Of a stretch of DNA of 64,000 nt, positions 1 through 64,000 are shown one piece after another (the first letter of the stretch is position 1; the number at the start of each line of letters is the position of its first letter). The DNA is from Thalia democratica (lineage: Eukaryota): the NCBI GenBank assembly GCA_965202585.1, contig OZ241830.1, forward strand, positions 10,726,001 through 10,790,000, in the 5' to 3' direction. The notes beneath the pieces are model-generated. The model did not search any database. It saw only the letters and a program-made list of their open reading frames with translations, and was not told the DNA's origin. Position numbers and translations under genes: made by a program.

Positions 1-899
1 TAATTTTTACTTATAAAAAACAATATTACAGCTATAAAACTTAATTTTGACACATCAAAAGGTTTAGTTAGGGTAACAAGCTTATTTTACAGACTTAAAA
101 ATAGTTTTAAACTTAAGTAAACACAATTTTTTTAAAGCTTGCGTAGTTTATTAAACTTTAATTAATTCGAAAGAGATAAATTTCATATTATTGCAAATCT
201 AGTATTCTTAAATCAAAATAATATCAAATTCTAAATATAAAGATTCATATATAATGTTTTATAGTGACGTTCAGTTGTTTTTAAGTTAATCTACAATTAG
301 TAAATGGTTTTTGAGTACAAAGAACAATCATTTACAACATGTGTTTGTAATTCATTTTATTTTTGAACTTTAAGATCTGAAAGAAAATATGTAGCACCCT
401 TTTTTTATAACTAGAGAAATAATTTAACTAATCAAAGTTGTAGTGAAATATGTTTTTTAAGTTACAAGAGAGATTTACTGAATACCTTTTTAAAAACTTA
501 GAGTACTAAGAAATTCTTTTTAGTATAAATTAAACTAAGTGTATAACTAAAACAACATTTTTTTACAACCAGTTTTGTCGCCAATTGGTTTTAAGATATA
601 TGTAAAAACTTATTATAACGTATAAATGGTGGTTTTATAAAATTTTAATAAAGTATGCTGGTTTACTTTTTCGTTGATGATAATCAAAAAAAAAACAAAA
701 CAGTGATTTTTATTCATTTTTAAAATTAACTTTTTTTTATTTCTATAATAAAACTGAAACAAGTGAACAAAACATGTAAAATAAGATGTAAAATTAACTC
801 CATGCATTATTTATCTCGTTTTAAAGTTTATTTTATGAACTTAAAAGTTAAAGATTGCCTGTAATTTTTAAAACTTTAAAATATAAAGCTAAACAAAAA

Positions 900-2230
900 A
901 ATAATAATGTTACTTAAATTTTTAGTTGACGTAAGACAGTTTTTTTAACAAAGCATAGTTTTAAAAATGTATTATATAATTTTTAGTTTTATTTTAATGA
1001 TTTTAATTACTTTAAACAAGTTTTAAGTCGCATCGAAGCGGCCAATTTGAATATACATAATAAAAACAATCTCAGCACCGTACAATTCTTACGTTTTGAT
1101 TGTTAAAAATTATCGTTATAAGACATTTACATTATCGTTAATCGAAAAATAAACTTAAAGTTGAAGTATACATTACACTAACCATATTTATTTTAGTTTA
1201 TAAAGTACAAAAGTTGACGAGTTTGGCAAATCCTGGACTAGAATATAAACAAAACATTGGTTTGATATCAAATTTAATTTATTAAAATGTGAACTATTTT
1301 TTGTTTATGTCAAGTTAGTTAATAAATTTACGAATGTATGTTAGCAGCTATGCAACAATTATTAAACAAGTAGCTTCATTTTTTTTATCACTGTTAACTT
1401 TGTATTTGTGAAAAAGCGACCCTTCGTGTAGATTTTACACCTAGACAAAAAGTCTCAATGCATATTTGACCCATCAAGTTAAAAGTGTTGAACTTTGAAA
1501 TGTTTCAAAAAATAGTTAACGATGTTTCTGTTAATGCCATCTATTAACATTTTACAAAGTTTCGTTTTATTAAAAATCAACTGGTTTTGAAATAAAATTT
1601 ATTTAATAATACGAAAAAAAAAAAATGTAATACAGTAATTTAAATTATATTCTGAACACCTTGCTAACATTTCCAAACATTTCCTTAAAGATTTAATTTT
1701 TTAAATATATTTACTTAGCTAGTTTTTAATTATTATTGATTATTTAGGTTGAAGGTAATTTTAAAATGAATCAAAGCCGCAAGGTTAATATAAATCATAA
1801 AAAGTCAAGTATTTTCGTAGATATTATGCTAGTTTAAAGTTTTTATGCTTTAAACTTAATGAAAATGTGTGAAACCTATAGTGCTTTTAACAAAGTTTAG
1901 AAAAGTTTTAAGATGCGATTTAGACTCAAAACTTCAAAATCGGAAACTTTTAAAATGGAAAAAAAATTTAGAATTTTTAATCAATCTTCATTCAAGAATT
2001 GGTTCTTAGAATTCGTAATCATAGTAGATTTTTGTAAGCATATAACGAACTCAATACCAAACTGGTGGGGAAGGCTACTTTTGCTCATGAAATTTACTCT
2101 GTACTAATTTCATTAATGTTAAAATTTAAACTGTTTTCTAACCATCTCAGTAAGAATGACTTGACGTATTTTGCAACACTTGAAAATGTAGAAAATCATT
2201 GATTTAAATGAAAAGTGCATTTGTATCGAA
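900..2230 (+). repeat. Long degenerate dispersed repeat (family B), copy 1; homologous to ~29500-31270
   Basis: Colinear shared blocks with 29.5-31.3 kb, e.g. AAGCGGCCAATTT..AATAAAAACAATCTCAGC, TAAAGTACAAAAGTTGAC..AAATCCT..ACTAGA, GTTGAA(C/T)TTTGAAA, TTTAGAC.CAAAACTTC.AA.TCGG and CTTGAC.TATTTTG.AACAC. Confidence 0.8.
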
Positions 2231-2529
2231 GTTTCACTTGACATTGAGTATGTTGCGTCGATGAGCTTCAGTGTGACAATACCTTCAAAAAAAAATTCAA
2301 AATTAAAGAAATTGATAAAATTTATGTTAATCTAAAAAGTAAAAGTTTGTCTCGAGTAGTTGCTGATATTTAAATATTGTAGTTATAAAAATAGTGTCAA
2401 ATCTGTAAGAGGTTGTAATAAACATATAATCAGAATACTTAATAAACATTAAGTTAAGATCTCCTAATTGAGAATTTTTTTGAATGTTAAATCGTTCTAA
2501 AAGTAATCGAACATACCCCTAAAGTTAGT

Positions 2530-2712
2530 ATCCGGTCTGATCCGAGTCACTTTTCAAGTTAGGATCAGGTCCGTCACAGATCTTATTTTTAAAATAGTAT
2601 CAGATCGGACTGATAATTTCTAGTTAGAATCCGTCCAGATCCGTTTACTGGATCGGGTAGAATAATAGTTTAAATTTTTCCAGTCTGTCAAAGATTGAGT
2701 TTTCTCGATCCG
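2530..2712. repeat. GATCCG/CGGATC-rich patch resembling a DNA-transposon subterminal region
   Basis: Many ATCCG/GATCGG/GGATC words clustered in otherwise AT-rich DNA; no matched termini found. Confidence 0.4.
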
Positions 2713-5700
2713 ACGCAACGATTAAAAACGTCGCCCACCGTTAACCTAAAGAGTAAACAGCTTAAAAAAACTTTGAAACAACTAAAATACACTTTTCAAT
2801 TACAAACTATATTTTCTTATATGAAAGTTACTTTACGAGTCAGTGACCTCTAATGACTGGTTCTCGGGCAGTATAATTTCTACCCTAATTAGAAAGTCGA
2901 TATTTTTTTACTAACATTTTTTATTATTTTCTAATGGTCTAATTTTGAATATTTAAACAACAGCCTTTCGGAAATACTTTATGATGTCATTTTGTTTAAA
3001 TATAACTTTTATGTTAAACGTTTACTTTAAGTTTTCTTACAATTTCTTATTTTCTTTCTACTTTTTATTGTTTATGCATGCTTGTAAAAAAATAAAACTT
3101 GCATTTGCGTTAGTTATAACTTAGATTAAATAAAGCATAATTTTAAATACAGTTCAAGCATAATTAACAAAAGTTCAAAAGCGAAAGGTATAATGTTTTG
3201 ATTATTTTAGGAAACTAGCAAAAAAACTTACACTATATAAATAAGTAAAAAAGTCAAGTGCTAGAATAGTGTTTATTATCATCGTAGGAAAATTAAAGAT
3301 TTATATTCTCTATATACATTTTTATAAATAAAAAAACATTTATTTCTGAAAAATAAAATTATTAAATGTTTTCATTTTATTGCTGATTGTTATTTAAATT
3401 TTATTTTAAACGTAACATTTTAAATCCACTAAAAATAAAAGTTATAATTTTAAAAAACATTAACGTAATCTTATTCAACATTTTACTTTTTTAAACACTT
3501 ATATAATAACATAAGACTTACAAAATACCATCATTGTATTAAAAAGAAGAAAGCTTCTTAAAGTAACTTACTTATTTTTAAACTTATAACAATTACACAC
3601 TTATAAACATTTGTAAATTCAATTTGTAAATTTTCGCATCAGACTAAATTTTTGAAAAACGTTTACTGATGTTAATATCTTTTTCACATTCAATTTTATA
3701 CATAATTATTTTCTGTTTTAAAACTTCGTCTAGTAGTTTTATTTTGTTCTATAATTTTTAACCATTTTTTTAAATAAAAATGAGTTTTAACATAAACCAA
3801 AAAGTATCTATTACTTTCTAAATTTTAAGTCAAATTCTGTATATATATATATATATATTTATATGAACAATACAAAAGTAATTGAAAATATAGTTTGAGT
3901 TTTACTATAATATTCAAAAAAATTAAGACGCTTCATTTGTTTTAAAATTTAGCTTTAGTACAGGCAATTTTCCATTGAGCTCACAAAAAGTACGAACCAA
4001 ACGTAAAGTGCAAACTCAACAAACCAAGATTTATTATTTTTTTATAAAAATAGATCTTAAGATTTATTCTCGATAGAAGGCATTAACATTTTAAAAAATT
4101 AAGGATTCTTCAACAAAAAATACCAACTTTTATTAAAAACATTGTTTTTATAAGATTTGTTAAATATACGAAACTAATGATAATAAAACTTAGTTGATAT
4201 TGAAAAATTAAAAAATCAAAATGATATTAGTTCACCAACACTTTGTAGCTAAAAGAATATTAGGTTTGTATGATATAAATTTAGTAGAATTTTAAACTAA
4301 AATTTAGTTTAAACTTGAGTTTGATACGTTTCTACTGCCAAATGTATTTCAACTTTATTTCTAAGTTTCGTAAGAAATACATTTTTTCAACAGTACAAAA
4401 GTTAGAATCTAAAGAAAACTTTGTTTGTATTTAAAGGTTAACAATAAACTTATTAAATGTTTCATTGTTCTTTATAGTGAAATAGACAAAATAAAACAAA
4501 ATTTTTCATAGAGTTCAATAATCATAATCAAATTTATACAAAGTGTTTTCAATCGATTTTATTTCCATCTTAATGACATAAATACCATTAACACAAACAA
4601 TAAACTAAAGTACGAATTCATAACTAAACTAGTCAATTTCATTTTCTGAGCGAGCGAAGCTGATAGTTTGAAACTGTTGAAAACGCAGTATACTTTCTTA
4701 CAAAATAAAATTAATTCTTAGATTTTAACTTATTTGTAACGACCACTAGAGTGTTTTATCATAATTAGAAAACTATTTAACTAAATTCTCTAATATGCTA
4801 AGGCTTAAATTTATAACTTATATAAGGGTCCTTTATCGTCATGTACAAGACGTTAAAAGGTATTCGTGGTGTGCGACTCGTTAAGCAAAATATCTTTATT
4901 TACAAAGAACAAATTAATTTCGGCGTGTTTTTTGTGGTCCATTGACGAACTGATGTAAATATTATTTAGTACAGCATAGTTCACAAATCTCAATTTCAAT
5001 AATATCTAAAAATCTTGGAATAGTTAATCGCTAACACATTAATTTTCACTTTTAATTTTTAATTTCTGCAAGACAACCTAATTTATTGTATTGCAAACGA
5101 CTGTTCAGGTCTAATTATTGTACTAATTTTGTGGTCACACTCGTTAAAAAATTCAAGTAATTTTAATTAATTTCGTTTAACTAAAGATTAATAAATACAT
5201 TACCTAATTGAAAGCAATTTCAACTTAATTTGTTCGACATTTTTCTCCAAGTTGAAAACGGTATACAAACCTATTTAACTATAGTTATTAAAAATGTATT
5301 TATCAAATAAAAATCAATCTTTAGATGCTTACCAATAGTAGAACATTTAAGCTTTGTACAATAAAAAGTAATAATTAAAGTGTGCAACATACTAATTATC
5401 ATAAATTTAGCGCTAAAGTGTACTGTTATTTGATTATTGATTTGTGTTATCAGTTGTTTAAACACTTAGTTATTGTATATTGTATAGCTTTTGTTTGATA
5501 AAACACTTGATCACAGTTATTGTTAGAATTTTGTATATATTTTCGCCAGTAAATAATTCTTAGTATTTGGTGATAATAGTTATAATGAGCGACTCAGATA
5601 GCACTTTTAGAGTTCGGCTAAAAATATACTTTCCAATAATATAATAAAAATATAAATATTTACTTACAATTCAAGCAAATAAAAGCAACATTTCAACTGT

Positions 5701-7094
5701 TTTAGGTTGTATATGATAGTTGTTGCATTATAACTTTAAATAAATTTACTTTATGTTAATACTCAGACGAGAGTTACGAAATTATTTTAGTATAGTAGTC
5801 TAATTTTTCGAGTTACCAACATTTTAATGTTACACAAAGTTTTTAGTAGAAGAAGAGATGTCTTAATAAATAATTGTAAAGGCAAGTAAGAACAATTTAA
5901 AAATATTTGAAACTTTTTCATACAAGCACTTGCAAACATCAAAAGTTTTTTCTATAAACTAACTACCAGCCGTGTAACAAGTCTGATGTAACGAAATAAA
6001 ATTACGGTTGAAAAGAATTTTGAATCTACAGTAACTTTTGATAGGGTATGTACTGTAGAGCTATATATGTATATATATAAAATGAGCAGTTTATGAAAAG
6101 ACAGCCTGTCGACAGCCACCTTTCATTTAGTGCCAGTTTCAAAATGCAGTTTGAGAAGAAAGCTTAATTATTGTTAATTTCAATGTCTAATTAACTTTCT
6201 TATTGAAACAAATTCACAAGTAATTGTTGATTTAGATTCAAAATAATTAGTACTTAATTTAATTTATACATTCTTATAGAATATTCTCTTAGATTTCATT
6301 TGATATAAATGTTTTATTTCCATTTATAAATACATTCTAAGTAGGTGTTTTAAAATATTTTATTTATTTTGGTTCGTTATACTGTAAGTGGTGTAACGTT
6401 TTATGATCTTTAATAATAACTAAACCACTAATTTGTTAGGCCTAGTTTAAATGTATTAGATTAAGTAGATCCAAGTTGATTTTTATTATTTAAATTAGGT
6501 TAAATTTTAAAAATGGTTTATAGTCTGGTTTTAAGTATACTATAACCTTAAAGTTTTCTTTACTAAAGTAATCTCTATTTATATGGTGGTTTAAAAAGTA
6601 ATTTTCATAAGCAAAGTCATAGTCTCATATATTTTTTTTATAGGACTAAGTCTATTGACTCAGTCCAATTTGTTTAATATAAAAAATACTTAGAAGACAA
6701 ATTATTGTTGGATTTAGTGTTCATACTTAAATGATTTTTACAGTAGTTTTTGATAAATAATAAATCATACATGTTTCTATTATTACTGTAAATTTTAATG
6801 ATTCTTAAACATCTTTTTTTTTCGTTGTTTTTATGTATAGCAGTATATAATAGCAATATGAAAGTTTATGTATAACCCAATGTTTTTCTTAATTTTCAAT
6901 TAAACATTTTATTGTAAACTACTTAGTTGTTGTTAAAAGTTACTTTCAAAAGTCCGTATAGTAATATTTATTTTCAAAAAAAAAAATTGAAAAACATTAC
7001 TTTAACTAATAATTCTTTATAAGCCGTAATTTTTTTAATTCTTCTAAAGAAAATCAGGAATACTTATTTTTAGACATAAAGCCTATATTAATAA

Positions 7095-8510
7095 CATAAT
7101 ATATTTCTTAGCTACCAAATAAAAAATAAAACAGAAATAGTCTTAAACTTTTTTCAAACATGTGATTTTCTTCAATAAGCATTCCCTAGATCACTTTATT
7201 GTTGTAAATAACATAAATTCATATTTTTGAAGTTAAAAAATAACTGAACTTGAACCTATTTAAAGTATGTCATTTATTTAAATAGTCTTTGCTTAAAATA
7301 CTTTATTATTGTAAATAATATAAGTTCATAATTTTTATGCACTTAGTGCTAACAAAAGTATTATTTTAAGTTGCACCAGTTATAAACTTGTAAACTTTGT
7401 TTTTAGTACTTTAATGTTTGTGTAAAAGTAAAATACAAAATCAGTAATTATTAAACTGTAAGAATAACCTGTTTTCCGAGAGGCACAAACTTATATACTA
7501 CAATCCCCACAAGTAAAAAATGAAACGAAATTATATACTAGAATTAAACTGTTAAAGTTTGTTGCTAAGAATTTTTGACGTTAGGTTAACTTTATTTAAC
7601 ACAACTAAAAGTAATTTGTTCATGGTTTGCATCATTTCAAACTTATTTGGAAATAAAAAGTGGCAACCAAATAATTTTAAGAAAGTAGTAGCAATTGTAC
7701 ATTACTAAAATATTAAATAAAAAAATAAAAGCTTAATATCAAATAACAACCAATTAAAAGTTTGAATGTAATTTTCTGCTTCAATATTGATATGTATACC
7801 GTGTTTTGAACGGTTTTAAAATACGGTAACCCCGCTTTTTTATTAACAAATAATCGTTTTAGATTTTATAACTAATTTTGAGTGAAATATTTACGTGTAA
7901 GTTAATGACGTAAGTTATCACAACTTTACCTTTTTTTTAGTAAAGGTAAAACAAAAGACATTTTTTTTATTCAAATATGAAATAATTTGTTTTTTATCAC
8001 ATATGAAAGCTCAAATAATTTTTTTAATTTCTTTAAACGTAATGTCTTACATAGTAGTATAATATATTTCTTAGCTACCAAACTAAAATAAAACAAAACT
8101 AAACTTAAATAAATTTTAAAATATCATTTAGGTCACTAAGCGCTTCTTAAAATACCTTATTTTTATAAATTACAAAAATTCATATTTTTTTCATTTAATT
8201 TATGCTTAAAATAAATATGTTTTATAATTGCATCAGCAATAAATTTGTTACATAAACTTTCTTATGTATACCTATGGAATGCTTTTGTGTTTCTATAAAA
8301 GTAAAAATTAAAGTTAAAGTTACTTTTAAACTGTGAGAATAACCTACTACCCAAGAGGTACAAACTTTAAAACTATATCTACACAAATATAAGTACTAAA
8401 ACAAAATTTTAAAAAAGAACTGAGCTTCAAAAATTTGCTGCTAAAGACTTTCAGCGTCAGAACATTATTTTTTTATATAATAATAATTTGCATCATTTCA
8501 AACTTATAAA
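7095..8510 (+). repeat. Diverged direct duplication (~7095-7650 and ~8060-8510)
   Basis: Both halves share ATAATATATTTCTTAGCTACCAAA, AAACTGT(A/G)AGAATAACCT..GAGG(C/T)ACAAACTT and TTTGCATCATTTCAAACTTAT in the same order. Confidence 0.8.
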
Positions 8511-8524
8511 AAAAGTAATTGAGT

Positions 8525-10260
8525 ATATTAATAAGGCCCGCTATCAGCCGAGATCGGCTATGCGTGTTGTGCACAGAGAAGAAAAAAAAATTACATGTTA
8601 AAAAAAAAACAATTAAAATCATTCTGCTTCTTATTTCTTCATCTTCTTCTTCATTTTTCTAAAATATTCCTTTTCTCTTTCTTGCAGTCTTTTGTGTATA
8701 GTTGATCTCCATTTGGCACGGTCATTTGCAAGAAACTCCCAATCATCAGTTCCAATGTTCAAGCTTTTTAGGTCGCGCTTGCATACATCCTTAAAACGTA
8801 ATTTTGGACGTCCTCGGTTTCGTTTGCCAACGACCAAATCGCCATACAATAGAAACTTTGGGATCCGCTCAGTATTTATTCTCAGGATATGACCGAGCCA
8901 GCGAAGCCTGCGCTGACTGAGGGTAAAGTACATAGTGGTAAGACCAGTACGTCTCAATACTTCCTCATTGGTGATCTTTTGCTGCCATGTAATTCCAAGG
9001 ATGCGACGAAGGCATCGTAGGTGGAAGGTATTGATTTTCTTCTCCTGTACGCTAGGTAACGTCCATGTCTCGCTACCGTAAAGCAGAATACTGCAGACAC
9101 AGGAACGGTAAACGTTAGCCTTTGTTCGAATGCTTAGCTTTTGGTTATTCAAAATTCTTGCAGTCAAGCGAGCGAAAGTGCCTGATGCTTTGCCAATGCG
9201 ACTATTTATTTCTTTGTCCAATGATGCGTTTGACGCAACATTTGAGCCAAGGTATACAAAGTTATCTACATTCTCGATATCCTTACAATTGATCTTGATT
9301 GATGGTAAAATATTTGTTCCTTGACTTAGAATTTTAGTCTTCTTAAGGCTTATAGTAAGGCCGAAATCCGAGCATGCCGAAGAAAACTGATTCAGCAATG
9401 TCTGCAGGTCTTGGGCAGAGTGAGCCACGAGTGCAGCATCGTCAGCAAATTAAAGATCACGTATGATGACTATCTTTAGATTTCGCTTAGCTCTTAGATT
9501 TGAAGGGTTGAAAAGGTGTCCGTCAGTTCTTGTATGAAGCTTGATTCCAGTAGTTAATGAATTAAAAGCATGCTTTAATAGCATCGAAAAGAAGATTCCA
9601 AACAAAGTTGGAGCAAGTACGCAGCCTTGCTTTACCCCACTTTTGATTTCAAATGAATCAGATACACTACCATCATATTGAATGGTTGCCCTTGTGTTTG
9701 TATGAAAAGACTTCACAATATTGAATAATTTTGGAGGACATCCAATTTTCAGCAGTATAGCATATAGTCCTTCTCTACTTACCAAGTCAAAGACTTTAGT
9801 GAGGTCAATGAAAGCGATGTACAAAGGCATGTTCTGCTCATTACATTTCTCTTGTAACTGACGTACAGAAAAAATCATGTCGGTGGTAGATCTTTTAGAC
9901 CTAAATCCACATTGAGACTCAGGATATACTCTTTCAGCCAGCTTTTGAATACGAGGAAGAACCACTCTTGCAAAAACTTTACCAGCAATCGCAAGAAGAG
10001 AAATTCCCCTGTAACTATTGCAGTCCGATCTGGAACCCTTGTTTTTATATAAGACTATGATCTTAGCATCACGCATGTCTTGTGGCACCATACCTTCTCT
10101 CCAACATTTGGCTAAAATATCATGTAAATGAGGTAACAAGCATGACTTACAATTGCGGACCAAGTCCGCTGGTATGCCGTCACTACCTGGAGCTTTCCAC
10201 GGAGCCAGCATATCAATGGCTTATATCACTACTTATAATTTGTGATGTTTTAGGGGCATT
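8525..10260 (-). mobile_element. 5'-truncated RTE-clade non-LTR retrotransposon (LINE); endonuclease domain absent
   Basis: RT motifs KAPGSDGIP, SYRGISLL, QCGFR, FIDLTKVFD, GVKQGCVLAPTLF, FADD and YLGS. RTE-type C-terminus RLRWLGH..RIPK..LYG..GKRNRGRPKLRFKD. 3' end has a small hairpin (AGCCGA/TCGGCT) and a short TTA/TAA-like tail. Both boundaries are approximate. Confidence 0.93.
8631..10211 (-). pseudogene. Reverse transcriptase ORF of the RTE element, broken by one in-frame TAA at 9450-9452
   Basis: ORFs 9450..10211 and 8631..9428 are in the same frame and read through as IIRDL*FADDAALVAHS; the FADD codons are at 9438-9449. Confidence 0.92.
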
Positions 10261-12339
10261 AACTAAATTTTTTGAATTTAATGTTACAAGTATTACAATC
10301 AAATCGCACTTTCTTTTTGATTACGTCATTTATTTCCACACAAACATTTAATTAAAACTGAAATATTATAATAAATCAGTTTTTTAAAATAAAATTAACT
10401 GTGTTTTAAATTTTTAGTTGTTGTAAACGCAGTAAAATTGTTATTACAGGAAAATTTTTCAAGATGTTAGATTGTTAGCTGTGAAAACTTACGTTTTGTT
10501 TTAACTAAAAAGTTAAAAACCGTTTTTACAACATTATTAGAGAACAACAAATAGGTTTAAGTTCATAAACATGAGTAAGAAAAAAAAGTGTCTTCATGGT
10601 TATTTTTATTTTATTTTCACTAATCTGTCTTTTTTTTTTCTAGTATAGAATGAATATTACTTTATTTATATTATGCTTATATTTGACTAATTGAATGTTT
10701 ATTATATTTTATAAAATTGCATTGTAGTAACATAGTCTCGGTGAACTTGAAACTAAGTTATAAATTTGTTACTACTAAACACTTAAAAATAACATTGACT
10801 AACTTGAAGATTTAGTTATACATATAAACTTTTGACAATTATAAGTTAATTTTTCTTAATGGTGGTATATTGTTGACCGTTAAAAAAATGAAACAGTTTG
10901 AAGAGAATTGTAAATTATTTTGGTTACAATTAAAAAAATACTGTACTAATATTTGTGTCAGACATTGTATTTTGATAATCGTTTAATAAAACTATTACTA
11001 AATAGAATAAGTGAAATCACATCGCATTCTTCTTTTATTTGTTCTTGTAGTTTGTGAGCAATATATTCAGTCTTTTAAATTTGGAAAAACTGGTTATATC
11101 ACTTAAGTTTGCAAGTATAAAATAGTAACGAGTTATTTTTTGAATAAACGTAAACTAATAAATGTAAATTATGTTTACTAGCCCACAAATACTAAAAGTT
11201 TAATACTGTTGTTATAGAAAAAATCAATTAAAATATAAGTCAGTCTTTAAATCAATTACTTTTTTTTATAAATTTTAACTATCTCATTACCAAAAAATAT
11301 GGCATAAAAAGTTTATGCAATTTTAAGAAATAACGTAATTAAGTTTTTCCCCCGGAATTTCAACCCTCTGAAAAGAATTTAATATTTTTAACTTTAACGG
11401 TGCTTACTGTGTAAAATACTTTTTAAAGTCGCATCAAAGTGTCCATTTTTATACTAATTGTGTAATTTACTTCTATTGTCATCTAATTGTGTAAGGTTTG
11501 TTGATTATAGCTTCAATGAATTATAATATGACCTTTTCTCAATATTATATTTTAAAAGTTTAAAATTAATAAAACACAAAAAAAAATATAACAAGATATT
11601 AATAATTATACTTTCATAGAGCTTGATAAGAAATAAAATTAGTAGTTGGAATCAATAGTAAATTGAAATATACTTTTAATTTATTTTAACTTTGTAAACT
11701 GTCATCAAACTTTTAAAAAGCTATTTATTTTACAAACACTAGTTATTGCAGTTCTGTTCATATACTATGTTTAAATATATGATAAAGCTTTTTTTTTTTA
11801 TTAAAAAAATCAAACTATGTTTTATCATAACAACATAATTGAAACTTGAAAACATTAAATAAACAATATGAATTAATTTAATTCACACATGCTGGATTAA
11901 AACAGTTTTTTTAAGTCAAAAGAAACTAAAAAACTATCACTAAACCTAAAATTTGACCGAAATAGTTAGTTTAACCTAATAAAACAAGTAGCCAAATGAC
12001 ATTAAAACATTAATAGAATAAAACTTTGTCATTTACGTAACTAAGTTGTCCTCACAAATCTTTATTTGTTTTGAAAGTTAATATATGTTGTTACTTCTTT
12101 TAAGTGTGACGGACAATAAGTGTTCAATTTTAAGTCGCAACAAAGCGGCTAAGTTATTAAATACAAATATACATTTAAAAATTACCTGCTTAAAAGTTAT
12201 CTGTTCGATAACAGTTCTTTATTTTTTTAAAAAATATTTATACAAAAAGCTTAATACATTAAATAAGTTTTTTATGAAAAAAAAAAATTATAACTATAAG
12301 TACTTAATTGAAAATAAAAACTAGATAAAATAGTTTTAA

Positions 12340-12398
12340 AGTTTACTGATGAAGGACTGTTGTCCGAAATATTTTTGAATAAAATGTTGCAGTAAACT
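12340..12398 (+). ncRNA. Candidate type I hammerhead ribozyme (Penelope-associated-like), possibly degenerate
   Basis: CTGATGA-A-GGAC-TGTT-GTCC-GAAA core, then stem III ATATTTT/AAAATGT and a GUU triplet. Stem I (AGTTTA/TAAACT) is offset by a 4-nt insertion. Confidence 0.45.
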
Positions 12399-12620
12399 AT
12401 TAGATTTGTAAACCATCGTTTATTTATTTTTGTAACAATAAAAACTAGGTAATTTTTCTTCGTTCAACAGTAAAAAAAAAATAAATAAAACAATTAAAAC
12501 GAAACCTTTTTATAAAAAAAAGTTAACCTACTACATTTCTAAAAAACAGCGATAAGATGCTAAAACGTAAGTATTAGACTAAAATAATTAACTTTTTTTT
12601 TTATTTTAAAACGTGCATAC

Positions 12621-15317
12621 CAGTGGCGTCGTTTGGTTTTTTTTTTTAGGTGGTGCAGAATTTAAAAAAAAATCCCTAACTTTAAAACTCTTTTTTTATC
12701 TTAATTAAAGACTTTTTTCTAGAACAATTACATTAAATTGCTAATGTAACTTGGGAAATTTTGTTTAAAAATAAAACATTTATTTTTTCAAAAAAAAAAA
12801 TTATTTAATAAAACAACTTAAAAGAAAAAGTAAATACTTTGAAAATTAAAGCAAATATAGGAATATTAAGAAAAAAATTAATTAATTTAAAAGACTCAAA
12901 AAATTTTAGCTTACTTATGAGTATTGATTTTTAAGAAGGCTTTAAAGTTAAAACTAACAGTAGAAAAAATTTAGACAAAACAAATTGTTATTATAATGAA
13001 AATACAGCAACTTAATAGTTTTTTTTTATTTTGCCTCAACTTTATTTAAAAAATATTTGATTAAACATCATACTAAGAATGGTTATTTCATTAATATTTA
13101 ACTTAACAAAAAAATAAATGTCTTATCAGACTTGGCAAGGAAATTAAAAAGTCTACAAAAAAAAATTTCTTCACTACAAAAAAAGAAACACTTTCTTCAC
13201 AATTTGATCTTATTTTATGTAGTTTTTACAAAGCTACAAGACGCTTTTTACAGATTTTAAAAATTCAATATACTTTTTTAGATATAGCTGGTCAAAGTCA
13301 AAGGCAATAAAAGGTTCCTTATGGGAGGCACAAACTAATTCAGCGCTTAAAAAAAATGTTTTACCCCCCCCTCTTTAACATCTACTTTAGAATTAATTGT
13401 TAGAAATTATTTTATAAAGTTTTAATTTTACTACAACTCATCTTTTATAAATATAAAAAATTCATATTAACTTTTGAGATATGGTAACTTACAGTCAGAG
13501 GTAAAAAAGAATCCTTATTAATATAATATAAACTCAAACAACAAATAAATCAAATCACTAAAACCATATTTTTTTTTATAAGTTGGCCTCAAAATCTTTA
13601 GATGTTTCTTTTATAAAAAAAACAAATTGCTAAAATAGATATTTGAAACACTAAAAAAAAAATAACAAAAGTTTTTTTTTTATATATATAAAAATATATA
13701 TTGATAGTTAAAAATTTAAATTTCTTTTTAACAAAAGTAAACAAATTTTATAAAACTTAGGATGAAAAAGTTTGATAAAAATTGCTTTAAGAATGATGGA
13801 GAATATAGGTTTTTAGTAAAATTGTATTCTTTTGCTGTTTTGATTTGCTCCTTGTATAATAAATCATTGTACTCTCTGGCTTTGACCGGTTGTAACTAAA
13901 AGTTTAATTAGAACTTTCAAGTTTATTAAAGAGTAACTATTAGCTTTTTGAAAAAGTTAAAATATCAACAACATGTAAAAAAGTGCCTATAAACCTTCCC
14001 CCCCCCCCCTTACCCCTCACTATTTTGCACTTTTTTTTTTTACAAACATTAAGATTTTTATTAACTTTTTTTCTAAATTTAATGTCTTTTTTTTGGAGGT
14101 TTAAAATTCAAAAGTTGTTGAGGGTATCTTTTCTTTATTTAATTTTAATATGTTTTTCATTTTGATGACAGTATTTTTCTCAGGAGCTCAACTTTTAAAG
14201 TTTAGTTGGTGAGGCTTTTGAATTTTTAAAGAATTTTAAAGATAATTTTTAAATAAGTAACCCTTATAGCAGTAAAAAATTGGTTAGTTAGTTTTCATGT
14301 GGCCATAGGGGTAAAACACTCATTTTTTAATTTTAAATAAGCTTGTTATTTTCAGAGTAAAAAACTAAAACTGCTTTAGTCAGCCTTCATATTTTTATAG
14401 TTTGGTCTGTTTTATATTGTCTTGGGTCATCTTGAGTTTTTAACATTTCTAAGTTATCCTGATTATGAGGCAAGGCAACCATGTTTCAACAATTTTATCT
14501 AAAACTTTTGCTTTGTTCATGAAAAAATTAAACCAAAAGTCATATAAAGTAGACTAAATTTTCCTAAAATGTTAAACTACTCTAAGTTTCTAAGTTTAGG
14601 CTATTTACTTTATTTAAATATGTGACTTTTTCAATAATACTAATTTTCATTTAATATAAATCTAAATTATTTTTCTGTAAGAGTGAACTAGAAGTTTATA
14701 TTAAACTTCTTTTTTTTTCAGAACTTTAATTTTACATTTAAAAATAATTTAATTAAATATTTTATTAATTTTATGATAAAAATAATCAGTTATAATTAAG
14801 TTTATGTATGCAAATTAAAATAAAAAATCCAATTTCTTAGACTTTAGTGATTTAAGGTTCTTATCTTTTTTTTTAAATATTTCATTCATGACAAGTTTTG
14901 TTCTTTTACTGTCCAGTTTTAATAGAAGTGATCTGTTAAAGTTAAAAAATCATGTGGGTACATAAACTCAAGTTTAATCCTTTGCAGTAGCTTAGCTTTG
15001 TTTTTATTTTATGTTTACAATAGCTTGTAGATGATACTTAAGCATGTCCTGTTTTAGGGAATTTTAAATTTAGTTTACTTACCGCAAGATATTGATTTTG
15101 CGGTAATTCTTGAAGAAATTTTGCTTTTTTGAGATCATTTGCGGCAGTCAGCTAAGAGTTTGCGGCAGTGAAGTGGGCAAAATGGTCGTTTTCAAAATTG
15201 AAGTTTTTAAAGAGATTTCGTTCAAAAAATAACGAAAACGCCACAGATACTTTTTTTTCTTACAAAATTTCAAGGTGGTGTAGTTGCGGCAGTGCAACAC
15301 CTCACGCGACGCCCATG
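12621..15317 (+). mobile_element. Non-autonomous hAT-superfamily DNA transposon derivative
   Basis: Termini CAGTGGCGTCG (12621) and CGACGCCCATG (15307-15317) match at 9/11. Identical 8-bp flanks GTGCATAC at 12613-12620 and 15318-15325. A remnant peptide WSFSKLKFLKRFRS near 15185-15225 resembles the hAT dimerisation motif ERSFSKLKLIK..LRS. Confidence 0.88.
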
Positions 15318-18300
15318 GTGCATACACTAAAACTTCAACAGTTCAAACAGTATTTCTTGAAAATATATGTTTATCTTTTTATTTAGTTGTTTTTCGTAAT
15401 ATGAACGAAATTGTAGTAAATCAAGTTTTTAATTTAAAGTTGTTATTTAAACAGTTTTAACTTTACACATGAGTTTAAGTTGTAAAAATTTCTTAATTCT
15501 GTACTTATCTTAAACTTTGCGACTTAAAAATTGTGTTATATTTTCGATGATATGTTAAATTTATCAAATATAATGAGTTATTAACATTAATTTCGATGCA
15601 GGTAACATTTGATTACGTGACATTTGAAGAGGTGTAAATAATAGATTCAGCTTTTAAAGTTTAACTTAGTAGTTAAGAATTTTTACTCCTACTAAAATCT
15701 GATTTTTAAGAGTTTTATAAATTAAAAATAATTTTACGATCAAACAATTAGTTTATATACAATCATAATTTTTAAAGGTTACAGATTTTTTTTTGTGAAA
15801 ATATGTTCATGTTAGTTTTTAATGCAGCATGTTTTGAGAAGAGGTTTCAGAATATAGTTTTAGTCGAAGAAAGCCTAAATGCATGCTAAAAGAGTTTTTT
15901 TTCTTTATTGTCCGGATAATTTTTAGTAATGAGAGAAACTGTAGTTGTTGTATCATTATATGCTACTATGATAACAACATTATATTAAATTAGTGTAAAA
16001 GTAAGTGTCATAGGATTTAGTAAAACAATATTTTCAAATTTTTTAGTTCTAAAATACGATAAAACACTCAAATACTGTAGAAGTGTAAAAATTTTAAGAT
16101 CAGCGTTGAAATAAACATAACTAAAGAGAAATATTTTACAAATATTTAACCAAATTTATATTTTTAAATCAACATTTAATATGGGTAATTACCTCTACCA
16201 AAAATATTTATTTCTGTAGATATAAGCTTGTTTAATGTGATATAGCTTGTAATCATTTCGCGAAGCTAAAAGTTCTTTCGACAAATTAAGCACAATTTTA
16301 AGCTGTTGTAGAAGCAGCCGAATTTTTATTATCATTTTAGTTTTGAATGCGTTAGAAAATTACAATCGTTGTAAAATGTTTGTATTTATAATTTTTAGAT
16401 TTGTTATTGATTTTCCTTTGTTTGAAATTAGCGTTAAGTTATAATAAAGTTTTTTTTGCAAAAGAATAAAAATTAAAAAAAAAGTAAAATCTCTAATGTA
16501 AAACTTTTTTCAGTAAAACATCTTACATTTAGGTCTACTTTGAACAACTAAATTTCTTAATTTATATAAATACAAGAAGAGAAACTTGTGAGATATTTTC
16601 TCTGTAAATTTAAGTTAATTTAGTTAAATAATTTGATGTAAATTTTTAACTGTTTTAATTCAATTTGCTAATAAAAAATGTTAAAATATCTCAGCTAAAA
16701 TAAAAGTATATATGTAAATTATTAAATTAAGTTAAAGAAACACAATGTCCTATTAATAACAAAATTTATTGTTACTTGAAATTAAAAGTAGGCAATATAT
16801 TTAAGTTTGTTGAAAAACTTAGTTTTACTCTAGTTTTCACTGTAGACTTAATCAATTATAAACTGCTAATTGCAGTACAAACTTTCACAATTACAAAAAA
16901 TCATGCTCTTTAGCAGCATATTTACTTATAAGTATTAAATACTATTGATAGGTTATTTAAAAAAAATTACTAAGTCATAAGTTTGTTTTGATTTTAGGAT
17001 AAAATATTGTATGAACTTTTTATTTATAAGTTGTGCAAAATAATTTAATTAAGAAGAAACAAAATTTTGTGGTTAAATAAAATTTGAATTTAATCAATGT
17101 AAAACTAACCTACTCAATGTATGCAGTGTTTTTTTTTTTAATTGACCTGTTTTTACAAGTTGGAATTTTTTTTTAACTAATTGAAAACTCATTATTATTC
17201 TTTTTAGTACATTTGAGATTTGAGTATACCTCATCATATCGCTTCTACTTATGAAGCAAATTTCGAATAATAGAAATTTTATCAAGTAAGTTGTATAACC
17301 ATAAACAATATATTTAAAAAATATAATAACATTGTAAATTTTTAATTTACACGCTATAGTTGTAACTTATAAAAGCTAAAGTATAATAAGCTTCTTTTTG
17401 TCACAGAACTTAGATTTAGTTTATATATATTCAAATTGCTATTAGTATGATTAGTTTTTAAACATTTTGACATTTTTTAATAACATTAAACTAGAAAATT
17501 CTGAAAAAAGTTCCACATTTTAGATTGAATACAATATGTTCACCTATAAAATATTTTTTCCGGTTTTGAAATCTTATTGCAAATAAAGAATAAAAGCAGT
17601 ACTTTTCTGCTCATGAGTGATAGAAACGACAAAGTTTACCTGTCAGAAATATGTTGAAAACAGTGCTGCTTTAAATGCATTGAAAAATGAAAACCTTGCA
17701 AATTTTCCGCTAACTTCTAATTATGATTTAAACCAAAAAAAATATTATAAATTTTACACATATCTTTTTAGTTTTAGTGGTATTAGAGTTTAAAATACAA
17801 TGCATTGCAAAACTTATTTTTAAAGGTTTGTAAATTATAGTTGGTATAACTTACTTGAATAAATAGAAAAAATGATTTAAAAAAAAAAAGATTCTAGGTT
17901 ATAAGTTGATTAAAAGTTTTAATTTTTGTATGGTATTGCCAAAATATGTAAAAACATGGTATTGCCAAAAAAATTTAAAAATTTTAAACTTAAGAAATAT
18001 ATTAAGTTAAGTTGTCATAAATTAAGGTAAAAACTACACTCGTTTTAAAAAAAAGATTTTTGAATAGTTTAAACGATTAAAATATATATATAACAAAATG
18101 CTTCAAACTTTTTCAAATGACTTTGCCATCTCTTTTTATTTAAACTTTTTAAAAATTTTAAAAGATATTTCTATAATAAGTTAACTTTAGTAATTAGTAT
18201 CTAACACATTTTTTAACAAAAATTTATAAAAAGAAAATATCTTGAGATTAAAATTTTATATATAATGTTATGTTGAAATACTTGCATTTTAAAAGTGTTT

Positions 18301-20169
18301 TTGAAAGTATGCAATTTACAAAATAATGGTTAGTTCTTAAAAGATTTAGCTTCATGATAAAAAAGATAAACATTTTGCAAACAGAGTTTAAGCTTTTGAA
18401 AATATAGTTTATTAAAATATTATTTTTATAACTAAACTAGCTGCATCTTATTTTTTCAAAAAAGTATGAAATTACAGCACAAATAAATAAATTTTATTGA
18501 AATAATCATTTAACACACAAAAATAAAATTTAAACTTAAATATATTTACAAAATAAAACCTCAACTGTTGTCTGGGCTTGTTCATTGATTATTTAAAACC
18601 GTAGATAAAGCGGTATATAGACTTTGGAAAAATAACAGTAGTAGTAGTTATTATTAACATTTTTGTACGTATTTAAAAATAAAAAAAACATAAATCATAC
18701 AGTATGTGTAAATAACTTAAAGTAAAAAACTTTAAATCGGTAAAAGGCTTAGCTAAAAAAGAGTGTTCTTTTTAGGCATATAAGGTATTTTTTATGTTTT
18801 TGATTAAATAGACATAAAAAGCTTCGACCATAATATTATTATATGATTGTAGTGGTTTCTACATTTACAAGTAATAAAAAAAAAAATATAAAGTATAAAC
18901 ATTCATTAATTTATCGAGTAAAAACATAAATAAAACACTTTTGTTTTAATGAAGTTATAATTAGAAAAAAAAATATATATATTTGCTTAATTTTATAAAA
19001 ACTATAACTTAAACAGCTGTTTCACACATTGAAATGTAAAATTTCATGTGATCGTCAATAAGTTACAGTTTATTATAATAGTGAACAGAAATTTCGATTT
19101 TAAAATTTAACACAAACGTGCACAGATGCTCACTTTCAGATTTTAAACTTCTACTTAAATTAGGTAAAGTTTAATTAAATCACTTTTTTTCAAATTTAGA
19201 TAGTTTATCGCTATAAGGGTGCACATAGACTTATAAAGTATGAAAAAAGAATAAGACACAAGGTAAAACATTTCTTTATTCAGAATACATTTTTTCTTTT
19301 TAAATTAGGTTAATTTATACACATTATACAGTAATATACATAAGTGTTCTTATTTGAAATTACCTTTATATTGTTTCTTATATTTAGAATGTTAAGTTCT
19401 ATGTCGTATTTCAAGACTTATAAGCAAAAAAAAACATTCATGAAATATAAGAAAAAACACATAGAAGAAAAAACAAACCATCGATAACATATTAGTTTAT
19501 ATTAGAGATATAACTAAGTGTCCAATTGCATTTGATTTACCTTTTTTTTGTTTTCTGTAGTCTCTTTGTAAATTTTGTAAATAAAAATACTTTTTGTGAG
19601 TAGTGAGACTGATAAATTATTTTAAACATTTAAAAAACCTTTTCATTTATAAAGTGTTCCGCGTTAATGTCGAGCCTCTCTGACAACATAGCTTTCACAG
19701 GCTTGTTTAAATATAATTTAAAATTTAGACCAAGAAAGAAAAAATAGTACACTTTGTGAAACCAAAAGCAAAAAAGTTCTTTTTTTCGATGTAACTGTTT
19801 GCATAACTGTGTTTGTTATTATAGTTTAATTGTTGTTGATCTTGTACTTTTTTGTTTTCAAACACAAAAATCATAGCCTAGTATTATTTTAAAAGATTTA
19901 AGCAGAAATTTTACAAAGTTAAGTATGATAAAAATTTGTTATTTTGTTTAAAAAGTCCAAAGATAACGAAACTTTATGTATAATGACTAAAATATTTCAG
20001 TTAATAATAAATATTAGATTGAAAAATTACACAAAAATTCAAATATGCCTTATACGTGTAACTAAAAGTGATTAAAACTAAAATTGAGTAAATAAAAACT
20101 GACTAAAACTAAAACTGTGGCATGCAAAAAGTTTAATGCTTAAGGTTTAGCCTGCGAGGACCTTTAGCT

Positions 20170-20410
20170 TGCCGATCCTTGCTCTAACTCTTACCCTCAG
20201 TAGGTAACTTTTTTTTTCTTTTTTTTTTTTACTTTTTTTTTTATTATTGTTTTCACTCTCGTACAAAAATGACACTTCGTGCAAAAATGACTTTCTGTGT
20301 GACCCTTCCTGCAAAAGTGTTTCAAAAAAAATGGTTTCGTGCAAAAGTGTCTCTTTGTGCATATTCGACTCTTCGTGCAAAATTGTTTTAGTGCATATTT
20401 TACCCGTTCC
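20170..20410. repeat. Unclassified short interspersed element with internal TTTGCACGAA-type subrepeats
   Basis: Tandem GTGCAAAA/TTCGTGCA units ending GTGCATATTTTACCCGTTCCC. Related copies at ~1400-1475, 30430-30575, 31290-31410, 36850-36965, 43300-43553 and, inverted, 46295-46530. Confidence 0.7.
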
Positions 20411-21462
20411 CATTTTTGATGTTTCAAACTGTTACTTTTAAGAAAAAACAAATCAAAATATAAAACATGTTCCACATTAAATCAGCTCTTAATAAGGTTT
20501 AAACTTAGTGTATGAACGTTTAAACGACAACCCGTGAAACAATATCTATTGCTTATTTTTGTTAAAAATACTTAACATCTGTACGTGTTAACTTTGAACT
20601 GAACTTATAAACCTTGTTTTATTTAATTTTAAATTATAAAAAATTGAAGAGTGACTTTATGCGTAAAATCTTTACTTTTTATTGGTTTAAAAAATTAGCT
20701 GATAAATAACAATAGTAACTACATTTTTGTTCCGTTTCTTAACTATAATAACCTTTTAAAGTGGTAAAAAGCAATAATTATATGTCGCAATCATTTAGAA
20801 ACTTTTTATTATATAGTAAAAATTAATGTTACATTTTACTTGAATTATTTAATCAATCATCATTGTTACCCTTGTTATAGAAACAAAATCACTCAAAGTT
20901 GTAGTTAAAAAAATATTTAAAACATTTTTAGACTTTTACTTATTCATTAGAAACTGTACCGTTTTCGATTTGCCAAAATCAAATATATCTTTTTAAATAC
21001 TTATTTGTTTTATAAAGCTAGAAATATTTCAATTACTGGCGAACTAAATCTCTTTTAAAGCGTTTTTAGTACCATTGATAAATTTGTTTAACTTATAGAT
21101 AATTTACTGATAGTAATTTAATGTCGCTACTTAGCGGCTAAACAAAACATCTGTTTAGAGTTTGAAGAATAATTTGTCTAGATTACCTAAAATAGTGAAA
21201 AATAAACAAAATTTTGTTTAAAATAACAAAAAACTATACAATTAAGATATATTGCAGTCAATAAATAGTTTGAAAAAGGATATAAACGGTAAAGTTTGTT
21301 GATTGTTAAGGAAGTTATAATTTCTAAGCTTTATTTACTTTTCATTTAAAAAATTGCGTTTAACTAACATAATGATTTCAATTGTATTTTTTTGATACAC
21401 TTATATGTAAAAAGTCAATACGACTCAAACATAACAACCTATTAATTGTTGTAAATGGTTTA

Positions 21463-21590
21463 CTATCATTTCTAACTTGCTATCATTTCTAACCCGATCA
21501 CTTCTATCCCGATCATTTCTAACCCGATCATATCTAACCCGATCACTTTTAACTCGATCGTTTCTAACCCGACTGTTATTAATCCGATCT
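21463..21590 (+). repeat. Tandem 15-bp repeat (ATCATTTCTAACCCG), about 8 degenerate units
   Basis: Read directly from the sequence. Confidence 0.85.
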
Positions 21591-24500
21591 GTATTAATAT
21601 GTTTATGTATTATTGTCTTAAAGTAAGGACTTGTTTTAAAAACACAATAATCTCAACAAAGTTTTTTTTTATCGAAATTTAGTTTATTTTTTTAAAGTAA
21701 AACTTAATGTTTAAATAGCTTTAATAGAATTTAATATTTCATTTTAATTGCTTTTTGAAGTTTTTTTTTTCCTACGCTAGACCCACACATAAAAGTCTGG
21801 GCCGCTTAAAATAAATAACACATAACGAAAAGATCAAAAACTACAGTTTTATCTAATTTTTATAGATTAACAGCTAAAAAATAAAATAGTATAAGACTAA
21901 TTAACTTAATTTTGATTCAAAAGAGAAATATTTTAACAAACTTGGTTTTAATTTTATACTAAGTAACTTAAATATCAACTCTTTCAACGATCAGTGAGTT
22001 CCAATAAAACAAAACATATCTGTACAATCTTTCATTTAAGAATTAACTTCAAATTTATTTTCATCAAACAACCTTCTCTGCAAAATTCAGCAACAAGTTT
22101 TGAGACAATTTATTAATTTTTTTTCTATTATTTTAGTTAAGCAATCAGCAAAATAGTCTGAATTACGCACTTCTACAATAAATCAAGGTTAAGAATTACT
22201 TTTATAAAATTCATTTAGAATGTACTACAATGTCAGAGTTTAAACAAACTACAAAAATTCTTGAACAAAACTTCTTCTTGTTTATACATCTACCAGATAT
22301 ACACATTCTAACTTTTAGAGTTAAATTCTGCACATTTGTGCAACCGTTTTATCTAACTTTTCAATTTTTTTATTTAGACTTTGTTTCTTAAATATGTCGT
22401 AAAATTAGTAAAAACTATTCTGACTACTTTTTTGTAATCATCGTAAAAAAGTTGCGCTTCTCACGTTTGTAATGTGGTGATCAAGACTGATTAATCAAAT
22501 TTTGAATTTTACTTTGCAATTTTATTAACTGATTTTTATTTGTTTACTGCTTACATTGCCTCAATTTCTTAAAATGAGTTCGAATATTATTTGACGGTTA
22601 AAATTCAACATTATCTTCCATCATTTCTGCCTGATGGAACAAATTATAAAGATTAAGATCGTCATTGATGTTCGATTGAATTTTTTCTGTTCATAGCTTA
22701 AATATACCTAACTAAAAAAATTCTAGGTTCTTGATAGACATATAGTGGTCTCCACTATATCGATAGAGATTTATTTATAAACTACTTATTTTTATGGTCT
22801 TAAATATTTAGTTTCCATGTACTTAGCTAAACTGATTACTTTACTTAATAGTAGTTTACAGTACTAATATTACAAGTATTTCTCTTACTTGAAATAAATT
22901 ATTCTTAAGTAATGAATGAAACACACTATGTATTCATGTCAAGTAGTTTGTTATAAAATAATTACTATTAAAACTCAATAAAGAAACTTTATTAGATAAT
23001 TAACAAATAAACTATTTTAATACAACGCATGCAAAAATACTTACAATCTTGTAAAAATAAATATTCGATTAAGAAACTTGCTTAGTCGATGTTCTTAGAC
23101 GTAAACTAAGTGTTCTGGTCGCTTGACAAATTATTATTTATTGTCCACCAATAGACAAATTATACTTTCCTCGATGTAGATTATAATATTGAACTTAACT
23201 TGTTTTTGCGTTGATCAGGCGAACGTGATTTCATCGTAACGTAGAAACACACAGTTTGCAGTACAATTTACTACAAACGCGTATTTGAAAGATAAACGAC
23301 GACATATACGCTTGGAAAGAAGTAAACTACTCCAAATAAACAATGTTGCCTTTGAAATTATGAAAATAGTTTTTAGAAGTCTTGTTTATATGTTGAAACA
23401 TATTCTTTATATGTAGTTTTTATATGTCTAATGTTTTTAGATTTTTGTTTCTTATTATATTGAAGTTTAATTAAGTTATTTAAAAACTTTAGTATAGGGT
23501 AAAATAAACGGCACGTTTAAATTTATAGTATATATTGTAATTTACTATTTTTTGAGTTAAATAATTAAATTTAACATTTTAATTAAGTTGCAAGTTCTCA
23601 GGATACTTTCTGGGGTAATTATCTTTTGGCATTTAATTATGATATACACTAAAATTCTTACTGAAGTGACTAACAAATTATGATTATTCACATTTTTGTA
23701 CGAAAAAAATGACACAACCAATAAAGTAAACATTTTAAAACAATTAGCTTTGCAAAATTTTGGACTATAAATAGTCATTAATAAATATTTTTTTAATTTT
23801 TGTTATGTATACTTTGGACAAACTGTAGTTAAATAATGAAGTATTTACAAGTTTTAGTAATTTAAATAGCTATTCACTTTTTTATTATACTGATATGATC
23901 TTAAAATTAAAATACCCTAAACAGTTGTTTTTTACCTTGAAACTAACAAAAAAAATTTTACATGTTAAAGTTGAATGATTTATCAAATTACTTAAACTAT
24001 TAAAGAATCTAAAACTTTATAAGACAAATTATTATTGTTTAAGCTGTTTATAAAAAGCGAAAAGTTGATTATTGAAATTTGTTCATCTATATAGCTTAAA
24101 TAAAAGTAACAGTTTATTCTAAATACAAAAACTATAATTCATATTACATTATTAAATTCCACATTATCTAAGTGTCTATATTTAACTTAACTTGCATTAA
24201 AATAATATATCTAATATTGTTATACAGGTTTTATTTCATAACTGATAAGTTAAAAAAAAACCATTAAATTTATTTTTAATTAACACTGACTTTTTAAATT
24301 TATTTTTTACAATTAAGTTGAAATTATTGAACTACGTACTAAAAAAAAGTTTACTTTACTTCAACTTACTGAATTAACTTACACAGGTGAAATTTGTCAG
24401 ATGTTGGTAAATTGACAAATGTTTATTTAATTTATGAAAGATAGGAGTAGGACACTGTCTTTACAGCATAACCATCGATTTTGCACTAAATTTAATGCTA

Positions 24501-26679
24501 GAAACTCATAATAAAACTAAACCTAAGTTTTTTAAAGATTATTGTTTTTCTATAAAAGTCTGAGAACAATTGTATGTTCAACACACAAAACATAGATTAA
24601 TAGTCGTTTACTTACATTTTAAATGACAATATAAAACTTAACCCCTTAAAAATACTTTTATTGTTGTTTTTATTGGTTAGCTCAAAGTAGTGACTTATTT
24701 GAAATTTGAATATTGTAACCATTTAAATTGTTGTTGTTGTTGTTGTTTTAAAATAATTTAATTTTAAATCTGAACTAAGCATCATTATTAAAAACTTACA
24801 CTGTCCTATACAAAAATTTAAAAATTTTATGTTGTCTTAATAAAACAAACTTATATCTTAAAAATAAACTATGTATTTGTTTAAAAGTAAAAGTTAAAGA
24901 ATTGTACCGTGCTTTCAACGGATTAAAATTAGAAAAAAACCACAAGGTATTTTAATCATTTTGTTGTTAAAAATATTAAATATATATGAATTAAGTGTTT
25001 GTATGATACTCAATGACGTCAGATAAACAATTAATCGTTACTTTAATTCATGATATGTTTAATTGAAAGAATTTTTTTTTTAAATTAATAGTATGCTGCT
25101 TTACAATTTTCAATACAAAATTTAAATTTAAAGTTTTATTTAGCAACAATTTACGTTTAATCTGATATTTAAAATACACTTGGATGTAGGCAACTAAAAA
25201 TATTGTTTCAAAGTAAAAAAGATCGTATTACACACTAGCAAAACTAAAAATAAAAGTACTATAAATAAAAAATAGTTATGCTAATCTTTACATATAACTA
25301 GTGTTTGGCCTTTAAAACGAACTTAATATATCTAACAAACAACAAAAAAAAATTAACTTATTTTAAAATAAATTTACAAAAATTGATAGTTTTATTTTTT
25401 GTAATATTCAAAACTATGAATATCAAAGTAGTTAATAGTATTAGAAATAAGTAGATAATATTTGAAAGTTTAAGATATAAAAACCAAGTTATTATTTTTT
25501 TTATTATTTAATCAGCCGTTTAAGCTGTAACTATTTTTTTTTTCAAGAGCTATCTATTAATTAAAGTAAAATGATAAGATAAGCATTTATTTGTTTGTTT
25601 TAAGTGTTTTTGTCTTTTCAATTTACTTATTTTGTTTAGTTTCTCGTTTACATAGTCTGTTAATATAATCTATTGATAACAGTATTAATCAAATTAGTTA
25701 TTTCCTATTTTGTTAATGTTATAAATTTCATCAAACATGTTTGCGATTTAAGTAATAATATCCTGAGCAATTCTAACAAATAGTTCTAACAAACTTTAGA
25801 TTTAGAAAATAATAATATCATACTGATCAACTGTACCTAAATTAATTTTATTAATTTTAATTAAACCTTTTGAACTGTCTTGAGAAAAAATAAACATAAA
25901 TAAATAAGTATAATAAGATTCCTTGATTAATTTTTGTAAAACAAAACTTGATTTTATTTCTTTTTGTTTATCAAGCGACAAAATTGACAATAGTGTGAAG
26001 TGTATCTGTTTTACTAATTCAACCTTTTTGTGATTAAACCATTTAATCTATATATTTTTATTGAACTATATTTGTAGTAAATTTATTGTTAATCGGTATG
26101 TAATAAGCTATTCTTAACAACCAACATCGAAGCTTTTTCTAAAAATATGTCAAAAAAGTTCATAAGGAAAACTTATAAGTAAACTATATTAAAAAAATTT
26201 AAGTAATATAACACAGGTAAATGGTAGTCGTACCATAAACATGTAAGTGTGGGCTTACCATAATATTTTTCAATACATCAGGATTCTTGATGTAAAAATC
26301 GTGATTTTTTGTCACGAAATATTAAGTATGCTGTTTTGTACAACTCTTATATATCTTAGACACGATTAGAGTTGTAGTTAAAAAATGCAACGTAAATAGT
26401 GACAAAACACACTAGTTGTGATCAAAAATGTATATTTTAATAAAATTTGTTTAATTATACTTAGTCAATAAAAGTTGTATATAGATTTAGCCCGCGACAC
26501 ATGAAGTTCTTTTTTTTTTGACTGAAGTAAAGAGATTAATATCTATAGGTCCGCCGGAAAAAATATTTTGGTTGCTTATTAAAAAATAAATTGCTGTTTA
26601 CTAGCATTTCTTAGTTAAATGCCGTTAAATAAACTAACATTTTTCTCATTATAGTCTTTACGCGTTTCCTAGAAAATCC

Positions 26680-27228
26680 TTATTTCAATTAAACCGATTG
26701 TGTCCTTGAAATCTTGTAGGATTATGTCTACGAAGTCTAATATTTGGTTACAGTGATGTTTTTGGCAAGTATAAGAGCATGTACTGGCTTTTCTTACAAA
26801 CGGGCTGCAAATGATCTGGTGTTTTCATTCAAGTTTTGTCTCGCACTAAGAAAGTCTGATCGTCGAACAACAACTGAAGCTGGAATAACTGCAAAATGCT
26901 TTATCATGCTTAAAAGCTCATTTGAACTTACTACGTTAACATGACCCTTTAGAAAAGATTGTATAGTTTTTATCACAGCATTGGTGCAATTGACGACGTT
27001 TTCCTGACGCTGTAATTTTTGTGCTGTCTTTTTGCTGAAATTTGTTCTATACCTCTTCATTACTTTTTATACTAATTCACAAACTGTCTATCTTTTCAAG
27101 ATGTGGTTTAAAACAGCTTGCATTGTTGTGGAAATTGTTGTGTATGATAAGCAAAGACGCAGCTACAAAAACATCGATACTGGTGTTACATATGTGCAAC
27201 TCTCCAGTAGGCATTTAATCACTGGCAT
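26680..27228 (-). pseudogene. Decayed Ty3/Gypsy gag fragment
   Basis: Joined across frameshifts and stops it reads MPVIKCLLESCTYVTP..IDVFVAASLLIIH...VIPASVVVRRSDFLSARQNLNENTRSFAARL..KASTCSYTCQKHHCNQILDFVDIIL. This matches the MPxIxC..CxYxT / QxxxExxRxFAARLxGKAxTC pattern I recall from marine-invertebrate Gypsy Gag. No pol or LTR was seen. Confidence 0.72.
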
Positions 27229-29499
27229 TGTTGATTTATTTCATTAAGATCTTTCTTGGTTAAGTTTATTCACGAGCTAAGTATAAGAATAATAAAATCT
27301 GCATAACAAAACATAATTGAAGCTAGGTAAATACGTATATACCTTTTACTTTGGTTGTTTTTCATAACCAAACATTTTCTGAATACTATTAAGTATTTTC
27401 ATGTTTAATGATGTCATTAAGTACAACAAAAACATTAGTTTTAAGCCTAAGTATATAAATACATCATACTAGAGTTTAACGTCAAAAATTACATATATTG
27501 AGATAGAAACTGTTAAAAACACAGTACTTTTACTCAAAATTATAACACGTTGTAATATTCAAACTAACTGAAATTGGTAATGTTAGTTCCTAAAATCTAT
27601 TCAAATTGTTACACTTATGACAAAAACTTCTAAGTTGAATTTTTTGTGATTAAAGTATTTAATACATTTGTTTTTGTTAAAGAGTTATGAAATTTTATTA
27701 CTTATTAATATATATTAAGCTATTCCTAACAACTAACATCGAAAGTATATGCAAAAAATGTTTTAAGTAGGTCTATAAATTACTTAAACTTAAAAATAAA
27801 GCATGCATAGAAAACTATAAAATTTTCAAGCAACATGACATTAAAATATATTAAATAATATAATAAACAATATGTATATAACTTACTATTTACTTAAAAA
27901 TGCTTAATGTAAGTTTTAGTAATTAACATACTATGTACTTCAATTTATTTATTAAAAAAATCGTATGACACTTTTCAATTAAATTTGTTTTAATTTTGTT
28001 GAAATAACATAAAAAAGGGATTTTTTTTTTGAAAACACTTCAAAGTTGTAATGCTTTTCGCAACTTTAAATTTTTAAACAAAGTTATGTAGTAAAATACA
28101 GATTATAAAAGAAAGAATATAGTTTTAAACTATAATAAACTTGTTGGAAATTCTTACTGACGTCAACAAATTAATTAGATTCATTAATATTTAAACTTTA
28201 AAGTAAGTTTTGTATGAATTAGTTTCCATAACATTAAACTTGTTTTGTAAGTTATTATTAATATTTAACATCCAAAAGAAATTGCAACATAATGTTTTTA
28301 ACGGATGTAATATTAAACTAAAAATAGTAGCAGATTGATTACTTATTTAATTAAGTGAAGTAACGACCGGCGAAGGTATAACTGCGGCCTACGAACATTT
28401 AAATGGCTGGATATAAAAAGTTTGAATTTTATGTAAGACTTTCTATAAAAAAAATAACATAAATGTTTATTTATAGATTACGCGAGTTTATAAGTACAGT
28501 TTAAATAAAGTCAAAGTCATGTATAAGTTGGTTAAATAAAATGTATAACTTGATAACTGCTTGTTTTGACAGTGCGCTCGTAAAGATAAATAAATGTAAA
28601 TAAAAAGGTTATCACAAAAGCAAGGAATGCATTGAAGTAACAATATATTAATGACTTAAACAAAGTTTAAAAACCTAAACAAATAATTTGCTTTTCTAAC
28701 AAGTTATTGGGCTATTGTTTAATTGATAGTTTTTACGGGCTAATGGTTGTTCAAACCTAGCTCGAATACTAACTAATAATAAAGATTATAAGGTATAAGG
28801 TTATATAAATGATGTCCAAGTAGTCTGCCTTATTAAGAAGTTAAAAGCTTTTAACACTTTAACAAAATTTAATTTGGTTTTTATCTGTTTAAAAATTAGC
28901 TTAGTTCTTTTAAAAAAACAAACTTAGCAAGAGTTATTTCGTTTATTTAAAAGACATTGTCGATTAAAATTCAAATAGAATCTGAAGTATTTTATCGAAA
29001 TGTGACAAGGAGGCTATTAATCTAAGATTAGAATTAAGTAATCAATTTACAACAATATCATTGTTTCTTGAAATTTACTTTTCATTTCAACATGTAAACA
29101 ATAAGTTCATGTTTAGATTTAAAAAAAATTAAGTTTCTAATTGAATAATAGTTATGAAAGTTTAAATTTTCAGTAAACTTAATACTTTAAATAAAAACAA
29201 TATTAAAAAAATACACATAAAAACTTTCTCATTCAACTTTTGTAATAATTAAAAACAACTGTATATATAAAGGTAGTTAGTTTTCATTAGTACTTATAAA
29301 ATATGCAAGAAAACACACTAGAACTATCTTAAGAACTTAAATTTAAAAATTAATTTGATTTCTCTAATTAAGTAATTAAACAAATAGTAATTTATTATTT
29401 CGTCTATATCGTCAAAAGTGTAAGAAAAAACAAAAAGTTTTTTTTCGTTATAAAACATATTCAATGAATTTAAAAGTTAAAGATTGTGTGTAATCTTTA

Positions 29500-31270
29500 A
29501 AATTTTAAAGTTAAGAATTCAGCTAAAGATAAAAAAAAATCACTTAAAATATAAATTGACGTCAAAACGCTTTTCTGACAAAGCATAATTCATAACATGT
29601 ATTATGTAATTTTTAATTTATTTAAATCATTTCAATTATCTGAAACAACTTTTAAGTGGCATCTAAGCGGCCAATTTAAATAATACTAATAAAAACAATC
29701 TCAGCGTAAAATTCTAACGTTATAATTGTTAAAAGTTGTTGTAATAAAACATTTACATTATCTTTTATTCAAAAACAAACTTATAGTTGAAATATACATT
29801 GTAAAAACAATATTTATTTATTTTAGTTTGTAAAGTACAAAAGTTGACAAATTTGACAAATCCTAAACTAGATTATGAACAAAACATCATTTTAATAACA
29901 TATTTAAATTATTAAAATGTAAACTAGTTTTTATTTATGTTAATTTAGTAATTAAATTTTAGCTAGTGTGTTAGCAACTATTAGGGTTGCAACTCATTTT
30001 TAATTTTTTTAGGATTTCCAAATTTCTTCCAGGTTTTTGAAAATACACACTTTTTGGTCTATTTGTAGTTTAAAATTAAGTTTAAGGTAGAAAAACTGTG
30101 AAAAATAGTCTACAAACATTGAAAAGATATTGTAAAGCTACTTTGAAAGTTTTATAATTAAAAAAAAATTGTTGACGGCAAAAGTTTTCTACTTAGATGA
30201 TAAATTTTTTGATTCAAATCGAAATTTTACTACTGAACAAGTAAAAATTGTTAAAACTTCAGTTTTTCCAGTTTTTTTTTTAAGATTTTGTTCAAAATTC
30301 CAGGTTTTTTTCAAAATTTCCTAAATTCCAGTTTTTTTGCCTAAATTGTCAAATTCCAGGTTTGTCCAGGATTCCAGGTAACTCTGCAAAAAACATTTAA
30401 ATAGACCCTTTTTTTTATCAATGTTACCCCTTACCCTTATCTTTTTTTTAATAACTTTGTTGTTTCCTCTCTTTTTTTCTCTCGTAATAAAATGAGTCTT
30501 CGTACAAAAGCGATCCTTAGGGTATATTTTGCACTTCCACAAAAGGTTCTCCGTGCATATTTAACCAATCGCCATTAAAGTTGTTGAATTTTGAAAACTT
30601 TAAAAAAGTACTTATCATCTTTTGTGTTAGTGCTACTACTAACAATTTTCAAACTTGTGCTTTAATTAAAAGTAATTTGTTTTAAAATAAGATTTACATA
30701 CCGAAACAAAAAATCCAATAAATTTCTCATACAATAATTTATATTATACTCTAAATTCGTTACTGACGTCACTATACATTTCCGCCATAATTTTATTTTT
30801 GAAAATTTAGTTAGTTAGTTCGTGTTAAATCATAACCGTTGATTGGCAAATGGTAGTTTTAAGCTGCAGCAAAGCGGCAAATTAAACATAATCAAAACTA
30901 AAAACAAGTACTTTCGTAAATATTATGCTGGTGTTCCATTTTTGTGCTTGAAATTAAAAAAAAGTGTAAAATCTATAATTTTTTTCAGTTTCGTATTCTA
31001 ATAAAGTATAAGAAAAGTTCCAATACGCGTTTTAGACCTAAAACTTCGAATTCGGCCCCTTTTAAAATGTTTACTTAATTTTTATACAATAGTTGATTCT
31101 TAGAATTTGCATTTATTTTAGATTTTCTAAGCATATGTACGTACTGAATACCAAAAAAATTTGGTTGGTTACTTTTTATTTGTTATAAAAAAAATTCCAT
31201 CCATTACATTAAGAATAACTTGACATATTTTGTAACACATGCAAACACAGAACAGTCAGTGACATTAAAC
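29500..31270 (+). repeat. Family B long repeat, copy 2 (contains an extra insertion at 29982-30386)
   Basis: Colinear with 900-2230. Confidence 0.8.
29982..30386. mobile_element. Short hAT-like non-autonomous insertion
   Basis: Present in this family B copy and absent at the matching site of the 900-2230 copy. Starts TAGGGTTGC, ends GTAACTCTG, and has many TTCCAG(G) subterminal words. No TSD is recognisable. Confidence 0.5.
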
Positions 31271-34200
31271 AAATTTTTATCCGTTCTAAAGTGTCAATTT
31301 GTGCTAAATTGTCAAACCGTGCTATATTGTTAATTTATGCTAAAGTGTTAATGCGTGTTATTGTTTCACTCAGTGCTAAAAGTGACATCGTGCTTTTCTG
31401 ATCCATTCCCAATTAGATATACATGTTTGTTTCATTATCATTTGTTTATATATTTATTAGAAGTGTTATTAAAGTTGGTAGGAATTTAGAAATTGGACAT
31501 AATTGTACTATATCTCCTTAGCATTTTAAAATTTAAAATTTTTAGGATAAAATAATAAGAATATGCATTTCAATTGATAAGTTACATAACATTGTTTAAT
31601 ATTAAAAAACTATATCATTTTAAAAATTGTTTTTTTATGAGAGTGTATTAATAGTTTTCATCTTTTGCAACACATAAGCACATATATTTCGTAATAAGAA
31701 ACCTCTTTCAGATAATAAATATAATTAAAGCCACCATTGTTAAGATATAAGGAATAGTTCAATCTTTTTTTTTGTAGCGGACTGGATTTGCAAAAAAAAA
31801 AAAAATTTTTGATCTCTGTAGTTTAAAAAAAGTTTACTATACAATTTAAAACGCGCTCTAAACGAAGTATTAAAATAAAAATCTTTACTGAAAAACAAGT
31901 TACTAGCACAATTGATCTTATTTATTATAATAAAGCTTTATCTTCGAGTTTCCACAACTTTTTCCAAGTTAAAAATACATCTTATTCCTGAAACATATGC
32001 TGGAAGATATGTTTCCTTTAATGCTCATATTATATTTAAACAACTTTTTTAAAGTGAAGATTCTTTTGTGCAATTCAAAAGCAGGTAGATATAATCAACT
32101 AAACCGATTCATGCTAATTATATTTTCGACCATATTTTAAATCGTACAAATCAATTAAAATTAAAGGTTTTAATAACAATTGCTTAAAATGTGCATTTAT
32201 CTTAGTTTATAGTAGTAAGTAGTTCTATTTAAACACTTATTACAAATTTTACTTTGAGAGATTAAAAAAAATAAATACAATTTTTCCAAGTTAGTCGGTC
32301 CACAAAGAATATTTGTGAGCAAGTCTAACCCGCGTAAGATTTTTTCAATAATTCTTATCTGAAAAGATTCCTTTAAAAATCTAGGTAGACGGTTGTTTTT
32401 ATAAATCCAATTTGAGTCTGTTTTGAAACAAGTTCAAACTTACTTAGCTACTAAGTAAACTTTTTGTTTGGAAATATTGGGTTTTTAAAGTTTTATTCTT
32501 TTAAGTAAGTAATCTTCTTTTTCCAATCAAAGTATTTGGTATTTAAATGATTTAAAATATAAAAACTGTTGATCATAAGTAACACAAAAAGTTAAAAATA
32601 CGTTTGTTTTGACTGTTTTACTTGTTATAATAAATTTTTAAAACATTTATTACAAAAGTTATTTTTCAGAGCTAGTTATTTATCATTTTTAATTATGCTT
32701 TGTTAGTTGTGTTTTGTAAACAAGTTGTAAACAGTTAACTTGTTATTGCATGAAGTTTGTTGAATTTTTTTTTCATAAACCTATTTGCGATTAAAATGAT
32801 TAGTGACGTAACGAAGTTTTTAAAACATTTTTTTCTCAGTTTGCATTCACTTAACATTTGTTGAAAACATTAGCCTAATAAAAATGTATCACAAAAAGAC
32901 AATAATTTGTAACCATCTAATGCGATGGTATTTAATCTAATGTATTTCTGCCTGCTTGCCTTCGTTATAAAGGTGAATATTGCGAAGTTTGCATTACAGT
33001 AACCTCTCGCATCTTTACGCACTCGTGAAGTTATACACTCTCGTTTGGTTACGCATTTTAGAGTTCTAATAAATTCAAAAAATAAAAATAATTTTTTTAT
33101 TAATAGTGCACAAATTAGGTTTGTTGTATATTCTTTATTTCAAATATGTTTTTAAATGCTAACTCACCTCTCTATAACTTTAGACTTTGTAAACTTATGA
33201 TCCTTGACTAATTGATTACATTTTTTATTAAATATTTTTCTCATATTTTATATTTTTTGTTCAAAAGAAGAAATTCATTACAGCACCAAATGCGTATTTT
33301 TGTAAAAGGCTGTAGAAACAAGTTTTAATATAGACCCCACACCATTTTTAAGTGTAAACAAATGCTTAATTATAAATTGAATTTGCTAAGTAAAATATAA
33401 AACATATGTTAAGTATTAAATAAGTCACATATAAATAAAGATAAAATATACTTATCATCAAAACTACTAAAGTTTCCTGCAAGTAAAATTATTTAATATA
33501 GATTTAAATCCTTTTTTTTAATACATGTATAGTTTCATCTTTTGTTTTCATATTTATAAATAAATTTAAGAAATTCTTAAAAGTGGGAAAGTCACCAGTC
33601 TGCTTTTAACTAGAAGCAATATAAAAAAAGGCCATTCAAGTAAGTATATTTGGTACCTCTCGTATCTTTAAGCATTTTTTCGATGGACAAAATGTGCGTA
33701 AATAAGCGAGAGATTACTGTATTAGAATGAGTTTTAAATACGTTGCATAACATAAGAATTCTAACTAAACTATCAACATACATGAGTCTTTTTTTTAACT
33801 GTATCTGAGACGAGATATTATATTTAAAAAAACGGTTGTCATTGTCTTTTTTTTAGTTTAATAATAAATGAAATACATACTAAATTAAAATTAATTTTCT
33901 TAGTTACATCTAAAAAGTTTTGTGACATGTGCAGTTTTATTTAACACTAAAAACTGTATAGTTTTTGATAGAGAATCATTTTATTCAAATTTTTGAAAAT
34001 TAGGAATAATTTGTAGCCATCTGCAAAAATGGTATCACTGTAAGTATTTATATAATAACGTGTACACAAACATATAACATGACTTCAAAAGTTGATAAAA
34101 CATTACATTCTAAAGCTCAAAGTGCAAAAATATACAAAACAATGAGAACTATTGCATGTAATAAGGTAACAATGAATAGTTTTAGGTAGTCTGCCTTTTT

Positions 34201-37200
34201 TGTAAAGTTTGATATACTCCTAAAAATGAAATTCTTAAAAAAAACCAAAGAAAATAGTGTTTTTTTTTTAAATTAAAATAACATATTTAGAGATATTTTG
34301 CTTAAATTTTCAAAATTCTTATTCATATAGAATTATAATTAAAGGTTGACAGCGTTTTTTCTATAGTTTATTAAAAATTATTTTTTTTTTAATAAAATAA
34401 GTAATCGATTGTTTTGAATTTATTTTAAAGTTTGAAGTTAGCCTGCAGATTCTATTGAAGTGTTATATAAAATAATTGAAGAACGTAGAACGTTCATTTA
34501 TGATGATATAGGGGTATAAATCTATCGGCTGTGTGTAATATCTAAGAATTACCTTTCGATTATTAATTTAAATAAATATAACAAAGGTAAACTTGGTTAG
34601 AATATATCAAAAAAAAATTTATAAGGTGCTAATTTTCTGAATTTGCTTTATTTTTAATTTTTATACATATAACATTACAAGGATTATTACAATTTTAGGG
34701 CAAGTTAAAATGTTTACTATAGATTAAAATTATCAGAAGTTGCACATAATTGTACCGAATTTTGTCAACTTTTGAAAACCTATGCAGTTTTTATAGTGTA
34801 AAATATTAGGTTTTGAAAACTGATTTTTTTAATTACTAAGTTGCGGGAAAACACCTAATATGAATGTGTCGATTAAAAAGAAAGTTAATGATTTTTTGGA
34901 AGATGCAATATTGCTGGTCAACCTAGATTTGCTTGTTACTAGGTTTAGATTGAATCAATATTTTTACCAAGAGATATTATAGTATTACATATTAAAGTAA
35001 TACTTTAACATTGAATGTTTTTCAGGCACGTTTTTAAGACAACTAGGACAACTCAATTTTTTTTTAAGTTTTAGTTAAACTTGCCTTAAAAAAACAATTA
35101 AAAAAAATCTTTATCTCAATATATATCAACTTTGCCCTTTGTTATTGGTTGTATAATAGTTTTTTGGCCATTTTTGTTATGTGTTGGCGGTGGTCCGATT
35201 ATTGATTCTGTGGAAATTCCTTCTTTTTGCTGTTTCAGAAAGTATGTAAAACTTTAAATGTCGTAAAGTTGATCAAAGTAAAAATGCAAGGAAAATTTAC
35301 AATGCATTTAGTATAAGAAAAAGTGTTGATATGCGTATTTAATGGCACTTGTATCAACGTTTTACTCATTTTGGTAGTTATTAAGGTGATGTGGGTGGTG
35401 ATTCTGATTTCAATATATTGTAAATTTGTGTTTACCATATTTAAAAATTATTAAGTAGTAAACTACTATGTTTTTTATTGTAAAAGCTAAAATTAAATTT
35501 TGTTATCATTTTTTTCGCAACTTCCTTAAAAAAAATGAGAATTTTTAATCATCTTAGTGTAAATCTTCATTAATATTTGCACTGACATTGAAGTTCACCT
35601 CAATAAGTTTTAGTGTTGAACTTAACCTATAATAGATTCATATAGAAAGTTGTTATTAGAATAATTCTATTAAGTTGTTTTGTTTTGGTTTAAAATGTTC
35701 CTTTTTTTATTGTTTGAGTATACTGTTATAAAAATAAAACAACTTGACTTATTTCTTATATATGTGTTGACCACTAAGTAATTAGCAAGAAGTTATTTGA
35801 ATATTTGATATTCAGATATTTAGATAATGTATAAAACCTGATACAAAACAATAAGTTTAGATTAAAAAATAACTTAATTAAAAAAATGATGCTTTTTTTA
35901 ATCTTAAAACAATGAAAATTTATACTTTAGTTCTTAAAAGTCTTATTTAAATTGTAATTTTCTACTTTTTGCCATTTGGCCGTTTTTTTATGAGCAATGA
36001 CATTTGTAATACAATTAATTTTCATTGTACGTTAAAATTTTAACTCACTGCTTTGTACTTTAATCGATACTTAGTTTCATCTGAAAACATTAAAAACGTT
36101 TCTAGGGTCAAAGTTTTACAGTTTTTTTGTAAAAGTTACATAAAAAAAAAAAAATTTAATGTAAGATTAACTTTTTATTATTATTATAATAACTTTTTTC
36201 AAATACTTTTCAAAAAAATATACGTTTGAAAACTATTTAAAACGTATTTAAAAAAAAACATAAAAATGTATAGTAATATACTTTTTATTTTTTATGATTT
36301 TAAAATAGCAAAACAGCTGACCTTTTGTTTTTGTTCTAATTAACTTTTATAATTTTTTTAGTGAGTTTTTTCGACTCTAAAAACTTAAACTAGTGAACGA
36401 AAAATAAATTATATAATTTGATTACGTTTTTCTATCGCTTTAAAGTTAAACTGCAAATATTATAGTTAAAAGTTTTACGTTATTATTATGATTTTAAAAC
36501 AAGATTGATAAAAAACCTTACTTAAAGTTTTTGTTGACGTGAAACGCTTTTCCGACGATGCATAATTTTAGTATATGTGTTATATTATTTTAAACTTTGT
36601 TTCAATTATTTCAATCATGTTAAACAAGTTTTAGTCACATTAAAGCGGCTAATTTAAATATTAGTATTAAATAACAATCTCAGTTTTATACATTTCTAAA
36701 GCTGTTATTGTTAATAAAAAAAAAAAAGAAAACGTTTTTTATAATATATTTTGTTAAATAATACATTTAGAGCTGAAATATACGTTATAGAAACAATATC
36801 TATTTATGTTTAGTTATAAAGTATAAAACTGATTAATTTTTATCCCTGGTCAATAATTTTGTTTTTTTCTTTTTTTTATTATTCTCGTTCTAAAACTACG
36901 CTTCGTGCAAAAGGGACTATTTGTGTATCTCAACAAAATTATATTCGTGCATGTTTGACTCATCTTTGTTAAATTCGTTTAATAGCTTTTAATACTTTGA
37001 TAAAATTGGTAATATCTTTCGTGTTAATACCCACCCACTAGCTATTTACACACTTAGGGTTTCTATTATTTTTAAACTATTATAAAATAGATTTAATCTA
37101 CTAAAACCAACAATCAAAAAAGTTTTAATACAATCAGTAATCTTCTAAAGGCGTTAATGACGTCATTGAAAATTTCCCACAAAACTTTTTTTTTTAACTA

Positions 37201-39639
37201 TAATAAATTTTTTTGTGTTTAACAAGGTTTTTTACATCTCTTAAAACATTTAAGATTTTTATTTAAATACACATAAGTATAAAATATCAAAAGTTTTAAA
37301 TGATAAAGCAACAATAAATAAGCTTGATTAAGTGGCAGAATAATTTAGTAATTATAAACGAAGTTATTAAATAGTTAGAAAGTCGTTAAGAATTTAATTT
37401 AAATAATAGAATTAATACTATTAAATTAAGATTACTATACAAGTATGAAACTTGAGTTGCAATAAAAAATACTTAAAAAAACAAATAAATTTGAGTTATT
37501 AAAAAAAAAGATTTTAAACTATAGAAACGAATCAATAAAAAGGTGGTAAAACTTTTTGTCGCAAGTCGTCACTACAACTAAAGTTATATTACTAAGTTAA
37601 AAGCTTGTATCACACAAAGCATTTTTGAATAAAATCATTGTTATAATCTTTTTAAATGCAAAATTAATTATTCCAATAAACCGAAATAAAACTCACTAAA
37701 TAAAAAAATAAGATTATATCAATCGATACTTACATTAAAGGTTAACAAAAGTTTACGTTAAAAAATTAAAATAAAGTTTAGCATTGTCCTATTTTTTAAA
37801 ATACACTGTTTAACGATCTTCTACAGTTATAAATTTAATTTAAATTGAATTTGAAATATTAACTGTATTTTTAGCTCGTATATAAAATAAGCCTTAAGTA
37901 GTAGTATACTTAAAATTATAGTTAAGACTCATTTTAAACACAAAGTTTTTAAAGCTGTTTATAGTAAGTTAAAATATTTCTGTTTTATTTAACTATTAAT
38001 TCTATACTTTTTAAACTTTTTCTTAGCTTTTTTACCGTCCTTTTTTTATTTGTTAAACTATTATTCATTTATTAGATTCAATATCTATTAAATATTCATA
38101 CTATTATCGTTTAGACTATTGTTCTTATTTAAAAAATCTCTGTCGCGACTAAGCAACGCAACAATACTATTATTATTTTTTTATTTGATATTTATTCACA
38201 AGAATGTACAGTTTATTTGTAAATAAGTGCAAGTAAGAATATTTTAATTACTACCAGGTTTCGGTTTTATTCTTTAATTAAACTTAAATCTACTTAACTG
38301 TTATTGAGCAAAGTTTTAAGTTCAGAAAATTAACTATATAACTTAACAAAAAAACTTCAAGGTTTCTAACAGAAAAAGCTTATCTCTATAACAGTGTTGC
38401 AAAAAAATTATGTTTGTAATAAAAGTAGTTTCTTTAATTTGGGAATTACATTTGCCGCACGTTTAGTGGGAGTTAATATTTAACAATTAAAGTTTGTTTA
38501 GCCGTGTTTGTGCGTTTGAAAAATAAATTACCAAAGAAGGTTCATTAACTACAGCAAACGACTAAATAATAAACAAATTTTCAATTTGAGAGTTAAGTTG
38601 AAAATTCTTAGTGCTGTCAATAACAATTATAAATTAAATTTAACTTTATTTTAATACAATACTTTTGAAGCTATTTAGTTGTGTGTTAAAAAAGTAAAAA
38701 CAGCGCTTTAAGTATTAGGTTCTTGGACCTATTGCACAAAAAACCTAACGGTTATCGAGTAAAACACCTTTTGGATACCATTGAACGTCTTGTCCGTTTG
38801 TAATTTAACAAATACCAAATTTATTTAACACAGATTTCTTTTGTATTTAACTTCCTTTCCAAAATAAAAAAAGACTCAATAAATTAGAGGGAAAGAAATC
38901 TATATAATTTTGAAACTTATTAAATTTTTTTATGTATCTACGTTATATCTTTTTGATATTTAACGTTATTCTTGTTTTTTTACTTACTTTATTTTGGTAC
39001 ATCTACTAAATAAAATAATAGTAAAGATACATTTTTATAGTTATAGATTTTGTAATAGTATTTTAAAATTAACAATTAGACTACAAACATATACTTTATC
39101 ATAACTTTTCAATAGTTTTCTTTGTAAAGTAATTTAGGTTTATGTTTTGGTATAAAATTAAAAATATTTTTTATTATATTTATAAAAAAAAAAAATTTTT
39201 ATGTTTTAACCTGGTCATAAAATTTCTTTTTGAAGAAAGATTTAGTATTAGCAAGTTTTGATAGCAAAACTAATTTGTTCAGATAATAACTGGATTAACA
39301 ATGTTAACATAAATAATAATAAAAAAATTGTAAGATGCTCTTTAAATCAAAGAGTTTAAGAAGTGAAAGCATTTAGTTAAAGAAATAAAAATAATTAATC
39401 GGTAAGGTTTTAATTTGTTAACTAACTTCTTACTTAGTTTAAAATTTATGCAAACTGTACATAAACTAATAGAATCAAAAAAAAGGCTTTTACAGTTTAT
39501 ATTTTCAAAGTATTAAGAAGTTAATTACTCAGTGTTTTAGTTTAAGATTTGAAAATTAATCAAAAATAATTAACTAAGTTGTTTGAGAGAATTCTAAAAT
39601 ATATTTTGAAGTATAACTTGTATATTTGTGGTTAATAAT

Positions 39640-42600
39640 GGTTAATAGTAAAAAGTTTAACAGTGTTATCCGGCTAGTTTTAAAAAAATATATTAAACTA
39701 ACAACTACAACTAAAGTTGTATGAGTTGTTATTACAACTTCAAAGTTTGTTGAGTTAAATAAAAGAACAAAATTATAAACCAAGATTGTTTTTATTTAAT
39801 CAAATCTAAATAAAGTAACTAAGTTTTATCTTCGTCGTAAGTTTTTTTTTGTAGAGTTATTTTAAAACTCTAGATTTTAATTCTTAAAAGTAAAAGTAAG
39901 TAACACATTGTTGTACTTTTAAAGTTTATTAAGAAATTAATGACATAATATAGCTTGTAAATACATTTAATAGAATATGTAAACAAAGGATAGCAATTTT
40001 CTCTATGACTTAAAGTTTAAAGCTTTTGAACTTAATTCAACATACTTTAACTACGCTAATTATTTAACAGAAGTAAATTAAAATAATCATACACTAGTGT
40101 TGGCAACAAAACTTCAATTTTTTTTTCAATTATAAACTTACTTGTCTGTTTATAATATGTGTTATAAACTAAAGATCCTAACTTATATTCATGTTTATAC
40201 AGCTTATTTTAGTTAAACCAATGGATAAGGTAGTAGTAAAGAATTATATTCAGTAAAATTTCCTACAGTTTATAATCCTGTTTATATATATTTTTGTCTT
40301 TTAATGACGTCATTGATTTCAACACAAACATTGAGTTTAAAACTAAATATAAAAATTCAATATCCTACTTCAATGTACGGGGAGTGATCAATTTAAAATT
40401 TAAAACTGTTAAAAACGCAGTACATTTGTTCAAAAAAAGTCAATTAGCTTTAACTAATAAACTATTTTGGTAAAAGCTAAAATCTAAAAAGAAAGTTTTA
40501 ACAACAAAAACTTTAAAATAAAGTATACAGTAGTAGTCAACGCAACAACAATTATTAAACTAAGTCCAATACTAAAAAGACAATATTAGTCAGGTAATTT
40601 ATTAAATAAAGATACTTTAATATCAAATTTATTTCATCTACACAATTCTAGTTTATATAAAAAAGAAGTGAAAAAGGTTTTATTCTAGCTAAGTCATTTA
40701 AATAAGCTAATTTAGTCTTAATCTAAATATTTTATAAAAAAAAGGGTAATACTTGTTATTAGTGTAATGTTCGGCTATAGGTGATGTTATCGCAGCATTG
40801 GTAATTGCTTTTATTTTAATGTAAGTCTTTTCCTTAATGTCAATTAATACACATTTAAGTTTACCCTTTTTATAAATGTCTTCGGTGTCTATTTAAATTG
40901 AATTTAAAGAAGTAATTTAAACTGTTTACAACACAGCGTTTATTTAAACACGATATTTGTTTTTGATCTCCAATCTTAGAACTGAGTTTTAAGCAACTTT
41001 TGATTTTCTCTAATTGTATGAAGTTTTTCTGAATCAAAATATTTTTACTTTGTTTAATGTTCAATGCCTTTTGTTTTACTAATAATTTAGTATGACTTAT
41101 ACTAATTTAGTTCCTACTCTATCATTTAATTTTAAAAAACAATGTTCAAATATTTCAAATAGTAGATGTTATTTATACAACTGATTATTACTAAAATTGT
41201 TATAATATGATGTAAATTGTTTTATTTTTGTATTTATATAAAAAAAAGAAACCATATAAAATAAATAAGATAAAAAAAGAAGTAAAACAACTTATAGTCT
41301 AACTAAGTCATTAAATTTAGTACATTTGGTCTAATTCTAAATAATGTACACTAATAAGGGTAATACTTGTTATCATTTTAAGCTCGGTTATTTAGAACAA
41401 AAAAAAAATAATTAAGATGTTTGTTAGAATTCTAGAAATATTTAAAAGTTGTTTTTTTTATTCTATGGTAAGAATCGTAAAAAAATTAACAGTAGTATTC
41501 AGATGGTTGTAAATAAACTATTAAACAATCAACTAAAGTTTATGATTTGATACTATAAGTTTAAAAATTATTAATTTAAACGAAACAACAAAAGTATAAA
41601 GTAAATTTTCTGAGCAATACTAGTTAAAGATACTTTGTTTTAACTTCTCCGTTCATGTTTTGTAAAAGTTACTTTAAAACTCTCAAAACTAATTGTTAAA
41701 GGTAAAACTAAGCAATAATTGTTGTTCTTTATAATTTATTTTAAAGTTTAGTGAATAATGTATTTTGTAAAGTACCAAAGAATAAGAAAGCAAATGATTT
41801 AAAAGCACTTTTTCTATGATTTAATATTAAAACTTTGAAAATTTAATTTAACTACTTTAAGTGAGCTAATTATTTTACAGCAGTAAACAAAAAAAATAGA
41901 CATTAGATGTTGTCAACATAATTTAAAACTTACTTTCTAAACTTTTAAATTTACATGTCTGTTTATATTTTGTATTACAAACAGAAAAAGCTAACTTATT
42001 CACATACTATATAGAATATTTTATTGAAACAAATGGACTAGGTAGTATTAATAAATTATTATAAAATATTTTTTTTACAGTTTATAATCCTGATTCAGTA
42101 TATTATTGTCTGAAATGACGTCATTGATTTCCACATAAACATCAACTTCAAAACTAAATATAAAAATTGAGTATCCTACATCAATGTACGGATGCGGTCA
42201 ACCAAAAATTTAAAACTGTTGAAAAAGCAGTACATTAGTTCTAATATAACAAAACAAGCTTTATAATAAACAATAATAATAACAAAATAAATTTTAAACT
42301 TAAGTTTATAGTAGTAGTCAACGCAACAGCAATTATTAATCTAAGTATAATACAAATAACACAATATTAGTCAAAATTTTATTAAACAAAGACACTTTAA
42401 AATGAAATTTATTTCATCTACACAATTCTGTTTTTGTATAAAAAAAGAAATGAAATAGCTTCCATTATAGCTGAGTCATTTAATTTTGTACATCTAGTCT
42501 AAATCTAATTAATTTATAGTAATATGGTTTATCATTGTTATTAATCTAGTGCTCGGCTATTTATAAAATAAAAAGTTAAGAAAATTTAAGTAATTTTTTT

Positions 42601-43100
42601 TTGTAAAATACCTTAGAAAAAGTAAACACATGGTTTGATAGCATTTTTTCAATTATTTAAAGTTAAGCCTTTAAAATTTATTTCGACATACTTAAAATGA
42701 GCTAATTATGTTACAGTAGTAAAAACATTAGATGTTGTCAACATCATTTAAAACTTATTTTTTAAAGTTATAAATTACATTTCTTTTTATATTTTGTATT
42801 ACAAACAAAAGATGCTAACTTATATACATGATTATACAGAATACTTTATTCAAACCAATAGACTAGGTAGTATTAATGAAGTATTATGAAATAACATTTT
42901 TGTACAGTTTATATTCCTGTTTAAGTATTTTTTTGTCTTTAATGACGTCACTGATTTCCACACAAGCATTAGCTTCAATACTAAATTTAAAAATTGAGTG
43001 TTTTAAATCAATGTATTATTTAATTTAACATTTAATTTAAAACTGTTAAAAACGCAGTACACTAGTTTTAATAAGATAAAACTAGCCTATAACTAAACTA
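39640..43100 (+). repeat. Cluster of three degenerate family A repeat units
   Basis: Units share AACTTAT..TAGGTAGTA..TACAGTTTATA.TCCTG..AATGACGTCA.TGATTTC.ACA.AAAC..AAAACTGTT.AAAA(C/A)GCAGTACA, with cores near 40305, 42116 and 42943. Confidence 0.85.
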
Positions 43101-46100
43101 TAAATAAATAAACTATAACTAGAGAGTTGTCTAAGATTGTAATTTTAAGCCAAGAGTCAACAAAACATTAGTAAAACTCAAAGTTGCTGAAGATTTTAAA
43201 ATTAATTTGTTTTAAGTTAACATAACAGTCAATTTGTTTCTATTAACTAACTTGTTATTATATACTATTATGTTAGTTATTATTAGTTTTATTTTTATTT
43301 TTACTATTAATTTTACCCCTAACTCTTACTCTCAGTCTGTAATTTTTTGTTTCTCCTTGTATTTTCTTATTAACTATTTTTTTTTTCTGTATTTTTTATA
43401 ACTTTTTTTTTCTGTTTTTTCCTACACTTGTGCAAAAATGACCCTCCTAGCGAAAATTTCACTCGTATAAAATTAAAGCTTTGTGAAAAATTGTCTTTGT
43501 GTAATTTAGTGCCCTTGTGCAATTTTGTCTTCGTGCAATTTCGACCCGTTTCCTTAGTGTTTTAGATTAAAGAAATAGTGAGAAGATTGTTTTGTTAAAC
43601 TATTTTTATATTTATGTTTGTTTCTATTTTTTGCATTTTAGAATTTGTGTAATAGCATATATAAACTATTTGTTCAAACTATCATTAATTGATACTACAA
43701 TCAAGATTTACAATCAACACGCGTTTAGTATAAGACAAATTAATGAAATATTAATTAAAAAGGGTATTAGTTACTTCCATCACAACATATAATTTTGAAC
43801 TATATAGTTAAAAAACTTCATGGTTGTAGGTAATTTACACTTATATAATTATAAAATTTTCATATTAATTATTTATTATAAAAACTCTCTATTTGTAATA
43901 AACTGCATTAACTAAACAAACGCTTCAATAAGTAAAAAAAGAAAATAAACGACTGTAAATTAGACTTACCTCTTGATAAAAATTAAAAAAAAATACACAA
44001 AAAATTTTTTCAATTTTATATTGGCTGCTTTGGTGCAGCTTAAAACTTTATGTTGAAGAAAACTATGTACAAGCTTTCAACTGTTAGATAATTAACCATT
44101 TTTTGAAAATTATGTTTGTGTTTAACATCTTGTGACATCATTAAAATTAAAAGTCTTTTCAATGTTTGTAGGCTAATCATAATGAGTTTAGGTTTTAGCT
44201 TTAGAACATTAAAAACGAAAAATATTATTACTTAAGCTTTAAATTAGTTCTAATTTTAAAGAAAAACAGTTTAAATTACAATATAATAAAGAAACCAGAA
44301 GTAATTAAGAATATTAAAATTCTATAATCAAATAATCATCAAGATTTTTTCACATATCATGTACATGATTTACCGAATTAATAATTTTGTTAAATGTTGT
44401 AACATAAAACAATTTACAACTTTTTTCTCCTTTATTGATAATTCTTAGTAGAAAAAGTAAATTAGTTGTAACTAGCTCGATTCAAAAAGGTTTGACAATA
44501 TGACTTAAAAAAATTTTTTGATGACCGAAAATTTTTGAGAAATAGTTTCTATTGTGCTAAATATACTAAAAACGTAAAACGTCGTTGTTATAGAAGATAA
44601 ATACATTTGCTCATTAATAAGTGTATTGCATATTTAACTTTTATTACCTTTTTTTTTAACTTTTAGTAACCTGTTTTTAAGAGTAATTGTTTCTAAAAAA
44701 CTTTTACATAAAATTTCACCTAAACTGATTTGTGTAACTTAGTTTTCTGACAGTTTTGAACTTTTTTAATTGTCATTAGTTATACAAATAAACATTTATT
44801 TAACTTAAATGTATAACATAAAATTGTAGTTATAAACTGAGAAAAAAATATAATTTATTATTTATATAGACCTACATGAGTGTTTCGTATGTTTAAAAAT
44901 TAAATGAGTTTTTAGAAATGTAAACCCTTAGTAGTTATTAAAGATTTTTAATTGTCAGAAATTGTAGTGACAAATTATTTTAAATAGTATTTCAGGGTTT
45001 TCATACTCTCAGGATAACTGAGTTTATGAGTGTTAAAGAGATAAGGATGCAAAGGTAAAAATTAAAACATTTAAGTTTTCGACTAGGTCTAGAAAAAACT
45101 AAAATTTTTCTTATAATTACCTTATCTTAGGATAAAAATGCTATGTTATAGATATAGACATGATATGTTTTTCATTAATTATTTTTACCAAATGTAGTTC
45201 ATTTTACAAGTTCTATGCTTTGTCTGACTAATATTTTTATTGTTATCGTTAATGATATTTATATATTTATATTAAAAAAAGTTCGCACTTAAACTTCAAT
45301 AGCTTCAGTATTATTTTTCGTTTCACTTGCAATAAAATATTTTTTTAATATAAAAGAGTTTTGTAACTTATTAATTTGTAAATAAAAATGTTATTTTTTT
45401 CTTGTTTTTTAGATATTCAGTTTTACTGTCATTAAGTCTCACGTTTCAAATTTGTCATAAAACAGTTTTTCACTATGTCTTGTCTTTTAAATTTTTCATT
45501 TAATGTGTCTTTTTTGGCAACTTTTGATTTGTATTCTATTGAAGTTTTAAATTAAGCAATAAGCTAACTTCTTCTTGCTTTAAATTTGTTAAAACTCAAA
45601 TTTAATTTATTAGCATTAACACCTAAATTACATAAAAAAAGCAAGCAATCTATTTTATTTATTACATTTCACATTCTTTTGCTAAAAAAAAAATGTGTAA
45701 CTTCCAATGAGGTGCTGTTATCTTTGTTGTATTGTATAATAAAAAAATTGATATTATTTCGTAAATAAAACAAATATTTTCAAAAATGAATGTAATTATT
45801 TTTATAGATATAAAGTTTACTATAACTAGTAAAAACTAATTTTGTTTAGTTAATTTTTATTTGTTTAAGTATAAGTAACTCTTTCAAAGTTTATATATTT
45901 TTTCAAACTGTTTAATTTTGTAGTAGAAGTATTTTTTAGAACAGTGACTTTGAACTTTTTTAATTTTATTTAAATTATACTACTTATAAAAAGAACTTTA
46001 TAAAGCTCATTACAATAGTCTTAAGTTAAGTGATTTTTCGAGAGAAAATATTTGCGCACCCCCTGACCAAAATACCACGCTACACCATTGGCAACTAATG

Positions 46101-49100
46101 AATGCACGAAAACATGTTTTTTCAATTCTAACAAAATCTTTAAATAAATTTATGTAGTCTTAAGTTTTATTTATGTATTTAAAAAAAAAGTATATTAAAT
46201 CAATAACTAAAAAAAAGTTTAGAAACAAAGAATATATTTTTATAAGTTAGTAAGTTTTTAAAATTTTTTAAAACACAAAATAAGGGGTAGCTAACTTTTT
46301 TGTACAAGCGTACAGAATTTCACGAGGGGACAAAATAGTATGAGTGCAAAAAATTGTACGAAGATACTTTTACACGAAGACTAATTTGTACGAGGGCACA
46401 AAATTGCACGAAAATAAAGTTGCACAAAGGATCACTTTTATTATTAATATTATTTTTATTTTTTAATAGAGTTCAAATAAGCACTTTATTGCTTTTTCTA
46501 TACTTTAGACTCGTTAACCATATTCTTATACCTCGATGTTTTAATTAAGCAAAACCTACATAGCATTGTTGGTATGGTTGTAGTGTACTCTAAACCGACA
46601 TTATAACCCATATTGAATAAATGCTTTAAATAAAGGTAAAAAATTAAATAACTTGTTTACACTTGAAAACATTATAATCTAAAATCTTAGTTGAAATGTT
46701 ATATTATTTTGAATAACTTAAATTAAAAACACTTAGTGAGTTTTTAGTTTGTGTAGATGGTTCAAAACTTTGTTCTATCATAAACACTAGGGTATCCCAA
46801 ATATTTTTATCAGAAAATATATTTCGAAGAAATTATATAAGTCCCCACCAATAAAATTTCCAAAAGCACAAATTTCATATACAACTAAAACCCTACTTAT
46901 TTTTTCATTAATTCTAACGTTTTTCGGAAAAAAACTCAATCTTCCTAGAGTATCTCATATAAGTTATAAGAGTAATCTCGAATGCGCCTAAACTATTTTA
47001 TTTTATTTTAACCATCAAAACCCTCTCAAATATCAAATTATAACCTTTTGGTCTCTTTATTAGTCACGACCCTACTTTGGCCCTTTAGCAGCTTTTGGCT
47101 AATTTGCTCAAATGATCCTTTTTGGAAAACACTGGTGCAACCAGTAGTGTTATAAAAACTTATAAACAAAAAAAAGTATTAGTATAGAATAAAAAGTTTA
47201 TAAAGGATTGGAAATCTGCAAAAATATAATTAAAAAAATCTAATAAAAGAAATGTTGAGCGTTAAGATAATTTCTTCCATTTACAACTAAAAATGAATAT
47301 TTTTTTATATATTATTATTCACTAGCTTAAGTCTAAAACATACAATTAAAAGACACTGTATTAAAATATGTTTTTATTAAACTATTTTTTCATTTCAAAC
47401 TAACAATATACTAAAGGTAAACTTTAAGTTACTAAAAAACTAAATAAAACTGATATAAGAGTTAAAAAAGAATTTAGACTCATTAAAAAACTGTTTCTTA
47501 ATCAATTATGGTAAAAAACCACTAAATAAACGACCAGTGGCAAATTTAAGTCGGATATTTGTAGTTTTAAACTGCTTGGAAGAGATGTAAATTAATTAGC
47601 TTTAATTTTTTCATAAATAAAAAAAATAGTTTACTTTTAATTGCATAAAATTAGTAAATAATAAAGAAACTAATTAGATTTTACTAATTCAAAAACCCTT
47701 TTTAGACAAGAGCTTAAAGTATTTTTAAAAACGATACATTACTGCTTTTAACGATTCAAAAAACAAAATAAACAAATACAAGAAACAAATATATCTGGTG
47801 GTAATGTTTCAATGTGGTGTTAGTGTTTTATTTCTGATGGAAATATATTCAAAAATAATTATACAAAAAACTCAAAAATAAAAAAATTATGTTCTATATT
47901 TTTGTGGCTTTTTTGATAACTTTACTTTTGTTTTGTACGAGATCATGTTTTGTTTTTTAAATTGATAATTTTTTCTTAAACTTAAAAAAATTAGTCTATG
48001 GAATATATCAGTATATAAAAAAAAACTTTAATAACTTTTCTACATTTAAATATATGTTAGATACATTATGATTAGATATTCCGTCGAACGAAAATATATA
48101 TCGGAACATAAAGGTAATGATCTTAGTATTAAATTATCTAAGTTTTGTATTATACAATTGAAAATTCTAACTTGAAAATTATTCGTCAAAAAATTGAATT
48201 TGTGAAGTATATTTTTATAATTAAGACTATGAGTTAAACATAATTAAAGTCAAATTATCTCTAGCTCTTATAACAAACAACAACAAAGTCTATGTTATTT
48301 AAGATCAACTATATACTTTAAATAAAACAACCTCAATTTAATTGTCTCAATTAAATATTTGTACTATATAACTATAATTTTCTTTAAATCTCAAGTATGT
48401 ATGTGAAAATAGTAGAACTACTCTAGAATTAATTTAAATAAATGATGCATATCTTTTGAAACTTTTAACAAAATAAATTTTATATAGTTTCTTTTATAAT
48501 TAGTGAATATGTTTTGATACATTTTTAAAAGTTTATAGTTGTACTATATCTACATTATAAAAACCGTAAAATCACTGTACTTAGACAAATTAATGATTGT
48601 TGCTTTTATGTAATAACCAATTAATAAAAAATTAGTTGAAAAGATATACATAAATAAAATTTCAGAATATCTAATTTAAGTCTGTTTGGTTTTCCAGCTC
48701 GCTAATAGAAATTAGAAGTTTATGCTAAAAAATTAACTGCTTACAAAGTAACAAATTAATAAAAAATGAATATTATTTATTTGTATTCCATATAAGCAAC
48801 AGTATTTTAGATAATTTGTGAAAAACCACAAACATGTTATTAAATCAAGAAGTTATATTATAATAAAAATTGGTTTTAACCTTGTTTGTATTTAAAAAAA
48901 ATGAAAACCAGTAACAGTAAATATTTTATATAGTTGTTGTGCATTTACATATTTTGATGTTAAGTTGATTCGTTCTTATAATAGAGGACAACGTTTAATT
49001 TATAATTGCTAAAATGTTATCCCTGGAAAAGGCTGATCTAAAGTAATTTGTCAAAAACAATGTTTGCAAAATAATTTATCTATGTTTTAAAACTTTTTTT

Positions 49101-49613
49101 TTAGCTTTTAGATTTTAAAACTTCATTTACTTTTTTTTTACACCGATATGTTAATGTCGTTATTGAAGAAGTTTTTAGAACACGAAATAATAACCAAAGC
49201 TCGAAACAATAGTCGACAGGATATTTATCGATCATCAGGTTATCATTAGTGATAATCACTTAAATTTTAATTTTCAAAAAAATACTACAAAAAATTCAAA
49301 ACAAAAGAAGAATAAAACATAAAATCAAAAAAAAACTTATGAAGTTTTTCGACTAAGATTCACTTATTTAAAAATTTTTAACAGTAATTTTTTTTAAATA
49401 GTGCAAAAAAATCAGGCATGTTGAATGAGTATTAATTCTAACTTGAGTAAAATTTGAGCAATGAGTAAAATTGGTGAAATGTAATAATATTGTTGTCTAA
49501 ATAAGAGATTTTTTTATATTGAAAAGGTAAAATTTCATAGTTTTAAATATATATAAGATGTAAGTTAAAAGGCGTTAAATCCTGGAGATCCTGATAAGCT
49601 AAGCTTGTCGGAA

Positions 49614-49864
49614 TATATACCAGAGATTTTTTTGTGTTAAAACTTTATTTCAACTAACATCGTATCACTGCTCTCAAATAAATTTAGGAACAGATCTATA
49701 TATAATAAACACTATACATAATTATACATACTTTTTCTGCTTTTTTTCTGAAGTGTGTTAATATTCTATAGACTCCGTAGATCTGTTCTTAAATTTATTT
49801 GAGAGCTGTGAAACGCCGTTAGTTGAAATAAAGTTAAAACACAAGAACATCTGTGGTATATATA
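49614..49864. mobile_element. Fold-back MITE with ~85-bp inverted repeats in a TA context
   Basis: 49614-49699 is an imperfect reverse complement of 49778-49864 (e.g. ACTTTATTTCAACTAAC and CTCTCAAATAAATTTA.GAACAGATCTA). It is flanked by TA and a (TA)n run. Confidence 0.85.
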
Positions 49865-52800
49865 TATATATATATATATATTACTGTAAATTTAACTACA
49901 ATCAAATCAGTCAATGTAGAGAGATATAAATATAAAAACTATTTAAACGTACTTTTGCCTGTTTAATACATAATGCGCGTAACTGAAAACATTAATAAAC
50001 ATTAAAATGTTAATAATCATTTATTCTTTTCACAACTATGTATATATTTTCAAAAGAAATGTTGTAAAGATTTTTTCAAAAAATTTTTGTGGTTTCGACC
50101 TGATCTTTAATCAGTTAAATAACAAATTAAATAATTTAAACAAGCATTTATAAGCATTAGTACATAATTATTATTTTTATTAGTTTATCCGGTTTATCTG
50201 GTCAAAAACAATTTATGTTTAAAGATTCAGTTTTAATTTTGTTGTTTATTGTTTAAATAGTAAAAAGAAATAGTAGAAAATTGAAATTAAAAACTCATTA
50301 ACTTTTTAACAAATTTTCAAACAATATTACTTTACATAAACAAATATAGTTATTAAAAACGTTTTTCTAAAAATTATCTTTAACTTTAATGGTAATTTTT
50401 CTTTTAAAAAATAAAAACGACTAAAACTAAAAAAAAAATTCTAGAAACCTTCTAAAATGTAGAAAATTGCTAAAAGCGAAAAGCGTAAATATTTTTTAGC
50501 AAATTATATGAAAGTTTATCTTAGTACCATTTATAATTTTTAAATTTTTTCTTTAACTTTTTAAATTGCCACTAACTTACATTGTAGTTGAATAAAGCTT
50601 TTGTAACAGAAGAAAAATGTAGTTAAAAACTTTTAGCTTTTTATCTATTTTTATAAATTTTATCAGTCAATAAATACCCGTCTAACTTTTTAAGAAATTT
50701 TTTAAAATTATAATTTAAAATAAGTGTGTTTACTGTGCAAAAATTAAGTGAACTATAAACAATTATAAAAAACAAATATAAAGTTAATTAAGAACTAAAT
50801 GTAAGAAGAATAAGTAAAATTGTCTTAAAAATAATAACATAACTAAAACTAAAAAAACTGTTTGTTTTCTAAAAACACATAAACATTTAAAAAAAATGCG
50901 TTTTTAATTTAAATGATATATAAAAACTTATCACTTCGCAGAAATTTATAGTGGTTTATAGATACGTAAAAAATATGTCTAAAATAAAGTATATTGTTAT
51001 TCATAAAGAAAATAAAAATTTAATCACCAAGCTAGTTTGTTTCTTGACAAACTAAAAAGTATAATATAAGCTAATAACTAAAAAAAATAAGTTACTATTA
51101 AAAATTAATTTTTTATTTAAAAACTACTTGTATAGTTAATATTATTACCTGTTCATTTTATGCTTAGTTAGTTTCAATTACTAGAAGAGCTAGGTGTTTT
51201 ATTTATTACAGCTACCATGAGCTCATAAAAACACACTTTGGATTAATGCTTAGATGATAACCTGTATATTTTGTATCTAACAAAACTTAGTAATGAAAAC
51301 GCTTAAGAAGATCAACGCTTGTTTGTGAGCTTGATTATTTTTACTAAAAACTAAATGCTCAGAGTGACGTGTTTTTTAATTTTTAGAAGTTTAAAAACAA
51401 TTAGTTTAAAAAGCATTACTACTGAGCAAATCAAATAGAAAAATGATATTGGAATTTTTGTTTTAGAAATACTATTAAGAAAACTAGTCGTATTTCCGAA
51501 ATTTAAAAGATTTGTTAATATCATTTTTTACAATGTCATTTAAACTAATAATATAATTTTTACTGAAATTTTTAAAACAATCAATTAAAATAAGTTTAAT
51601 TTCATCGTGTCTATAATTATACTTAAGTTTTACATAACTGTATATTTGTGCATTTGAGTATGAACAATGAATGATTACTCAAATAAATTTGAAAATTTTT
51701 TCTTTTACCTTAAAAAAAATGATATGTTAGTTGCCTCAAATCGACTTTCACATCAAGTTTTCTAATAATAACGTTGAAATCTTGAACGTAGTAGTACATA
51801 ATTAAGTTTAATATGTTTACGAGTAAAAATTAAAAATACTTTAACTTTTGTTATAATGTTTGATAAAGAAAATTTAGTTTAAGTTTATAAAAACACAATT
51901 TAAATCTCTGTTAGTTAACAAAACATAGAATTTAAGTTTTCTTTTACTAATAAAGATTTTTACTTAGGTCATGACAGTATTCTAATGTTGTATTTTCCGT
52001 AATGTTTATAAAATACTTATTAAAAACATTACACATTTGTAAATTTAGCTTTGGTTTTATGAAATATGTATGAAGTTAACCGCTTTGTTGCGACTTTAAA
52101 TTAGGTTAGTGTATCAACCTTCTAGTTACTATTAATAATAAAATTTATACAAATTACTCAGAGAGATAATATTGTTGGAAAAACATTGTTACGTCAATGA
52201 CATATTCGAAAAAAAATTAAATCGAAATTATTTTGATTTGCTAATATACATATCAAAGTAAAAAAGTTTATTGTGTTTAACTTGATTTAAGTTTTACAGC
52301 TAAACTATACAAACTATTTGTTTTACCTTTATATTAAGTAAGGTTGTTTTTATTTTTTGAAATATTTTATTGCGAATAAAACAACTATAATTGACCTTTT
52401 TAAAAATAGTACAATAAATAGAATTTATAGGTGATTTTTAGTTAGTTTATGAGTGTTAAACAAAACGGAACACATTTTTTACATAGTTATTTGAAATACA
52501 TACGTAAAACTATCTTATTAACTAAAAAGTACAGAAAAACTTTATACTTTCTTGTTTAAAGTCTTTATAGATTTATTTTTGACGTTTAAAAAGGTACAAT
52601 ATAAAGCTATTTGTTAGCTTATTATAAATTTATGTTTTTTCTGCTGTATGTTCAGTTATGATACTTCCAAAGAATTAAATAAATTGATATATCAAACAAT
52701 TCAGCTATAAAAAACGTACGTATCTGAGTGTGATTTAAATAAAAATTTTAAATTCTGTCGTAACAAATCAAACCTAATAAAGAAGCAAAGCTTAGTAAAC

Positions 52801-53739
52801 AAATTTTTAAAAATATTACTAAATTAGTTTTAAATTAAAAGTATTTAGGTTATTGATTAGCTTTTAATATGCTAACACTGGTAGTATAAACTGGTTTTTG
52901 CGTCATAAAGTTGTGCTAAAGATGTAAAATATACAGAACAGTAAAGCATGACTTCTGTAGGTTAAGCATTAGCTTCTAATGTAACTTATTTTCGTTAATC
53001 TTTTACCTTAAACGAAGTTTATTATTGAACTTTTGGTGCTGAGTTTGACAACAGCATCAAATTGCTATAATTTAACTAAATAAAATTAGAGATGTTATTT
53101 AAAAGTGTTTAAAAAAAAATTGTTTGAAATAACATTTACTTTTAAAGACAAGTGGCGATTATTGAAGTATTTCAACTACAAACTTTTAGTTTTAAGCATT
53201 ATTATCTTTGTTAATTTAAACATTATTATCTTTTTTCTATAAATAAAAACTTAAATTTTTAAACTGGATATAGATATTTTACTAGCTAACTTTTTTACAA
53301 ATTTTCAACTAGTTTTTAAAGTATTTAAAATTTACTTTTGCAATAATTTTTTTTTGTAATAGTTAAATTTAATATCAAAAATTCAATCATAAACTTGTTA
53401 TTTCTTGCACTATTTCTATAGTTAATTACATTTTTCAGGCGTTATGTACATACAAGAAATTTAGCTTTTTAAATTCGAAAATAAAGAACAACTTTATAAA
53501 CAACTAAAGAAATGACAGCATATATTTTAGGAAATTAAATAAATTTATTCGTTAAAGTTTTAATTTACTAGATAACATCTTACATAGTTAAGTATGAATG
53601 CAAATTTTATAAAAAATAAATATAATAGTAGGTTTTAGTTTTTAACAAATTTTAATTTTGATTTTACTAAAAAGGTAATTTCTCGGTTATCGAAGTGGTA
53701 AAACTGTAAAAATTTTCTATAATTAATGTAATGTTTTAC

Positions 53740-54620
53740 ATTGTAGCAGTATTAAGAAATTATACAGCACTATCCGGCTGTTTCCAAAAAAAATTATAAA
53801 ACAAAAAACTAAAGTTTTATGAGTTGATGTTATAACTTTAAATATAATTAAGTTAAAGAAAACAATAAATTTACAATATAATTTTTTTTAATTTGATTTT
53901 TCCATTCAAATTGATTAAAATAAATTTTATCTTCTATATTAGTTTGTTATAAAAAAATAATCTTTAAAATTAAAATTATCTTAATTTATTATCTAATATT
54001 ATCTAATATTAAAAATCTCAATAGTAATTCTTTATAGTAAAAGAATGCAGTACCTTGTTGTTCTTTTAGAGTTTATTTTGAAATTTAATGCATATTGTAT
54101 TTTGTAAAGTACCTCAGAATAGGTAAAAAATTGATTTATTAGAATTTTTACCATGATTTAAATTTAAAAGTTTTAAATTTTATTTCGGTATACTTTAAAT
54201 CAGCCAATTATGTTACATTAGTAAATAAAAAAATTTAAACATTAGAAATTATCAAAAAATTAGAAAGTTTTATTTTAATTTATAAATTAACTTGTCTGTT
54301 TATATTATGTACTATAAATATTGAAGCCAACTTATACTCATTTTTATACAGCTTATTTTACTTTAACCAACTGATTAGGTAGTATAAACAAAATTTTAAA
54401 AAATAAAACTTCTATACAGTTTATAATCTTGTTTAATTTTTTTGTCTCTATTGACGTAACTCATTAAAGCATTAACTTTAATACTAAATATAAAAACTGA
54501 ATATTCTGCATCAATTTGACGTCTGGTTACTTTGAAATTTGAAACTGTTGAAAACGCAGTACATTTGTTCTAAAAAATAAAACTAGCTTTAACTACTGAA
54601 GGATAAAATCCTGTGATAAA
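53740..54620 (+). repeat. Family A repeat, long copy homologous to ~39640-40460
   Basis: Shared TATCCGGCT..AACTAAAGTT.TATGAGTTG, TATACAGCTTATTTTA.TT.AACCAA and AAACTGTTGAAAACGCAGTACATTTGTTC. Confidence 0.8.
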
Positions 54621-56290
54621 AGCTAAAATGTTTCATAATGATTAAAAAAGCATAACTTGTTTTTAAACTACTTAGTTATAATTACAAACAATCTTATTTT
54701 AATCACAACAGTCAGTAGAATTTCTTTTTTTTTTTTTTGATATTTCAACAATAAAATGTTTAACATATTTTCTTTATAGTTAACCTACTAAAGATAACAT
54801 TTATTAGTGTGTTGAAGTATATTAAAAAAATTTAACTTAAGACTGTAAAAACAGAGTACAAAAAATTTATAAACTACATAATATTCAATAAAACAAGATC
54901 AGAAACACAATTTAATTGGAAAAAAAATTAGTCAATTAAAATATATATTTAAATAAGTTTAAAAAAATTCTCAGTTGTATATTTTTATGTAAATTAAACT
55001 ATATACATAATAGTATAAAATTTATCAAAATCTAACAATTTCACTTAAAAAAACAAGTAATGTTATCGTACATTGAATACTTAAAACAAAACATTTACTC
55101 TTTGATAAAAGGTTTTTTTTTAATCTCACAAAATTTTTTATTCATACTTTATCTGTGAATATAGCAAACAAACTATTTTTCTAGATTTATATCTGATAGT
55201 ATGGTAAATATGATAGTTGACATAAGAATACTAAAAACAAATCTAATTTCAATGCTCTAATAATTAACATAATTAGATGACTACAATTAGAGTTTAAAAA
55301 ACTAATAAACTTTAAAAAAACTTAAAAATCTTTACTTATGAGTTTATGTAAAAATTATTACAAGTTGCCTGATTGTTTACTACAAAGTGGCAGAATCCTA
55401 GCTTATTTTTCATTTTTATAATGGATAAAACATATGTTTTAGTTTAAAGAAATCTAAATTGCTTTTTAATACTTTACTAACGTATGCTTGCTTAATGGCG
55501 TATATAACGAAGACTTTTATACGTTTAAAACAATAACATAACACTAAGTTACAAACAATCAAAAAACCTGGTAAAAATTGAAGCAATTTACATTCATTTA
55601 GATAAACGCAAGTAATTCATCAGAAAAGTTTTGTTTTTATATTACCTTTGTTTACTTAGCTAGTTGTATCATACTGTATTTAGTTTTGTTTGTTAAAAAA
55701 ACTAATTTATTTTTTAAACTAGTTTATGATGAAATTATAAAACAATATAAGTTAAAATTTATCTCTTATAACTGTATCTCACTGATAAACACTGTTAAAA
55801 TACATTTTTGCTACAAAAAAGAATTGGTTTGTTTTTAATCGAAATTATAAATAAATGAATAGTTTTAAAAATAATAAAGGTTTGTAGAATTTTTTTATTA
55901 TCAAAGTAAAATTAAAAAATTAAATCCAATAACAACTTTTTATTATTGTATAAAAATAAAAATTTTACGTTTCTTTTTTTGACCATATTACTGGCAAGGC
56001 TAAGTTTATAGTTTAAAGCTTTAACAGCAATAAAATTAAAATCATTTAGTTAACTTAGTTATATTCTTACTTTGTTGTTCAGTTACAAATGTTCTTAAAA
56101 ATTAAAACTTATTTATTAAGATCCAACTAGCTTTTTGAAGAGTAAAAGTGTAAGTCAGTATCTGTATAACACGTTCGAAGATAAGCGAACGATTTTCATT
56201 TAAACATTTAGGTGGTTTTAAAGAATAAACTAAGAGAACTTACTATTTTAATTTTTTGTTAAGCTTCATAGATTATTTTTGTGCCTTCTA

Positions 56291-56683
56291 TGTTGTGGCA
56301 TTTTGCAATTTAGATTAGTATACAGTATAACCACTGACCGATGGCTCGGTCGTAGTTAGGTTAGGTAATTGCTTATTGTTGCTTTTCGCCTTAGTTTGCG
56401 ACCGCGTCATGCGTTTTATGTCGTCCATCGATAAGCGTTTGGACGACATGAAATCTTAGTTAAAATATATATATTTAATATTAAAACTTTCTAATATATA
56501 TTCTAATATATATTCTAATATAATTATAAAACGTTCTAATGGAACGATCAATAACTTTAATGTATTGAGCTTATTTATAATCTAGTATCTAGAAAACAAC
56601 TTTAAGTGAATGGTGAATTTATATACATTTAAAAACAAAACACGACAATGTGATAAAGTAACGTGATGAAGTTCTACCACAAC
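56291..56683. mobile_element. Candidate LTR-like or terminal segment of the adjacent virus-like cassette
   Basis: Starts TGTTGTGGCA and ends TACCACAAC(T), 8/10 inverted identity. Contains two GC-rich hairpins and TTAGGTTAGG. No partner copy lies in the window. Confidence 0.3.
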
Positions 56684-56975
56684 TGACTCGAGGTTTTCTT
56701 AAGCTTAGTGACTGTACGCTGGTTACAATTTATAAAACTCAAACAATTCTACTATCCTTTGCAGAGCTTCTATTCCCTTTGGCCAATCCGTCAACAACCC
56801 CAACAACAACCCAAAACATCCTTTTAACACACTAAGAAAAACTTATTTATTTTTTCACTCTCTTCTCTACTTACTACGTCACGCACAAGTCTTTCTGTAA
56901 TTTTCCACTTAAAACTTTGACTCCTTTGATGTAAATTCCACTTAACTTATCTTTGACTCCTTCATTGTACTTCTC

Positions 56976-57128
56976 GAAACAAGTAGTAAACTACTACTTG
57001 TTATACTACCCTTCCTACCTTACTTAGTTGATTTGTTTTTATCTTCTGAGTGCTAAAATATTTGAAGTTATTTTCTCGTTCTAGCTTTTGAAACAAGTAG
57101 AAGCTACTACTTGTTATACTACCCTTCC
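56976..57128 (+). repeat. Two copies of a ~40-bp hairpin-containing unit (56976-57015 and 57090-57128)
   Basis: GAAACAAGTAG..CTACTACTTGTTATACTACCCTTCC occurs twice, each with a 9-bp stem AACAAGTAG/CTACTTGTT. Confidence 0.85.
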
Positions 57129-57695
57129 CTAACTTCGTTTTTTTTTTTTTTTAATAATCTAAATGAGCACTTGTAGTTTGTATTTACTTTTGCTATGCTA
57201 AAACCTCTACCCAACTTAAGACACTGCACCCAAAAAAAACCTCACTACAGTCGTTAGTAGAACTAAGAAAAAGTTAAATTACGAAATTAATTTTTTACAG
57301 GAAACTGTAAAACTTTACCTTAAAACATGAATTGTTCGAGACTCAAAATATGAGAAAATAAACACGAAAAAAATGCTAGTATTTAAATTTACTGGAAGTC
57401 TCTATCACTTCTTAATCTAAGTTTGAACAATGTTAATTTGGTTAAGCATGACAAAATAAAAAAGCATTTTCATTGAAATAAAAATAAAATTCTTTAATAA
57501 ACAATAGTTTTCAGATTAATAGTTATTTTTAAATACTAAGAAAAACATTTTTTTGTAGAAATACACTAATATAGTTTTTTAAAACGATTAAAAAAAATTA
57601 ATTATAAGATGTTAGCAATTACACACAATTTTTAAAACAGAAAAAAAAAAAAAAATTAATTAATACCTAAGCTACAATTTGTCTTGTAAGTTCAC

Positions 57696-58054
57696 GTACA
57701 CAGTTCTCGTTGATGGGAACCTTCCGTTGCTGGAAAAGGAAATCTCTCGGACAAGGGGTTCGTTCTTCTGGGGAAAACTCGTAAAAACACAGCTTCTCGT
57801 TGATAGGAACCTCCCGTTGCTGGAAAAAGGAAATCTCTCGGACAAGGGGTTCGTTCTTCTGGGGAAAACTCGTAAAACACAGCTTCTCGTTGATAGGAAC
57901 CTCCCGTTGCTGGAAAAAGGAAATCTCTCGGACAAGGGGTTCGTTCTTCTGGGGAAAACTCGTAAAACACAGCTTCTCGTTGATAGGAACCTCCCGTTGC
58001 TGGAAAAGGAAATCTCTCGGACAAGGGGTTCGTTCTTCTGGGGAAAACTCGTAA
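57696..58054. repeat. Four near-identical 90-bp GC-rich tandem repeats
   Basis: TTCTCGT ends at 57710, 57800, 57890 and 57980. Units differ mainly in A-run length. Confidence 0.95.
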
Positions 58055-58113
58055 CCTTGGTGGAAAAGTGCTAGGGACTTAAAACTTAGCTTGATTGAGA
58101 GGAAAACAGAGTG

Positions 58114-60192
58114 CTACATCGAGCTCGGATTGTCTTGTCCGAAAAACTCTGGTGTATTTAAATTTGTCTCATTTACACAAGGGAACCAATGCGACATGTG
58201 ATCTTCGTTTTTAAACGTTTCTTCTATTTCCGAAAAAGTTTTAGCTTCTTTAGAAACCGATTTCAAGGCCGTTCCCACCTGGAGGCAGTTCGAGATTTCG
58301 TGCGACTGTTCCATAATCTCGGCTGTCCCATCTCCTTCATCTCCATTTTTCCAAATCTTTGGTAATAACCCTCCGTCATTTGCTACTATCTCTTTTCCTT
58401 TTTTTATAGATGACTTCGAGATTCCGTGCGACTGATCCATAATCTTGGCTGTCCCATCTCTTTCATCTCCACTTTTCCAAGTTTTTGATAATAACCCTCC
58501 GTCATTTGCTACTTTCTCTTTTTCATTTTTTAAAGATGACTTTTGTTTTTTATTCAATTTTTTACTGTCTGTCTCAATCTCTTCCTTTCCTGTGTCTCTA
58601 TATTTCATCTTGATATTTGGTTTATCCTCGGACGCAGTTCTTTTCACGACATTGACATCAATATCTCCACATTGAATAGAAAACAGGTGGTGTATATTTG
58701 TTTTTGCTTTGCAAAATCTCTCGAGTCCATCTTGAATGGTCAAGCAACTCATTTTTTCATCTTCTATATTTTTCAGTTTGAGCTCTTTAACTTGTTGTTT
58801 CCATTTGACTATTTCTTTACTATGTTTTTCTTCATGCTCTTTGTTTGCCTGTTTGAGTTCCTTTAACTCTTTCAAGAGATTTGTTATTCTTAGTTTTTTA
58901 GTTCTTAGTTTTTCTTGGACGTTTTCCTTTTTTCTCTTTTGCTTATTTAATTTTTATTGCAATATTTCAATGGTATGGTTGGCGTTAAGTATTTTGTCAC
59001 AAAGCTCAGTTCCTTCCTTTCTATAATTTATTTCGTCCTGCCTTAAGTCATTTATAACTTCACTTTTTTTTCTAAGTTCGGCTTTTAACCTTTCTACTTC
59101 AGTTCCCAAAAATTCCATTGCCCCTTTCACTTTAGAATCATTAAATGATTGTACAGCTTTCTTTATGAGTACTTCTTGTAAAAGTTCCACTAACTCATTT
59201 TCTTGGAGAGTTTCTTCCTCTTCATGGATAACGTTTGAAAGATTTTTTTCATCCTCAATTACCATAACTTTTGTTGCATCCTTTTCTTTAATAACCTCTT
59301 TTTGTTTGACCATTTTCTTGACATTTTTTTGGTCGTAGGCAAGGTGAGACTCTTTAGAATTTTTAACAAAACTTCCCACATCTTCGAGGTTGTTAGATCT
59401 TTCCTTTGCAACTTCCATTTCACTTAAAGTGTGCTTTTTTAGCTTAGTTGCTGATTCATTTTTCACTCCTTTAGATATCTCCGTCTCTTGAATTTGAACT
59501 TTGCTATTTTCTTTTCGTTTCTCCTCCGTCGTATGTAAAATTTTTACACCAGATTGAGTTCGTACCTTTTGTGGTTTTGTTTCTTGAATCGTACCATCTT
59601 CTTTTTGCTTTTTGTTAGTTGTCTGGGCTGCCTCTTCGCTAGTTGGCGTTCGTGCTCTTTTCGTTGGCATAGTAACCTGCTTCCCACTATTTCCTTTTTG
59701 TATGTTATTTGTCGAGGAAAATGTCCTATCTCCTGATTGCGTTTCTACTTTTCTTGATCTCGTAGCGCTGATATTTATTTTCATATGACTCTCCTGAATA
59801 TTTTTTGATGTTGTCCATGACCCTTCATTAGATTGCCATCGTCTCGATGGCATTGTATTCCTACTCACATTTCTAGTTGGTTCGTATCTTGATTTGTTGA
59901 GTCTCATATCTTCTTCTCTTCTTGGCTGGTTATTTCTTAATGAATAGTTTGATCGTCTATAATATGAGGACCTGGAAGGTGGCGTTCTTCTATTGTCTCG
60001 GCGATAATAACTATTTGTTCGACGTATAATTCTTCTGTCTTCCGTTCTTCCGTCATATCTTCTATCTTCAGAATCATATTTGTCTCTTCTGTGATCACTA
60101 TTTTTGTTCCCATCTATTTCTATTAAACTATCAGTTTCGCTTGCCAACAAAGACAGAGCGTCTTCGGATTTGTTCGTGCTGTGACAACTCAT
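58114..60192 (-). CDS. ~692-codon ORF (Arg/Ser-rich N-terminus, long coiled coil, acidic/basic tail) with one internal TAA at 58954-58956; function unknown
   Basis: ORFs 58954..60192 and 58114..58875 share a frame. The intervening codons read KLNKQKRKKENVQEKLRTKKLRITNL with no further stop, and the K/E-rich heptad pattern continues across the TAA. Confidence 0.75.
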
Positions 60193-60429
60193 TTTTAATT
60201 AAACAAAAATGCTGTTAAGAAGAATAATTGTTATCCAAACGTTAAAATATATATATTTTATTTATTAATTTATTTATTTTTTTTAATATTTTTATATTTT
60301 TTAACCAACTCATGTTTTATTTTTTTATTTTTGGATAAATATTATTTTTAGTAACTTTTATAAGTTCATATTACTTACTTCACTCTATTGTTTCAATGCA
60401 TTCTCAATTTAAGTATACTGTGGCTTTGT

Positions 60430-60482
<53 letters not shown>

Positions 60483-60627
60483 AAAGTGATGTGAATGAAG
60501 AAATAATGTGATTAATATTATAATAATTATCCCTGACCTTGCTGCTAATGAAGGAAAAAGGAAAAACAAAAAAAAAAAAAAAATAATAAAACCAATATAT
60601 ACATGATCAGTAACGGCCACCTATTTC

Positions 60628-62343
60628 TCATTTTTTATCCCCCTCATTTGGTTTTTTTCCACATTTCTCCCTTAATGTTTGAATAATAACAACAACAATT
60701 AAGATTGTTGCTATAATTGTATAAATATGTCCTAAAAGTCCTAAGATATTCTTAATTTTCTTCCAAATCGAATATTTAATTTTTTCCAGCATGGCCCTCA
60801 CATTGTTGTAGTCCATAGTATGCGTTTCTGCCAGTAATTCTTCTATGTTGATTCCATCACTTATATATTCTTCCTTGGTAATTAACAACAAGTTCTTGAG
60901 TTGCTGCTGTGTAACATCTTCTTCAGACCAAGAAACTTCTTGTAAGTCTTCATTTAGGTTTTCCTCTAAGATGTCGAAACTTTTTTCCTCTAGTTCAACA
61001 TTTTTTATTGTAATCTTTTTCAGTGCTGGTATTTGATCGATTAGGGTATTGTTATTGTATATTATAAAGCTGTCATTGAAACTAAATGTCTTTCGTTTAG
61101 TAGGTGTAACTGTAGAGCTAATTTTTTCCGTAAGAAATCTTCCTTGGCGTAGTGATGTAAGCTTTGCTTCCGTGCCAGTATAGGCCACAAATAATGGCCT
61201 ATCTGACACATGACCTTTATAATATAAATTAGGCTGCAAAACTGCTTGGACTTTTGAGCACCTCAGTTCCTTTAAAATCCCACCTGCGAATATAGCCTGT
61301 ACCTCTCTTTCGAGAAGATAAGACAAGACTTGAGATGGATTTAGACTTTGACTTCCCATAAGGGCTACTATATTTGCCCGTGCCATTTCACAGGTAACTA
61401 ATTTAAAATAGTTCCTAAAATTTTCGCTGTTCAAAAACGATCCATGTGCAATAGATGTCATTGTGGCTTGAATATTTCGTAGTGATGCTGGTATATTATC
61501 ATCTGCAGTTTCAATTGGCTCAATGTTGCTTTCCTCAGGAATTTCCAGCACATGATTGGTCATTGTACAAAAAAATTTCGATTTTTTCATTTGTTTTAGG
61601 CAGGCTAATGATTTTGGTGAGCATTTCATCAGGTTGGATACAATTAAGTTTGTTTCGTCTAGTTCGAATAAGTTTCCTTTTGAAGTTTTATGAATTATTA
61701 GAGTTTTATTTTCACTCCTCGGTATAGTTTCACAGGTTTTTTCTCTAGGTTCTACATAATTGATTCTCCAGTTTCCTGCTGTGCAAGTTTTGAATTTTCT
61801 ACTGCAAAACAATTTGCCCAACGATATGTGATGTAGTTCTTCTGTCACCACATTTTTTGTAATTGTTAGATAGTTTAATTCAACATTTTTTACTTCTATT
61901 AGGTTTCCAAACCATCCATATTCCGGTTCCAAAATGTTTTTCGTAGTCATGGATCCATCCGCGTTTGGTAAGAGTCTCCCAACCGAAGTGAAGTGTCTTT
62001 GTTCCCACAATTCACACTCCCTCTTTGTTACTAACTGGTGTTCCGTTCTTATTAAGTTGCAGACATTACTGCCGAAAAGGTAATGTATGCAGTTATAAAT
62101 ATCTTTTGTCATTCTGCAAGCTTTTGCCCCTAAGTTATACATTTGGTTAAAAGGTTTAAAAACCCTTACTGGGTATATTTTAGTAGTGTTTCCTTTGTTT
62201 ATGCATTTCCCAGGGGGTATAATTTTGAATTGTTGTATTACCTCATTCTTGCAAAGGTCTATATATACCTTCCTTGTTATATCTGAATAGACCATAGCTA
62301 AGCAAAGTGTTGTTATCCATAATGTTTTCATGACCAGCTTCAT
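60628..62343 (-). CDS. Intact class III viral fusion glycoprotein (herpesvirus gB / chuvirus G / rhabdovirus G-like envelope protein), 571 aa
   Basis: Signal peptide aa 1-20, TM aa ~533-554, short cytoplasmic tail and four N-glycosylation sequons (N52, N212, N423, N431). C76-x8-C85-IHYLFG and EYGWFG are fusion-loop-like segments. C318..LNPS(334)..C362..RPLF(382)..KRKTFSF follows the spacing of the herpes gB core as I recall it. Confidence 0.88.
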   Translation of the reverse strand: MKLVMKTLWITTLCLAMVYSDITRKVYIDLCKNEVIQQFKIIPPGKCINKGNTTKIYPVRVFKPFNQMYNLGAKACRMTKDIYNCIHYLFGSNVCNLIRTEHQLVTKRECELWEQRHFTSVGRLLPNADGSMTTKNILEPEYGWFGNLIEVKNVELNYLTITKNVVTEELHHISLGKLFCSRKFKTCTAGNWRINYVEPREKTCETIPRSENKTLIIHKTSKGNLFELDETNLIVSNLMKCSPKSLACLKQMKKSKFFCTMTNHVLEIPEESNIEPIETADDNIPASLRNIQATMTSIAHGSFLNSENFRNYFKLVTCEMARANIVALMGSQSLNPSQVLSYLLEREVQAIFAGGILKELRCSKVQAVLQPNLYYKGHVSDRPLFVAYTGTEAKLTSLRQGRFLTEKISSTVTPTKRKTFSFNDSFIIYNNNTLIDQIPALKKITIKNVELEEKSFDILEENLNEDLQEVSWSEEDVTQQQLKNLLLITKEEYISDGINIEELLAETHTMDYNNVRAMLEKIKYSIWKKIKNILGLLGHIYTIIATILIVVVIIQTLREKCGKKPNEGDKK

Positions 62344-62686
62344 TATACTGTCTACCTTCCACCTTAAATTTTCTTAATTATAACCAAAACGAGAGAGGTG
62401 GAGAGAAAAAAAATAGTTCGCCAAAAAAAATTTTTTTTTTTTTTTTTTTTTTTTTTGCCCAATCATCTTAGTATTGAGAGCGGAAAAATAACAACATCAA
62501 AAATAAAATAAATAATAAGCAAGTAACTTTAACTTCCACATTAATTATACTTCATATGATACACGGTAATTTTGTGTGACAATTTCAAGTGCTCGAGTTT
62601 AAAGTGACATGGTTATGGAATTTCTCAAAAAAAAAAAAAAAAAAAAAAAATCATATATCTGATATATACAAAATTAATACGATGGC

Positions 62687-63010
62687 TTAATTGGTCTCTC
62701 CCACCATTCCAAAATACGGTTGGTTATAAATGATGAAATACCTTAATTTCATCTCCAAATTGAATAGTGAAATATCTTGAAAACTTATCATGTGAGTAAT
62801 TCCTACAAAACCTATTGCGTACGAGCATTTCTCACTTACTTCGTTTTCAAAAAGGAAATTAAAATGGGTGCAGAAATTTTTTATCATATTATTGTTTGAA
62901 CATTCATATAAATGAAAATTTTTATGTAAGAATTCTTTAAAGTTCTCATTCGAATTCATATAATTATAGAAGTCTTCTCCATATACGGGGTTAATCATAA
63001 GTAAGAACAT
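62687..63010 (-). CDS. 107-aa ORF, possibly small and secreted; function unknown
   Basis: Co-oriented with the neighbouring ORFs, short hydrophobic N-terminus (MFLLMINPVYG), three Cys, and a TTTTAG acceptor-like site 11 nt upstream of the ATG. Confidence 0.5.
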   Translation of the reverse strand: MFLLMINPVYGEDFYNYMNSNENFKEFLHKNFHLYECSNNNMIKNFCTHFNFLFENEVSEKCSYAIGFVGITHMISFQDISLFNLEMKLRYFIIYNQPYFGMVGETN

Positions 63011-63398
63011 TACAATTTTATCTAAAATAGTTATAATTTTTAGGGTGATTACTAATCAATATGCCTACAATAAATTTTACTTTGCTAAATTAGCTCAATT
63101 AAATTGAAGATGTAAAAATAAAATAAAAAAATAAAAAATTAGTGAGGGATGGAATAACAACATAGCTAAAAAAAATACAAAACAAAACATTTTCTGAGGT
63201 AAAACTACTTAATTAATTCAGTAATTCATAAAAAACTATAAACTTGTGTTTCGTAATTATAAATATAGACAATCATATTTAAACATACATTTTTATTATT
63301 AATTATATCTGCTTATTTGTTATTTAAATCTAAAAAAAAAATAACAGATATTATGATATTGAAATTCAATATTATTTAAAGTTAAGTAATTAGAAAAA

Positions 63399-63563
63399 TT
63401 ACATAAAAAACAAAAAACTTATAACAAAACCTAAATATTGTTTTTTCAATTTTGTAATAAAACTTGACGTCCGTTTTTCCATGACCCTTTCAACTTCGAC
63501 GTTTTTTTCTGACAGATGTCTCGTGGAATTGTCAAGCAAAAAGGTATATTCTTGTTTCATCAT
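63399..63563 (-). CDS. Possible 54-aa ORF with a hydrophobic C-terminal tail (below the ORF-track cut-off)
   Basis: MMKQEYTFLLDNSTRHLSEKNVEVERVMEKRTSSFITKLKKQYLGFVISFLFFM, translated by hand. It sits in a locally GC-richer island and may be the tail of a longer decayed ORF. Confidence 0.3.
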   Translation of the reverse strand: MMKQEYTFLLDNSTRHLSEKNVEVERVMEKRTSSFITKLKKQYLGFVISFLFFM

Positions 63564-63764
63564 GGACGTTTGAATTTAAAAGCAAAGTTTCTTTCGTTGA
63601 AACATCATCATAAAAAATATTTCATTTGGAGTATCTTTTTCCAAATATTTTCGAGCAGTTTAGCTCGGAATGTTTTCATAGTTCAACTATCTTTATAACA
63701 TAATAAATATTTTTATTTCTATTTAAGAAGTTTAATTAATTTCTATTAGGTGAGTTCCCTCTCA

Positions 63765-64000
63765 ACTTCTTCGTCCCCACATATCTTCCATATCAACTTA
63801 TCTGCTCCACACATTTCCATATTAACTTTTTCGTCTCCACACTTCTTCCATATTAACTTATTCGTCTCCACACTTCTTCCATATCAACTTATTCGTCTCC
63901 ACACATTTCCATATTAACTTTTTCGTCTCCACACTTCTTCCATATTAACTTTTTCGTCTCCACACTTCTTCCATATCAATTTATTCGTCTCCACACATTT
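63765..64000. repeat. 30/31-bp tandem array (TTCGTCTCCACACTTCTTCCATATTAACTTA) running off the window end
   Basis: CTCCAC/CCCCAC ends at 63780, 63810, 63840, 63871, 63902, 63932, 63963 and 63994. Confidence 0.93.

Follow-up and report, generated by a model that had tools for sequence, protein, structure and literature searches.

The window, the whole 64,000-bp stretch analysed (G000:C6:10726001-10790000, from an 802-Mb animal-type assembly), contains the 3' half of an env-bearing Ty3/gypsy LTR retrotransposon, an identity that is firm. The element is 18,384 bp long, lies on the minus strand and runs on past base 64000. Going inward from its 3' LTR, it carries a long post-env ORF, env and a 107-aa ORF in the window, followed by gag-pol beyond it. 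GC content rises from about 0.18-0.24 to 0.26-0.36 across 56-64 kb of the window, as the original prediction had noted. The same prediction described the first 56 kb as gene-free, which is incorrect, as a reverse-transcriptase remnant lies at 8631-10220.

LTRs, gag-pol and copies of the element

The element ends in the window at a 4-bp target-site duplication, ACAG (56322-56325), which recurs beyond the other LTR. Next to it lies the 680-bp 3' LTR (56326-57005, minus strand), which differs from its partner at G000:C6:10800030-10800709 by one mismatch in 680 positions (99.85% identity). The segment first described as an LTR-like hairpin region is this true LTR. Its stem-loop at 56418-56449 (minus strand; z -5.6, with 0 of 200 shuffles equally stable) contains the gag start codon at LTR position 557, used from the 5' LTR copy. 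Upstream of the 3' LTR, a polypurine tract adjoins the 680-bp form (57006-57023, minus strand), and a second, duplicated tract occupies 57119-57133 (minus strand). This duplication gives rise to two LTR forms, of 680 and 793 bp; the longer one includes the extension at 57006-57118 (minus strand) and occurs in three of seven two-LTR copies. After the 5' LTR comes a primer site with a 10-nt match to the 3' end, CCA included, of the host tRNA-Asn(GTT). The LTR termini read TA...TA, not TG...CA, an observation that counts against the best explanation.

The original prediction placed a replicase past base 64000, or else in trans, and advised looking past that point. The adjoining sequence holds both the second LTR and a single gag-pol frame of 1691 aa on the minus strand (C6:10795078-10800153). 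Pfam domains follow the order protease (655-734, below cut-off), reverse transcriptase (869-1029), RNase H (1101-1195) and integrase (1344-1511), with about 115 residues between RNase H and the integrase zinc finger. Gag has a CHCC motif, CX2HX9CX4C. The best PDB match of Pol is Ty3 Gag-Pol (E 1.8e-73) and the next other group scores 1.1e-35, a ranking by similarity rather than a tree. Another copy has a 1715-aa form; compared with it, this frame stops 24 residues early, after the integrase. A 1.2-kb pol deletion suspected in the window copy was ruled out, as it is the other copy that carries an insertion. Collectively, direct LTRs with a target duplication, the pol domain order, the tRNA primer site, the polypurine tract and the similarity of Pol assign the element to Ty3/gypsy.

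Pol and env are separated by a spacer of 6,666 bp (about 6.7 kb). About 3 kb of it, including a 31-bp array (63755-64000), is a separate dispersed repeat nested in the spacer. One part of this repeat has 41 matches; three were checked and are found either beyond the LTR-bounded element or in another context. The spacer also contains a relic at 63557-63668 (minus strand) that matches, at 72-77%, a 120-bp repeat from the gag-pol linker of a sister family. A four-copy 90-bp tandem array (57698-58054) belongs to the element's 3' untranslated part, and a 126-bp tandem array lies at 58289-58542. Tandem arrays were originally thought to bracket the coding region; they exist, but all of them are inside the element.

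The element belongs to a large and young family. A search with env gave at least 81 genome matches (76 of 263 candidates scored), including 13 full-length, stop-free ones at 97-100% identity, the window copy among them. For the LTR, 24 of 40 scored matches (207 candidates) form at least 12 pairs spaced 16.4-22.6 kb apart. The 4-bp target duplications match in six of the seven two-LTR copies examined and do not match in the other one. These data show that the family expanded recently and bear out the expectation of multiple copies with shared ends. Because many copies carry target-site duplications, the region is neither a set of host exons nor a contig joint, two of the three outcomes named in advance as refuting the original prediction; the third, an end-to-end match to a described family, does not apply either. 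In two marine metatranscriptome runs, 0.18 and 0.10 of the sampled words occur, figures that give a word share only and are no evidence. DNA runs filed under two organism codes contain 56-69% of these words, again as a word share only, and one of the codes may be where the window comes from.

A predicted class III fusogen

The env gene (571 aa; 60628-62343, minus strand) is predicted to encode a class III, gB-type fusogen, as first proposed. An AlphaFold model built on a 22-sequence alignment reaches a mean pLDDT of 71.6 and a pTM of 0.60; the single-sequence fold (pLDDT 36.8) is uninformative. In a Foldseek search against the PDB, all 40 matches listed are herpesvirus gB (E 1e-18 to 1e-16). 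TM-scores between model and gB are low (0.22-0.38), which is expected across conformations, yet they indicate no close fit. Matches in BFVD include herpes gB together with chu-, nyami- and rhabdo-like glycoproteins, and the top Atlas matches are rhabdovirus G and Monjiviricetes fusion proteins (0.97). At the sequence level, searches against the PDB return weak gB hints (E 1.6-2) or nothing, and Pfam matches are sub-threshold only, with Glycoprotein_B in 7 and the rhabdovirus fusion domain in 6 of the 22 sequences.

Several sequence features accompany the model. Fourteen cysteines are conserved in 21-22 of the 22 Env sequences, one membrane segment lies near the C-terminus (about residues 532-561), and inspection points to a likely signal peptide. 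The 22-sequence alignment contains no furin-like site. With gag, pol and env between LTRs, and a predicted gB-like ectodomain, signal and membrane segment, the element shares these features with the gB-type errantiviruses, an operational group of PMC13524379. Substitution patterns indicate that env is under purifying selection: copies whose dS exceeds 0.05 give dN/dS values of 0.11-0.24, and a synonymous excess appears in four of four comparisons, against none of four for the spacer control. Thirteen metagenome proteins, none of them named, are related to Env at 37-95% identity; JGI metagenomes and IMG/VR yielded no relatives.

The anatomy of the element, together with what is known of its family, suggests the standard gypsy route of replication, in which Gag would package RNA running from LTR to LTR, the tRNA would prime its reverse transcription and the DNA copy would integrate. 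The env gene and both extra ORFs would be expressed from subgenomic RNAs. Acceptor-like sites precede the 107-aa ORF by 11 nt, the post-env ORF by 19 nt and the post-env ORF of the sister family by 33 nt, and none was found upstream of env in the window family; in such AT-rich DNA these sites are a weak hint of splicing. Env would let particles or cells fuse. By analogy with Drosophila errantiviruses and Oikopleura Tor elements, it may mediate entry into germ cells. The window very probably holds the 3' half of a multi-copy, 18.4-kb Ty3/gypsy element with a predicted gB-type fusion protein and two extra ORFs, which likely spreads in enveloped virus-like particles that would enter germ-line cells by fusion.

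Open reading frames on either side of env

The ORF upstream of env is an orphan of 107 aa (62687-63010, minus strand) that lacks a membrane segment. Of 26 full-length matches, 22 have it open, and a synonymous excess appears in three of five comparisons, the most diverged three (p 7e-4, 2e-3 and 6e-5). Its status as a coding sequence under purifying selection is therefore well supported by substitution patterns. Outside the genome its relatives amount to one 90% and one 41% cluster, the only two recovered by a profile search of 1.84 billion proteins, and there is no substantial Pfam or PDB match. Three of these relatives share their longest-contig sizes with env relatives (2665, 3103 and 3241 bp), which suggests that the two genes may be linked there too. 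A signal peptide considered for this ORF was dropped because the 41% relative lacks such a start. The likeliest role, though a doubtful one, may be that of a small soluble assembly or host-interaction factor travelling with env.

The original prediction listed a further, possible 54-aa ORF. An open frame of that length is present (63399-63563, minus strand), but it is likely a relic rather than a gene, judging from two to five frameshifting indels in most older copies and from its overlap with the remnant of the sister family's gag-pol linker repeat.

Downstream of env lies an ORF of about 692 codons (58114-60192, minus strand). Its product would have an acidic N-terminus, an Arg/Ser-rich stretch, a likely coiled coil and 42-aa repeats, with no membrane segment; it is Arg-rich at residues 31-125 and charged throughout. 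The frame, first described as about 690 codons, is, like env, far longer than chance would give: when 58001-62400 was shuffled 300 times, the longest open run reached 207 codons at most, with a mean of 108. In the window copy, however, one in-frame stop at 58954-58956 splits it into 412 and 212 aa. Among 11 full-length matches, the window copy counted, the frame is open in nine and broken here and in one other.

Is this ORF a gene, or passenger cargo, that is, captured low-complexity sequence without a job that stays open only through the youth of the family? The cargo reading draws on the absence of a significant synonymous excess in any of eight comparisons (dN/dS about 0.5-0.9), on the two broken frames, on a C-terminus that varies between subfamilies, and on the lack of a Pfam family or an Atlas match of at least 0.9. 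The same element has, besides, acquired the nested repeat and the gag-pol relic. Against it, some 2 kb of frame stay open with few indels: 11 of the 13 youngest copies have none, whereas the spacer accumulates 9-20 indels per copy per 1.6 kb, a contrast weakened because the spacer is richer in homopolymers. Nonsense changes are also depleted in the ORF (3 vs 9.7 expected, p 0.011), and the spacer control shows a similar trend (4 vs 8.9, p 0.052). Residue-level constraint is often weak in disordered proteins. Moreover, the sister family has a basic coiled-coil ORF with an acidic start in this position, and a third, decayed element has a similar-looking remnant there. The evidence is mixed, but it favors a probable working gene, and cargo is a somewhat unlikely explanation.

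If the ORF is a gene, its product may be a nuclear RNA-binding oligomer that assists the export or packaging of the long genomic RNA, much as Cer1's CERV or the Rev of retroviruses does. This tentative proposal is a guess based on composition and on the precedent of Cer1.

Relatives and origin

Six other env families were surveyed in the same genome, at one locus each. Five are plain: their env is 27-38% identical to that of the window family, and they measure 8.9-11.1 kb and contain nothing beyond gag, pol (truncated in one) and env. The sister family (env 49% identical) is 16.5 kb long; there, env follows a 130-194-aa ORF of the family's own and precedes a basic coiled-coil ORF of 393-428 aa. 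Both post-env ORFs begin with a similar acidic motif, and homology between them was undetected by BLAST (E 0.012), HH comparison (probability 0.7%) and tblastn (no match).

These relatives bear on the idea that small ORF, glycoprotein and coiled-coil ORF were taken as a block from a negative-strand RNA virus and exchanged among lineages of gypsy elements. Env does resemble mononegaviral and chuviral glycoproteins, and the trees group the families differently, the env tree uniting both complex families (98/99) and the RT tree placing the window family with the plain ones (90/90). However, a single clade made up of both complex families survives AU tests (p 0.063 for RT, 0.43 for integrase), so a swap of the cassette is unsupported. 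The 27-38% identity with env of the plain gag-pol-env families marks env as an old gypsy property, neither extra ORF has a viral match, and IMG/VR holds no relative. Capture as a block is accordingly very improbable.

An endogenous chuvirus-like virus, a BEL/Pao element or a Maverick, each able to carry a gB-like fusogen (as the original prediction stated and, for BEL/Pao, as the methods of PMC13524379 also say), has a negligible probability in the face of the adjoining gypsy-type gag-pol and direct LTRs. The ORFs listed in the adjoining sequence include no RdRp or DNA polymerase B, and terminal inverted repeats were not found. For Jingchuvirales or Mononegavirales, the ORFs of the next 38 kb are gag-pol only, with no RdRp or nucleoprotein gene. 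No BEL-specific family appears among the Pfam matches, and Ty3 is the best match by structure. Where a Maverick/Polinton would have terminal inverted repeats and a protein-primed DNA polymerase, this element has direct LTRs and a reverse transcriptase.

A Ty3/gypsy element with a gB-type env is of a kind already known. Chary and Hayashi (eLife 2026, PMC13524379), in the portions of the paper compared here, describe such elements across invertebrates as 'ancient errantiviruses', a group missing from the original prediction's list of known carriers. The shared traits are gypsy pol, the gag-pol-env order, a gB-type class III env with signal and anchor, LTRs, a tRNA primer site and near-identical copies. 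Unlike the published members, the window element is 18.4 kb long, has a 6.7-kb pol-env spacer and an additional ORF both before and after env, ends in TA...TA and uses a tRNA-Asn primer. In the table of PMC13524379, no row carries 'Asn_GTT' or the primer motif of the window element, and many rows are labelled 'others'. According to the same text, the survey accepted a pol-env gap of up to 1 kb or 5 kb downstream, a region of up to 10 kb and an LTR distance of up to 14 kb. The window element's length and spacer exceed these filters and would exclude it. The word 'accessory' is unused in the accessible text, which also reports that infectious particles are unshown for most gB-type members and treats cell entry by these elements as unsettled.

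Other described systems resemble the element in part, as far as the available portions of the sources go. Elements of the CsRn1 clade (CsRn1, PwRn1, Boudicca; PMC2582038) share the CHCC Gag motif and the 4-bp target duplication, may have a fused gag-pol and in some members have an env-like third ORF, as here. They lack the extra ORFs and the size, and the window element is not filed with them because its primer is tRNA-Asn, not tRNA-Trp. Cer1 of C. elegans makes an extra protein, CERV, with a leucine zipper and predicted oligomerization, on which genomic RNA depends for its export from the nucleus (PMC10309623). CERV is a functional precedent for the post-env ORF by description, not by sequence comparison; it has folded domains and is made from a spliced mRNA that has exons in common with gag, whereas the post-env ORF stands after env as a frame of its own. 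Extra ORFs downstream of env can occur in LTR elements (PMC6431247). Large elements with extra ORFs include Retand and Ogre in plants, Burro in planarians, rotifer ORF3 elements and foamy-like fish ERVs (PMC11963269, PMC6431247, PMC5408684), and none is described in these sources, as far as accessible, with these two ORFs on either side of a gB-type env. In Burro, env is part of the polyprotein, and the ORFs of Retand are antisense, unlike those of the window element. PMC4402516 was also among the sources compared.

The full-text literature searched, a scope that leaves out most subscription journals and Repbase, contains no gB-env gypsy element with the same gene set. The original claim of an undescribed element thus stands for the extra ORFs and the size and fails for the kind: as far as searches reach, this is a likely undescribed, more complex version of a described type. 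One tentative reading goes further and sees a 'complex' Ty3/gypsy lineage, an invertebrate counterpart of complex retroviruses. Its gB-type env would be flanked by accessory genes, the 107-aa orphan and a Rev/CERV-like RNA-export protein that may enable an 18-kb genome to be exported and packaged, and the lineage would have been missed through survey size filters.

Young, selected copies and plain 9-11-kb relatives in one genome offer a natural comparison for studying gB-type entry. The family also shows that elements bearing env and accessory genes are hidden by the size filters of surveys. Should the extra ORFs prove to be cargo, the element is one more large member of the described group; if they are true accessory genes, an organisation like that of complex retroviruses arose in gypsy elements too.

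Gag start and LTR structure

The element, a minus-strand Ty3/gypsy LTR retrotransposon with a predicted gB-type env, carries its gag start codon inside the LTR, an arrangement shared with six other env families of the same genome. This codon is placed in a 10-bp stem (window 56418-56449), and the gag frame runs on through the primer site. Because the polypurine tract and LTR start are duplicated at window 57006-57133, the LTRs of this single family come in a 680-bp and a 793-bp form.

Related and rearranged copies

The sister family, 16.5 kb long (L051-L053, L071-L073, L086-L089 and L118), has LTRs of 1.2 kb, a gag-pol linker with 120-bp repeats and its own ORFs on both sides of env, and one of its copies lacks env. 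A decayed third element (L058:9811 to L059:3300) retains remnants of a pre-env ORF, env and a post-env coiled-coil ORF. On a separate contig, a fragment with env, the post-env ORF and a partial LTR (G000:C9:47135109-47142332; L015, L016) is flanked on both sides by direct 796-bp copies (99.7%) of the 31-bp-array repeat. The element's C1 copy contains a 1.2-kb insertion in its reverse-transcriptase region (L021:273-1470).

Other repeats and neighbouring genes

Elsewhere in the window, a minus-strand reverse-transcriptase remnant (window 8631-10220; Pfam RVT_1) is split over two frames; from its motifs, we take it to resemble an RTE-type LINE. Intron-poor genes that look BTB/Kelch-like by inspection recur near element copies (L026, L103, L104, L111). 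A dispersed repeat, unclassified and about 5-6 kb long, carries a 31-bp minisatellite and occurs at L015:1-5903, L023:1-6068 and L036:1966-7460; the element's pol-env spacer contains a nested older copy of it.
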